Shown: one piece after another, positions 1 through 64,000 of the stretch | Position numbering within the stretch: position 1 is the stretch's first letter | Layout: the number at the start of each line of letters is the position of its first letter | Origin: Dictyostelium discoideum | Taxonomy: Eukaryota | Length of the DNA: 64,000 nt | Assembly: GCA_000004695.1 (NCBI GenBank) | Contig: CM000154.2 | Coordinates: 1,728,001-1,792,000 of the forward strand | Reading direction: 5' to 3' | Notes under the pieces: generated by a model | Databases searched by the model: none | Seen by the model: the letters and a program-made list of their open reading frames with translations, nothing else | What the model was told of the DNA's origin: nothing | Position numbers and translations under genes: made by a program

Positions 1-285
1 AAATTCAAATATTTTAATTGAAAAATAAACTATTATTATTATCCATTATAAACTTTTTTTTTTTTTATTTTTATTTTTTTATATTCGGAATTTGATTAAT
101 TAATTAAATGGTTGGAAATTATTATTGTAATATTAAGAAGAGATTTTAAAAAATATTAAAAATAAAAAATAATATATATTTTTTTTAAAAAAGGTTTTTA
201 TTTATTTATTTATATAAAAATAGTTTTTTTTTTTTTTGTTATTTTTTTTTTTATTTTTTTTTTTGTTGTTTTTTTTTTTTTTTGT

Positions 286-2370
286 TTAGATAATATATTT
301 TGATAAATCAGTTTTGAATAATAATTCACTTAAATGTTTTCTAATGTCGGGAGTATCTAAAACAACTGTTTTACCTTTATGAATATCACAATTAAAACTT
401 ATATCCTCTACGATACGTTCAATGATACCATGTAATCTTCTAGCGCCAAGATTTTGAACTTGAGCATTTGCTTCAAAAGCGATTTTTGCAACTTCTAACA
501 ATGCATCATCAGTGAATTCCAATTGAATATCTTCAGTTTTAAGTAATGCTTTTTGTTGTTGAATTTGATTATTCTTTGGTTCAGTTAAGATCTTATAGAA
601 ATCCTTTTGTTCCAATGGTTTAAGTTCAACACGAATTGGTAAACGACCTTGTAATTCACTAATGAGATCTGATGGTTTAGTATTATGGAAAGCACCTGAA
701 GCAATGAATAAGATTCTACTGGTATCTATTTGACCATACTTTGTGCTAACCATACAACCTTCAACGATTGGAAGAAGATCTCTTTGAACGCCATCGGTTG
801 AAGCGTCACCACCATTCTTTATACTTTCACGAGATGTACAAATCTTATCGATTTCATCCAAAAATACAATACCATTTTGTTCGGCCGATTGAATTGCCAA
901 TTTGGTTACATCTTGAGAGACAGTGTAGAGGTCTCTATATTGTTTTTCAAAGATTTCTTTTGCCTCTGCAATGGTTACTTTTTTAATTTTTGATGGTTGT
1001 TTATCGATAGCAGAGAGTAGTTTAGCGATATTTTCATCATAAGCTTGACCCAAGGATCCCTTTGAATCGGATGATACTTCAATTTCAATCTCTACGGAAT
1101 CCAATTGACCTTCTCTATATTTCTTTAATAATTCTTCGATTGTGATTGCACTTAGATCATTTTGTAAACCAATTAAAGAGGAGATAACATTCTTTTCAAC
1201 ATCGGCTTCAATCGATGCTTTATGTGAGTTTGCAATCTTGGTTTTAATATTACTAATACTTGCTTCGATGAGATCACGAATGATTGTATCAACGTCTGGA
1301 CCATGAAAACCAACCTCTGTATATTTGGTTGCTTCAACCTTTACAAAGGGCGCATTGATAATCTTTGCTAAACGACGTGCCAACTCTGTCTTACCAACAC
1401 CAGTTGGACCAATCATTAAGATATTCTTTGGATAAACATCTGGTTTCATTGATGCATCTAAACGCTTTCTTCTCCAACGATTACGTAACGCAATTGAAAT
1501 GGCTCTCTTTGCATCGGATTGACCAATTACATATTCATCCAAACCACTAACTATATCTCTTGGTAATAAATTATCTTCTCCAATCATATCCTCTGTGAAA
1601 TTATACTTTGGTGCTACATGTTGTTGATGCTGCTGTTGTTGTTTGGCGTGATCTTTATTAAGTTTATTAAAATGTGATACCAAATGATTAATCGCTTTAT
1701 CCATGCTACCTCCGTTTTTTGTATCTGATAATTTCAAAAGTTTGTTAAATAAAATTGGATCCTCTTTAAAAATCTTTTCTAAATTTTCTTCAAGAATAGA
1801 GAGATTATATTTACCTTTACTTTGCATTGGTATTATAACCAAACCATTTTTAATATCACTTAAATCTGAAAAATCAAATTTATTTGTAACTTTTGATAAT
1901 AATGGTGATGTTGTTGTTGTTTTAGTTGTCGCTGTTTCAGTTTCAATTGGTTTTGATTCGAGTGGTGGTGTTGTTGTTGTTTTAGTTGTTGCTGTTTCTG
2001 TTTCAATTGGTTTTGATTCGAGTGGTGATGTTGTTTCTTTTGATTGCGATGGTTTTTGTTTATTTTTTGAACCCTTTGGTCTACCTCTTTTAGGTTTTTC
2101 TGTTGTTATATCTATTTCATTTGTACCTTCTGAAGCCTTTGTTGCTACAGTTTCTTTTTCTAAATCTTTTTCAATTTTCTTATAAATATGATCTAATTTT
2201 AAAGGATTTGAATCATCATTTTCAATATCATCTTTATCTTTACCATTTGTAATTGAACAATATCCTCTATTAAATTTTAAAATTGATAATTGTGGTTGTT
2301 GTGTTTGTTGGGATAATCTAAAAGTTAAAGATGATTTTGCTAATTTAAATAGATTTTTTGAATGAATCAT
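286..2370 (-). CDS. hslU: ATP-dependent protease ATPase subunit HslU (ClpY-like AAA+), probably mitochondrial; the N-terminal extension carries a tandem Thr-rich repeat
   Basis: One 694-aa ORF with a real ATG at 2370-2368. Walker A 'GPTGVGKTELARRLAKIINAPFVKVEATKYTEVGFHGPDVDTIIRDL' is almost identical to the bacterial HslU consensus, and the C-terminal 'FLDEIDKI...DGVQRDLLPIVEG' sensor region is present. No intron is needed. The N-terminal roughly 200 aa is low-complexity and contains 2.3 copies of a 22-aa unit 'TTTPPLESKPIETETATTKTTT' (about 66-nt tandem repeat near 1890-2040). Confidence 0.85.
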   Translation of the reverse strand: MIHSKNLFKLAKSSLTFRLSQQTQQPQLSILKFNRGYCSITNGKDKDDIENDDSNPLKLDHIYKKIEKDLEKETVATKASEGTNEIDITTEKPKRGRPKGSKNKQKPSQSKETTSPLESKPIETETATTKTTTTPPLESKPIETETATTKTTTTSPLLSKVTNKFDFSDLSDIKNGLVIIPMQSKGKYNLSILEENLEKIFKEDPILFNKLLKLSDTKNGGSMDKAINHLVSHFNKLNKDHAKQQQQHQQHVAPKYNFTEDMIGEDNLLPRDIVSGLDEYVIGQSDAKRAISIALRNRWRRKRLDASMKPDVYPKNILMIGPTGVGKTELARRLAKIINAPFVKVEATKYTEVGFHGPDVDTIIRDLIEASISNIKTKIANSHKASIEADVEKNVISSLIGLQNDLSAITIEELLKKYREGQLDSVEIEIEVSSDSKGSLGQAYDENIAKLLSAIDKQPSKIKKVTIAEAKEIFEKQYRDLYTVSQDVTKLAIQSAEQNGIVFLDEIDKICTSRESIKNGGDASTDGVQRDLLPIVEGCMVSTKYGQIDTSRILFIASGAFHNTKPSDLISELQGRLPIRVELKPLEQKDFYKILTEPKNNQIQQQKALLKTEDIQLEFTDDALLEVAKIAFEANAQVQNLGARRLHGIIERIVEDISFNCDIHKGKTVVLDTPDIRKHLSELLFKTDLSKYII

Positions 2371-2560
2371 TTTTATCTATCTATATATATCCTCCCTTTA
2401 CCCAATAATAATATATATAAATATTTATATGAATAATTAAAAGTTTTTTTTTTAAAAAAAAAAAAAATAAAATAAAATAAAATAAAAAAAAAAAAATAAA
2501 AAAAAATAAAATATATTATTGAAAAAAAAAAAAAAAAAAAAAAAAAATTAAAAAAAAAAT

Positions 2561-2591
<31 letters not shown>

Positions 2592-2910
2592 AAAAAAAAT
2601 TAATTAAAATTAAATAAAATGGAAAAAAATCGTTTTTTATTTTATTCTTTTTCCCTTTATTATGCATTTTGGAACAACTTAAATTTATTTTTTTAAAAAA
2701 AAAAAAATAATAAAAATAAAAATGAATTTCGGTTAAATTTTAGTAAACACGTTTCGTTTAAAATATTAATTGTGAATATCGATTTATGTGGGCCATTCTT
2801 TTTTTTTTTTTAATTTTCATTTTCATTTTCATTTTTTTCATTTTTTTTTTTTTTTATTTTTTTTATTTTTTTTTATTTTTTTTTTAATCTAAACAAAATA
2901 AATAATAAAA

Positions 2911-3374
2911 ATGAATTTTTATAAATTATTATCAAACAATTGTGTTAGATCATTAACGAAATCAATTAATAATAAACCAATAATAAATCCAAAATTTATT
3001 ACAAGCAATACTTTTATTAAAAGATCATATTTTACAAAATCACCAAATAATTTATATTCAAATAACTATGATAATTATGAAACTATAAATAAACAACAAC
3101 AACATCAACATCAACATCAACAACTTGAATTTCCAGAACAAAGAAATAATAATAGTAATAATAAAAAAGAAGAAATTACAGCAGAATCATTTGAATCAAA
3201 ACCATTAATTGTTGAATTAGATAGTAAAAACTTTAGTGAAGTTATAAAATCAAAAGTACCAATAATTTTAAATGTATATGTTAATCATGGTACAGTGTCA
3301 CCTGCATTAACTGAAGCATTAAAAGCATATGCTCAAGAATATCCTGGTTGTTTTTTATTAGCAAATGTAAGTGT

Positions 3375-3406
<32 letters not shown>

Positions 3407-4232
3407 TATATAATATATATGTATTATATAAAATAATTTCTAATTTCTTTTTATAATATGATAGTTAGATGTTGATAAGAATTTAGAAATAGCAAACGCA
3501 TTGAAAGTTGAACAATTACCAACTTTATTTACATTAAATAAAGGTCAAGTGCTTCAACAATTTGTTGGATTGCCAGATCATGAAACATTGGATAAATTGG
3601 TTAATGGATTATTGAAATTATCAGGTGGATTAATTGGTAATAAATCAATTGAACAATTACAAACCATTGCTGAATTATTCATAAAATCAAATGAAATCGA
3701 AAAGGCTATTGAAATCTATGAGAATCTATTATCAAATGATACAACTCAATTACTTAGAACTCTACTAGGCTTCATTCAATGTTACACAAATTTGAATGAA
3801 CCTGATCAAGTTGAAAAATATTTATCAATTATTAAAGAGAAATTCCCAAATGAATTAGATCATAAAATTATTCAATCATCTAAAAGAATTTTACAATTAA
3901 AGAAACAAGTCTCTCAAACTGTTGATAGTCTATATAAAACTCATAATCTTACTTTAGAACAAATCGAAGATAAATTAAATAATGATCCAACAAATTTAGA
4001 TTTAAAATATGATTTATCCTTATTATATTATCAAATTGGTGAATATGAAAAATCAATTAATCAATTATTAGAGATTTTAAAAATTAATAAAAAATTTACA
4101 CCAAAAAATGATGATCAATCAAATACAGATTCTGCTAAAAATTTAATTGTTAAAATATTTGAATCTTTAGATTCACAAGATCCATTAGTTATAAAATCAA
4201 GAAAACAATTAAATAATATTTGGTTCTCTTAA
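2911..4232 (+). CDS. Thioredoxin-fold protein with a C-terminal TPR-like helical region (YbbN/CnoX-like architecture, no obvious CxxC), probably organellar; 2 exons join(2911..3366,3465..4232)
   Basis: ATG at 2911. Exon 1 ends '...CFLLAN' at a GTAAGT donor (3367); the intron is 3367-3464 and carries a (TA)n/(ATATAT) tract. A TAG acceptor sits at 3462-3464, and exon 2 continues in frame as 'LDVDKNLEIANALKVEQLPTLFTLNKGQVLQQFVGLPDHETL' (a thioredoxin beta-alpha-beta signature) into ORF 3501..4232. The downstream helical region with paired 'YxxLG/Y..IGEYEKS' motifs resembles TPR. Confidence 0.6.
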
Positions 4233-4417
4233 TTCGAAAAAATAATAATAAAAAAAAAAAAACAAAAAAAAAATAGAATTTGAAATTAAATTTTCAAAAA
4301 TTTAATTTATATAAAATTAATTTGGTTAAATTATTATTTTTTATTTTAAATTTATGTTTGAAAAAAAAAAAAAAAAAAAAATAATAAAAAAAAAAAAAAA
4401 GATTATAACTTTTAAAT

Positions 4418-5901
4418 TTAGGAATAAGTATAAAATGAAAAGGAATTTCCATTACTAATACATAATGATGGAAAGAATGTATTATTATTAATATTGTTAG
4501 TATTACTTGTTTCACTTTGTTGATTTGAAAAATAATCAATAAATTGTAAAGTTGATAAAGATGAGAAATGACCAATTGTTTTAATTAAACTAGCAGTTGT
4601 TGTATTCCAAATTCTTATGAAACCATCATCACCACAGGCTGATAGATATTGTTGATCAGGTGATATTGAAATACCCATTCTTTTTGAAGTACCACTATTT
4701 TTATTATGTAAATATTGAGTTACAATTTTATTTACTCTTCTATCCAATTTACTAATTTCACCATTTATTGAACCAATAATTAAATAATTATCATCAACCA
4801 ATGATTTAATGAATGATATTGAATTATTATGTGGATTTAATTTTTTATTAATAATATTAATTCCAATATTATTATTATTATTATTATTATTATTAGTATT
4901 TGAATTTGAGATTGAATTGTTTTTAAATCTAATATCTAAAGTTCTAACAATACCATCTCTTGAACCGTTAAATAATAAATTACCGTTACTGTTAAAATCT
5001 TGAATGAATATATCACTTTTTGAGAGGAATTTATTTAGTAATTTTTGATTATTTAAATCATAGAGATAACAAATTCCATTACCACCAATTGAAATTAAAT
5101 GTTCATTTTGTGGATTCCATTCTGAACACCAAACACTTGTTTCATTTAACATTAAATTTCTTAAACATTGTGCATTGGCAGGTTGAGAATTAATTGAGTA
5201 AATCCAAACTGATCCATCTTTATTACCATCACCTAATGTACAAATTGATACGATTGATGGGTACTTTAAATTAGTACGAATTGAACTAACTTCACTATCC
5301 ATTGAAAATGAACTTGAAATTCCATTTTCAATCTTTATTTCAAAATTATAATTTAAATCTTGATTTCTATTAAATAAATTATCATTATTATCATTTTTAT
5401 TGTTTTTATTATTATAACAATTAATCCAATCTATTGTTATAAATGATCTACTTGATGATATTATACCTTTAGTTATAATTTCATTATTATTGTTACTAAT
5501 ACTACTACTACTACTACTATCACCAAATATTGATAAACATGTTGATGATGTTGGTTTTGAAATTGTTTTAAATTCTGAAAAATAATTACCAATCATAATA
5601 TCCTTTATATGATAATCCAATCCAATCCTTTTTATATTTTGTGTTAATTCACGTTCTATTAAAAGGTTTGAAAGATTTTTAAATTTAATAGTTGAATTAT
5701 TTGTAGTTTGTTTAATTTTAATTGGTAATTCTTCTTCTTCTTTTTCTTTTTTCTTTTTCTCTAATAACATTTGTTGTAATTCTTTAGTTAATTTAAAGTA
5801 TCTATTCTTATCAACATCAAAATAATATCCTGGAATTTCTTTATTTACATTTTGTGTTGTATTATTATTATTATTATTTGTTGTTGTAGATGTAGTGGTG
5901 G

Positions 5902-5932
<31 letters not shown>

Positions 5933-6376
5933 AGATGAATTATTATTATTTGAAGGGGGTGAATTTGCATTACTAAGGGGTTGTGGAGGACTTAGCATTA
6001 ATAATGGTGGTGTTTTCCTTCCATTATTATTATTATTATTGTTATTATTATTGTCTATATTTAATTTATTTGAAGATATTAAAGGTGGGGTTTCAATAAA
6101 TCTATTTAATTTTGGTTTTTTATCTTTACTTTTTTTGGTTATATTGTTATTATTATTATTATTAGAATGAGATTGTGGAGGTGAAGTGGCAGTTTTATTT
6201 ATTTTTTTGCTTGTTATTTTGGTTAATTTTTCATTATTTCCATCTTGTTGTTGCCCTTCTTCTTTTTCTTCTTTTGTGAATTTATTGGATTTATTGTTTC
6301 TACTATTTTGGTTATTATTATTTATTTTATTACTTTTTTTCATTTGCTTTTGTTTTGAATTATGACGACATGCCAA
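4418..6376 (-). CDS. DCAF4/WDR21-like WD40 repeat protein (DDB1-CUL4 associated factor family) with long poly-N/poly-T low-complexity inserts; true start codon uncertain
   Basis: The 652-aa ORF has an N-terminal motif 'IPGYYFDVDKNRYFKLTKELQ' matching the conserved 'LPGFYFDPEKKRYFRL' motif of DCAF4/WDR21. The C-terminal WD40 blades ('LISIGGNGICYLYDLNN', 'LSACGDDGFIRIWN') and the terminal '...SFSFYTYS' resemble the DCAF4 C-terminus '...YCYSYS'. The ORF-track start at 6376 is a TTG codon; the first in-frame ATG is 11 codons downstream (about 6343). Confidence 0.6.
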
Positions 6377-6473
6377 AATAAAATTTCATAAAATCCCCCC
6401 CTGATTTTTTGAAAATTTTTTCATTTTTTTTATTATTTTTAATTTTTTATAAATAAAAAAAAAAAATGAAGTT

Positions 6474-6523
<50 letters not shown>

Positions 6524-6623
6524 CAATTGTTGATTAATCAAGAAACTGTATCACTTAAATAAATATTTATATATATATATATAATATATATATATTATTT
6601 ATTTATTTAATTGGTGTGTAAAT

Positions 6624-8547
6624 ATGACAAATAATAGTGGTAATTCCATTAAAACAAGACCTAAAAATATAGATGGTGATGCAGAAGATTCAACACGTTC
6701 AGAAAAGAAACCAGTTGTTTATGTTGAAGATCCACCAACCCCACCAAGATGGCTTTCTTATGAATTCATATTTTATTATATAATAATTGTTATTGGTTAT
6801 ATTGTTGTACTTAAAATGTTATTAACAAGATCAAATGGTAATTATAATAATAAATACTATTTCTTTAATTTTATTTTTATGGTACTAATCAAATTAATTT
6901 CAATAAAATAATAATAATATACATACATATAAATATATATAGAATATAATGATGGATTAAAAGAAAATAAAGGTATTGTTGAAGGTTGGTTTTTAGGTAG
7001 AAAACAAGATTTATCAGATACACAATATAAGATATATAGACAAAATTTCCCATTACTTTCAATTGGTTTATCAATTTTCTTATTCGTTAGTGCTTCTATT
7101 CGTAAAAACTTTCCAGTTTGTATCTTTATATAATAATAATAATTATAATTATAATAATTATAATTATAATAATTATAATAAATATAGATTATTAATTTTT
7201 AAATTTTTAAATTTTTTTTTTTAATTAAAAAAAAAATAGGATAAACCATTTGTTAGAATTTTATTTTATAATATTATATCATTAGGATTTTTAATATTTG
7301 TACATGGATCATCAACAATTATTGTATTAGGTATTGCAATTATTAATTTTAGTATTAGTAGAATTTTTGAAAGATCAAAGATGTTACCAGCAGTTACATG
7401 GATTTTCAATTTAATTATATTATGGACATGTTACATTTATGAAGGATATTCATTCAAAAGTTTATCAGGATTATTGGGTGATGAAACTTGTGTTTGGTTA
7501 GATAGTCATAAAGGATTCCTAAGTTGGGAGACATATTTCAAAGTTAGTATGTTAAGATTCATTAGTTATAACAATGATTATTATTGGGCAAAATCAAAGA
7601 GACCAGTGGTCGACCTTAAGGGAAAGAGCGCCTATTTCATAGCACAAGAACGTCATCAACCAATGGAACATTACTCATTCTCACATTTCCTTGCATACAT
7701 TTTCTATATACCATTGTATATTGCAGGACCAATCACAACATTCAATGCATTCACAGCACAAGTTTATAACCCACAAAAGACCTACTCTTTCGGTGATTTG
7801 GTTAAAGCAAGTATAAAGATACTTTTGGTGTTTTTGGGACTTGAGATCTGCCTACACTATTGTTATTATCATTCATTCGATAAGAGTGATGTATGGATGA
7901 CATTCACCGGTGCAGAGGTTGCATTGACCGGTTACTTGGTATTGAATTTCATGTATGTAAAATTCTTAATCATTTGGAGAACCTTTAGATTGTTTGCCTT
8001 GTTTGATGGTATCGATACACCAGAGAATATGAACCGTTGTGTCAATAATAACTATACATTCACTGGCTTTTGGAGATCTTGGCATGGCGCTTTCAACAAA
8101 TGGACCATTCGTTATCTTTACATTCCATTGGGTGGAAAGAAAACTCAATTCGTCTCAATTTGGATCATCTTTTTCTTCATTGGATTATGGCATGACCTTT
8201 GGTTAAGTTGGATTGCTTGGGCCCTCTTAAATTGTGTTTTCTTCTCAATTGAAATTGGTATCATGTTTTATTTCTATCATCCAAAACGTTTACCACTCCG
8301 TCGTAAATGGTATTGGAGATTCATGGTTGCCATTGCTGGTACTTTCAATATCTTTTTATTAATGGTTGCAAATTTGGCTATCCTCCATGGTTTCGAAAAT
8401 TCAATTATCTTTATTCACAATGCTTTCTTTGTACCTGGTGGTCCAACCGCTTTCATTTTAGCTTATTCTTGGTTATTCTGTGGTATTATGGTAATGATTG
8501 AACTACGTGAATCTGAAAAACGTTCAAAAGAAATTAAACCATTTTAA
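6624..8547 (+). CDS. Membrane-bound O-acyltransferase (MBOAT), Gup1/HHAT-like; 3 exons join(6624..6837,6943..7115,7240..8547)
   Basis: ATG at 6624. Exon 1 ends in phase 1 at a GTAATT donor; exon 2 reads '(E)YNDGLKENKGIVEGWFLGRKQDLSDTQYKIYRQNFPLLSIGLSIFLFVSASIRKNFP' and ends at a GTTTGT donor (7116). The TAG acceptor at 7237-7239 leads into exon 3 'DKPFVRILFYNIISLGF...', in frame with ORF 7381..8547. The MBOAT signature 'FISYNNDYYWA...SFSHFLAYIFYIPLYIAGPI' and the invariant-His region 'WRSWHGAFNKWTIRYLYIPLGG' are present, with multiple TM helices. Confidence 0.65.
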
Positions 8548-8665
8548 TTAATAAATAAATAAATAAATAAATAAAATAAATAAAAAAAATAAAAAAATTA
8601 AAAAAATTAAAAATTTAGATTTAAGGTTTTTGATTTTTGATTTTAGATTTTATATTTTATTTATT

Positions 8666-11403
8666 TTAATATTTTTTTTTTAATTGGGTAATCATAACTT
8701 TCCTTTTCTTATTTAAATTATTATTTCCCCAAAATGTTTCTTCTTCTGTTGTTGTTGTTGTTGGTGTTGATGATGTTGATGTTGTATTTGTTGGTTTGGT
8801 TTTTAAAAAGTCATTGCTATTATTCTTCTTTTCATTTACACTTGTACTACCAAAATTAAAACTAAATTTAGTTGGTTGAGATGATTTTGCCATTGTTGTT
8901 GATGATTTATTTAATTTTGAATTCTTTTCTTCTTTTTCTTTTTTATCATTTTCTTTTACAATTGAAAATATATTAAAACTACTTTCTTCTTTTTCATCAT
9001 TATTATTATTATTATTACTATTATTATTACTATTACTATTATTAATATTAGGTTTATTTTCATTTGTTGGTTTTATAAATAATGATCTCCATGATTGGGC
9101 AACTTTAATATCATTCTTTAAAACTTTTTTAACATTTGGATTTTGAATTTGTTTTTTTTTATTTGATTTTGATTTTGATTTTGATTTTTCTGATTCTGAC
9201 TCTTTCTCTGATTCTGATTCTGATTCTGACTCTGATTCTGATTCTGACTCTGACTCTTTCTCTGATTCTGATTCTGATTCTTTCTCTGATTGAGATTCTG
9301 ATTCTGATTCTGACTCTGATGAATTAGTAACATCTTTATTTGATTCCTTTTCACTTTCATCTTTACTTTCACTTTCACTTTCACTTTGGTTTGATTTTCC
9401 TTCAATATCCATTGAATCTTCTTTATCGTTTTCACTTGATTTATCTTCCTCGTCTTCTTTTTCACTTTGGCTGCTGCTTTGATTGTCATCACCATTTTTG
9501 GTATCTGGTGTGTCTTCATTTTCAATCTCACTTTGACTTTCACTTTCGCTATCACTTTCACTTTCACTTTCACTTTCATTTGATTTGTTATCAATAACCA
9601 TTGAATCATCTTTTTCATTCTCATTTTCACTTTCACTNNNNNNNNNNNNNNNNNNNNNNNNNNNNNNNNNNNNNNNNNNNNNNNNNNNNNNNNNNNNNNN
9701 NNNNNNNNNNNNNNNNNNNNNNNNNNNNNNNNNNNNNATAATTATTTGATGATTTATTTTCACCATCACTATCACTTTCGAATAAAACCATATCCTCACC
9801 TGAATGTGATGTGGCAGTGAATGAAGCTGCAACTTTTGATTGTTCCATTCTTCTCTTTCTAAAGGCCTCTTGTCTCTTTCTTTCACCATCTAGAGCAGAT
9901 TGTTTTTTAATATCATAATCAATAACTTTTTCTTCATATTGACCACTTTCATTTTCTGAATAACTTTTTTTATTATTTTTTAATTCATTTTTATAATAAT
10001 TTTCATCATATTCTTCTTCTCCTTCACCATAACCATATCCATCTTCACCATAATAATTTTCATCATATCCCTCTTCACCATAACCACCATTATTATTATT
10101 ATTATTATTATTATTATAATTATTATTATTATTATTTTCACTATTGTAACTATTTTTATGTTTATTATATTCATTATTATAATCATTATTAATATTTCTA
10201 TTGTTATTGTTATTATTAAATTGAGAACCATCATAATAATCACTCTCATAAAATGCACCATAACCTTTATTAAAATCATTTGATTTATTTTCATTATTTG
10301 GTACAATACTATTTTCTTCATTATTATTTTCATCATTAAATGATACAGCACCTCTATAACTATCATCATTATTATTATTATTATTATTATTATAATTATT
10401 ATAATTATTATTATAATTATTATTATAATTATCCCTACTACTATTATTATAATTATCTCTATTATTTCTATTATTTCTATTATCATTTTCAATTAAACCA
10501 TCTAAAAATTGATACTCTTTTGAAAATTGTGAATGTTTTGGTTTATTATTTTCAAAACTATTTTCTCTAGCCCATTCTGGATGTTGTTTTCTATATTCTA
10601 AATATCTTTCATACATAGCATGCATTGATTTCTTTTCTAATCTTAATCTCTTTCTAAATTTTACATTTTCTTCATCTCTTCTCTTTTCAATTTCTTTTTC
10701 TTCTTGTAATCTTTCTTCTTCTTTTTTCTTTAAAATTTCTTCTTCTTCTTCTTTTTCTTTTTTTTTAATATCATTTAATTTCTCTAAATAATTTGGTTTT
10801 GCTTTTTGAATTTTTAATACTGATCCTTTCCATTTAGTTTTATTTAAAACACTTAATGCTAAAAAAAAAATAATAAAAAAATAAAAAAATAAAAAATATT
10901 AATATATATATATATATATATTTTAATAATTTACAATATTATTATTATTTACCTTTATTTAAAGAATCAATGGTTGGGAAATAAACATTTAAATAAGCGA
11001 AACCTTTATATTGATTTGAAGATATATCATTAATAAATTCTAATTTTTCTAATTTTGTATCTTTAATCATTGAAGAGAATAAATTATCAATTTCAGAGAA
11101 TTGAATAGTTGGGTTTAAACCACCAACATATAATCTAATGGTNTTTGGATATTTATCAGCTTCAATTTGTCTTAATCTTTCTCTTTCTTCTTGTTTCTCT
11201 TTTTCAATTCTTTGTTTCTCTAATTCTGCATCTTTAACTGCTTGTTCTGCTTTATCATGTTCTTCCATTAACAGTTTCAATTCCTCTTGCTTCTTTCTTT
11301 CCTCCTCTTCAAGTTTACGTTTATCTTCTTCTTCTCTTTCTTTTTGTAAACCTTCATAATAGAAGTTCATCATACCACCAAACCTAAAATCAAAATCTCC
11401 CAT
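8666..11403 (-). CDS. NOL8/Nop8-like nucleolar RRM protein with huge acidic Ser/Glu (SESE) and Asn/Tyr-rich low-complexity tail; exons complement(join(8666..10858,10953..11403)); interrupted by a 100-N assembly gap (9638-9737) and one internal n (11143)
   Basis: Exon 1 runs from ATG 11403 as 'MGDFDFRFGG...' and ends at 10953 in phase 1. It carries the RRM RNP2 'IRLYVGGL' and RNP1 'KGFAYLNV', and ends '...DSLNK' at a GTAAAT donor. The 94-nt intron (10859-10952) is AT-rich, with a TTTTAG acceptor. Exon 2 continues 'ALSVLNKTKWKGSVLKIQKAKPNYLEKL', which matches the NOL8 RRM C-terminal motif 'SVLNKTKWKGGTLQIQLAK'. The reading frame is open through 10625 into the ORFs 9633..10625 and 8666..9889. 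Frame continuity across the N-gap cannot be determined. Confidence 0.6.
9638..9737. other. Assembly gap (100 N) inside the NOL8-like coding region
   Basis: A run of n characters; both flanks are open SESE-repeat coding sequence on the minus strand. Confidence 0.95.
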
Positions 11404-11512
11404 TTTTTTCCCTTTCTTTAAAATAATTACTATTTAAAAATAATAATTATAAATATTAAAAAAAATTATTTAAAAAATAAAAAATAATATAATGATTATT
11501 AAATAAGGACAA

Positions 11513-11549
<37 letters not shown>

Positions 11550-11558
11550 GAACGAAGC

Positions 11559-11589
<31 letters not shown>

Positions 11590-12019
11590 AAAAAAAAAAA
11601 AAAATAAAAAATTTGAAAAAAAAAAAGAATGATTACATTTATATTTTATATTTTTTAAATCATTTTGTGTATTTTTGAGTTCTATTTATCTTTAAAATAA
11701 ATAAAATCGTTGCTATAAAAAATAAAATTTAAATTAAAAATAAAATGAAAAAAAGGAAAAAAAAAATGGAAAAAAAAAAAAAAAGGGAAAAAAAAAGGGA
11801 AAAAAAAAAAAAAGTCAACTTTTTACCTTTTTTTTTTATAAGGACCAAGAATTAATTTTATAAATAAAAAAATAAATAAAAATTTTAAAATGGTTATTTT
11901 ATTAATAAATATTTTTTTGATAATGTTCAGTACTTTTCTTTTGTTTAACAGAAAGGAATAAATGAACTCTTCTATTGAAAATTTTTTCCAAATCTTTTTT
12001 TGATTCCAAATAGATTGAT

Positions 12020-13216
12020 TTAATTGTTTGACCCATTTTTACCAAGGATAAAGGCTTTATGAGATGATTTTGTTACGATGAAATCATGATCGATTCTGAG
12101 ATCACCATTTTTAAAATTTGTCCAACCAATTGTTGATTGAACCACACTATAGGGTATTTCATATCTAAGTTTTGAATAAAGTTTCTCTTTAATTATTTCC
12201 TCTGCTCTAAAGAAATCACTTTGATTGGTTGATGTTTTATCAGTGAATTCCCATTGTCCAGGTTTTGCCTTGGTAAGTAAAAAGTTTGTAAGATCCTCCA
12301 CTCTAATATTTGAAGTGGCGGAAACTATAAATGTATCGGTAAAAATGTTACCTTCATTTAATTGAGATATCATTTGAACTAGAGTTTCCTTCTTTTTAAC
12401 CAAATCAACTTTATTTACCACCAATATGAATTCCTTCTCATCCAAACTATCATTCACTATTGCGCCCAATTCTTCATTGGAGGCGGTGGCAGCATTCGCT
12501 TTGGCATTGGTTTGTTCCATTCTCATTCTTTTAATTAAATTTAACATTTGTTCTTCCAATTTACCAACGATGAATTCTGTATCTGATGAATTATTATTAG
12601 TGGCATCAACAACCAATAAAACAATGTCAGCCTCTTTAACTACACCCCATGCTAAATTTACAAATTCACGTACATGTGCCATCCTATTGAAATTCTTTAT
12701 TATACCAGGTGTGTCGTGAAATAGAATTTGTGTATCATCTTTTGAGTAAATACCCAATACTGCATCTCTTGTGGTATGTTCGGTTGGTGATACTGCACAT
12801 ATCTTTTCACCAACTATTGAATTGACCAAGGTTGACTTTCCTGCATTGGGTGCTCCAATAATTGCAACATTCAATGTCTTGGCATTTTCATTGTGTATTG
12901 GTGTTTCCAATTGCATTGATTGTTCTGTGATATCTGGTGGTGTAATATTATAACTTCTAACAACACGTTTTCTTTTAATTGGTTGTGCTCTTTCTTCTCT
13001 AATCTTTTTATCTTGTTCCTCTAATATATTAATTTGATGTTGTATTGGATTAACATTTACACCATATCTTTTCATAATTGAATAATCTCTATAGAAACAT
13101 ATGTTTTTAAAATTATTTCCACTATTTATAATTATACCATCGGTTTTTAATATATTCCTTTTATTTAAAAAATTTTCATTTATTACTTTTAAAATTTTAT
13201 TTGAATTTCTTATCAT
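12020..13216 (-). CDS. Era-type GTPase (ERAL1-like, probably mitochondrial) with a C-terminal KH domain
   Basis: A 398-aa ORF with a real ATG at 13216. G1 'GAPNAGKSTLVNSIVG', G2 'TTRD', G3 'DTPGI' and G4 'NKVD' are all present. The C-terminal region 'LRYEIPYSVVQSTIGW...DHDFIVTKSSHKAFILGKNGS' is KH-like. The basic N-terminal extension is consistent with an organellar presequence. No intron is required. Confidence 0.85.
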   Translation of the reverse strand: MIRNSNKILKVINENFLNKRNILKTDGIIINSGNNFKNICFYRDYSIMKRYGVNVNPIQHQINILEEQDKKIREERAQPIKRKRVVRSYNITPPDITEQSMQLETPIHNENAKTLNVAIIGAPNAGKSTLVNSIVGEKICAVSPTEHTTRDAVLGIYSKDDTQILFHDTPGIIKNFNRMAHVREFVNLAWGVVKEADIVLLVVDATNNNSSDTEFIVGKLEEQMLNLIKRMRMEQTNAKANAATASNEELGAIVNDSLDEKEFILVVNKVDLVKKKETLVQMISQLNEGNIFTDTFIVSATSNIRVEDLTNFLLTKAKPGQWEFTDKTSTNQSDFFRAEEIIKEKLYSKLRYEIPYSVVQSTIGWTNFKNGDLRIDHDFIVTKSSHKAFILGKNGSNN

Positions 13217-14049
13217 TTCTTATTTTTTGGAAAAAAAAAAAAAAAATTATTATATATGTGTTTCGTTCGTTTTTATTTACATTTAAAAAAAAAAAAAAAA
13301 AAAAAAAAATAATAAAAATAAAATTCTTTTCAACTTTTTTTTTTTTTTTTTCAACTTTTTTTTTATTTTTTTCAACTTTTTTTTTTTTTTTTTGATCATT
13401 TTTTTTTTTTACAATTTATCAATAATAAATAATATTAATTTTTTTAGAATTATATGTAGACATTATTTAAACAATTCTGGGGTGATGCAATAAAAAATGG
13501 AATTAAAAATTTTTTTTAAAGAAAAAAAAGAGGGGGGCATAATGATGAAAAAAAAAAGATATCGTTTCGTCCATTGAAATTTCATTCTGTTTAGAGTTGA
13601 TTTTACTTTTTTTTTTTTTTTTTCTCTTTTATATTTTATATTTTCATTTATTTTATTTATTTTGATTATTTTTATTTATAAAAATCATTAATTTAAATTA
13701 AAAAATAAAAAAAAAAATAAAAAAATAATAAAATTAAAAAATAAAAAAAAATAAGAAATAAAAAAGATGATAGGCAGGTTGAATTTTCTAGTAAATGGAT
13801 AATCCTGATGAATTATGAGGATTAATCTTCTCACTGATGAAATGTCCTTTTTTTTTTTTTTTTATTTAAATAAATTTTTACTCCATTTTTTATTGTATTA
13901 TTGCTGAATTGTTTATTTCTTGTTTATTTTTGTTGCCTTCCCAACAACATATTTTTCTCATAATTAAAATATTATTTTTTATTTTTATTTTTTTTATTAT
14001 TTTATTTTTTGTTTTGTGTAGTTTTATTTTTGGGAAAATGGGTTGGGAG

Positions 14050-14092
<43 letters not shown>

Positions 14093-14237
14093 AATCAATA
14101 TTTTTTTTGTGATGACTTTTCCGATTTGGGAAGGGTGCTTTTACTGTAAAAAATTTGATTTTTATTTGATTTTTTTTGATTTTTTTTTTTTTTTTTTATG
14201 AGTGAGTTATTCAAAATTGTGGACTCCACATCAAAAA

Positions 14238-14269
<32 letters not shown>

Positions 14270-14632
14270 GTCTCCCAACCCATTTTTTTTTTTTCTGTCA
14301 CATAATATCAATTCTTTTCAAGGGTAGAGAATTTATTTAATTTATTTTCTATTTTTATTATATATATATATATATATTTTTTTTTTTTTTAATTAAAAAA
14401 ATAAATAAAATTGAATAGTAGCAAATTGTAGTACTTGTTGTGGTAATAATAATAATAAAAATAATAATTAATTAATAATAATAATAATAATAATAATTGT
14501 AGTTAATAATAGTAAAAGCAGTTAGATTATAGTAGTAATAGTAATATTATTACTAATAGTGGTATAAATTAATTTATAGTTTATCTTGCCATTAGACTTA
14601 TATCATCATTTATTACATCATTATTTTTTTTT

Positions 14633-14736
<104 letters not shown>

Positions 14737-14749
14737 TTTTTTTTAATAA

Positions 14750-15130
14750 AAAAAAAAAAAAAATTTCCCCCAAACCCCCAAAATTTGGGGGGGGGCCCCC
14801 ATTTTAAAAATTTCCCCCCCCCCCCCCCTTAAAAAAAAAAACCGGCCCAAAAGGGTTTAAAAAAAAGGGGTTAAAAAGGGTCTTATTAAGAATTGGTGAG
14901 GTAAAAAAAAAAGNNNNNNNNNNNNNNNNNNNNNNNNNNNNNNNNNNNNNNNNNNNNNNNNNNNNNNNNNNNNNNNNNNNNNNNNNNNNNNNNNNNNNNN
15001 NNNNNNNNNNNNNGGGGGGGGGGGAAAAGCCTGGGTGAAAAAAGGTGCCTTTATTTAAATCCCTATGATAAAAAATCTTTTTTGTGCCAATTGTGTTTGT
15101 TGATCCAACCCCCTGGGGGAAGTTTAATTT
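14750..15130. other. Low-quality/artefactual sequence flanking a 100-N gap (14914-15013): G/C homopolymer stutter embedded in poly(A)
   Basis: Strings such as 'ccccaaacccccaaaatttgggggggggcccccatttt...tttcccccccccccccctt' and 'ggggggggggggaaaagcctgggtgaaaaaaggtgcc' are unlike anything else in the window and sit directly next to the gap. They are preceded by a roughly 90-nt pure poly(A) run (14639-14730). Confidence 0.6.
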
Positions 15131-15240
15131 AATTTTAATTTTAATTTTGGTTTTTAATTTTTTTTTTTTTTTAATTTTTTTTTAATTTTAAATTTAATTT
15201 CCTTAATTAAATTAATTTTTTGGTTAAATTAATATCCCCC

Positions 15241-15271
<31 letters not shown>

Positions 15272-15468
15272 TAGATTGTGGGGTGCGTTAAAAAAATTTT
15301 CCTTTTGTTTTTTTTTTTTAATTCTTTCCATAATTTTTTTTTTTTTTTTTTTTTTAATTTTTTAATTTTTTTTAATATTATTATTTATATATTGTTGTTA
15401 TAACATAAAAATAAAAATAAAAATAAAAATAATAATATAATAATAAAATAAATAAATTATAATTGTAA

Positions 15469-15501
<33 letters not shown>

Positions 15502-16502
15502 TAATAATTATTTAATTTTTCATCATCAACATCACTATCAATCAAAAAGTAAATTATTTAAAAAATAAAGTTGGTTTGTGAGAAACTTTTTGGTGACAAT
15601 CAATTCTAAAATCCTCTCAACTATAAATAGAAAAAAGAGTGATACTTTTAACAACAATAATTCTCAAAAAAAAAAAAAAAAAAAAAAAAAATAATAATAA
15701 TAATAAAAATAAAAATAATAGTAATTATTAGTTTTTATTAAATGAATATATTTTCTTATATTCAAAGTTTGTGGTTCCTTAAAAAGTAAATTCTACCCAC
15801 CTTCACCTTCATTATTAATTATTAGTTTAGAATTAAAAAAAAAAAATAAAAAAATAAAAAGGATTTATATAACAAATCAATATAGGCCAATTTTCGATGT
15901 ATTAATTGACAAATTATCACTTTATCAATTTCGAATAAATTAAAATTTTTTTTTATTTAATTATTGTTTTTTTTATTTATTTATTTAATAATATTATTTT
16001 TTTAATTTATTTTTATTATTATTATTTTTTTTTTTTGCAATTCCAACAATATCATCATCGATTACACCACACACATTTTCAAACTTATACCCCCACACAA
16101 TTAATAATAATTATTATTTGGTTGATTAAAAAAAAAAAAAAAAAAAAAACAAAAAAAAAAAAAAAAAACTAACCAAAGACAAAAAAAAAATCCAAAATTA
16201 AAATTTTTATCTTGTTTATATGTTTTATAAATAACTAACGCAATATATATATATATATATATATAGATAACTTCCTTTTTTAAAATCAATTCAACCAAAA
16301 TAATATTATACTTTTTTAAAATCAAAACCAACAACCCCATTTTTATTTTTATTTTTTTTTTTATTTTATTTTTATTTTATTTAATTTTTTTAAAGTTGTT
16401 CAAAAATATATCTATTTTTATAACACAATCCATTTTTATTTTATTTTATTTTAAATTTTTTTTTTTTTTTTTTTTTTTTTTAATTATATTATTTTGCATA
16501 CT

Positions 16503-16554
<52 letters not shown>

Positions 16555-16821
16555 CATCATTTAAACAATCCATCTAATTATTTAATTTTATCTTTTTTCT
16601 TTTCTTTCTTTTTTTTTATTTCATAGAAATTTTTTAAAATAAAAAAAATTAAAAATTCATAAAAAAAGTCAATTTAATCAGTAAAAATAATATATAAAGA
16701 AAAATAAAAATAGAAATAAAAATAGAAATAAATAAATAAATAAAAAAAAAAAGAATTAAAAAGAAAAAAAAAAGAAAAGAAAAAAAAAAAAAAAGTATAT
16801 ATATAAAAAAAAATCAAAAAA

Positions 16822-17106
16822 ATGATTTTACAAGTCAGAGTTAAATTTCCATCAGATTATCCAGTTATTTATAAAACAATTAGGTTGGATAATTCATTAA
16901 CAGTGCAAGAGGCAATTTTAGCAATTGGTCAAGCAATTAATGTAACACCAGCTTCAGATTTGGGATTATATTTACCAGACGATCCAAAGCATTTAACAGA
17001 TACAGAATTACTTTCCTCATTTGAAAGTTTTAGTGATGCTCAATATATAGAATTAAAATCAAAGAAATCTAGTAAAAATAAAGATAGTTGCTGTACTATC
17101 ATGTAA
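16822..17106 (+). CDS. Small (94 aa) protein with a ubiquitin-like/Ras-binding-domain-like N-terminus and a C-terminal polybasic stretch plus Cys-Cys-aaX ('KSKKSSKNKDSCCTIM'), a predicted prenylated and palmitoylated membrane anchor
   Basis: A real ATG at 16822 sits in an A-rich leader. The ORF is a clean single exon in a gene-poor AT-rich stretch. The C-terminus ends in the CaaX box C-T-I-M preceded by a second Cys and a Lys/Ser-rich patch, like the Ras hypervariable region. The N-terminal 'ILQVRVKFPSDYPVIYKTIRLDNSLTVQEAILAI' has a beta-grasp-like alternation. Confidence 0.45.
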   Translation: MILQVRVKFPSDYPVIYKTIRLDNSLTVQEAILAIGQAINVTPASDLGLYLPDDPKHLTDTELLSSFESFSDAQYIELKSKKSSKNKDSCCTIM

Positions 17107-17324
17107 AATTTATAAATCTATATACTATATATATTCCCCAATTCTCTCACTCTCTTTCTCTAAATTCACACACACATACAAATATTTTTTTTCCACTTTT
17201 TTTTTTTTTTTTCCACTTTTTTTGGAAACAGAACTTGTTTCTATAATTTTTTTTTAAAAAAAAAAAAAAAAAAAAACAAAATATAATAATTCATTTACTA
17301 TTTATTTCTATAAAATACTAAAAG

Positions 17325-17367
<43 letters not shown>

Positions 17368-17651
17368 GTCCGATGTTTAATAAAAAAAAAAAAAAATTAA
17401 AAATTAAAAAAGAAAAAAAAATTGGTATTATAAATAAAATTAGAATTTTTTTTGATATAAACAAATTGAAACCTTTTTTTTTTTTTTTCCTTTTTTATTT
17501 CTTATATTCTATTTTTTTTTTTTTTTAAAGTTGAGTACTCAATAAAAAAAAAAAAAAGAAAGAAATTTTAAATATATGAATAAATAGGTTTTTTTTTTTT
17601 TATTTTATTTTATTTTTTTAAACCTTTTTTTTTTTTTTTATTTATTTTTTT

Positions 17652-19438
17652 TTAAATCTTTTTTGAAGGAGCAACTGGAATATAAGCACCAGCAATATTA
17701 AAAGGTTTTGAAGAAGAAGCAGCAACAGTTAAAGCATGGAAAGGACCACCTTCGAATGGTTCTTTAATACCTAAAGATTTAAAAGTATTTTTAATTAAAT
17801 CATCTAAAGTTGCATAATGAGTTTGACCGCCATGATGAATATAACCAGAGCCTTGTTTATAGATGACACGAGCATGAATGATTTCTTTGTTTTTATTTAA
17901 GTAAGAGATGGCGTATGAACCAGGGTCACTACTGAAACGAAGGATATAGGTACCAGTTTTCTTACCGGCTAAATATTGAGAGGCATTCTTTGAGCTAGTT
18001 GCAGCCATGAAACCTTTGATAGAACAAATGGAGTAAACTTTATCAAAGAATTCCCTACCGTTAGTCAATGGACCAACCCAAGTTAAAATCTTACCAAAGT
18101 TATCAATGGTCACCATATCACTATCAACTGGCACCAATAAAAGTTTTAAGAATTTAATTTTAATATCATCAGCGGATAAATTTGATTCGAAACCACAATA
18201 GAGTGAAAAGTTTACAATGAATGAATTCCAAGGTACCTCCTCCTTGCCCATATAGTATTGACTCCAAAATTGTCTAGCACTAGAGTCTAAAATCAAACCA
18301 TCGATTAAAATGGTTTCCAAGATTCTTTGTTTTGAGATTTCTGCGAATGATGGACGACGTGATGGATAGTGGTCCCAGCATCTTGCTAAAAGGTCCTTTA
18401 AACGAGTTGGGAAATAGTCTGGAATAATTGGACGATTCTTTTTATTGACCACACCTTCCACCAATTGTGGATAGGAGCTGTACAATTTATTGTATGGTTC
18501 TTGTTTGGTCAACAATTCCCAAAGGAGTATTGAGAATGAGAAAACATCGACTTTACCATCGTATGGTTGGTTGACCAACATCTCTGGTGCCATGTAAAGT
18601 GGTGAACCAGCTTGACCCAATAGTTTATCTTTAGAATCTGGTTTCATATACTTACTAAGACCGAAATCGGCCACCTTTACCACCCAATTTTGGTCGACCA
18701 ATAAATTTGCGGGCTTCAAATCCAAATGGAGAATATTTGATGCGTGTAACCATGTCATACCCAATACTGTGTCACGTGCTATTAAAATTGCACGTTTAAA
18801 AGTGATGAAATCTGATGTATCCTCTTTTGCACGTAACAATGAATGAACGGACCCTTTTGGCATTAACTCTGTCACAATTGATAGATCCTCTGGTGCTGTA
18901 CATGCACCCATAAATAAAAGTAAATGAGGATTACGTAATTTTGCCATTAAACTAACTTCCTTTTTAAATTCATTCATTGTATTCTCTTCAAATACTGTTT
19001 GTGTCAATTTCTTAATTGCAACTTCTTTACCCCTAACAATACCCTTATAGACTGATCCAAATGCTCCACTACCCAATTTGGCTTCACGATTATATGATAT
19101 TTCATTTCTATCGATTTCCCATCTAATTATCTCTTCTTCATCTCTATTCTTTGTTGAATCTGGTGATATAGTTGATGTTGAATCTTCTGTTAATGATCCA
19201 TTTAAAATTACACTTGAATAATTTTGATTACTATCACTTGAATTTGTATTATTACTATTATTATTATTATTATTAGGATTAATTCTAAATGATGAGATTT
19301 TTAATTGCTCCCATGCACTAATTATACTTGTATCATTTGGTTGTTTTTGTTCAACCAATAAATTTGTAATAATTTCTTGTCTATATCTTTCTAATGTTTG
19401 TATTTTTTCTGCTTTTAATTTTAAATCAATTAACTAAT

Positions 19439-19469
<31 letters not shown>

Positions 19470-19588
19470 GTGAATAGAAAATGAGAAAAAAAAAAAAAAA
19501 AAAAAAAAAAAATGGATGGAAAATAAAAAAAAAAAATAAAAAAATGTTAATTATATTTTTATTATTTTTATTATTATTATTATTATTA

Positions 19589-19670
<82 letters not shown>

Positions 19671-19854
19671 ATACAGATTCAGTAAATAATTTATTGATTA
19701 ATTCTCTTTCTTGAGCTGGATTTTGTGAATTAATTGCATTATCAACCAATGTACGAATTTCAAGTTCTTTAGAAGCTTGCTTTGATTCTAGTTGTTTAAC
19801 TTCTTCTGTTAATTGAAGAATGGAACTTTCAAGCTTTGAGATTTTATCGTTCAT
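17652..19854 (-). CDS. SH2 domain-containing dual-specificity protein kinase (Dictyostelium Shk family type); exons complement(join(17652..19433,19675..19854)); coordinates +/-1
   Basis: Exon 1 is 'MNDKISKLESSILQLTEEVKQLESKQASKELEIRTLVDNAINSQNPAQERELINKLFTES' (coiled coil) with ATG at 19854-19852 and a GTATGT donor at 19674. The roughly 240-nt intron is full of (AAT)n/poly(A), with a TAG acceptor at 19436-19434. Exon 2 continues 'LIDLKLKAEKIQTLERYRQEIITNLLVEQKQ...' into the 568-aa ORF. The kinase motifs 'HLDLKPANLLV' and 'VADFGLS' are present, and the C-terminal SH2 domain is 'WVGPLTNGREFF...GTYILRFSSDPGSYAISYL'. The ORF-track start at 19358 is a TTG codon inside exon 2. Confidence 0.7.
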
Positions 19855-20710
19855 TCTTCTTTTATTATTATTATTATTTTTTTTTTTTGTGGTGCTATAA
19901 TATAATATGGATTTATGAGTAAAGTGGTCCAATGAAAAAAAAAAAAAAAAAAGAAAAGGTGGAAAAAAATAAAGATAAACAATGGAAAACAAATATAAAA
20001 ATAAAAAAAAAAAAAGAAAAAATAAAAGATTATTTTTACACTCAAAAAAAAAAAAAAATCAGCAAAAAAAAAAAAAATAAAAAAAATAAAAAAAAAAAAT
20101 AAAATTAAAAAAAAATAAAATAAAAAAAAAAAAAAAAGTTGGATTCAACCAACAAAGTTTATGAAAAAAAAAAAAAACTTGAGAAAAAAATTAACTTATC
20201 TATGTTAAATTATTGTTATTACTTTCAATCTTATTTAAATATTGTTACTTATTAGTACTTTTTTTTTTTTATGTTTTTGAAATTTTTTATTTTTATTTTT
20301 AATTTTATTTATTTTTTTTTGAAAATAAAAACACACCAAAAAATGTTTACCCCTTTATAAATTTTTTTTTTGATAAATTTAGATAAAGATTTAATCAAAA
20401 AAAAAAAAAAAAAGTTAATTAAAATATCTTTTTTCATATCATTTTTTTTTTTTTTTCATTTTTTTTTTTCACAAATTAAAAATAGATATTTTTAATCAGG
20501 AAAAAAAAAGTAATCAAAATAAAATAAAAAAAATGATTACAAATATTTTTTCAAATTTACAAATTATAAAAACTCTTTAAACTATTAAATAAAAAAAAAA
20601 ATAAAAAAATAAAAAAATAGAATAGTTATTGATCTATTAAAGATTTTTTTTTTTAATAAAAAAATTTATTTATAAAGTACAAGAAAGATTTTAAAAAAGA
20701 AAATTAAAAA

Positions 20711-21538
20711 TTAAGGTCTGTACAATCCATCTTGAAAAGAATTTAATTGACTTAATTGATGTTGTCTTTGTTGTTGTAATAATTGTTGTTGTTGAAGGAA
20801 ATATTGTTGTTGGACTTGTTGTTGAGTTTGTCCTAAAAGGTTTTGTTGTTGTAATAATTGAAATTGTTGATTTTTAATTTGTTGATTAACTAAAGCATCA
20901 TTACTACCAATACCAATGCCACTAGTGTTTTGTTGAAATAATAATTGGGTCTCTAATTTCTTGATTTTTTCATCTTTTTCTTTATTTGATTTAATTAAGT
21001 CACTTAAAACTGTTCTTAGAGATAAATGGTAACAATTGATTTCATGTATTGAAACTTCTGATTTCGTAGATCTGAATGGACATAAAATATCTTGACCACT
21101 GCAATTAACAATTGCCATTGAACAATCGAATTTAATATGATGATCGAATTCGGATCGGGTGAATTTGGATCCACAACCTTCACAGTGCTGTGATTTACAT
21201 TGTTTGTCCAAATGCATTGATTTATATTCACCCCTTTTAATTGACGATACATCATCACATAATGTACATGTCACTAATGCTTCATTTAATTTATTTGATA
21301 CATACTTTGCTACGATTCCAATCGATGCCATTTGATTACATAATGGACAAATTGGTTTAACTGATATTGCATTATTTATACATTCCCTACAAAACATTTG
21401 ACCACATTGACTCTCCACAACTGGATCATTTAATACTTCTAAACAAATTGCACATTCTAATCCATTATCGATTTTCTCAGGTTCTAAATATTTAAATGTA
21501 ATATTATTATTTCCATTTTTATTAAAAGGATTATTCAT
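20711..21538 (-). CDS. RING-finger plus TRAF-type zinc-finger protein (TRAF-like E3 ligase) with a C-terminal coiled coil and poly-Q
   Basis: A 275-aa ORF with a real ATG. The C3HC4 RING is 'CAICLEVLNDPVVESQCGQMFCRECINNAISVKPICPLC'. A TRAF-type Cys/His-rich zinc finger follows ('CTLCDDVSS...HLDKQCKSQHCEGCGSKFTRSEFDHHIKFDC...VNCSGQDILCPF'), then 'KEKDEKIKKLETQL' and a Q-rich tail. Confidence 0.7.
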   Translation of the reverse strand: MNNPFNKNGNNNITFKYLEPEKIDNGLECAICLEVLNDPVVESQCGQMFCRECINNAISVKPICPLCNQMASIGIVAKYVSNKLNEALVTCTLCDDVSSIKRGEYKSMHLDKQCKSQHCEGCGSKFTRSEFDHHIKFDCSMAIVNCSGQDILCPFRSTKSEVSIHEINCYHLSLRTVLSDLIKSNKEKDEKIKKLETQLLFQQNTSGIGIGSNDALVNQQIKNQQFQLLQQQNLLGQTQQQVQQQYFLQQQQLLQQQRQHQLSQLNSFQDGLYRP

Positions 21539-22412
21539 TTCTTTTTTTTTTTTTTTAAAAAATTGAATATAAAAAATAAAATATTATTTTATTAGTAATG
21601 TAGGTTTTTTTTTTTTTTGAATTTTTAAAAATAAAAAATTAAAAAAATAAAAAAAATTTTAATTTAAATATTTTTTTTTTTTTTTTATTTTATTTCCTCT
21701 CATATATTCAAGTATCTGAATACTTTTCCTATTTTTATTTTTTTTAATTTAAAATTTTTTATTTTTTATTTTTTTTTTTTTTTATTTTTGGAAAAGGGTT
21801 GGAAATCAAAAAAATCAAAAATTGTTACTAAACTGTATCACTTCATAAAGTATAAATCATACATGTAAATTAAAATTGAAAAAAAAAAAAAAAAAATAAA
21901 AAAGAAAAAAAAAAAAATAAAAACAATTTTAAGAATTAAATAAAAAAAAATAAAAGAAAAAACCATCTTTTTAATCATCCACCATAATTATATTATTTAA
22001 AAAAAAAAAAAAAAAAATGAATTTAATATAAAATATTTATTTATTTTTGATCATTTTTATTCTTTAAAAGGAAAAGAAAAAAGAAAATTTAAAAGAAAAG
22101 AAATAAAAAAAATAAAAAAAAAATTTTAAACATTTCCAAAACAATCAAAATAGTTGAACTTCACTTTTTAATTTATTTTATTGTTTGTTGTTCATTTTAT
22201 TTTATTTTAATTTTTTTTAATTTTTTTTTTTTTTCATTTAATTTTTTTTTTAATTTTTTTTTTTTTTTAATTTTTTGCTCAACTTCACAAAAAAAAAAAA
22301 TTTCATTTATAACTTTTTTTAATTTTTTTTTTTTTTTTTCATTTATTATTCTTAGTATATATATATTTTTTTTTTAATATTTTAATTATTCACTTTATAC
22401 ATATAATAAAAA

Positions 22413-24480
22413 ATGGCTGATATTGAAATGTCCGAAGCATCAAAAACTCCAGTTGTTGCTGAAGAAGTTGTAGATCCAGTTCAAAAAGCTAATGAAGCAT
22501 CATTATTAACTTTTGCTGGTATGTTATATAAAAGAAATAAATAAATGAATAAATAAAAAATAAAAAATAATGATTAAATCAAAATATACTAATAAAAAAA
22601 AAAAAAAAAAAAAAAAAAATATTATTTAATAATTTTTTTTATTTATTCATTTATTTGTTTCTTTTATATACTGCATACAGATTTAAAAAAAAATATTGGA
22701 TTAATTGATAAAGGTGTAGATACAAAAGAAATGAGATTTATTATTAGTGTTCTTAGACAAACACAATCAATTAGAAAGAAATTAAACTATAAAGTTTTAA
22801 ATCAAATTGTTAATTTTGCATTCTCTCATCAAAATCATGCCACAAAGAAAAACTTTTTATTATCATTTTTAAAGGTAATTATTTAATAATCACTATTATT
22901 TATTATAAGTATTATTATTATTATTATTAGAGTGGTGAATTAACTTTTTTTTTTTTAATTTTTAATTTTTTAATTTTTTAATTTTTTTTTCATCAACCCC
23001 CAAAAAAAATAATTATAATCAATTATTAATAATAGTCTGATGGTAGTTCAATGGATATTGATTCTACTACACAAGCAGAAAAAGAAACTACACCATCATC
23101 ATCATCATCACATTTGAATATTGAAGTTGAAAGTTATATTCACCTTTTAGTATTAATATATTTAATTGATCAAAAAAAATATGAAGATGCAACCAAATGT
23201 TCATCAGCTCTTATGGAGACTGTTCAATCTAACACAAGAATTACTCTCTATCCATTATCATCAAAAATTTTCTTTTATTATAGTTTATCTTATGAAATGA
23301 CAAATAATCTTCATGAAGTTAGATCGTATGTATTTTTATTTATTTATTTTTTTTTTTTTAAAAAAAAAAAAAAAAGTTATTAATATAATTTTTTATTAAT
23401 TATTAATTATTAATTATTTTTTTTTTTTTAAAAAAAAAAAAAAAGAACATTATTATCAGCACTTCGTACAGCAACATTAAGACATAATGATGAAGGTCAA
23501 GCAACAATTATTAATTTATTATTGAGAAATTATTTAGAATATAATTTATTTGAACAAGCAGATAAATTATTGGCCAATACACAATTCCCAGAATCTGCAT
23601 CAAGCAATCAATTTGCACGTTATTTCTACTATCAAGGTAGAATTAGAGCCATTCAATTAGAGTATGCTGAATCATTTAAATTCCTCACACAAGCAATTAG
23701 AAAAGCACCACAAAACACTGCTGGTGGTTTCAGAAGAACTGTTTATAAACTTTTATCAATCGTTCAATTATTGATGGGTGAAATTCCAGAAAGAAATACT
23801 TTCTCACAAAAACAATTAAAAATTGCACTCAAACCATACTTTCATTTAACTGAAGCCGTTAGAGTTGGTGATTTAGGTTCTTTCAATCAAGCTTTGGAAC
23901 AAAATTCAGACATTTTCAAATCAGATCAAACTTTTACCCTTGTTCAAAGATTACGTTCAAATGTTATCAAAGCTGGACTTAAAAAATTAAATACTGCTTA
24001 CTCTAGAATCTCTTTCAATGATATTTGTACAAAATTAAAATTTGATGGTACTACTCAAGATATCATGTTTATTATTGCAAAGGTAAGCTAATTTTTATTT
24101 TTAATTTTAAAACTATTTTTTTAATTTTTTTTTTTTTTCCTAATATTTATATTTTTCTACTTTTTTAAAAAAAAAAAAAAAACTGTAAACAGACTATTAA
24201 AGATGGTGTTATTGATGCAACTATAAATTATGAAGGTGGTTACCTCCAAAGTAGAGAAAATATTGATGCTTATTCAACTCAAGAACCATTACATGCTTTC
24301 TCCAATAGAATTGATATTTGTTTAAAGATTCACAATGATTCCCTTAAAGCTATGAGATTCCATCCAGATTTAAATAAAGCTGAAACTGAAAAGATTGCTG
24401 AAGTAGCCAAAACTATTAAAGAAGAAATGGAAAGACAAGCTGAAGAAAGCTCTGATAATGAAGGTGATTCTGATTTTTAA
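22413..24480 (+). CDS. psmD3: 26S proteasome regulatory subunit Rpn3 (PSMD3) with PCI domain; 5 exons join(22413..22518,22681..22874,23036..23325,23446..24082,24193..24480)
   Basis: The protein begins '[36 protein letters not shown]' with a phase-1 GTATGT donor. Exon 2 is '[35 protein letters not shown]...SFLK|GTAATT'. Exon 3 is '[10 protein letters not shown]...HEVRS' with a phase-2 GTATGT donor. Exon 4 starts after an AG at 23444-23445 and contains the Rpn3 hallmark '[25 protein letters not shown]...[17 protein letters not shown]', then '...IIAK|GTAAGC'. Exon 5 is '[22 protein letters not shown]...' to TAA at 24478-24480. The total is about 504 aa, the typical Rpn3 size. Confidence 0.85.
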
Positions 24481-24787
24481 GTAAATAATAATAAAAAAAA
24501 AAAAAAAAAAAAAAAATTTATAAAAACATTGAATTAAATGTATTATACAATAATTTATAAATATTCAAAATTATATAAATAAATTAAATAAACTAAATAA
24601 ACTAATATAAAAAAAACTAAAAAAAAAAAAAATGTTTTCTTAACTATTTTTTTTCCAAAGTATGTTTGTTGGTAATATATCCAAGAATAAAAAATTAGGA
24701 AAAAAAAACATATATATATTTTTTTAAGTGACAACTAACGACAAAACAAAGCCATTTTTTTTATTTAATTTATTTTTAGAGAATGGT

Positions 24788-25207
24788 TTAAGCCCCTAAC
24801 TTCTTTTGTATGTTTACTCTTTCAGTTTGAATCAATGAAACAACAATATCATCTTCATTTTGATGATGATAATTGTTGTTGGACAACTTTTCACACGATA
24901 CAAATAATTCACTGGAATTTACATTTGTTTCAAGTGTTGAAAGAGTTGATGATGATGATGATGATTCATTGATTAAACCGTTTTTGTTATTAATGGAATT
25001 GATTTGTAATGGTTTGTTTGTATTAGATGTAGTTGTAGTTGTATTTTTTTCATTTTTGTATTTTTCTTTAATTATTGTTGTTGTTGTTGTAGTTGTTGTA
25101 ATAGTTGTTGTTAATGTTGTTTTTGGTGAAAGTGATTTTTGTTGTTGTTGTTGTTGTTTTTGAATGGTAGAGAAGGAAGGGGCAACCTTAAAAGTGGAGG
25201 AGACCAA
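24788..25207 (-). CDS. Hypothetical Thr/Asn/Ser-rich low-complexity ORF (139 aa) lying 37 nt downstream of the eRF1 stop on the same strand; possibly not a real gene
   Basis: An ATG-initiated ORF with coding-like composition (about 30% GC) and no recognisable domain. Its position directly after the eRF1 stop codon on the same strand makes an independent gene doubtful. Confidence 0.25.
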   Translation of the reverse strand: MVSSTFKVAPSFSTIQKQQQQQQKSLSPKTTLTTTITTTTTTTTIIKEKYKNEKNTTTTTSNTNKPLQINSINNKNGLINESSSSSSTLSTLETNVNSSELFVSCEKLSNNNYHHQNEDDIVVSLIQTERVNIQKKLGA

Positions 25208-25243
25208 ACCAGTACCATTTCTGTTGCTGGTTTTTTCAATTGG

Positions 25244-26474
25244 TCAAAAGTCTGAATCACTATCATCGTATTCATTCTCATCTGGATTATCGAAATCATT
25301 GAGTTGAGCGAAATCTACTTGATAACGGAGTAAACCACCCAAACCACCAAAACCTTTACAGAATTGTGAACCTTCTTGAGATTTGTTGGTGACGAATTCG
25401 AGAGAGGCACCAAAGTTTTTGTAGTTATTGGCGAACCACTCAACGATTGGCATTTCTTCGACGATTTCATAGTCAAGACCAGATTCTTTATCCTTAAAGA
25501 CAGAGGCATCTTTATTTTGATCTTTATTTAAAAAGATGACTTTCTCTTCACCAGTTGGTAAACGAAGTAAGTAACGAATTGTTTCCAATGATTCCCAAAC
25601 GATTAAAGTGTGAGCAGCACCCAAGTCCAAAGCTTTCAAAGTATCAGCGATACCGAAACAATACTTACCAGTGTCTTGTGCGATCTCTTCAAAGAATTGT
25701 GAGATTAATTTCTTCTCTTGAATGAATTTGACACTTGAGAGAACTTCACCAGATAATTCGATAGCTTGATTGAAACCATTATCACCACCATAGGAAACAT
25801 CGACGATTTTAATGATCTTTTCACGAAGACGTTGATCAAACATATCAGAGGTACCAAGTTCAGTCTTGAAATCGGCAGAACCAGCTAAAATCAAACCTGA
25901 AACGTTTGGTTTATCATTGGTGACGTAGAATTGGGTGGCCAACTCTGAAACTTTACGAACGTAATTGTGACGTTTTTCCATACGAAGACGAGCGAAACGA
26001 AGGGCAGATTGACCACCACGACCGTGTTTCTTTGGGAGATCTACTGTAATCTTATGGAGAACTGTTCTGGTTGAACCACATAATAAACCAAAGAGTGCAC
26101 CATTACCATCTACGACGATGAAACCAAACTTTTCATCACTCTCTAATAATTCACCCAATGGTGCTGTATGGAATTTATTATCACATAAATAGAGTGAGGT
26201 ATTGATTGGTTTGAATGGTTCAATATCGATACGTACTGGTTTCTCTTTACCTTCATCTGTAACCATTGTACCGCAATAAATAACTAAACCATTATCTGGT
26301 ACTTTAGTATATAACTTTAATCTTTGTTGTGCTGATGTAATTGCACCCAATACTGATAATCTATTAACTCTTGATTTAATATTTGATGCTGTACCATACT
26401 CTTCTGCTAACATTTTATTAACTTTTGCAATTTGATCACCTGGACGAATAATTAATGAAATCATAGATGTACCA

Positions 26475-26528
<54 letters not shown>

Positions 26529-26781
26529 ATTATAAAAAAAAATTAGTAAAATAGAATAAATTAATTTGGTTATTTGTTTTCTTGATTTTAAAAAAAAAAA
26601 ATTTTTTTCTTTTTTTTTTCTCTTCTTTTTTTCTTCTTTTTGGAAATGGTTTTTTTTTTTTTTTTTAATAATTAGGTTAAAAAACATACCCTCTGGCAGC
26701 TTCCAAATTTTTAATTAATTTTTTGATTTTCCATTGTTCAACTTGCTTATCTGCATTTTGTTGATCATCAACAGCTGACAT
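25244..26781 (-). CDS. erf1: Eukaryotic peptide chain release factor subunit 1 (eRF1); exons complement(join(25244..26477,26690..26781))
   Basis: Exon 1 is '[31 protein letters not shown]' (ATG 26781-26779) with a phase-2 GTATGT donor at 26689. The 212-nt intron is essentially poly(A)/poly(T), with an AG acceptor at 26479-26478. Exon 2 continues '(G)[10 protein letters not shown]...' into the 406-aa ORF. The NIKS motif ('[14 protein letters not shown]') and the GGQ motif ('[15 protein letters not shown]') are present, with an acidic C-terminus '...YDDSDSDF'. The total is about 441 aa. Confidence 0.9.
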
Positions 26782-27270
26782 CTTTTTATTTTTTCTTTAA
26801 AATTATAAAAAACTATACAAAAAAGTTTGAATTGTATGGTAAAAAGTAAGATAAAGATAAATCAAATTTGAAAAAAAAAAAAAAAAATTTTAAAAAAAAA
26901 ATTTAAAAAAAAAAAATTGAAAAAAAAAAAAAAAAAAAAAAGAAAAACAAAAACCAGAACGAAAAACGAAAAAAATTATAAAAAAAATAACTTAAAAGTT
27001 AAATTTCAATAAAAATAAAAAAATAAAAATAATTAGTAGAGATATTTATAAATACTTACTTTAGTTTTCTTTTTGGATTTTTAGTTTAATTTTTTTTTAA
27101 AACTTTTCTTTTTTTTTTTTTTTTTTTTTTTATGTTTTATAATTATTGAAATACAAAAATGAATAGTTGAATGTATTTTTTTTTTTTTTTTTTTTTTTTA
27201 TTGGTTTTAAAATTTTTTTTTTTTTTTTTTTTTTGGGCTTAAAATTATATTTTTTTTTTTTTTGGTTAGG

Positions 27271-27308
<38 letters not shown>

Positions 27309-28288
27309 CCCAATAAAGATAAATTAAAAATTTAAATTTTGGATATTATTTATTATTTCCCAAATTAATTTGGAAAGAAAATGGAATGTTAAAAAAAAAA
27401 TAAAAAAAAAATAAAAAAAAAATAAAAAAATAAAAAAAATAAAAAAAATAACACACAAAATTACCTTATGTAAAAAAAAAAATTAAAAATAGTTTTTTTT
27501 TTATTTTTTTTATTTTTTTAATTATTTCTAAATCCTACCAAATAAAATCTGGATTAATTATCTTAATATTTTTTTTAATTTTTTTTTTTTTTTTTTTTCA
27601 GACTCATGAATGGGAAGTTCACTTTCAGTTTTTTACATATATATATTTTATATTATCCCAACAACTCAAAATCCACTTGGGAATTTGAATTGTTAATTTT
27701 TTTTTTAAATAATTTCTTTTTTTTTTTTTCCCAAAAATTATTGAAACCTAATAACTTTTAGTTGGAATAATTAATAACATAGATTTTTTTCTTTTTTCTT
27801 TTAAAATAAATCCAAAAAATTTTGACCAATACTTTTTATAATTATTTTTTTTATTTATTAAACTTTTTTTTTTTTTTTTAATTTTTTAAAAGTTCTTATT
27901 TAACCAAGAATACCATAAATATTTTTTATTTTAAGTAGATTTAAAAAAATTAGTTTTTCTCTTGCCAAAAAAAAAAAAAAATTTTTTTTTGAGAAAAAAT
28001 GAAATTTAAATTGGATTTCATTTAGTTTTTTTTAAAATTTCATATTTTTTTCAATTAAATTTTGTTTGTGGTAGTAGAAGATACGACCTATATAAAAAGC
28101 ATATAAAGTTATCTATAATAAATGAGCCTCATTTTTCCCCAATATAATTATAAAAAAAACATTAGAATAATCGTAATGGAGTTCTCTATTAATTGATACC
28201 AAATTTATTAATATTGAAAAATAGTAAGTTATATAAATACCTAAATTACTTTAAAAACTACCCTTTCTTCAATCTGCTAAAATAATTT

Positions 28289-28372
<84 letters not shown>

Positions 28373-28683
28373 CTCTCTCTTTTTTTTTTTTCTTTTTTTT
28401 TTAATTTTTATTTTTATTTTTTTAAAAAAATTCCCGCGATTAATATAATATATATATATTATAAAATAACTATAATTTTATTTTAAGTAATAAAAAAAGT
28501 TAATATACATACTCATATATATAAATAACCACAAAAAAAAAAAAATAAAAAAATAAAAAAATTTTAAAAATTAAAAAATAAATAAAAAAAAAAAAAAAAT
28601 AAACTACACTTTAAAAGAAACACAACACAACACAACACAATAACAATAACAATAACAAAAACAATAACAATAATAAATTAAAA

Positions 28684-29334
28684 ATGGATCACGAAGAATG
28701 CAAAACACAAGGTAATAACTACTTTAAACAATCCCAATATATGGATGCAATTAGATGTTATACACAAGCAATTGGTAAGTTTTTTATTATTTTTTTCATT
28801 AACTACAATATTATTATTATTATTATTTATTATATTATTAACACTTTTTTTTTCATATAATAGAATTATCAAATGGCACAATTGCAGCATATTATGGAAA
28901 CAGAGCAGCAGCATATTTAGCAATTTGTACAAAATCATCATTACAAGATTCAATTAAAGATTCATTAAAAGCAATTGAATTAGAAAGAAGTTTCATTAAA
29001 GGTTATACAAGAGCATCAAAAGCATATATTCATTTAGCACAATATGATCAAGCTGCCTCAATTATTGTACGTGGTTTAGTATTTGATCCAAGAAATAACG
29101 AATTATTACAAGAAAAGAATCAAATTGATTCAATACAAAGAACCATTTCATCACTCACCAAAGAGAAAGCTTTATCAAATCCATCCTCAAGTTTAAATCA
29201 AATTGAAAATGTACTTTCACAATCAAAATATAATACACAACTTCAAGTTTTAAAAGCAAGAGTGTTAATAGAATTAAAACAATATCCACAAGCTTCAAAT
29301 TTAATGACGTATGTAAAAAATAAAAAAAATAATA

Positions 29335-29375
<41 letters not shown>

Positions 29376-29790
29376 CATTTTAAAACATTTATTAATTAAA
29401 ATTTTTATAATTTATTATTATAATAATAATAATATAATATTACTATATATAGTACATTATTACAAGAAGATTCAAGAAATCCAGAATATTTATATGTTAG
29501 AGGTTTATCATTATATTATCAAAATAATTTCCCATTGGCTCTTCAACATTTCCAAAATTCATTAACATATGATCCAGATTATTCAGAGAGTAGAGTGGCA
29601 TTAAAGAGATTAAGAAGTATAGAATCAAAAAAGAAAGAAGGTAATGAATATTTCCAATCTAAAAATTATCAAGCTGCTTATGATTCATTCACTGAAGCTC
29701 TTTCAATTGATCCAAAATTAGAAACTATGAATTCTCAACTTTATTCAAATAGAGCTGCTGCATTAGTTCATGTAAATTTTATTATAATTA

Positions 29791-29826
<36 letters not shown>

Positions 29827-30646
29827 CAATAACCTAATCATATATTTTATTATTTATTTTATTTTATTTTATTTTTATTAGTTAAATAGAATTAGTGAAG
29901 CAATTAATGATTGCACAAGTGCAGTTACAATTGATCCAAATTATGGTAAAGCATATATTAGAAGAGCACAATGCCAAATGAAACAAGAAAACTATGAAGA
30001 TGCAGTTAGAGATTATGAGAAAGCACAAAGTTTAGATCCAGAGAATGGTGAATTACAAAGAAACATTAAAGAAGCAAAGATTGCTCATAAGAAATCATTA
30101 AGAAAAGATTATTACAAGATATTAGGTGTTTCAAAGGAAGCAGGTGAAACAGAGATTAAGAAAGCTTATAGAAAATTAGCATTACAATATCATCCAGACA
30201 AGAATAATCAATTACCAGAGGAAGAGAAAGCACAAGCTGAAAAAATGTTTAAAGATATTGGTGAGGCATACAGTGTTTTAAGTGATGAGAAAAAGAAACG
30301 TCAATACGATATGGGTCAAGATGAAAATGGTATGCCATTCGATGCCGATATGGGTGGTGTTGATATCAATAGTGTGTTCTCACAATTCTTTAACCAAGGT
30401 GGTATGGGAGGTGGTATGGGAGGTGGAGGCTTTGGTGGCATGGGAGGCGGAGGTTTCGGCGGTATGGGAGGTGGAGGTTTCAGCGGTATGGGAGGTGGTG
30501 GTGGTTTCGGTGGAATGCCATTTGGTTTCGATATGGGAGGTGGTGGCGGCTATGGTGGCATGGGTGGCGGTTTTGGTGGTCATAGTGGTCATTCTCATGG
30601 TGGAAGTAGAAGTAGATCCTCAAGAGGTGGCAATGAATATAGATAA
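28684..30646 (+). CDS. TPR repeat-containing DnaJ (Hsp40) protein, DNAJC7/DNAJC3-like, with a C-terminal Gly/Met-rich tail; 4 exons join(28684..28774,28864..29308,29453..29771,29882..30646)
   Basis: The protein begins '[31 protein letters not shown]' with a phase-1 GTAAGT donor. Exon 2 opens '[27 protein letters not shown]...' (a TPR array) and ends at a phase-2 GTATGT donor. Exon 3 is '[33 protein letters not shown]...AALVH|GTAAAT'. Exon 4 is '[41 protein letters not shown]...' followed by the J domain '[33 protein letters not shown]' and a ([10 protein letters not shown])n tail to the stop. The total is about 539 aa. Confidence 0.8.
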
Positions 30647-30746
30647 ACACTATAGTTTCAACACTTTTTTTTTTTTTTAAAAAAAAAGAAAATTATTTAA
30701 TAATTTATACTTTATAAAATTATTATTTTTTAATAATAACACTAAT

Positions 30747-30810
<64 letters not shown>

Positions 30811-31061
30811 AATCAAATAAAACTACTAATATATTAATATAATAACACAATGCAATAATATTATTTAACTTAAATAATAAACTTTTATTTTATTTTTTTT
30901 TAAATAATACTAAAAAAGTTTTTTTTATTTTTTATTTTTTTTTTTTTATTTTTTTGATCATTAATCTATTTTTTTTATTTTTTATTTTTGTTTTTTTTAA
31001 ATTACCCCCACACACACATACATACACTAACTCATATGTGTGATAAAAAAAAAAAAAGTAC

Positions 31062-31099
<38 letters not shown>

Positions 31100-31109
31100 T
31101 TAAAAGAGA

Positions 31110-31748
31110 ATGAGAATTGTTAAAACAACATCAAATGAATTAGTATTGGTTCATAGTAATAGACTTAAGGAATGGTCAATGGGATTAGCAATTGCATCAA
31201 TTGGATTATTACCAACTATATTTCATACAAGTGATGAACTTTTTATAAAGATGTCAAAAGTTGTATTCATTATTACATTTATATTGATTGGATTATTAGG
31301 TATTCATGAAGAGTATTATATTGAATTCAATGTTAAAAAGAGAAAAATGACAATGGAATATAGAAATATAATAGAGGTATTAACAATGCAACCTGGTAGA
31401 AATATGGTATTGGAATTAGATCAAATTAGAGGTGCTGTCATTCAAGAGATTAAAGAAAAGAAACCATTATATAAATTAGCAATCGATTATTCTGATGGTC
31501 TTAAAATTGGTGTAACTGAAACTTGTTATTTCTTTCCTGATCAAATTACTGAAATTAAAAATTCAATTAATAAATGGTTATCTGATAATGGTATAATTGG
31601 TAATAATAAAAATAATAAAAATAATAAAAATGAAGAAGATGAAGATTACAGTAATGATGAAGATGATGAAGATTATAGTGATGATGAAGATGAAAAAGAA
31701 AAAGAAAAAGTTCAATCTATTAAAAAGAGAACTAATAAAGTAAAATAA
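31110..31748 (+). CDS. Hypothetical membrane protein (two predicted TM helices) with an acidic Asp/Glu/Tyr-rich C-terminal tail
   Basis: A 212-aa ATG-initiated ORF with normal coding composition. Hydrophobic segments 'MGLAIASIGLLPTIF' and 'VVFIITFILIGLLGI' are present. I recognise no family. Confidence 0.45.
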   Translation: MRIVKTTSNELVLVHSNRLKEWSMGLAIASIGLLPTIFHTSDELFIKMSKVVFIITFILIGLLGIHEEYYIEFNVKKRKMTMEYRNIIEVLTMQPGRNMVLELDQIRGAVIQEIKEKKPLYKLAIDYSDGLKIGVTETCYFFPDQITEIKNSINKWLSDNGIIGNNKNNKNNKNEEDEDYSNDEDDEDYSDDEDEKEKEKVQSIKKRTNKVK

Positions 31749-31887
31749 ATGTAAAAAATAATAATAATAATAATATCCTTTTTTTTTTTTTTTTTTTTAA
31801 TATTTTAATTTATTATATTCTTTTTTTTTTTTTTTTTTTTTATTTTTTTTTTTTTATTTTTTTTTATTTTCTGGAAAAATGGAATAT

Positions 31888-34324
31888 TTATCTTTTTAAT
31901 AATGAAGTTTTTGAAACTTTTTGACGACTACCACGAGAGATTGATTTGAATTTGATATAATCTCTAACTTTTTTACCAGATGAAGATAAAACTTTTTGTT
32001 CTTTTTCTTTTCTTTCAGTTTCTTTTTGTTGTTTAAATGATTTTGTTAAATTAAAGATATATTCATCAACACTTCCAACTGCAAGTGCTTTGATGAATGA
32101 TGGATTTTCTTTTGCTCTTCTTTCTTCTCTTTTCTTTTTAATTCTATCTCTCTTTTCTTTTAATTGTTTTTCTAAAAGTTGTTCTTCTATTTTTCTTTTA
32201 TTTTCTAATTGACTCTTTTTAATTGAATCTCTGTTTTTATTGATTTAAATTTAAATCAATAAAAAAAAAAAGGTAATGATTTATGAATTAGATTTAAGTA
32301 AATTCGATATATTTTTTGTGAGAAAATAATTAACTATTAATAAATATTTACTTATTACTATTTACAGCTTTTAAAAAGTTAATATCAAGCTCTTTGATTG
32401 TATTTTCATCTTCTTCTTCATCATCTTCTTCTGCTTCTTCTTCTTCTTCTTCTTCTTCATCATCATCATCTTCCATTTCTTGATCTTCGTCATCTTCCAT
32501 TTCTTGATCTTCATCATCTTCCTCTACAACTTCTTCACCCTCTAATTCTTCAACTTCTTCACCATCTAATTCTTCATCATCCTCTTCTTCTTCCAAATCT
32601 TCGCCATCAAATTCTTCTTCATCATCTTCTTCCAATTCTTCGCCCTCTAACTCTTCACCTTCTTCACTTTCTAATTCTTCATCATCTTCAAATTCTTCAT
32701 CATCTTCTTCATCTTCAAATTCTTCATCCTCTGATTCAATATCTTTATTTGGTAATTTAGAAATAGTTGGTTTAACTGGAGACTTTTCTTTTATTGGGGT
32801 TTGTTTAGCTAAAGTTTGTTTAACTGGTGTTTTTTCTTTAATTAAAGTCTCCTTAACTGGAGTTGGTTTAACTTCAGTTTTTTCTTTAATTGGTGTTTGT
32901 TTAACTGGTGTTTTTTCTTTAATTGGAGTTTCTTTAACTGGAGTTGGTTTGGTTGGTGTTTTTTCTTTAATTTGTGTTTCTTTGACTGGAGTTGGTTTAA
33001 CTTCAGTTTTTTCTTTGATTGGAGTTTGTTTAACTGGTGTTTCTTTAACTTGAGTTTGTTTAACTGGAGTTTGTTTAAGTTCAGTTTTTTCTTTAATTGG
33101 AGTTGGTTTGACTTCAATTTTTTCTTTGGCTGGAGTTGGTTTAACTTCAGTTTTTTCTTTAACTGGTGTTGATTTAATTGGTGTTGATTTAATTGGTGTT
33201 TCTTTAATTGGTGTTGATTTAATTGGCGTTTCTTTAACTGGTGTTTTTTCTTTAATAGAAGTTTCTTTAACTGGTGTTTCTTTAACTGGAGTTGATTTGA
33301 CAGGAGTTTCTTTAACTGGTGTTGATTTAATTGGAGTTTCTTTAGATATTTCTTTAACTGGGGTTTGTTTAACTGGAGTTGATTTAGTTGGTGTTTGTTC
33401 TTTAACTGGTGTTTTTTCTTTTATTGGTGTTTTCTCTTTAGTTGATACTTCTTTTGTTGGTGTTTTTTCTTTTATTGGTGTTTTTTCTTTAATTGGTACA
33501 TCTTTTGTTGGTGTTTTTTCTTTTGTAGTGGTGGTAGTGGTAGTTGTGGTAGTAGATGGTAAAGATGATGGTGGTGGTAATATAGTGGTATCAAGTTTAT
33601 TTAAAACTTTTGATAAATTACTTGAAGTTTTGGTTGGTTTAACAATATCAGGTACTCTAAATTCAAAGTTTGAATTTGATTTTGGTTTCAATTCATTTGG
33701 AAATGGTGTATCTGGTTTAATTTTCTTTGAATTTTGAATTGGTGTTTTATTAATAATATCATCTGTTGTTGTTGTTGTTGTAGTGGTAGTTTCTTGAATT
33801 GATCTTTTATTTTTATTATTGGTTGTAGTATTTGTATCATTTTGTTTTCCAATTGGTGAATCAGTTTGAATTTTAATTGGTGTTGAATCAAATTTACCTT
33901 CTTCAGTTGAAACTGGTGTTAATGGATATGATGTAGATGAACTATCATTTTTAGTTGGTGTTGTAATCTTTTCTGTAGATTTATTTGATGATGATGATGA
34001 TGATGATGGAGTTGTTGGTTGTTTTTTATTTGAAGATTTTGGTGTTGGTTTTGATTCTGATATTGTTGGTTTTTGTGGTGTGGTGATTTTAGATGATGAT
34101 GGTGTAGTTGGTTGTTCATTGCTTTGTGGTGGTTGTGTTTTTTCAGCTGGTGCTGGAGTTTCTGATTTTTTAGTTGGTGCTCTCTTTCTTTTTGGTGTAC
34201 TTTGTTGTAATTTTAAAATTGATTTCAAATCAATTGTACTATCTCTTCTTGAGGTTTTAGATAATGTTTCTAAAGAAATTGAAGCATCTTGTGGTTTAGT
34301 TGTTGTTGTTGTTCTTCTTGACAT
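31888..34324 (-). CDS. Repeat protein with about 40 tandem degenerate 'K-E-K-T-P-[VI]' units (Ser/Thr-Pro array), a long poly-acidic tract and a basic C-terminal exon; proposed complement(join(31888..32228,32359..34324))
   Basis: A 658-aa ORF (ATG 34324) with N-terminus 'MSRRTTTTTKPQ...STPKRKRAPTKK' (an NLS-like stretch). Residues about 250-520 are 6-9-aa repeats 'KEKTPVKETPIKSTPVKE...'. Residues about 520-640 are Glu/Asp-rich. An additional open stretch of about 114 aa on the same strand at 31888-32228 ('SIKKSQLENKRKIEEQLLEKQLKEKRDRIKKKREERRAKENPSFIKALAVGSVDEYIFNLTKSF...SRGSRQKVSKTSLLKR*') can be joined through a phase-1 GTAATA donor (32358) and a CAGAG acceptor (intron about 130 nt). The 3' exon is less certain than the main ORF. 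Confidence 0.55.
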
Positions 34325-35067
34325 TTTTTATTTTATTTTTTTTATTTATTTTTTTTTTAGTTAATCAATAATAAATAAAAATATTGAAATAAAGTTTATG
34401 TAAACTAAAAATAATTAAAACAATACCAATAAAAAAAAAAAAAAAAAAAAAAAAAAATTGTGAGTGGCCCTCGTTTTTCGTTTTTTTAAAAAATTTGATT
34501 TTTCATTTTTTTTTTTTAATTTTTTATTTTTTTTTTAAACAATTTTTTTTTTTTTTTTATTATTTTTTTATTTTTATTTTTTATTTTTCTTTTTTTTTAA
34601 AATAGATTTTTAATGTTATTACTACTTTTTTTTTTTTTTTTCTTCTTTTATTAAAAGGAAATATTAGATAATTATTAAAATATCTTTTTTTTTTTTTTTT
34701 TTTGTCCTGAAAATTCTGGACACTTTTTTGGGTTATATCTTAAATTGTTTTTTTTTTAATTTAATTTTTCACCGTCAAATATTTCCAAATTTTTTTTTTA
34801 ATTTAAGTTTTTTTTTTTTTTTTTTTTTATTTTTATTTTTATTTTTATTTTTTTTTTTTTTATTTTTTTTTTTTTATTTGTATTTTCTCATAAAATTTGG
34901 TTTACCAAATTGCACTAAATTCACATATACACACACGCCAACCACACACACAATCACCGATCTCAACATTTATAAAAAAAAAAAAAAAAAAAAATAATGA
35001 TCTATAAACTATTTTAAAAAATAAAAAAAAAAAAATAAAAAAAAAAAAAAAAAATAAAAAACGAAAA

Positions 35068-35324
35068 ATGTATAAATTTAAAACGAATCTATTTTTGGTT
35101 ATTTATTTTATAGCAATATTTTCCATCGAGTCATCAATATCTTCATTTAATACCGAGATAAATAGTAATAGTAATAGTGATTTCGGACATATGGAAATAC
35201 CAAAAAATATAGAGGATATACCATTTATATGTTATAACAATTTAAGTGATTCTTCATATTATTTAAAAAATAATCAATATTTTTATGAACCAATTTCAAC
35301 TATAATAGATAATTCAGTTGTAAG

Positions 35325-35417
<93 letters not shown>

Positions 35418-36412
35418 AATTTATTTATAATTTTACTAATTTTTATTTTTAGTCATATTTTCCAAATAATTGTTCAAATATTTCAGATAAAAATTCATTA
35501 AGTTGTTGTTTAAAAATTGATAGTGATCAATTTAAATCTACGATGGATTATATAACGAGTGATAGTTTAAATACGAGTGTAATTGGAAGATTATATGATT
35601 GTAGAACCAATTCATCATTGGGTGGTGGATTTAAAATTGTTGAAGACAATGGAAATACACCAGATTTAGAGACAATGTCAAATGAATTGGATGTTATAGA
35701 TTCAAGAGAGAGTGTAAAAATATGTTTATCACAATTACAACAATTACAATGTTTTAAATGTTCACAAGATCATAAAACTATTTTAAGAGATTTTCATACA
35801 GATTTATTATATAGAATTGAAAGTGATCCAAATCATCAACCTTTATTCTATATAAAATCATCAACTTTTAAACATCCAATAATTGATACAAGTAATGATG
35901 GTTTTCCAACAACAGGTGCTGGTGGTGCTGATAATACAATACACTATATTGAAAAGGATATATCAAAAGGTAAATCTATTGCAATTTGTAATGATTATTT
36001 TGAAAAGTTAATGTCACATTGCCAATTTGTAAATGTTCGTGGTAAACCTTTAAATCAATTATTTCAACCATTAAATGGTAAACCAGCTGTATTCGATTCT
36101 GAAAATTATATTAATGAAATATTTGGTATTACAATCCCAAACTTGAATGAATTTGTTTATGTCTCATCTGATAATTTAGATTTGTTTTATGTTTCAAATT
36201 TTAATTGTTTCAAACAACCAATACCTAATTTTCAACAACCAACTTGTTCTTTAATTATTAATAAAAAATGGTATGAAAAATCTCAAAATAGTAATGATTA
36301 TAATAATAATAATGATAGTGATAATTCTTCATTTGGAATTTCAATTCAAAAATATTTAAATTCATTTTTAAATTCATTTATAATAATTTTAATAATAAAT
36401 ATTATTATTTAA
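35068..36412 (+). CDS. Hypothetical secreted Cys-containing protein with N-terminal signal peptide; 2 exons join(35068..35319,35453..36412)
   Basis: ATG at 35068. 'MYKFKTNLFLVIYFIAIFSIESS' is signal-peptide-like. Exon 1 ends '...DNSVV' at a GTAAGT donor (35320). The intron is an (ATT)n microsatellite with a TAG acceptor at 35450-35452. Exon 2 is 'SYFPNNCSNISDKNSLSCCLKIDSDQFKSTMDYI...', in frame with ORF 35543..36412. Several N-x-S/T sites are present. I recognise no family. Confidence 0.5.
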
Positions 36413-36516
36413 ATAAAATTAAATATTATTATTTTAAAATTAATTATTTATTATTTTTTTTTTTTAAAAAAAGATATTTAAAATATCTAAAATTATTTAA
36501 ATTATGTCATAATAAA

Positions 36517-36555
<39 letters not shown>

Positions 36556-36969
36556 CAGTTTGATATAATTATGTGCTTTTATTTATAAATAATTTTTTTT
36601 ATTTTTATTTTCATTTTTTATTTATTTTTTTTTTAAATGGGTGATATTTTTATTATCTATTTTGAAAATTTCTGCAAATATTGCTAAAAAAAAGCAATTG
36701 ATTTTTTTGATTTAAATTTATTTTTTTTTTAATTTTATTAAATTTTTTTTTTTTTTTTTTTATTAAAATGAACAACACTTTTTTAAAATAAAAAAAAAAA
36801 AAAGGTTTGGGAAAAAATTATAAAAAAATTTTTTTTTATTTTTTTTTTTAATATTTTCACAATCCCAATCACAATAAAATTTATTTATATAATATAAAAA
36901 TAAAAAAAAAAACAAATAAATATTTTTAAATTTTATTATCTTGAAAAAAATAAAAAAAATTAAAGAAAA

Positions 36970-37761
36970 ATGACAGAATCAGAAGTTTCAACACCAACTG
37001 TTGCACCACCAGTTATTTCATTGGCTGATAATGCAGATACAATTAAATTATATTCAAAGTATATTGTACCAGAGAATACTCCATTCAAAACAACTGATAA
37101 ACAAACTTTAATGGATAATTGTGCTTTCTTTGCTAAAATGTTTGTAAATCTCTCTGCCATGGCATTCAGTACTTTGGAACCATTGGATAAAAAAGAAACC
37201 AAAGAATTATCCAAAAAGGAAAAGAAGCAATTGAAAAAAGAAAAGAAAGCTCTCAAGAAAGAAAATAAAGGTGGTAAAGATAAAAAAGATAAAAAAGATA
37301 AAAAGGATAAAAAAGATAAAAAAGATAAAAAAGATAAAAAAGATAAAGGTGATAAAAAAGATAAAAAAGAAAAGAAAGAAAAGAAACATGATGATGATAA
37401 ATCAGAAGTCAAGGAAAAGAAAGAAAAGAAAGAAAAAGAAGATAGAACTATTGTAGAAATTAGAAATACCAAGAGTATTTTAGATGCATCTTCAACATCA
37501 GTATCAAGATTTGCTCCATGTATGATGTTTGTCAATTGTCCAAGTGGTCCAGCTGGTTTAGAATGTCGTATCTTAAAAGATACTTCAATCGCTAAATTAA
37601 AATCTGAAATTTGTTGGAATCAATATCTCACTAATCTCGTTCAATGCCAAGAAAGAGGTCTCTCCAAATGTTTCTCTAAATTTGTTGATTTACAAAAAAC
37701 TTGTAAACAAACTGAAATTCCAAAGAAATCTTTCTCTCTTTTTGATTCACTTTCTTATTAA
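36970..37761 (+). CDS. Hypothetical protein with central (KDKKDK)n / (EKKEKK)n basic repeat and a C-terminal 6-Cys domain
   Basis: A 263-aa ATG-initiated ORF. The central block is 'KGGKDKKDKKDKKDKKDKKDKKDKKDKGDKKDKKEKKEKK', encoded by an 18-nt tandem DNA repeat (gataaaaaagataaaaag)n at about 37270-37390. The C-terminus 'FAPCMMFVNCPSGPAGLECRILK...EICWNQYLTNLVQCQERGLSKCFSKFVDLQKTC' has six Cys. No family assignment. Confidence 0.5.
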   Translation: MTESEVSTPTVAPPVISLADNADTIKLYSKYIVPENTPFKTTDKQTLMDNCAFFAKMFVNLSAMAFSTLEPLDKKETKELSKKEKKQLKKEKKALKKENKGGKDKKDKKDKKDKKDKKDKKDKKDKGDKKDKKEKKEKKHDDDKSEVKEKKEKKEKEDRTIVEIRNTKSILDASSTSVSRFAPCMMFVNCPSGPAGLECRILKDTSIAKLKSEICWNQYLTNLVQCQERGLSKCFSKFVDLQKTCKQTEIPKKSFSLFDSLSY

Positions 37762-37771
37762 ATTTTCTAGG

Positions 37772-37805
<34 letters not shown>

Positions 37806-38483
37806 TTTTTTTTTTTTTAATCAATTTAATAATAATTCCATATCCATGTAAATATATTGAAATAAAAAAAAATAAAATAAATATAAAAAAAAAAACCACT
37901 TAAATCTTTCATTAAATATAAAAAAAATAAAATAAAATAAAATCATATAAAATATAAAATCAATATATATAAAAATAAATATTAAAATAAATAAAAAAAC
38001 AAATAAAAAAAAAAAAAAATTAAATTAATCTTTTTATATGTATTATTTAATAATTTTTTTTATAAATCGGATAATGGAATTATTGTTGTTTCTCATTGAG
38101 ATACTTGTTTTTTATTTTATTTATTGATTTTTTTTGATTGGAATATTGTTTTTAATGTTGTTTTGTATTGTTGTATCTCCTATTTATTCGAATAATATGT
38201 CTATTATGTTAACAGTTATTTTAAAATTTAAGCCTTTCAAAATCATCTAATTGTACATTTAATTTTATTTTTAATTTTTTTTTTTTTTTTTTTTTTAAAA
38301 AAAAATTTTTTAATCATTTAATTTTATTATTTTATAATTTTATTGTTTATTCTAATAAAATTTAAAAAAATGTAAATTTAAATCTAGCAAATAATTAACT
38401 AATATCTAAAAAAAAAAAAAAAAATGAAAATAATAATTAAAAATAAAAAATATACACAATTCCCAAATTTTTACTTAAATTTT

Positions 38484-38525
<42 letters not shown>

Positions 38526-38587
38526 GTGGTTTTTACGTAAAAACAAACAAATAATAAAAACAAAAAAAAAAAAAAAAAAAAAAAAGG

Positions 38588-39377
38588 ATGGGTAGAAGAT
38601 CATTTAATAAACAAGAACAACATAAAAAAAAATTAGAAATTAGTCAAACTATTAATTTACCACGTTCGTGGGATTATGTCAAAAAATTTACTCAACCATT
38701 TTTATATCCATTCAAATTTGAAACTTTAACCATTAAGCAATCAGAACTTGGTGATATTAAAATTAATGCAACTTTATGGGATACAGTAAGTTTTATTTCT
38801 TAAATACAAATTTGTATTATTTAAATAATACTAATAATTATTTTACTTTATTTTTTGGTTGAAAAAAAAAAAAAAAAAAAGGCAATTGTAATGTCAAAAT
38901 TCTTTGAAATTGTTATTGGTAGAGATGGATTAAAAGGAAAGAGAATTATAGAATTAGGTGGTGGTGTTGGATTAACAGGTATTGTTTTATCAAAAATGGG
39001 AGCAAATATTACAATTACAGAACAAAAATCAATGCATAGTATTTTAGATTTTAATGTTAGAAATAATTTAACAGATCTAAGTAAAACCAAAGTTTCAGAA
39101 TTATGGTGGGGTGATGATTTAACAAATTCAGAATATAAAGCACCTTATGATATGATCATTGGTTCAGATTTAATCTATGAAGATCATTGTATTGATTTAC
39201 TTTTAAAATCATTATTAGATTTATCTTCACATCATCCAAAACCAAAAAGTAAATATAGTGATATCATTGAACAAATTGATGCAAATAATGGTGAAATCCC
39301 TCAAGAATTATTAGAGAAATTAAAATTAGGTGAAAATGATGATAATAATGAAGATAATGAAGATAATGACCAACTTG

Positions 39378-39413
<36 letters not shown>

Positions 39414-39868
39414 TTAAAAATACTACTACTACGACTACTACAACAACAACAACAACTACTACTACTACTAATACTACCACAACTGAAACAAATACTGAAA
39501 CAAATACTGAAAATGATAATAAATCAAAGGAATTAAATTCAGAATTAAATATAAAAGAAAAAGAAAAGAAAAAGAAAAAGAAATCAATTAAAAAGAAAAA
39601 AGAAGATGATGAAGATCCAAAAAGTGAAGATTATTTATTTGCATCAGCATTACTTGAACCAGCTGATACTGTTATTTATTTAGGTTATGAAAATAGACAA
39701 ATGTCTGCAGAGTCAATATTTTTAAATAAGGTACATAATTATTTTGAAATTGAAGAAATTAAAACTACTCATTTAAATCCAGGTTTTGGTGGTGTTGATA
39801 TTAGAATATTAAAAATGAAAAAGAAACTTCAAACTTTAGAATTATTATTATCATATAATAAAAAATAA
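38588..39868 (+). CDS. Class I SAM-dependent protein-lysine methyltransferase, METTL21/family-16-like, with a long Asn/Thr low-complexity insert; 2 exons join(38588..38785,38882..39868)
   Basis: Exon 1 is 'MGRRSFNKQEQHKKKLEISQTINLPRSWDYVKKFTQPF...GDIKINATLWDT|GTAAGT'. An AG acceptor follows a poly(A) tract at 38880-38881. Exon 2 is 'AIVMSKFFEIVIGRDGLKGKRIIELGGGVGLTGIVLSKMGANITITE...LWWGDD...YDMIIGSDLIYE', which carries the motif I GxGxG and the DxxY motif typical of METTL21-type lysine methyltransferases. Confidence 0.7.
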
Positions 39869-39935
39869 AATAAATTAATAAATAAATAAATAATGTTTAT
39901 TAAAAATACCAAAATGGTAGATATTTTATTTTTTT

Positions 39936-41383
39936 TTAAGATAAAATTGTATTGTTATTATTATATTTTATACCAATTGGTAATTGATTTAATAATTTAC
40001 AAAAAAAGATATATTCATATTCTAAACATTTGATGATGTTATCTTTTGACAGAAAACCGTGACCTTCGCCAGGGAATAATTCTAAAATTGAGGGAATTCC
40101 TTTTGATTTTAAATGATCATACATTAATACTGATTGATTGTATGGAACTACATGATCCTCTAAACCATGAAATAAAGCAATTGGTGATTTCAATAGGTCT
40201 AAATGATTAATTGGTGATCTATCTTTATAGATTCTTTTCCATTCTCCATTTGGTCCATCAAGTTTCATTTCAGTGATTAAAGTATCTTGATATCTACTTT
40301 CAAATTTATGAGTTTCTTTGAATAGTGTTTCTAAATCTGCCACACCATAATAGGAACAACCACCTTTGAAAATATCATAAAATGTTAAACTACATAATGT
40401 TGCAAACCCACCAGCACTTCCACCATCAATAAACATTTTATCTTTATCAGCTAATCCCATTTTAACCATATGTAATGCTGCATTTACTAAATCAGCATTA
40501 TCATAAAGACCCCAATTTCCATTTAACAATTTTCTATATCTCTTACCAAATCCACTCGAACCTCTATAATTAACATCTAAAATTGCAAATCCTCTACTAG
40601 TCCAATATTGATATTCATAATTTAATACAGAATATGCTCTATCTGTTGGTCCACCATGTGATTTAACTAATAATGGTGGTGGTGGTGTTGTTGTTGTTGA
40701 AGAATCTTTCTTAAAAGTTGGTGGATAATAATATGCAAAAGCTTTTTCAATTAAATTATCAGATTTACTTGATGTATTAAATTCAATTTCAATTGGTTTT
40801 GAAATCATTGAGTCAGTAATTGATTCACCACCTTTAACATTTAAAAGTTGTTTAAATTCACATTTCTTTGAATCACTATTATAGTTTAATTTAATTGGTG
40901 AAAACATTACAGTTGATGAACCACCAATAAATAATGCAGTTGATAGTGATGGTGACGCAACTATTGATTTAACATGAGAGAATTGATTTCTAATGATTTG
41001 TTCAACTTGATTAGTTTCAATATTGAAAATTACCAAACCATAATCTGCTAAAGCTGCAATTAATTTGCTTGGTGTAATGAAACCATAATAACTTCTACCA
41101 AAATACCACATTGGTTCACCAATTTCTTTAAAATCAATTAATTCCGATGAGATTACTTGACTTCTTTTCTTTGATTTTAAATCATATTTATGAATGGTCC
41201 AATAACCATTTAAATCTGAAATAAAGTATAAACAATCATCAAATTCATTCCAAATTGGATTCAATACTGATTCTTCATAACCATTACTTATATTTATAAT
41301 TTCATTGGTTTTTAAATCTTTTATACAAACATTTGAATTATCCCATGGCATATTTGGAAAATTCCAATAAATATAAGCTAATA

Positions 41384-41438
<55 letters not shown>

Positions 41439-42136
41439 ATCTTTACCATTATAAAGTGTTGGATAAGCATAAAAGTCATGACCTTTTTCAATGATTTCAA
41501 TTTCATTGGTTTTTAAATTAATTTCAACTAAATAATGTAAAACTTCTTTTTCATTTGTATGATCTTCACAAACCATAATAACCTTTTCATTTTCTTTATT
41601 AACGGAACCACTTGAAAATCTTAATTTATTACTATTAGTGGAATTTGTGGTGTTTTTGTTTTTAAAAATTAATTTCTTTGGTTCATCATTCACTTTATAT
41701 GGATGGAATAAATATAATTCTTGAGTTTCACATTCTGAGAATAAAATTAAAAATTCCTCATCCTTATTTGATTTTGGTTCATTAATTATTGTAATTGAAT
41801 TACCACCATATTCAATTATTGAACTTATTATATTAAACTTTTTTGGTATTAAATCACTATTTTTTTTTTTTTTTTCAAAAATTATTAATTAATTTTGTTT
41901 TGGGAAGAAAAAAAAAAAAAAGAAAAAATAATAATAATAATAATAAATAATTACATTCTATTACCAAAATTATCAATTTGAATTAGAGTTGATCTTGTTT
42001 CTTCCTCTGGTATTATTTCAAAAAATAAAGAGAAATCATTATTTGATGGTTTAAAACTTTCTAAGTACCTTGAATCCTTATTATTAACAACCAAATCAAT
42101 TGAAATTAGGTTTAGATCATTACTTGTATCACTCAT
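39936..42136 (-). CDS. Peptidase family S9 serine hydrolase (acylaminoacyl-peptidase/prolyl-oligopeptidase-like: N-terminal beta-propeller plus C-terminal alpha/beta hydrolase); proposed complement(join(39936..41856,41955..42136)); alternative start at 42238
   Basis: The ORF 39936..41693 carries the nucleophile elbow 'IDGGSAGGFATL' and a C-terminal 'HGLEDHVVP' region. The reading frame stays open upstream of its first Met ('...SDLIPKKFNIISSIIEYGGNSITIINEPK...YKVNDEPKK'). A 5' exon 'MSDTSNDLNLISIDLVVNNKDSRYLESFKPSNNDFSLFFEIIPEEETRSTLIQIDNFGNR' (ATG 42136) joins via a phase-2 GTAATT donor (41954) and an AAATAG acceptor (41859-41857). The total is about 700 aa, the expected S9 size. Confidence 0.75.
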
Positions 42137-42589
42137 TGGTATAATGTTGGAATTTTTTTTTTTATGTTCACTAAAAATAGTAAAAACTAAAAAAAAGAAA
42201 AACAAACAAAAATATATTATGAAATTAAAAATTTTCATGAAAACTAAAAAAAAAAAAAAAAAAAAGATTTATAAACCAAAAATAAAAAAAAAAATTTTAA
42301 AAAAAAAAAATTAAACATCTCACTACTGGTGTTCTTTAGATCAACTTAAAAATTTAATACAAAAAAAAAAAAAATAAATAAAATAAATTTTTTTTTTTAT
42401 TTTTTTATTTTTTTTTTAACCTTATAAAAAGGGTTAAAAAAAAGATAATAATTAAAAATAAATGATTGACTAAAATTAAAAAAATCCAAATTCTTGATAA
42501 TTAAAAAATTTTCTTTTTTTTAAAAAATAATAACATAAATATTGGTTTTTTTATTTTATTTTATTTTTTTTACATTTAATTGGAATATA

Positions 42590-43346
42590 TTATGATTGGT
42601 AATATGGTTTTGAACGAATAGTATTTCTACAATAATTTTTAATTTCAGCAATAGTTAAATATCCATCTCTGTTTTTATCAATTTCAGTGAAAATATGATT
42701 AGCATTTTCTTTTGGATGATCTGAACCAATACTTTCAAAACATTGTTCAAGTTCTTTAAAATCAATTCTATTATCTCTATTTTTATCATATCTCAATAGA
42801 AATGCTTCAATATCATCTTGAAAATATTGTTTTATTTGATCCTCTCTTACTTTATCTTGATATCTTTTAAATATTTCTTCCTGAATTTCATCATATGAAA
42901 TTTTTCCTTATATACATTTAAAATTAAAAATTATTCGGTAAATAAAAAAAGAATAATATTTAAAAAAAAATAAAAAATTCATACCTTCATTATCTAGATC
43001 ATACATTTTAAATAATACAATTGCACATTTCTCTGGATATTTTGATCCCATCCTTTTAAAAAATTCAATAGCTTCATTTATAGTTACTTCTCCATTTTTA
43101 TCTCCATCATATTGACCAATTATTTCTTTTTTTTTTTTTTGTATATACATATTTTTTTTTTTAATAATTTAATATACACAAGAATAAAGAAAAAAATAAT
43201 TTTAAAAAAGATAATGTTAAATTAATTATTTATGTAAATTTTATTAATAAAAAAAATACTTTAAAAATATAAATTTTTTTTTTTAAAGTAAAATTTTTAT
43301 ACTTACTTTCAACATCTTTTTCTATTTGTTCATATATTCTTGACAT
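42590..43346 (-). CDS. Small four-EF-hand calcium-binding protein (about 165 aa); 3 exons complement(join(42590..42906,42985..43125,43307..43346))
   Basis: Exon 1 is 'MSRIYEQIEKDVE' (ATG 43346-43344) with a phase-1 GTAAGT donor. The 181-nt intron ends at an AAG acceptor at 43127-43126. Exon 2 is '(K)IIGQYDGDKNGEVTINEAIEFFKRMGSKYPEKCAIVLFKMYDLDNEG' with a phase-1 GTATGA donor (42984). After a 78-nt intron, exon 3 is 'KISYDEIQEEIFKRY...LRYDKNRDNRIDFKELEQCFESIG...TEIDKNRDGYLTIAEIKNY...'. There are four canonical EF loops: DGDKNGEVT, DLDNEGKIS, DKNRDNRID and DKNRDGYLT. Confidence 0.7.
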
Positions 43347-43625
43347 GTGTGTTTATTATTGTTTAAAAAAACATTAATAAAATAAAAAATAATAAAAACA
43401 GAATAATAAAAAAAAAAAAAAATTATTAACTGTGTTTAATTTACATTTAAATTTTTTTATTTTTTTTTTTGGTATATATTTTTTCATTTTTTTTTTTTTT
43501 TTGTAATATTAATTTTTTGTAATATTAATTTTTAATTGCATATTAAAATATATGATTATATCTACATTTGATTAATATAAACCAAAATCTTTTCATAAAA
43601 ATAATTTTTGATAATTTTTTTTGAA

Positions 43626-43865
43626 AAATTAAGCTTAGTAATAATTATAAAAGTAAGCTGTTTGAAAAGTGAGGAAGGATTAATTTTTTAAGAAAAGTTT
43701 ATTTTTTATAAATCATTTAATTTTCAAAGCCTAAATATTATTAAAAAAATTAAGCTCAACTTAATGATAATTATAACTAAAAAATTAAGCTTAATCTAAT
43801 AATAATAAATTATTAAAGTATATATTAATGTGTTTCAAAAGTGGGAATCATTTTATTTTTTTATA
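43626..43865. repeat. Duplicated intergenic sequence elements in a bidirectional promoter region (box 'AAATTAAGCTYA' three times; about 60-80 nt composite unit twice)
   Basis: 'aaattaagcttagtaataattataa...gtttgaaaagtgaggaaggattaatttttt' (43626-43690) recurs as 'aaaattaagcttaatctaataataataaatt...gtttcaaaagtgggaatcattttattttt' (43781-43860). A third 'aaaattaagctcaacttaatgataattataac' sits at 43746-43777. The elements lie between the divergently transcribed EF-hand gene (5' end 43346) and the TM-vWA gene (ATG 44020). Confidence 0.5.
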
Positions 43866-44019
43866 AATCTTTTTTTACTATTTTAAGTCATAGGAAAAAA
43901 ATAAAAAAAAAAATAAATAAAAAATAAAAAAAAAATAAAAAAAATAAAAAAAAATGTATTTAAATCAATGGAATTTTTAAATTTTTAAATATATATATTA
44001 TTAATAATTTCAAATAATA

Positions 44020-45449
44020 ATGTCAGATATATTTTCTACTCATTTAAAAAATTATTTTCTATCTTTTTACGGTAGTGGAGTAAAATTAATAGATTTACTT
44101 TTTAAAGATAGTTGTAATTTTAGATCTATTTCACTATTTGATATTTTAAACTGTTTTATTTTAATTTTAATTATTAAAATAGCAATTGTTAGTTTAACCT
44201 TAACAAATGTGGTAACCTTTTTTATTTTATCAATATTTAATATTATATTATTTATATTACTTTTAATTCTTCTTTTATTTAAAATCAAATTCATCTTTTT
44301 AAGTTTAAAAAGTCACACAAGCAATACACCATCATTTACAGTTGGTCCATATCACCCATCAGTTTTTGCAACTATAAAAAATAAAAAATCTTTACATTCA
44401 CAAAAACATAAAAGCAATATCTCTGAAAATGGGGCATTTTATTTTTCATTTCTTGATGATGGTTATTATGAAACAGAATTGTAAGTAATTTTTTTAAAAA
44501 AAAATTTAAATCTTTTTAATTAATATAAAATAAAATTTATTGGGATTTTTTAAATAATAATTAATTTTTAGTTTTATTGAAAATGGTCATTCAAATAAAT
44601 TGGTATTAAAAAAAATTGAAATTGTTAAGCAAAGGTGATAAATTTACACCAGATTTTATTGATTTATCATCATCAATAGTTGATGTATCATTCCGTGCAT
44701 TTGATAAACCAGTTTCAAATTCAAATGTAAAAGGAACAATTGAAATGTTAAATGATGGTAGCAAAGTATCATTCACTTCAAAAACTGATGAAAATGGAAC
44801 ATATTCAACTATATTACCAGAGTGTAAAATTTCAATTGATGTTGAAGGTACTGTTGATGGAAATCCAGTTAAAATCAATGAAACCATTGATATTCAAAAA
44901 CCAGAAGTTATAAACAGTATTGAAGAATTAAAAGATATTAAACCAAAATCATTTGAAAAATCTGAAAAATGTACAGATTATAATATTAAAAGTAAATCAA
45001 AAAAGAGTGTTCTTTTAGTAGATGTATCTTGTTCAATGGGTGGCCAACCATTGGAAGTGGCAAAGAGTAATTCCAAAAAATTCATTATAGATTCTCAACT
45101 ATTTGCAATTGGAGCTTGGTCTGATGCAATAAAATTCTTTAAAGACTCTTGGGAAACCTCTTCAAATATATCAGCTGCCAATTCATGGATTGATGGTTTA
45201 TGTGTAAATGGTGGTACCGATATTAAACAAGCCATTGAGGGAGCAATTTCAAAGTTCAAAGATGCTGATGAGTTTTGGATTTTATGTGATGGAGATACTA
45301 GTACTTTCCCAGATTTACAATCTTGGTCAAACTTTTATTCAAATAATTCAAAATACTTAATTAACTTTGTTGGAATTGGTGGTTCATCAGACGAAAGAAT
45401 GAAAAACATGGCACAAATTAGTAGAGGTAAATTCATAAAAGTTTGTTAA
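44020..45449 (+). CDS. Membrane protein with an N-terminal multi-TM region, a carboxypeptidase-regulatory-like/Ig-like beta-sandwich segment and a C-terminal von Willebrand factor A (vWA) domain with a MIDAS motif; proposed join(44020..44482,44631..45449)
   Basis: Exon 1 (ATG 44020) encodes hydrophobic helices 'CFILILIIKIAIVSLTLTNVVTFFILSIFNIILFILLLILLLF' and ends '...GYYETE(F)' at a phase-2 GTAAGT donor (44483). The downstream frame (ORF track 44616..45449, whose 'M' is a TTG) has no ATG and is closed upstream by TAA at 44607, so it must be an internal exon. The only frame-compatible acceptor is the weak AAG at 44628-44630; the stronger TTTTAG at 44570 leads to a stop after 22 codons. Exon 2 is '(F)KGDKFTPDFIDLSSS...VKGTIEMLNDGSKVSFTSKTDENGTYSTILPECKISIDVEG...'. 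The vWA domain reads 'VLLVDVSCSMGG...FAIGAWSD...NGGTDIKQAIEGA...FWILCDGDTS' with a DxSxS...T...D MIDAS arrangement. Confidence 0.5.
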
Positions 45450-45776
45450 GATTTCCAAAAAAAAAAAAAAAAAAAAAAAACTGAAAAAAAATTGAAAAAA
45501 TAGTTTTTTTGGTGTAAATAAATAGAGAAATAAAATAGATATACAAAATAATATTAAAAAAAACAAATGTAATAATTCCTTTCCCAAATTATATTCATAT
45601 CTTTTTTTTTAAATTATTAAAGTTTTTTCTAACTAAACTATATTCATGAAAAAAAAAAAATATAAAGCTCTCTTCCTCATTAATCGGATTAAGTTATTAT
45701 CATTATTTTTTTAATACTCAAATTTAATTATTAAATTATTTTTTTATTTTATTTGATAAACTTGGATATGATAAAT

Positions 45777-45814
<38 letters not shown>

Positions 45815-45938
45815 GAGAAATTAATTAATTTTAAATAATTTTTTTTTTTATTTGAAGAGTTTTTATTTAATTGTTTATTTTTAGTGCCATTCATTTAACC
45901 AATCTAAATTATAATTATAAAATTAATTTAAAATGTCT

Positions 45939-45969
<31 letters not shown>

Positions 45970-46013
45970 CTAAATAATAAATCAAAGCGAAATACTTTTA
46001 TTTATTTTTTTAT

Positions 46014-46917
46014 TTATCTGTGAGAAGCTAATGTGAAAATACCAGCTACCAAAGCAGTAAAACATCCACATAAGGTTGACCACCATCCACCACCTGGTAA
46101 CCATTTGAAATAATCGTCATCACCAATAATTTTATCACACCATCTCTCTTCACATGCTCCAAGAAGATTGGCACTAAGAACTTCAGTATCATCATAGAAT
46201 GCTTTTGGTGCACCCAAAAATGTAAAGAATGATATGAATAACATGACAATGGTTGCAATTGAACAACCAATACATAAAAGTTTCCAAACGCATGATCTGC
46301 ATAATTTTGGTGATAAAAGAAGAATTAATTGTAAAAGAGCAGTACCAAGAGCAAGAGCTGATGCAATTACCAAGAAACTAAGTGAAGAGTTTAAAATTTT
46401 TGAAATATTATCAACACTGAGTGGATTTACAAGAGCTGATGCAACACAAAGTTTGGTTGCAATTGAATTTGAATCAATTTCATCATCATCATAATTTAAT
46501 GTTAATTTCTAAAATAAAAAATAAATAATTAGTATATGTTTTTTTTAAAAAAAAAAAAAATAATAAAAATAAAATAATAAAAAATAGTTATATTAAAAAA
46601 ATCAAGAATTGTGTATAAAAAAAAAAAAAAAAAACAAACTTACATCTTCACCATCAGTTTGGCATGAGAATTTTTTCCAACTATATTGTACTACAACTTT
46701 GTCTAGTATTTTAGTTTCTTTCTTTTCAATTTGATACCATCTATTATTATTTATTTATTTAAATTTTTTTTTTTTTTTTTTTTTCAATAAAAAAAAAAGT
46801 TATTAGAAGAATGAAAAAAAAAAAAAAATAAAAAATAAATACATACGGTAATGCAAAAGAAATTATACAACAAACTAAAACAATTACTGATAATGCAATT
46901 CCAATTTTTAATTTCAT
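46014..46917 (-). CDS. Hypothetical small 4-TM membrane protein (about 220 aa) with Cys-containing extracellular loops; 3 exons complement(join(46014..46508,46644..46740,46847..46917))
   Basis: Exon 1 is 'MKLKIGIALSVIVLVCCIISFALP' (ATG 46917) with a phase-2 GTATGT donor. Exon 2 is '(P)WYQIEKKETKILDKVVVQYSWKKFSCQTDGED|GTAAGT'. Exon 3 is 'KLTLNYDDDEIDSNSIATKLCVASALVNPL...' running into ORF 46014..46373 ('...LGACEERWCDKIIGDDDYFKWLPGGGWWSTLCGCFTALVAGIFTLASHR'). The splice phases are all consistent, and the introns are about 100-135 nt and AT-rich. Confidence 0.5.
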
Positions 46918-47552
46918 TTTTTATATATATATATATTTTTTTTTTATAGTACAACAATTTTATTATTTATTTTTTATTTTTTATTTTTTTTTATATATCT
47001 TTTTGATATTTTATAAATATTTAAAAATAAAAGATATTTTAGTTTTTATTTTATATTTTTATGAAAATGAAAAAGAAAATGATTGTCAGTTGCCAGTTTT
47101 ATACTGAAATTTTCCATAAAAAAAAAAAAAATCAAAAAAAAAATTAAAAAAAATTAAAAATAAATGATTTTTTTCATTAAAAGAATTAAACTGTTTCATT
47201 CAGGTTTTTTTTTATTTTAAATTTTTTTTATTTTTATTTTTATTTTTTTTTTGAAAATTTTTTATAGATGTAATCTGAAAATGATGATAATTCCGAAAAG
47301 TCCAAAAATTATTTTTATTATTTGAATTAAAAAATTTTTAGGGCACTCTCTTTTCTTAATTTTTTTTTTTTTTTTGAATTGGTTATTATAAAATATTCTA
47401 AAATACAAAAAAAACAAAAAAAAAATTTTTATTTTGAATAAAATATTTTTCAAACACTCTTTAATTAATTAATTAATTTATAAAAAAAGTGATTGGTGGT
47501 GTGATTTTTTTTTTTTTTTATTATGGGGTAATGACTAAAAATGATGATAAAA

Positions 47553-47594
<42 letters not shown>

Positions 47595-47760
47595 TTCAAT
47601 TTTTTTTGAAGTTTTTCTTTTATTCCTCATTACTTTTCAAACTTCAACAAATTATTTGAATAAATGAAATCGGTTTTTTTTTTAAATAAAATTGATTCTA
47701 TGATTTTATGATTTGAGATAGTTTAATTTTAAATTATTTTATTTTATTTTATTTATTTAT

Positions 47761-47960
47761 TTATTTTTTTTTATTAATTAAATTTGAGAAATGAAAAAAA
47801 ATAATAATAACCAATCCAACTAATGAGACAAGTATCTCAAAGAGAACTGGTACTTGAACTTTTAATGTGTATTTTCCATTTTTATCTGTAACAACATCTG
47901 CAGTCTTAGTTCTATTTGGTGAAGTGATAATAACTTGAAGACCTGATAATGAGTTTACTG

Positions 47961-47998
<38 letters not shown>

Positions 47999-48200
47999 GA
48001 ATATCAGGTTAAACACACTAATCACCTGGTGAGGAACATCTTCATTTGTATTTATTCACAGGTCCTTAAGTTGTTGATTGAATAACCATTTGAGCACAGC
48101 AATATGTACTTGGGTACTTTAACGCGTATTTACAATTTTCATAAATAACAAGATCTGGGATTGAGCTTCCTTTTATGGTGTGATAACTGATAATAAATAG
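47761..48200 (-). CDS. Partial/unresolved gene whose 3' exon (47761..47942) encodes a carboxypeptidase-regulatory-like beta-sandwich segment, a C-terminal TM helix and a short basic tail
   Basis: The minus strand after the acceptor 'tcattatcag' (AG at 47944-47943) reads '(x)LQVIITSPNRTKTADVVTDKNGKYTLKVQVPVLFEILVSLVGLVIIIFFHFSNLINKKK*' with the stop at 47763-47761. The region upstream at 48000-48200 contains open coding-like stretches ('...IISYHTIKGSSIPDLVIYENCKYALKYPSTYCCAQM...', 'MKMFLT|GTGATT'), but I could not find a phase-consistent exon chain. A (TA)16 tract at 47961-47992 lies in the presumed intron. Confidence 0.3.
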
Positions 48201-48409
48201 TTGATCTGATTATTCTTTATTATTGTTAATGTTTTTTTTTTTTTAAAAAAAAAAATTAAATATGTGGACTGAATATAAAATTTAAATTAAATAGTTATTA
48301 CCTTTTTTTTTAATAATAACATAATGCCTTTTTATAAAAAATAAATAAATAATAACGAATAAAAAATATTAAAACTATTAAAACTATTAAAACTATTATA
48401 TTTTTTAAA

Positions 48410-48443
<34 letters not shown>

Positions 48444-48535
48444 AAAACTTGAAGATACCTGTTTAAGATTTTAAGTTAAAAAAAATAGATTTATTAAAAA
48501 ATAATGAAACATTGCTTGGGATTTTCACCCTCACT

Positions 48536-49634
48536 TTAATTGTTAATCTCTTCATCTTCTTTTTGATTTTGATTTTGATTCTGATTTTGATTTTGATTCT
48601 GATTTTGATTTTGATTTTGATTCTGATTTTGATTTTGATTCTGATTTTCATTATTACTATTATTATTATTACTGTTATTATTATTATTAACTTTATTATT
48701 GGTATTAGTGTTTTTATTTTGAATATTTTGATCATTTTGATTATTATCTATTGATTCGGGATAAAAAGTGATTTCTCTAGGAATTCTTTTTACAGTGTCC
48801 CTAGATTTCTTTTCGAAAACATTAAAACTGGCTCTAATGGCTGAAGCATTTTTCAACTCAAATTGAATCCACTTAAAATTTTGGCTAGATGATGCTTCAG
48901 ACTGACTTATATCACTACTATTAGTATTACAGAATAATGGTGCAGACTTTTTACAAAGTAAAAGTGAAAGTATAGTTCGAAGAATAACACTATGTGAAAC
49001 TATTAAAATATGATAATTATTATTATTGATGTCGCTATTATTATTATTATTATTATTAAAAGAAGATTGTGATGGTAAAATAATATCACTATTATTACCA
49101 TTACCATCACCATCATTATTATTACTATTATTATTATTATTATTATTATTTTCATTATTTATAGAAATACCATTATTTATATATTTTGATGGTATTTGTT
49201 TTAAAATAAATTGAAAAGCCTCTTTTGCTCTACGAATTAATTTTGATTTTGACTCCATTTTCAATTCTTTTTGTGGGAGATGTTTTAAAATATTTGAAGT
49301 GAGTTTTACATTGGTTGGTGTTGGAAATGAATTTGATGGAATTGGTACTTCCAATGATGATGAAAGTGATGAAAATGATGAAAATGATGAATTGGATGAT
49401 GTTGAAAAATTAGAAATCGATGATGACGATGAAGATAATGATGTTGTTTGTGAAGATGATCTTGGTGATGATGGTATTGATGATGCTGTCGATTGCACTG
49501 CTGTTGATGTATATGATGCAGTTGATGATAATGATGGTGTTTGCGATGATGTTGTCGTTTTCATTGTTATACTTTTAATTTCTTGTAAATTAATATTGAG
49601 ATGTTGTGGTTCTTGTTGCTGTTGCTGTTGTTGC

Positions 49635-49683
<49 letters not shown>

Positions 49684-50156
49684 CTATATATAATTGATTT
49701 AATTGATTTTGTAATGATAATTGTTGTTGTTGATGATGATTTGATGGTGGTAAGAATGATAGTGATGGTTTTTGATTTAATAATTTTTGAATTTCAATTG
49801 CTTTTTTAGCATCTGGAATTTCTTCCCAATGTACAAGTTGTCTAAGGTCAACACCTTCCAATTTACCAAGGTTACGTTCTCTTAAGAGTTGAGTGGATTC
49901 AATGCTTGGCAATATGTTGTTATTGTTATTGCCGCTACCACTAGTATGATTATTTATAATTAATTGTTGTCTTATTATTGAGGCGGTTTCAAATGCTCTA
50001 TCCAAATCTGATGAGATTATTAAATTAATTGGCATATTCCCCCTTGATAATCTTTCGCCTGCTGATATTGCTTGATGTCTACCTTTATTATTTAATGGTA
50101 TATTTAAGTGGCCTTGTAAAATTCCATTTTTATTAAAATCTGTCTCACCATGTCTA
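48536..50156 (-). CDS. Histidine phosphatase/phosphoglycerate-mutase family protein with very long poly-Q, poly-N, Ser-rich and (NQ)n low-complexity regions; 5' end unresolved (probably an upstream exon lost in low-quality sequence)
   Basis: The catalytic 'RHGETDFNKNGILQGHLNIPLNNKGRHQAISAGERL...NLIISSDLDRAFETASII' carries the RHG motif of branch-1 histidine phosphatases, and a later 'HILIVSHSVILRTIL' segment is present. The reported M at 50221 is a TTG translated from a poly(A) tract. A TTTTAG acceptor lies immediately before 'ACATGGTGAGACAGAT', implying an upstream exon. The C-terminus is an (NQ)n repeat encoded by a (gattttgattctgatt)n-like periodic DNA. Confidence 0.55.
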
Positions 50157-50344
50157 AAATAAAATAATAAAAAAAAAATAAAAAATAAAAAATAAAAAAA
50201 AAAGAGAAATGATAAAAACAATTAGAAACTCGATTTAATTTTGATTAAGTAGGGGGAACCATTTTTTTTTTTTTTTTTTTTTCAAACTTTTTAATTTTCT
50301 CTTGAACTTCTTTTTGGTTAAAAAAAGTTTTTTATTTTTATTTT

Positions 50345-50394
<50 letters not shown>

Positions 50395-50403
<9 letters not shown>

Positions 50404-50500
50404 CCCCCCGGGGAAAAAGGGTTTATGGGAAAATTTGGGGGGGTTTTTTTTAAAAAAAAAAAACCGGGCCTTTTTTTTTTTTGGGGAATTTAAACCCCCC

Positions 50501-50547
<47 letters not shown>

Positions 50548-50640
50548 CAAAGTTGGAGTAAATTTTTTTTTTTTTTTTTTTTTTTTGGGAGGTTTGTGGG
50601 CTGGTTTATTATAATAATTTAAATAATAAATAAAAATAAA
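50395..50640. other. Low-quality/artefactual sequence: G/C homopolymer stutter within poly(T)/poly(A)
   Basis: 'accccccccggggaaaaagggtttatgggaaaatttgggggggttttttttaaaaaaaaaaaaccgggcctttttttttttggggaatttaaaccccccg' has the same character as the artefact next to the 14914 gap. It is flanked by poly(T) runs of 40-60 nt. Confidence 0.55.
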
Positions 50641-51013
50641 AGGGGATTTTAACTTAAAAAAGGGACATATTTGGTTGAGTTTATTCAAATAATGCCCCTT
50701 TTTTTTTTTTGTTTTTTTTTTTTTTTTGGTTTTTTTTTTTTTTTTATTTATTTATTTAAAAATTTTATTTATTTATTTTTTTTTTTTTTTTTTTTTTAAA
50801 AAAAATCATATATCATAATAACAACAATTATTTTTTAAAATTACCTCTTGAACCTGAGGATTAAGGGAAAAAAGAAGAGAAAATTAAAAAGAAGAAAATT
50901 ATGGGGTTTTTTTTTTTTTTTTTTTTTTTCGGAATGGTTATACTAAAAAAATAATAACCCTTGCCTCCCAAAAGTAAAGTTTACCACCCTCAAGATGGTA
51001 ATAAAGTTATAAG

Positions 51014-51062
<49 letters not shown>

Positions 51063-51684
51063 TTGTTCTCGATTACTTTTTTTTTTTTTTGTTTTTGGTT
51101 ACTTTTTTTTTAGTTTTTTAGTTTTTAAGTTTTTTCTTTGTTGAGTTTAATAAAAAGAAACGATGATACAAAAAAAAAAAATTTTATAAAAAAAAAAAAA
51201 AAAATTTAAAAAAAAAAATTAATAAAATTAAAAATTAAAAATTAATAAAATTAAAAAATAATATAAATTAAAAAAAAAAAAAAAGGGTTATTTATTTGTT
51301 TTGTGTGTGTGTGTGTGGTTTTCAAAAAATGAGAAAAAAAAAAATATAAAAAAATAAAAAAAAATTAAATTTAATTCAAAAAAAAATAAAAAATAAAAAA
51401 ATAAAAAATAAAAAAAAATAAAATTTTATTTCGACAAATTATTATGTGGACGAAACGAAATCAATTTGCCTCCTGGTTAAATTAAAATTGCAAATAAAAC
51501 TGTTTTCTAAAAATATGAAATTCTTTTTTACATTTTTTTTTTTTTTTTTTTATTTCTATTTTTTGTTTCTATTTTTTTTGATTTGAAACTAAAAAAAATG
51601 TTTAAATAATTTCATTTAATTTAATTTCCAAAAAAAAAGAATTTTTAATAAAATCAAATATTTTAATTGTGTTTTAAATAATTG

Positions 51685-51715
<31 letters not shown>

Positions 51716-51746
51716 ATTTAATTATTTTTTTTTTTTTTTTTTTTTT

Positions 51747-53186
51747 TTAATGATCATCTTTACTTAATTCTCTTGAAATGATTAATCTCATAACAGCATC
51801 AGAACCTTCCAAAATACGATGAACACGAAGATCACGTAAATATCTTTCAACTGGATAATCTTTAAGATAACCATAACCACCAAATAATTGAAGTGAATCA
51901 TCGGTAACTTTGAAACATTCATCACAAGCAAATAATTTTGCCATTGCAATGTAAACATGAGCAGATGGATCTTTTGCATCCAACATTGCAGCGGCATTTC
52001 TAATCATAATACGAGATGCATGTAATTTAGTGGCCATATCTGCCATTTTAAATTGAACGGCTTGGAAATGTTCCAATGGTTGATTGAATTGTTTTCTAAC
52101 TTTAACATGATCTCTAGCGGCCACCAAACAAGATTGGGCCCCACCCAAACTACAAGCACCAATGTTGATACGACCGCCGTTTAAAGCGTTCATAGCAATG
52201 GAAAAGCCTTGACCCTCTTTGCCAATTAAATTGCCAACTGGTACACGACAATCTTCGAAAATCAATGCACGAGTTGGTTGGGTGTTCCAGCCTAGTTTCT
52301 CCTCCTTTTTGCCGAAGCTAAGGCCTGGGGTGTCCTTCTCCACCAAGAGACAGGAGATCCCCTTTGGTCCCTTCTCCGCGCCCGTTCTGACCATGACTAA
52401 ATAGACCTCGCTGTCGCCACCCCCGCTAATGAATGCCTTGCTTCCATTTAAAATATAATGATCGCCATCTTTGGTTGCTTTGGTTGACAATGAGCCTGCG
52501 TCCGAGCCGCTACCAGGCTCAGTTAGACAATAGCTTGCAATCTTTTCCATACTAACTAATGATGGTAAAAACTTTTTACGTTGTTCTTCTGTACCGTATA
52601 TATCTATTAAACCTGCACACATATTATGAATACTAATGAATGCTGTTGTTGAGACATCTGCTGATGCCAATGCCTCTATAATTATCGATGCATCCAATCT
52701 ACTCAATCCTGATCCACCTACATCCTCTCTAACATAAATACCACCAAATCCTAATTCTGCTGCTTCTCTCATCACATCTCTTGGAAAATATTCCTCTTTA
52801 TCCCATTTCTCTGCAAATGGTTTCATCTTTTCTTGTGCAAAATCTAATGCCATTGATTGAAATTGTTTTTGATCCTCTGTTAATCCAACACTTGCTAAAA
52901 TTTAAAAAAAATAAATAAATAAATATTAATAATTATTCAAATAAATGTTTGAATAAAATTTTTTTTTTTTATCTTTTATTTTTATTTTTTTTTTGTCATT
53001 TTGAGTTTCATTGTGTTGTATTGTTTTTTTTTTTTTTTTTTTTTCATAAATATATACATATATATAATTAAAAGGTATCTTACGATTTGGTACAATATTA
53101 AAGAATGTACGACGTTGTAAAACTAATTTGGTTGCATTTTGTAAAACACTTTGTTTATTTGATAATTTAAATAAACCAGAAATCAT
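51747..53186 (-). CDS. acad8: Isobutyryl-CoA dehydrogenase (ACAD8-type acyl-CoA dehydrogenase), mitochondrial; exons complement(join(51747..52894,53084..53186))
   Basis: Exon 1 is '[34 protein letters not shown]' (a presequence-like N-terminus, ATG 53186) with a phase-1 GTAAGA donor at 53083. A TTTTAG acceptor sits at 52897-52895. Exon 2 is '(P)[31 protein letters not shown]...' followed by the ACAD signatures '[19 protein letters not shown]', '[17 protein letters not shown]' and '[18 protein letters not shown]'. The total is about 416 aa. Confidence 0.85.
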
Positions 53187-53213
53187 TGTGGTGTATATTC
53201 CTTTGGTTTTGTA

Positions 53214-53262
<49 letters not shown>

Positions 53263-53533
53263 AATTTCAAAAAAAAAAAAAAAAACAAAAGGTAAAAATA
53301 AATAAAATTTTTTTATAAGCAAATAATTTAAAAAATTAAAAAAAAAATTATTTGTTTTGAATAAAAAGTATTTTTCTTTTTTTAAAAATCGACAATAAAT
53401 CTATTATGAATCACCAGACCTTTTGAAATTAATTTTTTTCTATGGGATTTTTTTTTATTTAACTATTTCCCTTCTTTGTAAAAAACCTTTTTAAATTAGG
53501 CAAAATAATAAATTAATAAATAAATAAATAAAA

Positions 53534-53564
<31 letters not shown>

Positions 53565-53591
53565 AAAAATAAATAAATAAAAAATCTATTA

Positions 53592-53628
<37 letters not shown>

Positions 53629-53876
53629 TATCATTTTCCTTTATTAATGAATGGTTTAATTTTAAAAATTTAATGAATTTTTTATAATGGACAAAGAAAT
53701 AAATTCTTAACAACTTAATTCGTAAACACCCTAAAATGCAATACATAATATTAGTAGTGAAATTAATAAAATAACTTACAAAATCAACACAACTTTTTTT
53801 CCAAAAAATGGTTTTTTTTGTGGCACCTAAAAATTTTTTACACAAATTAATAGGAGTAGTTGGGGTTTTGGTCCTT

Positions 53877-53915
<39 letters not shown>

Positions 53916-54282
53916 AACTATACAGGAATAGGGGGTGAAAAGTGATCAATTTTATTTTAAAATCTTATTAAAATAAATTATTTTCCACTTTTTTTATTTT
54001 TTATTTTTAATTTTTCATTTTTTTTTTTTTTGTTTTCATTATTATAAAAATATCTTTTTATTGGACAGAAAAAGACGATTAATTTTTTTTTTTTTTTTTT
54101 ATTTTTCTTCCCAAACGATTTAAAAAAAAAAAAAAAAATAAATAAAAAAAAAAAAAGAAAAAAAAAAAAAAAAATCTTTTTTTTATTAGAAAAATCATTT
54201 TGCCTAACAACCCCACCAATAATAATAATAATAATAATAAAAATAAATAAATATAAATAAATATAAATAAATATAAATAAAA

Positions 54283-54717
54283 ATGAAATTAACTCTATTA
54301 TTAATTATCTCATTTATATTATTTAGTAATGTTGTATTTTCACAAAAGTTTAATCTCTTTAATTTCGAGCAAAACCATTGTTTAACAACACCAGAATTAT
54401 TTTTAGACGAATGTCAACTTTTAAATAGTACATTACCAATGTGTAAAGGATATATGAGAGTTACATATGTAAGTAGTAACACATATGAATTCTCTATTTT
54501 CAATACATCCACCCCACTTTGCGGTCAAGTTAATAGAAAAGCAGGTTCAAATTTTACTTGTGATCAAAGTACAAATGGAGTTAAACAGAATTACACTGGT
54601 TTTTCAGTCACATGTATAAGTACCTCAAATGAATCTTCTTTATCCTCAAAAACTCAACAATCAATTGTTTTTACGGTTTTATTATTATCATTGGCTTTAA
54701 TTGCTTCTATCTTTTAA
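54283..54717 (+). CDS. Small secreted, probably GPI-anchored Cys-containing protein (ponticulin-like size and architecture)
   Basis: A 144-aa ATG ORF. The N-terminal signal peptide is '[21 protein letters not shown]'. The mature region has conserved-looking Cys spacing and N-x-T/S sites. The C-terminal hydrophobic tail '[18 protein letters not shown]' follows a Ser-rich omega region. Confidence 0.45.
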
Positions 54718-54937
54718 ATAAAAAAAAAAATATAAAAATATATTTTTCGGTTCATTTTTTTTTTTTTTTTTTTTTTTTTCACTAAAAATAGAATTTAATA
54801 AAACAAATAAATTTAATCAAATCAATTTAATATTATTTTAAAATTTTTATTTTTATTTTTATTTTTTTACACATTATTATAATAATGAATCCTTTATTGG
54901 TATAATATATATATATAAAATGAAATGAAGAGGTTGT

Positions 54938-56507
54938 TTACTGAATCGAACAATAAGAATAATTTCCCTTTCCACTTATTGAAACATGTGTAGATGTTGT
55001 TGTAGTTGTAGTCGTTATATCATCATTATTATTATTATTATTATTAATATTGGTGGTATTATTTTTATCGTCACTATTATTACTATTACTATCAGTATTT
55101 TCATTTAAAGTTGTTGAAGTAATATTAACATTACTTATATCAATATTTAATTCGTCAATTTTTTCATTATCTTCACCATCATCATTATCATTATCAATAA
55201 CTTTCTTATTTTTAGCTCTTAAAGTTGGAGAGATATATGAAGGAGTAGTTGTTGGAGTAAAAATTGGAGTAATTTTATCACCTGGTTTTAACCAAAATTC
55301 TTGAATCCAATTAAAAGTATCAGTTAAATCTACAGCATTTGCAATTTCCTCCAAGAGTGGAATGAATTTTGGTTGATCTAAATCGATATTTTTTGTGAGT
55401 AAAGGATCGACTCTATGATATTTTTCAGCCAATAGTTGAGCACATTGAAAATCGGAAATTTCAACATTACTATCCAATAACATATCGATGAGTGTTGGAG
55501 CCCATTGAGCTAAACCCCAATTACCTTCGCCATATTGATCGGGTGATACATATTTACCATCTCTACCAGTGGATAAGGAGAGTACACAAATTTCAGTTAA
55601 TTTAATTCCACTAGAGATTGCACTAGTGACGGCACATAATGATGGATTATTTGCATAGACACCACCATCAACGAAACCTTGATAGATTGGGAAATAGGTT
55701 GGAGCGGCACTAGTTCTCAATGCAACATCAACCACTAAATGATCACCAGTCTTACTATTTTTAAGAGTTATGGAAAAATCTTGGTGCCCATCTTCTATGA
55801 GCTAAATGATCTGCTTGATAATTTCCACCATGATGACGAGGAACAATTTCAAAATCTTCATCATCATCATCACAAACAAAAAGTTCTTCGTCAGTTTTTT
55901 CATCATTGTTGTTGGTGGCTGTTTTTGGTGGTGTACAACTTCCATTTCCATTTGGTGGTGATACTGTATTTGTTGGATCGGTTGGACCTGAACCACTTTG
56001 ATTATCCAATTGAAAACTTGGAATTAATACTTTCTTTGGTAAATCTTTAAGTTTTAGATCACCAAATTGAGTTTCCATCACCTCTTTTAATTTAAGATTG
56101 GTATAGGCTGGAGCAATTGCGCTATCGAGTGATGATATTTCATGCATCCATGATTTACGGAAAATTTGTGGAACAATATTGCTAAAGAAATCACTTGCCT
56201 CATCAACTGATTTACCAGTTGCTAAACATAATGATAAAATACCACCTGCACTTGCTCCAGTTATTAAATCTATATTATCTAAAAAGTTTGGATAAACCTG
56301 TATAATTCTTTTTAATAAAACACATTCAATTACTGATCTAACACCTCCACCATCCAATGATAAAATACGATAACATGGTTTTTCTACTAAAATAAAAAAA
56401 AATAAAAAAAATTTATTTCCAAAAGGTTAATAATAATAATACTAATAAATAAAAAAAAATAAAAAAAAAAACCTACCATTTTTTGATCCTTTTCCTTTTT
56501 TAGCCAT
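54938..56507 (-). CDS. Patatin-like phospholipase (PNPLA family) with one 5' intron and an apparent internal frameshift near 55760-55775; exons complement(join(..56386,56477..56507))
   Basis: Exon 1 is 'MAKKGKGSKN' (ATG 56507) with a phase-1 GTAGGT donor; the intron is 56387-56476. Exon 2 is '(V)EKPCYRILSLDGGGVRSVIECVLL...ITGASAGGILSL', carrying the oxyanion motif GGGxR and the GxSxG nucleophile. That frame terminates at 55761. The adjacent frame (open from about 55775 to 54938) continues with patatin C-terminal motifs '...DHLVVDVALRTSAAPTYFP...GFVDGGVYANNP' (the catalytic Asp of DGG). The two frames overlap by only about 45 nt, too short for an intron. This is either a sequencing frameshift or a genuine pseudogene. 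Confidence 0.6.
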
Positions 56508-57279
56508 TTGGTTTTTTTTTATTTTATTTTATTTTTATTTTATTTTTTTTTTTTATTTTATTTTTTTTTTTTTTTTTCTTTAAATAATTTGGAAAATAGT
56601 AGTTATTATTATATAACACTTTTTTTTTTTTTTTTTTTTAAAAAAATAATTTGGAAAATGCGCTAAAAATATAATATATATATATAAATGTACAAATAAA
56701 AAACTAATTTAGAAAAACTAAAAAAAAAAATAATAATAAAATAAATATTAGAATAATTGTGCGACTATATTTTTTTTTATATTTTTTATTTTCTTTTTTT
56801 TTTTTTTATTTTGCAGGAAAATAAATTAATGTGGGTGTGGTGATTATAAATGTTTGTTGGACAATATATAAAATAAATAATTAAAAAAAAAAAAATTTTA
56901 AAATTTTAAACAAATAACACAAAAAATTTTAAACAAAAAAAAAAAAAATAAAATAAAATAAAAAATAAAATAATTAAAAAAAAGAAATTTCAAAAATAGA
57001 TAATTATTGGTATTATTGTTTTTTATTATTTATACGGTTATAACTGTATTGTATGAATAATAACTCCAATTTGAATTTTTACCTTTTCTTTTTTTTTTTT
57101 TTTTTTTTTTTATTTATTTATTATTATTTTTTTTAACTTTTAATATTATTTGTTTTTTTTTTTTTTGTTTTTTTTTTTTTTGGTCTTTTAGTTATAAGAT
57201 GTTATTAATACTATTATTACTAATAAAATTTTTCTTTTTGGGGGTTGGGTTTAGATTTATTACTATTCCAAATCTACTA

Positions 57280-57351
<72 letters not shown>

Positions 57352-58498
57352 TTTTTATATATTTGTTTATTTTTTTAAATGTTAGACTGAAAAAATAAAG
57401 TTTTATTTTGAAATTTTAAGGGGTGGTTCTTGTTTTGTCGGAGGTGTCAAGAAAATAAAATAAATTAAAAAAATAATTTTTTTTAATTAAAATAAATTAA
57501 AAAAAAAAAAAATAAAAAAACAAAAAATAAAAAAAAAAACAATTTTTATTTTTTCCTTAAATGTAAAAATTTTATAATAATGAGGTAAAATTTGGAAAAA
57601 TTATTTTAAAAATAAAAAAAATAAAAAATAAAAACATTTTTGTGATATGTTATGATTGTTTTGAAATTGAATTTTTTTTTCTTTTTTTTTTCTTTTGATT
57701 TATTATTTATTAGTTTATTTTAATTATTTTTACATACCTTTAAATTTATAGAGTTTATTTTTATATACAGAAATGGAAAAAAAAAAAAATATTTAGAAAT
57801 ATATGATTATAAGAGATGAAAGGTGAATCGATTACAAAGAAATAATTTAATTGGTGATGATGTGGCGGGGTGTATTTATTTTATATGCAATCAATAATAG
57901 AAAATGGAAAATGAAAAATAAAAAAATATATAAAAACTGTTTATATAAAAAAAAAAAAAATTATTATTGCGGGAAAAAAAAAAAAATAAAATAAATTATA
58001 TTTACAATAAAATGAAAAAACTAATAATTATACAAATTAATTAATATTACAAACAAAAATGTTCACATAAAAAGTTGAGTGGAGGTGTTTACAAAATTTT
58101 TAATGAAAAAACCAAAAAAAAAAAAAAAAAATATTAAAAAATTAAAAAAAAAAAAAAAAAAATTTAAAAAAATATTGAAAAAAAAAAAAAATAATCTTTG
58201 CTGGGTGTATCGTTTTTTTGGGAAATTTAAAAAATTTTCTTATAAAATTTGCGTGTTAAGTAGATCATTCAAAAAAAAAAAAAAAAAAAAAAATTTCCTC
58301 AACGTAATCTCAAAAAAGAAATCTATTTTTAATCTTTAAAAATTAAACCTTTTTTTTTTTTTTTTACTTAATTTTTTAAAAATAATTTAATTTAATTTAA
58401 AAATATTTTATTAAACAATTTTTTTTTTTTTTTTTTTTTGCCATTGACTAAACAATTTTTTTTTTTTTTCTTTTTACTTTTTACTTTTTATTTCATTT

Positions 58499-58951
58499 TT
58501 AAATGAAAAATGAACATATTGTTATTAATAAAGTTAAAAGTAAAAATAAAGTTTGTTGTATTGATATTTTTATATTTGCACAAGAGTTTGAATTTTCGGT
58601 TATAGTATTTGAATTTGAAAAATCATTGGAATTTATTATTTTTTCTTTGGCATTATTATTTCTAATATAGGAAGATAAAGTAGAATGATCAATTATAGAT
58701 TTTATATTATTGCTTTGTAGTATATTATCGAATATTTTATTATTATTGTTATTATTATTATTATTTTTATTATTATTGTCATTATCGGTTGTTGTTGAGG
58801 TAGTTAATAATAATAATGTATGATTTGGAGAAGTTTGTATTATTAAGGAAATATTTGATGATTGGTCACTTATACATTCTACAAAATTTTTAAATACTTG
58901 CAACATTATTAAAATTGGTATAATTTTTAAATATAAATTTATAATCTTCAT
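58499..58951 (-). CDS. Hypothetical small secreted/GPI-like protein (signal peptide plus Asn-rich middle plus C-terminal hydrophobic tail)
   Basis: A 150-aa ATG ORF. The N-terminus is 'MKIINLYLKIIPILIMLQVF' and the C-terminus is 'TLFLLLTLLITICSFFI'. The composition is low-complexity, so it could be spurious. Confidence 0.3.
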   Translation of the reverse strand: MKIINLYLKIIPILIMLQVFKNFVECISDQSSNISLIIQTSPNHTLLLLTTSTTTDNDNNNKNNNNNNNNNKIFDNILQSNNIKSIIDHSTLSSYIRNNNAKEKIINSNDFSNSNTITENSNSCANIKISIQQTLFLLLTLLITICSFFI

Positions 58952-59033
58952 TTTATTTTTTAAATTTTATTGAAATTATTATTTTAATTTTAATTTTAAT
59001 TTTAATATTTAATTTATTTAATTTTTTAAAGGG

Positions 59034-59079
<46 letters not shown>

Positions 59080-59661
59080 TATAATCACTTTAGTGTGTTT
59101 TTATTTTTATTTTTATTTTTAAACTTTTTTTTTTTTATTTTTATTTTTATTTTTATTTTTATTTTTATTTTTATTTTTTAAATAAATAAAATAAATTTAT
59201 TTTAATAATTATTTATTTTATTTTATTTTATTTTATTTTATTTTATTTTATTTTATCTTATTTTATTTTATTTTATTTTTAATATAAATAAATAGATAAT
59301 TAAAAATGCAAGTACAAATTGATGATGTATTGTAACAGTTTTCGATAGTCAACTGTTTCTATTTTAAAATAACAGGAAAAAAAAAAACTTATAAAAAAAA
59401 AAAAAATTTATAAATTATCTTTTTTTTTTTTTTATTTATTTTTTTTTTTAATTATTAAAAAAATAATAATAATAATAATTATTTATAAAATTAAAAATTA
59501 AATATAAAGGGAATAAAAAATGTAAAATAAAACAAATACAATAAAAATTCGAAAAGACTAAACGCCACTTACATTTACACCTACCTTACACACATTCCCT
59601 TTTTTTTTTTTTGTTTTTTTTTTTATTTTTAAATTTTATTTTTTTTTTTTTTATTAGTATG

Positions 59662-59696
<35 letters not shown>

Positions 59697-60712
59697 AAAA
59701 TATCACATCTGCTTGGATATTGATTAGAATTCTAATTATAATAAAATGATATATTAAATAAAATAAATTAAATAATTATTTATTTTAAAGAAAAAAAATA
59801 GAGAAAAAAAAAAAAAAAAAAAAAAAAAAATAAAAAAAAAAAAAAAATAAGATTTAAATAGATTTAAATTTAATAGTAAAAAAATGAGAAAAAATAAAGT
59901 TATAATTATTTATGGTTGTTATTTTTATTATTACTATTATTTTTTTACTTTTTAATTTTTATTTTTATTTATTTTTTATTTTATTTTTTTTTTAATAATA
60001 AATGTTTTTTTTTTTTTTTTTTTTTTTTTTTATTTTTTTTTTTTTTTTATTTTTTTTTTTATATTTTTTTTGTTTTTTTTTTAATAATTATCTTGTACAA
60101 CAACATTAATGGCACTATTGTTTTTATTTTATTTATTTATTTATTTATAAATAAATTTCTTTTAATAAAAAAATAAAAAAATAAAAACTCAAAAAATAAT
60201 TATTTGTTCGATATTATTTAACATCCTGAAGGTTTAAAATTTAAAAAATAAGTGATTGTGTCATGTGTGATGAATCAAAAACTACTAAAAGTCAAGAGCA
60301 GGGAATCAGAAATAATTACTAGTACTCAAAATAAATATGTAAATTGCTGAGTAAAATTCGAAATCGTCATACAGCAATATCCCATTTTTGAACAAAAAAA
60401 ATAATAACCCCCAACACAAATTTAATTTTTATTTTTTTTTAATTTTAATTTGGTTCGTCACATTTAAAAAATAAAAAATTAAAAAAAATAAAAAAAAAAA
60501 CTAGGGAAATAAATAAATAAATCATGATATTTAATTTATAAAAAATATATTTTTTAAAGTTATCGATAAATTATTATTATTTGGTCAAAATTAATTTTTT
60601 TTTTTTTTTTTTCATGAATTAAAAAAATAAAAAAAAAAAAAAACCAAACCTTCCTAAAAATATAAAAAAATTTTTTGGTTTTTTTATATTATAATATAAA
60701 CCATATATATCT

Positions 60713-60750
<38 letters not shown>

Positions 60751-60772
60751 TTTTAAATTATTCTTTTTTTTT

Positions 60773-60810
<38 letters not shown>

Positions 60811-61738
60811 CATATTTGGTGGTTTGTGGTTGTGGTAATCGTTATTGTTTATCTATTTTGAGGTTTATAAATGTTTTGTTTTTATTTATCTACTATCATA
60901 ATTTATACATTGAATAAAAATGTTTTTTTAAATTTTAGCCACCTAAAAGTTTTTTTATGTATATATGGAGCACATGTGTACATTTAATAAAAATAATTAG
61001 GAAAAAAAAAAAATGAAAAAAAAAATAAAAAAAAAAAAGTATTAGTTGGGTGATATTTTGAAAAGATTTGTTGTTATTTATTTATTGTCTTGGTTTATTG
61101 TTCTTTGTTTATTATTATTTTTATTATTATTAACTATTAACTATTAATTATTTAATTATTATTTTTTTTTTCAACATCGCACAAATTAATGTTGGCACAC
61201 TCTTATTAAAAAATAAAAAAAAAATAAAAAAAAAAAACATACAAGCATGTCCATCAATTATAATTATTTAATAGTAAAGTATTTTTTGAATTAATAATAA
61301 AAAAAATCACCCACCATCGTCGCTTGCCCATAATGAAAATCCTATTAATGAATCTACTCCTGCAACTCTTCTTTAATTAATTATCAAAGTATGTTATATT
61401 ATTATTATTTTTATTATTATTTTTATTTTTATTATTATTATTAAAAAGGTAAGTGGTTTGAAATTAGTAACAATTATTAAAATAATTAAAAAAATAAAAA
61501 TAAAATCAAAATAATTTTTATTGTTGTTGTCATAATCTAATGATAGAAAAGAAGTAGGTGAATTTGAAATAATATTATTTTTATTATAAAAAAGTAAAAT
61601 ATAAAAAAAAAAAAATTACAAAAATTATGTGTTTATATAAATAATATAAAAGGAAATGATATAATATATATATAATATAGTATATATATATAAATATATT
61701 TTTTAAAAAAAAAACAAAATAAAATAATAAATGATTAT

Positions 61739-61767
<29 letters not shown>

Positions 61768-61773
<6 letters not shown>

Positions 61774-62016
61774 AATAAAATAAACATACATAATATTATC
61801 TATAAGGTTATTGTTTAATTTTGAAGATTTATTTAAAGTTGATGTATTAGTTTTTGATTGATTTAATGGTGTAGATGTTGATTCAGTGAAAAATGATGGG
61901 ACTGATCCTGATGAAGTGGATTTGGTTGCAGTGGCTGCACTAAAGTTATTTGTACATGTTTTAAATGAAACTCTTGAAGCTGTTTGAACAGAGAGTTTAG
62001 CAACTCTTTGCATCAT
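61768..62016 (-). CDS. Possible first exon of a small mitochondrial-presequence protein ('MMQRVAKLSVQTASRVSFKTCTNNFSAATATK...'); a candidate 3' exon lies at about 61310-61378
   Basis: A real ATG-ATG start. The N-terminus is basic and hydroxylated, rich in Ser/Thr/Ala/Arg and lacking acidic residues, which is typical of matrix-targeting presequences. The ORF ends in '...LIDNI' at a GTATGT (phase 2). A distant open stretch on the same strand, '(I)RVAGVDSLIGFSLWASDDGG*' after an AAG acceptor, is phase-compatible. The intron would be about 400 nt, which is long for this genome. Confidence 0.25.
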
Positions 62017-62291
62017 TTTTTTTTTTTTTTTTTTACTTTAAATATTTAATGATCTTGTAAAAAAAAAAAAAATTAATACGAAAAACAGAAAAGAAAAAAA
62101 AAAAAAAAAAAAATCAAAAAATTCATTTTTTTTGCTCTGACTGAATGAGAGTAAGTTTTTTTTCATAAAAAAAAAAAAAAAAAAAAAAAACGACAAAATC
62201 TTCGTCTTTTTTTTTTTTATTTTCCAAAAACTTTTTTTTATTTTTTTTTTTTTTATAACAACAACAAAATTTAATAATAATAAATTAAAAA

Positions 62292-64000
62292 ATGGGATTT
62301 GTACCAAAAAATAAAAGAGTTGTTAAAATTAAACATGTTAAATTAAGTGATGCAACAACAGATGAACAACAACATAAAAAGAATACAACATCATTATCAA
62401 ATATTACATCAGAGGTTATTGCAATTACATCAAAAGAAGATAGTTCATTATTTATTTATGATTTAAGAAATGGTAATTTAATAGCAACATTTAATAATAC
62501 AAATAATGATACCAATGGATTTTGTACTATTGGTAGTGAATATTTTGCAACTAGTCAAGCTAATAAAGCAATGATTAATATTTACAATTGGAAAAAGGAT
62601 CAACCAATTTACAAGACCCCAATTCAAGAGAAATCAGGCCCAATCTGTTGTTCATCCGATGGTAATTATCTAGTGATGGGTAGTGCAAGTGGTATGGTTT
62701 ATTTATGGGAGGTTTCAACCGGTACCCTCTTGAGAATGTGGGAGGCCCATTATAACAAGATCTCATGTATCACATTCACCAAAGATGACTTTTACATTAT
62801 AACGGCTGGTGACGATGGTATAATCAATTGTTGGAGTTTTGAACAATGTTTAGATAGAGACGTCAGTTTATTACGTGCACGTAATTCATTCTCTGACCAT
62901 TCTTTAGGTATCACCTCCATCGTTTGCTCATTCGGTGGTTGTAACAGTCGTTTATTCTCAGTATCTTTAGATAGAACTTGTAAAATTTGGGACCTTGTAA
63001 CTGGTCGTTGTATAAATTCAATTATTTTCCCAACTTATTTAACTTCAGTTTGTTTAGACTCAACTGAAACAACTTGTTATGTTGGTGGTGGTGATGGTAT
63101 AATCTATCAAACTGATTTAATTCAATTAAATCCACAATCAATTCAATTATTAAATATAAATAATAATAATAATAATAATAATAATCAAAATAAAAATAAT
63201 AAAAATAATTCATTGGCTGCACAATCATTTACAAATGAAAATGAAGTTGGAAATAAGAGAAAAACATTTAATGGTCATACTAAAGCAATTACATCAATTT
63301 CATTATCAATGGATGGTAGTTTATTAATTTCAGGTTCAATCGATGGTAATTGTAATATATGGGATACTTTCTCTCGTCAAATAGTTAGATCAATTGCAAA
63401 TACAATCAAAGGTAGTATCTCCTCATTAAGTGTATTGATGAATCCAATCGATTCTTTAAATTTCAATGTTAATGGTACTGCTGAAAATAATAAAAAAGCC
63501 TCTGATCCAATAGCTCCATTTGAAAAATACTCTTCAAATAATATTGAACGTACAAGTGTACCAATTAAATTAAAGCAAATCGATGATAATGGAAATATTA
63601 AAATTACAGTTTCAAATTTACAATCTAGAATTGAAAATACAATAGTTTCAAATGAACAAATTACAAATCATACAAATTTAGAAAATAATAATAAAATTAT
63701 AGTAAGTATTTTTAAAAAAAAATTATTAATAATATTCATTCAATATAATTATTTTAATATTTTATTAATAAAATAATTAATTTTTTTTTTTAAAAAAAAA
63801 AAAAAATAGGAATTAAATAAAACTATTCAAGAATATGAAAAAGAAATTTTACAATTTAAAAAACAAATTCAAAATTTACAAGATAATAATAATACACTTA
63901 AATTAACTAATGATCAATTATCAAAACAATTCGTTTTATATAAACAACAACAACAACAACCACAACAATCACAACAACAAAAATCAAAACCAGCTAAAAA
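62292..64000 (+). CDS. WDR18/Ipi3-like WD40 repeat protein (rixosome/pre-rRNA processing type), 3' end beyond the window; join(62292..63701,63810..>64000)
   Basis: ATG at 62292. 'GMVYLWEVSTGTLLRMWEAHYNKISCITFTKDDFYIITAGDDGIINCWSF' aligns closely with the human WDR18 segment '[50 protein letters not shown]'. Further WD blades follow: 'LGITSIVCSFGG...LDRTCKIWDL' and 'FNGHTKAITSISLSMDGSLLISGSIDGNCNIWD'. The first exon ends '...NNKII' at a GTAAGT donor (63702). A TAG acceptor sits at 63807-63809, and the second exon 'ELNKTIQEYEKEILQFKKQIQNLQ...' (coiled coil) runs open to the window end. Confidence 0.75.

What the first reader, a model, noticed from the sequence alone, without database searches (positions are those of the whole stretch)
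16822..17106. Tiny ubiquitin-fold protein carrying a K-Ras-style polybasic plus Cys-Cys-aaX membrane anchor
The 94-aa ORF ends in 'KSKKSSKNKDSCCTIM'. That is a CaaX box (C-T-I-M, a farnesyl-type terminal Met) with an adjacent palmitoylatable Cys and a Lys-rich patch, the same arrangement that targets Ras proteins to the plasma membrane. There is no GTPase domain: the remaining roughly 75 aa look like a beta-grasp (ubiquitin-like or RBD/RA-like) fold. A free-standing membrane-anchored Ras-binding-like module could act as a decoy or adaptor for small GTPases. The gene stands alone in a 3.5-kb AT-rich, gap-containing region.
Basis: partly seen in the sequence, partly recalled or inferred. Interest (0 to 1): 0.6.

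Follow-up and report, generated by a model that had tools for sequence, protein, structure and literature searches.

The report
Lipid-anchored talin-F0/SHANK-SPN-like mini-protein
This is a real, conserved 94-residue social-amoeba gene encoding only a Ras/Rap-binding-type ubiquitin-fold domain (the kind at the tip of talin and SHANK3) on a short tether ending in a Cys-Cys-aaX lipid anchor; it belongs to an undescribed, ancient amoebozoan family that may hold or buffer active small GTPases at the membrane.

Summary
The ORF at 16822-17106 (+) is real. It is identical to Dictyostelium discoideum DDB_G0288615, an unstudied "hypothetical protein". It is under purifying selection (dN/dS 0.12-0.33), and its C-terminus K-S-K-K...C-C-x-I-M is invariant in four dictyostelids.

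An exhaustive profile search found about 80 cluster representatives. Every labelled one is amoebozoan (Evosea, Discosea, Tubulinea) except one from the apusomonad Thecamonas. Nearly all correctly spliced stand-alone members end in a CaaX box (usually CC-aaX) or in a transmembrane tail anchor, so membrane tethering is the conserved theme.

AlphaFold (pLDDT 84) gives a beta-grasp domain with a disordered tail. Profile comparisons place the domain with talin F0 (96.5%) and SHANK3 SPN (94.9%), not with UBL3/MUB (6%). The best structural matches are SPN-Rap1b complexes. The two SPN residues needed for Ras/Rap binding (R12, K22; talin K15, TalinB K16) align with R6 and K18, which are among the most conserved positions in the family.

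The closest known architecture, prenylated MUB/UBL3, was missed. The polybasic patch is lineage-specific; the conserved feature is the double Cys. Lipidation and GTPase binding are inferred, not shown.

Verdict: new variant of a known kind. Interest 0.6.

The parts
16822..17106 (+). Complete single-exon CDS of DDB_G0288615 (94 aa plus TAA stop)
   Evidence: 100% identity to the annotated protein; composition; dN/dS 0.12-0.33
16822..17061 (+). Residues 1-80: beta-grasp domain of the talin-F0 / SHANK-SPN type (predicted E2-8, E17-23, H28-38, E47-51, E54-57, H68-72, E76-80)
16837..16890 (+). Residues 6-23, RVKFPSDYPVIYKTIRLD: the beta1-hairpin-beta2 edge, the most conserved segment of the family and the putative GTPase switch-I docking edge
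   Evidence: Family conservation: P10 75/75, P14 76/76, F9 72/75, K18 77/81, position 6 basic in 73/75. The same edge pairs with Rap1 beta2 in talin F0.
16837..16839 (+). Arg6 codon. Aligns with SHANK3 SPN R12 and, by my manual register, with talin-1 K7.
   Evidence: hhalign register; R12E/K22D abolishes Ras binding (PMC11393128); talin K7 contacts Rap1b E37 (PMC5701058)
16873..16875 (+). Lys18 codon. Aligns with SHANK3 K22 and talin-1 K15, the position that the TalinB study equates with Dictyostelium TalinB K16.
   Evidence: alignments; mutational evidence in the homologues
17056..17088 (+). Residues 79-89, KSKKSSKNKDS: flexible Lys-rich linker (5 Lys, 1 Asp)
   Evidence: pLDDT below 50 for residues 86-94; KSKK invariant in four dictyostelids; not basic in most non-dictyostelid members
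17089..17091 (+). Cys90: extra Cys next to the CaaX box, a candidate S-palmitoylation site (or a UBL3-C113-like reactive Cys)
   Evidence: Adjacent CC in 17 of 24 CaaX members; an extra Cys within 6 residues in 19 of 24; UBL3 precedent
17092..17103 (+). CaaX box C91-T-I-M94, a predicted farnesylation signal
   Evidence: Invariant C-x-I-M in dictyostelids; a2 is Ile in 18 of 24 family CaaX boxes; CaaX rules and precedents

Best explanation
DDB_G0288615 is a genuine protein-coding gene. Its product is a minimal, lipid-tethered Ras-association-type module.

Residues 1-80 fold as a beta-grasp domain of the talin-F0 / SHANK3-SPN lineage. Residues 81-94 form a flexible Lys-rich tether ending in C90-C91-T-I-M.

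Inferred processing: C91 is farnesylated by the Dictyostelium FTase (fntA/fntB), -TIM is cleaved, and the new C-terminus is methylated. C90 is then S-acylated. Together with the five lysines this places the domain on the cytosolic face of the plasma or endosomal membrane.

Inferred action: the conserved beta1-beta2 edge (R6, K8, K18, R21) docks onto switch I of a GTP-bound Ras-family GTPase that is itself prenylated in the same membrane. Rap1 is the most likely partner, because F0 of TalinB and of talin-1, and SPN, all bind it. The protein has no other domain, so the simplest outcome is competition with effectors such as TalinB F0, RA-domain proteins and GAPs. That would buffer, sequester or stabilise the active GTPase, as SHANK3 SPN does for Rap1 and KRAS.

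Shown here: gene reality, selection, fold class, homology to F0/SPN, and conservation of the anchor and of the two key basic residues.
Inferred: lipidation, localisation, the partner, and the sign of the effect.
For: Gene reality.

Family: 80 representatives at E<=1e-3. Every labelled member is amoebozoan or from Thecamonas.

Membrane anchoring is the conserved theme. Correctly spliced stand-alone members end in CaaX (24, of which 17 are CC-aaX) or in a TM tail anchor.

Fold.

Homology:
- Pfam FERM_f0 is hit by 20 of 23 members, and two members exceed the gathering score.
- Profile vs PDB gives talin F0 at 4e-9 and SHANK3 SPN at 0.005, with no other hit below E 0.6.
- hhalign gives 96.5% and 94.9%.
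- SHANK3 SPN, a proven binder, itself scores below the Pfam cut-off (24.9 bits), so the 19.8 bits here is not disqualifying.

Interface. SPN R12 and K22 align with R6 and K18. R12E/K22D kills Ras binding. Talin K15A/R35A and TalinB K16A kill Rap1 binding. These positions and the surrounding hairpin are the most conserved part of the family.

Domain associations. Weaker relatives fuse this domain type to RasGEF, PH-kinase, SH2 or C2 modules.

CaaX competence. The NE81 CLIM box is functional in Dictyostelium and the processing enzymes are present. CTIM and CIIM are native yeast Rho4/Rho3 boxes. The a1 position is tolerant, a2 must be hydrophobic and X = Met is FTase-preferred.

Sequestration precedent: SHANK3.
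Against: - No direct evidence of transcription, lipidation, localisation or binding for this protein.
- Talin's third interface residue, R35 on helix alpha1, corresponds to Ala38. Helix alpha1 of the family carries acidic rather than basic consensus residues (E30, position 37 mostly E/D).
- Kindlin-2 F0 shows that an F0 fold can lack Rap1 binding.
- The D. discoideum sequence alone is below the Pfam gathering score (19.8 vs 26.9).
- F0-Rap1 affinities are weak in talins (Kd about 20 uM for TalinB and 0.14 mM for talin-1).
- The polybasic patch is not conserved across the family.
Confidence: 0.45

Rival explanations
1. The protein is a functional analogue of MUB/UBL3. It would be a prenyl-anchored ubiquitin-fold protein whose role is to recruit non-GTPase partners to membranes (for example E2 ubiquitin-conjugating enzymes, as in plant MUBs). 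Alternatively it would use the Cys next to the CaaX box (C90, like UBL3 C113) to attach covalently to cargo and sort it into multivesicular bodies or extracellular vesicles.
For: The architecture is identical: a roughly 80-aa Ub-fold, a short linker and C-CaaX. The adjacent double Cys is conserved in 17 of 24 CaaX members, as it is in animal UBL3.
Against: There is no detectable homology to UBL3. hhalign gives 6%. No family member hits PF13881, whereas UBL3 scores 121 bits on it. No UBL3 or MUB structure appears among the profile hits. A whole branch of the family replaces CC-aaX with a TM helix that has no such Cys. That argues the Cys serves anchoring rather than conjugation. The most conserved surface is the RA-type beta1-beta2 edge.
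Confidence: 0.15
2. The protein is a membrane-tethered F0-type adaptor that does not bind GTPases. Like kindlin F0, the domain would bind lipids or another protein (a FERM head, a kinase or a receptor tail) and act as a docking tag on the membrane.
Against: Kindlin F0 lacks two of the interface basic residues, whereas this family keeps both beta-strand basic residues, at 73/75 and 77/81. Its closest sequence and structure relatives are the GTPase-binding F0 and SPN domains.
Confidence: 0.25
3. The ORF is a chance ORF or a mis-annotation in AT-rich intergenic DNA, or its C-terminus is a frameshift artefact.
For: The ORF is short, sits in a very AT-rich region with a gap upstream, and has no published study.
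Against: It has a coding composition, full-length orthologues with an invariant C-terminus, dN/dS of 0.12-0.33, a family of 80 representatives that includes transcriptome-derived members, a confident fold, and no homopolymer longer than 5 nt inside the ORF.
Confidence: 0.01

Closest known systems
SHANK3 SPN (Shank/ProSAP N-terminal) domain
   Different: SPN is the N-terminal domain of a large metazoan scaffold (ANK-SH3-PDZ-SAM) and is regulated by packing against its ankyrin repeats. It has no lipid anchor. The protein here is free-standing, has a beta1-beta2 hairpin two residues longer, and carries its own CC-aaX anchor.
Talin head F0 domain (Pfam PF16511 FERM_f0), including Dictyostelium TalinB F0/RA
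   Same: This is the strongest sequence-profile relationship (PDB profile search 4e-9; hhalign 96.5%), and 20 of 23 family members hit PF16511. The key lysine (talin-1 K15, TalinB K16) aligns with the near-invariant K18, and talin K7 aligns with R6 by my manual register. F0 binds membrane-anchored Rap1-GTP.
   Different: Talin F0 is always followed by F1-F2-F3 and the rod. It reaches the membrane through Rap1 and basic surfaces, not through its own lipid. Talin R35 is not conserved here (Ala38). The D. discoideum sequence alone is below the Pfam gathering score (19.8 vs 26.9).
MUB / UBL3 (membrane-anchored ubiquitin-fold proteins; Pfam PF13881)
   Same: The overall architecture matches: a small ubiquitin-fold domain, a short linker and a prenylated CaaX with an adjacent upstream Cys (human UBL3 ends CCVIL). 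Neither is a conjugatable Ub-like modifier of the Gly-Gly type.
   Different: No homology is detectable (hhalign 6%; no PF13881 hit). The MUB/UBL3 functions described (E2 recruitment, Cys-dependent cargo modification) rest on a different surface. This looks like convergence on 'Ub-fold plus lipid tail'.
Ras/Rho-type C-terminal membrane-targeting signals (K-Ras4B polybasic plus CVIM; H-Ras and RhoB Cys plus CaaX)
   Same: There is a CaaX box with Met at X plus second signals, both an adjacent Cys and a Lys-rich stretch. CTIM and CIIM are native boxes of yeast Rho4 and Rho3.
   Different: There is no GTPase domain. Across the family only the extra Cys is conserved, not the polybasic stretch, so the resemblance to K-Ras4B is specific to dictyostelids.

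Membership tests
Talin-F0 / FERM_f0 superfamily (PF16511) | Significant sequence-profile match to F0 | tested here: met
   The family profile against PDB gives talin-1 F0 at E 4e-9 and talin-2 at 6e-9. hhalign gives 96.5%, E 8e-10. 20 of 23 members hit PF16511, and P0007 (29.3 bits) and P0060 (28.0 bits) exceed the gathering score of 26.9.
Talin-F0 / FERM_f0 superfamily (PF16511) | The D. discoideum sequence alone reaches Pfam's gathering score | tested here: not met
   It scores 19.8 bits against 26.9. As a control, the proven homologue SHANK3 SPN also falls short at 24.9 bits.
Talin-F0 / FERM_f0 superfamily (PF16511) | Beta-grasp fold | tested here: met
Talin-F0 / FERM_f0 superfamily (PF16511) | Position at the N-terminus of an F1-F2-F3 FERM head | tested here: not met
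   The protein is 94 aa with nothing but the domain and an anchor. It is therefore a relative of the domain, not a talin.
Talin-F0 / FERM_f0 superfamily (PF16511) | Rap1-interface basic residues K7, K15 and R35 | tested here: inconclusive
   K15 aligns with K18 in the tool alignments (77/81 in the family). K7 aligns with R6 by my manual register (basic in 73/75). R35 aligns with A38, which is not basic.
SHANK SPN domain | Sequence and structure similarity to SPN | tested here: met
SHANK SPN domain | Ras-recognising R12 and K22 | tested here: met
   They align with R6 and K18. Their functional importance is documented in PMC11393128.
SHANK SPN domain | Followed by ankyrin repeats in a SHANK scaffold | tested here: not met
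   The protein is stand-alone.
SHANK SPN domain | GTP-dependent binding of Rap1/Ras | not testable with these tools
   This needs pull-down or GDI assays, or at least complex modelling.
MUB / UBL3 (PF13881) | Ubiquitin fold plus C-terminal CaaX with a nearby upstream Cys | tested here: met
MUB / UBL3 (PF13881) | Sequence membership in PF13881 / homology to UBL3 | tested here: not met
   hhalign gives 6%. No member hits PF13881, while UBL3 scores 121.4 bits on it. No UBL3 or MUB chain appears among the PDB profile hits.
MUB / UBL3 (PF13881) | E2 binding or Cys-dependent cargo modification | not testable with these tools
   Requires a biochemical assay.
CaaX prenylation substrates | Cys at -4, hydrophobic a2, X that specifies FTase or GGTase-I, and an accessible flexible C-terminus | tested here: met
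   C91-T-I-M, where a1 is tolerant, a2 is Ile and X is Met. The tail has pLDDT below 50. CTIM and CIIM are native yeast Rho4/Rho3 boxes. CLIM is functional in Dictyostelium NE81, and fntA/fntB, zmpste24 and icmA are present.
CaaX prenylation substrates | Actual prenylation and palmitoylation in vivo | not testable with these tools
   Needs metabolic labelling or click chemistry, a gel mobility shift, or Cys mutants.

The most novel reading that the evidence does not exclude
An ancient family, present at least in all three major Amoebozoa lineages and in the apusomonad Thecamonas, consists of minimal membrane-tethered 'GTPase sponges'. Each is a single talin-F0/SPN-type RA domain carrying its own lipid or TM anchor, and it sets the threshold for Rap/Ras-to-effector signalling (for example Rap1 to TalinB adhesion) by competing for the active GTPase within the plane of the membrane. 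It may represent the free-standing ancestral form of the F0 module that was later fused to talin heads, SHANK scaffolds, RasGEFs and PH-kinases.
Probability: 0.25. Interest if true: 0.75.

Novelty: new variant of a known kind. Interest (0 to 1): 0.6.

Why it matters
Rap1 and Ras signalling at the Dictyostelium cortex (adhesion, macropinocytosis, chemotaxis) is heavily studied. The known players are GEFs, GAPs and multi-domain effectors. A conserved 94-aa protein that is only an RA-type domain on a lipid tether would be a new kind of regulator: an in-membrane competitor or buffer for active GTPases. SHANK3's SPN domain behaves this way in mammalian cells, where it limits integrin activation and KRAS output.

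The protein is small, single-exon and sits in a genetically tractable organism. The hypothesis can therefore be tested directly with Cys and R6/K18 point mutants, pull-downs and knock-outs.

The finding also shows that 'ubiquitin fold plus C-CaaX' arose at least twice, in MUB/UBL3 and in this F0/SPN lineage. It extends the F0/SPN domain family to free-standing proteins with a deep phylogenetic distribution that, from my background knowledge, resembles that of talin.

Tried and rejected
- UBL3/MUB homology. This was considered because of the identical architecture. It was rejected at the sequence level (hhalign 6%; no PF13881 hits).
- First AlphaFold run with only the four dictyostelid sequences. 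It was poor (pLDDT 59.7) and was not used; the 23-sequence run was used instead.
- Word-indexed homology searches. With the family alignment A2 the search returned only 10 proteins and missed most of the family. With the Thecamonas member it returned only one more close relative. The exhaustive HMM search was what revealed the family.
- Literature. A search for DDB_G0288615 returned nothing. Searches for F0 + CAAX + Amoebozoa and for Rap1-effector terms found no description of this family.
- Synteny. The neighbours differ in all four dictyostelids, so context gives no functional clue. The window neighbours are unrelated genes.
- 'Second-signal' test. Members without an extra Cys should have more basic linkers. 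The trend is in the expected direction (+1.8 vs 0.0 net charge) but is not significant (p = 0.075, n = 5 vs 19), so it is reported only as a trend.
- AFDB fold search. The library was unavailable.
- Model coordinates. They are not exposed to scripts, so solvent exposure and the orientation of R6/K18 relative to the tether could not be computed.
- Frameshift or chance-ORF artefact. Rejected.

Full report
**1. Observation**

The window is Dictyostelium discoideum AX4 chromosome 5. The ORF at 16822-17106 (+) encodes 94 aa ending KSKKSSKNKDSCCTIM. It is 100% identical to the annotated but unnamed protein DDB_G0288615, carried on a 5,125,352-bp contig.

Several results show it is not a chance ORF.
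- GC is 28.8% in the ORF against 14.2% and 12.7% in the flanks, with the typical coding gradient GC1 37%, GC2 35%, GC3 15%.
- Only 2 of 500 shuffles of the local 2.6 kb gave an ORF this long.
- Full-length orthologues of 92-95 aa exist in D. purpureum (81% identity), Polysphondylium violaceum (68%) and Cavenderia fasciculata (72%).
- Nei-Gojobori dN/dS is 0.12 for Dd-Dp, 0.33 for Dd-Pv and 0.26 for Dp-Pv. The CDS aligns end to end with D. purpureum (78% nt identity, E 3e-63), while the flanks give only low-complexity matches.

The C-terminus is in frame. No homopolymer inside the ORF exceeds 5 nt. K-S-K-K and C-C-[TI]-I-M are invariant in all four species.

- The cysteines are C90 and C91, not 91 and 92.
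- The 100-N gap (14914-15013) lies 1.8 kb upstream.
- A convergent kinase+SH2 gene ends 545 bp downstream.

Synteny is not conserved among the dictyostelids.

**2. A wider family, and what is conserved in it**

An exhaustive HMM search of 1.84 billion cluster representatives with the dictyostelid profile found 80 proteins at E<=1e-3, of which 39 were at E<=1e-10. Most are about 100 aa.

Labelled members come from these taxa:
- Dictyostelia, including Synstelium
- Nematostelium and Soliformovum
- Entamoeba marina, Mastigamoeba and Mastigella
- Thecamoeba and Vexillifera
- Rhizamoeba
- The apusomonad Thecamonas trahens

By my reading of the taxonomy this covers all three major amoebozoan lineages plus one obazoan. 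The taxonomy tool was not run. At least eight labelled members are transcriptome-derived.

Many unlabelled representatives carry junk sequence after '...LQDV'. I read this as an unspliced intron in metagenomic gene calls.

Among stand-alone representatives that reach the last beta-strand, the C-terminus is one of two kinds.
- A CaaX box, in 24 cases. The Cys pair is adjacent (CC-aaX) in 17, an extra Cys lies within six residues in 19, and a2 is Ile in 18.
- A hydrophobic tail anchor: P0043, P0056, P0059, P0060, P0062, P0077, P0082 and P0067.

Two different anchoring devices on the same domain argue strongly that membrane tethering is the selected property.

The Lys-rich linker is basic in dictyostelids and in some members such as Entamoeba and Mastigamoeba. 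It is neutral or acidic in most others. Members lacking the extra Cys tend to have more basic linkers (+1.8 vs 0.0 net charge), but the difference is not significant (p = 0.075).

Within the domain the most conserved stretch is [RK]-[IV]-K-F-P-x-[TS]-Y-P-x-I-Y-K-T-x-R-x-D. P10 is 75/75, P14 is 76/76, F9 is 72/75, K18 is 77/81 and position 6 is basic in 73/75.

**3. Fold and homology**

AlphaFold with four sequences was poor (pLDDT 59.7). With the 23-sequence alignment A2 it gave mean pLDDT 84.2 and pTM 0.72. The topology was beta-beta-alpha-beta-beta-(short helix)-beta for residues 1-80, with a disordered tail at 86-94.

Fold alone therefore cannot discriminate. Sequence profiles can.
- The A2 profile against all PDB sequences hits talin F0 (4e-9) and SHANK3 SPN (0.0048); the next hit is at E 0.6.
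- hhalign gives 96.5% (E 8e-10) to talin-1 F0 and 94.9% (E 4e-8, 84 columns) to SPN, but 6% to human UBL3.
- Pfam FERM_f0 is hit by 20 of 23 members.

The D. discoideum sequence alone scores 19.8 bits, below the gathering score of 26.9. The proven homologue SPN also falls short at 24.9 bits, and two family members pass (29.3 and 28.0 bits). UBL3 is defined by PF13881 (121 bits), which no member hits.

**4. The putative functional surface**

- In the talin-F0/Rap1b structure, K7 contacts Rap1b E37 and K15/R35 contact D33. K15A/R35A abolishes binding. Kindlin-2 F0, which does not bind, lacks two of these positive residues (PMC5701058).
- In Dictyostelium TalinB, K16A abolishes Rap1 binding and function (PMC4861126).
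- In SHANK3 SPN, R12 and K22 contact switch I, and R12E/K22D abolishes KRAS binding (PMC11393128).

In the alignments SPN R12 corresponds to R6, and SPN K22 and talin K15 correspond to K18. The talin K7-to-R6 correspondence comes from my own manual register of beta1, because the tool alignments to talin begin at residue 14-17.

Talin R35 corresponds to Ala38, and helix alpha1 of the family is not basic.

So the two beta-strand interface residues are retained and lie in the most conserved segment of the family. The helix contribution is not retained. This favours GTPase binding but does not prove it.

Weaker relatives fuse this type of domain to RasGEF (three F0/RA copies), PH-kinase, SH2-PH-kinase or C2 modules. 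That is consistent with a role in membrane-proximal signalling.

**5. The anchor**

C91-T-I-M satisfies the CaaX rules: a1 is tolerant, a2 must be hydrophobic, and X = Met is preferred by farnesyltransferase (PMC3017772). CTIM and CIIM, the two dictyostelid variants, are the native boxes of yeast Rho4 and Rho3 (PMC11304957).

In Dictyostelium the CLIM box of NE81 is functional, and fntA/fntB, zmpste24 and icmA are present in the genome (PMC3258179).

The adjacent C90 is a candidate palmitoylation site, by analogy with H-Ras and RhoB from my general knowledge. In UBL3 the equivalent Cys is used for cargo modification (PMC10511055).

None of these modifications could be tested here.

**6. Mechanism**

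The best-supported model is a farnesylated, and probably palmitoylated, F0/SPN-type module held on a tether of about 10 residues at the cytosolic membrane face. There it would bind a co-anchored GTP-bound Ras-family GTPase, most likely Rap1.

Because the protein has no output domain, it would compete with effectors and GAPs. This resembles the way SHANK3 SPN sequesters Rap1-GTP and competes with talin and RAF.

My confidence by step is:
- Real gene and F0/SPN-type domain: about 0.95
- Lipid anchoring: about 0.85
- GTPase binding: about 0.45
- Buffer or competitor role: about 0.3

Rivals are a MUB/UBL3-like function (0.15), a kindlin-like adaptor that does not bind GTPases (0.25) and an artefact (0.01).

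**7. Comparison with known systems, and novelty**

The architecture 'Ub-fold plus C-CaaX' is already known from MUB/UBL3, but the domain here belongs to a different lineage. F0 and SPN domains are known only as parts of large proteins.

I found no paper describing the gene or the family.

I rate it a new variant of a known kind, with moderately high interest. It is deeply conserved and mechanistically suggestive, and it can be tested directly in a model organism.

Noticed in passing
window 9638-9737, 11143, 14914-15013; flanks 14787-14828 and 15014-15024: There are two 100-N assembly gaps and a single N. The sequence next to the 14914-15013 gap has atypical G9, C15 and G11 runs for a genome at 22% GC, which suggests low-quality contig ends. 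The mechanical ORFs 8666-9889 and 9633-10625 (-) read through the first gap and should not be trusted.
   Followed up: partly
window 17652-19358 (-) and 19441-19992 (-): The convergent neighbour is a protein kinase with a C-terminal SH2 domain (Dictyostelium Shk type; Pkinase 4e-55, SH2 6e-9). A probable upstream exon carries a long poly-Asn tract. It lies 545 bp tail-to-tail from the finding, and this pairing is not conserved in the other dictyostelids.
   Followed up: partly
window 14637-14732, 16505-16554, 16243-16264, 17325-17363: The intergenic DNA around the gene contains extreme homopolymers (A96, T50, A39) and a (TA)11 microsatellite. None of them lies inside the ORF.
   Followed up: yes
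family members P0043, P0056, P0059, P0060 (Nematostelium gracile), P0062, P0077, P0082, P0067: A sister branch of the family carries the same F0-like domain but replaces the CC-aaX lipid signal with a C-terminal transmembrane tail anchor. In this branch the beta1 basic residue is Lys instead of Arg.
   Followed up: partly
family member P0020 (metagenomic, 257 aa): In this member the F0-like domain is followed by a segment of about 160 aa with weak, sub-threshold Hint/AXH-like Pfam matches, and then by a C-terminal CCAVV. This may be an intein-like or autoprocessing insertion between the domain and the lipid anchor.
   Followed up: no
relatives P0070, P0073, P0069 (Soliformovum irregulare), P0051, P0065, P0071 (Mastigella eilhardi): Some amoebozoan and unlabelled multi-domain proteins carry the same type of domain. 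The combinations are three F0/RA copies with RasGEF, F0 with PH and a kinase, SH2 with F0, PH and a kinase, and two F0 copies with C2.
   Followed up: partly
L002 6001-6797 (Cavenderia fasciculata): The C. fasciculata orthologue is annotated across 797 bp for a 92-aa product, so it has introns. The D. discoideum, D. purpureum and P. violaceum genes are single-exon. Many non-dictyostelid members appear to have an intron just after the '...LQD' codons.
   Followed up: no
window 286-2370 (-), 4418-6376 (-), 7381-8547 (+), 12020-13216 (-), 20711-21538 (-), 25244-26464 (-): The other genes in the window are ordinary: a ClpB-like AAA ATPase, a WD40 protein, an MBOAT acyltransferase, an MMR_HSR1-type GTPase, a RING-finger protein and eRF1. 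None has an evident functional link to the finding.
   Followed up: partly

Follow-up and report, generated by a model that had tools for sequence, protein, structure and literature searches.

Results

Layout of the locus and its reading frames

The window (by which we mean the whole 64,000-nt stretch of Dictyostelium discoideum DNA analyzed here) has a G+C content of about 21%, and its closest database matches are Dictyostelium genomes. Two open reading frames on its plus strand are considered here: one at 44020-44484, which begins with ATG and whose 154 codons are strongly hydrophobic in content, and one at 44616-45449, whose 277 codons end in the vWA domain. A previous, sequence-only reading of this DNA had described the second frame as lacking an ATG and as bounded by a stop, which is accurate, the upstream bound being a TAA at 44607-09. 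Between the two frames lie a donor, GTAAGT, starting at 44481, and an acceptor, TTTTTAG, extending up to 44571, both of which conform to consensus. Past this canonical acceptor, the phase of exon 1 reads F-FIENGHSNKLVLKKIEIVKQR and then encounters TGA (44636-38) and TAA, and the sole AG that would place exon 1 in the vWA frame is the AAG at 44627-29, so that both halves of the dilemma posed by the sequence-only reading are borne out. The canonically spliced sequence is 1339 nt long (3n+1), and its path from ATG to the vWA stop is interrupted by the TGA at 44636-38, downstream of a +1 insertion of A. A second intron was considered and rejected, there being no room for one and the orthologues having none. 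Coordinates of all features are collected in Table 1.

Table 1. Features of the vWA gene and its frameshifted allele (window coordinates)
Feature	Position	Strand	Remarks
Exon 1	44020..44480	+	461 nt, phase-2 end; N-terminal segment, hydrophobic hairpin, first half of beta-sandwich 1
Hydrophobic hairpin, aa ~38-95	44131-44304	+	Kyte-Doolittle, AF2 helices
Start of beta-sandwich 1, aa ~104	44329	+	Within exon 1
69-nt "intron" of two database models	44114..44182	+	Most likely coding for the first TM helix
Intron, 91 nt, phase 2, GTAAGT...TTTTTAG	44481..44571	+	Same codon position in five orthologue gene models; DNA alignment
Start of exon 2, exon 1 frame	44572..44633	+	Encodes FIENGHSNKLVLKKIEIVKQ, final strands of beta-sandwich 1
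AAG alternative acceptor	44627..44629	+	Lys codon of ...IVKQ... in orthologues
Frameshift site, +1 insertion, AAA run	44631..44633	+	CAA-A-GGT versus CAA-GGT in orthologues
Premature stops TGA, TAA, exon 1 frame	44636..44641	+	Conceptual product of 175 aa, C-terminal end ...IVKQR
Beta-sandwich 2, ancestral aa 175-260	44634..44891	+	No longer in frame with the start codon; holds the KGTIEMLNDG... segment
vWA domain, ancestral aa 296-445	44997..45449	+	Complete MIDAS, stop TAA 45447-49; stranded by the frameshift

In every species examined, the vWA gene has as its neighbor, on the other strand, a gene for an EF-hand protein (~165 aa; 42908-43150 in the window, minus strand). Upstream of the vWA gene, three exact copies of AAATTAAGCTYA occur within 170 nt (43626-43794) and none elsewhere in the 64 kb, and two of the three are conserved at the orthologous locus of the ACTFIR assembly. 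When one mismatch is allowed, the window-wide count is 4 against 3.0 expected, which is not above chance, and the clustering alone is notable. Analysis of the flanks for repeats yielded low-complexity A/T runs only.

Orthologues define a single two-exon gene

A homology search returned ten proteins, none from outside the D. discoideum species group, and the intact proteins among them are 445 to 460 aa long and read ...YYETEFFIENGHSNKLVLKKIEIVKQGDKFTPDF... Orthologues are present in assemblies labeled D. discoideum (ACTFIR_001647 and ACTFIW_012481) and elsewhere in the group (ACTFIZ_003529, ACTFIU_003833, ACTFIV_008934, ACTA71_001251, and RB653_008494 [D. firmibasis]), each of which carries the annotation of a hypothetical or a VWFA domain-containing protein. 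To establish gene structure, we compared orthologous loci of five Dictyostelium genomes (L003, L004, L005, L007, and L008, where L003 is that of the ACTFIR assembly), a set to which ACTFIW_012481 and ACTFIV_008934 do not belong. The same EF-hand gene adjoins all five, which establishes synteny, and at all five the only model that reproduces the annotated protein has a single intron, in phase 2 and at an identical codon position (TT/GTAAGT...AG/, with slashes at the exon borders), these orthologue gene models being predictions themselves. The hydrophobic and vWA frames of the window hence belong to one gene, as the sequence-only reading had supposed.

The orthologues splice at the canonical acceptor, reading ...YYETEF/FIENGHSNKLVLKKIEIVKQGDKFTP..., and pass uninterrupted across the site that is defective in the window (...ETEF/FIENGH...IVKQGDKFTP...). 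This in-frame read of the intact proteins means that the canonical acceptor is used and that translation continues from it into the vWA part. Similarity to the window is high on both sides of the intron: exon 1 is 97% identical to ACTFIR_001647 over 153 aa, and the 20-aa peptide from 44572-44633, which is coding in all orthologues, is 100% identical to that protein.

A single inserted A separates the window from intact alleles

Alignment with Dictyostelium vWA proteins, which the sequence-only reading had called for, shows that one extra A sets the window apart. In both DNA and codon alignments, the window has AAA at 44631-33 where all five orthologues have AA; it reads AAG-CAA-A-GGT, and the orthologues all read AAG/AAA-CAA/AAT/AGT-GGN, so that the one extra A is the one difference. 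The suspicion that something is wrong near the exon junction was thus well founded, but the cause is a 1-bp insertion within exon 2, 60 nt from its start and at the border between the two sandwiches described below, and not the junction itself. Removal of one A yields an ORF of 445 aa with no further stop or indel, 93 to 97% identical to ACTFIR_001647. As it stands, the +1 insertion produces the premature TGA and leaves the vWA frame cut off from the start codon.

The same AAA is present in the D. discoideum assembly GCA_054883475.1 (ACTFIT; chromosome CM142511.1), in which the gene is identical to the window at 1430 of 1430 positions. That this is a different assembly is evident from its 13 mismatches and 8 gaps relative to the window over 16 kb (99.7% identity). 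Logan contigs of SRR28564543 and SRR28564540 also have AAA, and all Logan contigs found keep the intron; these two runs may share a project with GCA_054883475.1, and the window and that project constitute independent sources. Relative to the intact orthologues, therefore, the disabling mutation is confirmed in independent data.

Another assembly labeled D. discoideum, GCA_054859385.1 (ACTFIR), is syntenic with the window over 17 kb (35929-54144) at a DNA identity of only about 85 to 91%. Given the 99.7% identity of ACTFIT, the label "D. discoideum" therefore seems to span deeply diverged lineages.

Conflicting database models and alternative readings of the allele

Two database entries model this allele, and they disagree. 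GenBank KAM9947344.1 (403 aa), annotated on identical DNA, has introns at 44481-44629, with the AAG acceptor, and at 44114-44182; UniParc UPI00004E2E5D (152 aa) shares the latter, 69-nt intron, uses the canonical acceptor, and ends in ...VKQR. Across six species, the 44114-44182 segment shows no indels, its third-position changes are synonymous, and pN/pS is about 0.38, and the GT donor of this "intron" is missing in three of the five orthologues (L003, L007, and L008). It is probably a prediction artifact in AT-rich, TM-coding DNA.

The sequence-only reading had offered a sequencing error as one way out of the reading-frame conflict, and it is true that a single base in a short run of A explains the whole defect: were the true sequence AA, the gene would be intact at 445 aa. 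We nonetheless regard an error of sequencing or assembly as highly improbable. The AAA also occurs in a genome that was assembled independently and departs from the window at other positions, as well as in contigs from at least two SRA runs, and these assemblies together therefore speak against a sequencing error; in addition, a three-base run is not error-prone, and the old UniParc entry has the same truncation. The other way out that had been offered, an unusual splice, would require an intron of 149 nt (44481-44629, GTAAGT...TTAAG), which puts exon 1 directly in frame with the vWA domain and specifies a protein of 425 aa (403 aa in the GenBank model), with sandwich 1 shortened by 20 residues and sandwich 2 and the vWA domain kept. 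The phase is compatible, no other AG intervenes between the canonical one and the AAG, the downstream ORF has no further defects, and KAM9947344.1 has exactly this intron. To be used, however, the AAG would have to be chosen over the TTTTTAG acceptor, strong and conserved, that lies 58 nt upstream in an otherwise normal intron, and the 58 nt thereby skipped are coding in five orthologues and encode a peptide without a single difference from ACTFIR_001647. Their loss would cost 20 conserved residues and two predicted strands of sandwich 1 (148-156 and 164-174). KAM9947344.1 itself also places the dubious 69-nt intron in sequence that is conserved and TM-coding, a sign of an automated workaround, and we consider splicing of this kind unlikely.

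Recoding could in principle achieve the same result, in that a +1 ribosomal frameshift at CAA-AGG-UGA-U would restore the vWA frame, which is intact downstream. The context, a rare AGG codon ahead of UGA-U, may be loosely akin to the stop-codon settings in which +1 frameshifting takes place. Yet the shift site is found in no orthologue, the five of them reading CAA/AAT/AGT-GGN in frame, so that nothing about it is conserved; the re-pairing from AGG to GGU would be poor, no stimulatory element was noticed, and the chance that such a shift operates here appears minute. Considering both routes, we doubt that the frameshifted allele still makes a vWA protein, whether via the AAG acceptor (with a remodeled sandwich 1) or via AGG-UGA recoding; if it did, the insertion would have created a new isoform instead of a dead gene.

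Domains of the ancestral protein

On the ORF at 44616-45446, VWA_3 (PF13768) scores 31 bits against a gathering threshold of 27 (E = 3.2e-7), and 5 of 7 homologues also pass this threshold. The MIDAS (DxSxS...T...D) is complete, consisting of DVSCS (45021-45035), the T of GGTD, and LCDGD, and its columns (D304, S306, S308, T369, D393, and D395) are invariant in the family alignment; metal binding is predicted. In the AF2 model of ACTFIR_001647 (P0002, the 93%-identical orthologue), pLDDT is about 80 over aa 296-445, and the alpha/beta, Rossmann-like vWA fold is recovered: Foldseek matches the model to the vWA domains of CLCA1 (E = 2e-8, TM 0.74), ITIH1 (E = 1e-10), and also ANTXR2. When searched against the PDB, the family sequence profile matches 8s05_A, the "conserved protein" chain of the ArnAB complex (1.9e-6). 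Profile and structure matches alike uphold the vWA domain and complete MIDAS that had been read from the sequence, although the domain had been credited with the C-terminal two-thirds of the gene and occupies only the last third (aa 296-445, 44997-45446).

Upstream of the vWA domain, the predicted structure of aa 104-260 is all beta, arranged as two sandwiches. This region had been likened to CarboxypepD_reg/SdrD-B sandwiches, which is probably apt at the level of fold and does not extend to Pfam membership: in ACTFIR_001647, CarboxypepD_reg (PF13620) reaches 14.9 bits at best against a gathering threshold of 32.3, and SdrD_B (PF17210) reaches 13.2 bits against 29.7. Weak matches below threshold recur among the seven family members (CarboxypepD_reg in 7 of 7, best E of 1e-3; SdrD_B in 3 of 7, best E of 2.7e-3).

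Nearer the N terminus, a hydrophobic stretch spans aa 33-99 by Kyte-Doolittle, with AF2 helices at 39-59 and 64-97. As modeled, this region is a hairpin of about two helices and no polytopic domain; the term "polytopic," applied earlier, overstates a hydrophobic stretch of roughly 55 residues.

A paralogue decayed in the opposite lineage

In strain AX4, DDB_G0291658 (409 aa, VWFA domain-containing) is a paralogue of the window gene, sharing the same module and 78% identity over the sandwich-vWA part. It resides at another locus, is absent from the window, and has a hydrophobic region reduced to one segment. In other assemblies, the locus of the DDB_G0291658 type is flanked by Redoxin and HAD genes. 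The gene is annotated as intact in AX4, but its counterparts in other assemblies, where we inspected loci L009 3249-4370 and L010 3001-4103, are not: in the ACTFIR copy (GCA_054859385.1; one or the other of these two loci) the vWA domain is interrupted by an in-frame stop, between DADEF and ILCDGD, and the ACTFIY copy (GCA_054859205.1) is fragmented over three frames and has a large deletion. The lineage with the intact copy of the window gene thus lacks the paralogue, and the window lineage, in which AX4 keeps the paralogue, lacks this copy, which amounts to reciprocal decay. Judging from these sequences, the two genes are recent duplicates inactivated reciprocally in sister lineages, and such reciprocal paralogue loss would provide a small evolutionary example.

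Relative to the intact ACTFIR allele, dS is about 0.06. The 271 codons downstream of the frameshift contain no second disabling mutation, and over this part dN/dS is 0.31 against the intact orthologue, a value based on small counts (15 nonsynonymous and 12 synonymous changes). When polarized with outgroups, the window branch carries about 5 nonsynonymous and about 3 synonymous downstream changes, too few to separate neutrality from constraint, and the vWA family as a whole is fast-evolving (pN/pS of 0.4 to 0.6). The intact state of the downstream codons fits a very recent insertion, but it is also compatible with continued expression of the downstream part.

The sandwich-sandwich-VWA_3 module in a wider family

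Used in a word-indexed homology search, the family profile found nothing beyond the first ten proteins, and the distant relatives were reached by an exhaustive profile search only. This search recovered 607 proteins at E <= 1e-3, with alignments that cover both the sandwich and the vWA parts for at least 25 clusters; the Dictyostelium family profile aligns to this wider family at positions ~100-443, with E values from 1e-84 to 1e-15. The sandwich-sandwich-VWA_3 module is, by this search, widespread in eukaryote-like sequences (P0014-P0062 and P0145), and it is shared by D. purpureum DICPUDRAFT_81636, Synstelium polycarpum EP01133_P016783, and metagenomic proteins. One relative has Ig I-set domains. 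In another distant relative, P0145, EF-hands are fused directly to the sandwich-vWA module, and this fusion and the adjacency of the EF-hand gene in Dictyostelium may reflect a functional link.

Neither source names nor literature searches indicated any characterized member of the sandwich-sandwich-VWA_3 family, and literature searches on DDB_G0291658 and on Dictyostelium vWA pseudogenes found nothing relevant; the module is apparently an uncharacterized one of eukaryotes. Its fusions to SAM, SH3, EF-hand, or membrane anchors point to intracellular scaffolding and away from adhesion, and since the distant relatives join the same module to SAM, SH3, or EF-hand domains, the label "adhesin-like" that had been given to the protein is disfavored.

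Discussion

The allele in the window is best explained as a recent +1 frameshift allele of a two-exon gene conserved in the D. discoideum species group, either a pseudogene or a source of, at most, a truncated product of 175 aa, a reading to which we assign a probability of roughly 0.8. The ancestral gene encoded 445 aa, made up of a short N-terminal segment, a two-helix hydrophobic hairpin, two sandwiches probably of the prealbumin/CnaB-like type, and a C-terminal VWA_3 domain with its MIDAS complete, and in the D. discoideum lineage of the window one A was inserted at 44631-33, between the sandwiches. The canonical acceptor is presumably used in the window strain as it is in the orthologues. 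Normal splicing, joining 44480 to 44572, would then give an mRNA whose ORF, because of the inserted A, halts at the TGA. The gene would now yield a membrane stub of no more than 175 aa, with sandwich 2 and the vWA domain left untranslated, so that we infer a recent unitary pseudogene or loss-of-function allele. Its loss may be tolerated, in that AX4, the reference strain of the lineage, retains the recent paralogue DDB_G0291658.

From its domains, the ancestral protein was probably a membrane-tethered, metal-ion-dependent protein-binding module. A cytosolic orientation of the vWA domain is more likely than an outward one, given that both ends of the hairpin would lie on one side, that basic flanks occur on both sides, and that relatives contain domains characteristic of cytosolic proteins (SAM, SH3, and EF-hand).

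These results are useful chiefly for annotation. The same DNA has been given three models that conflict with one another, namely, the truncated 152-aa UniParc protein, the 403-aa GenBank protein, and the two unlinked ORFs of the read assemblies; the comparison with orthologues shows an ancestral gene of 445 aa with one intron, broken here by a single inserted A. Nor is the protein novel in kind, a possibility that the sequence-only reading had entertained. GenBank already lists intact orthologues, under the names hypothetical protein or VWFA domain-containing protein, and the window allele is most likely an ordinary inactivated copy of an uncharacterized family.

In domain order, all of these orthologues are the same as the window gene, the closest being 93 to 97% identical to it in protein sequence, but they are intact at 445 to 460 aa, whereas the window allele has the +1 insertion of A and a premature stop. 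Members of the wider family differ more at their N termini, where a longer hydrophobic region, SAM, SH3, EF-hand, or Ig I-set domains stand in place of the two-helix hairpin of Dictyostelium. The modeled sandwiches probably resemble those of the prealbumin/CnaB-like type (CarboxypepD_reg and SdrD_B), a likeness at the level of fold only. The vWA domains of ITIH1 (6fpy), CLCA1 (6pyo), and ANTXR2 have folds like that of the orthologue model; identity to solved vWA structures is only 11 to 22%, and the context of the domain in the window gene, behind a TM hairpin and two sandwiches, is different from theirs.
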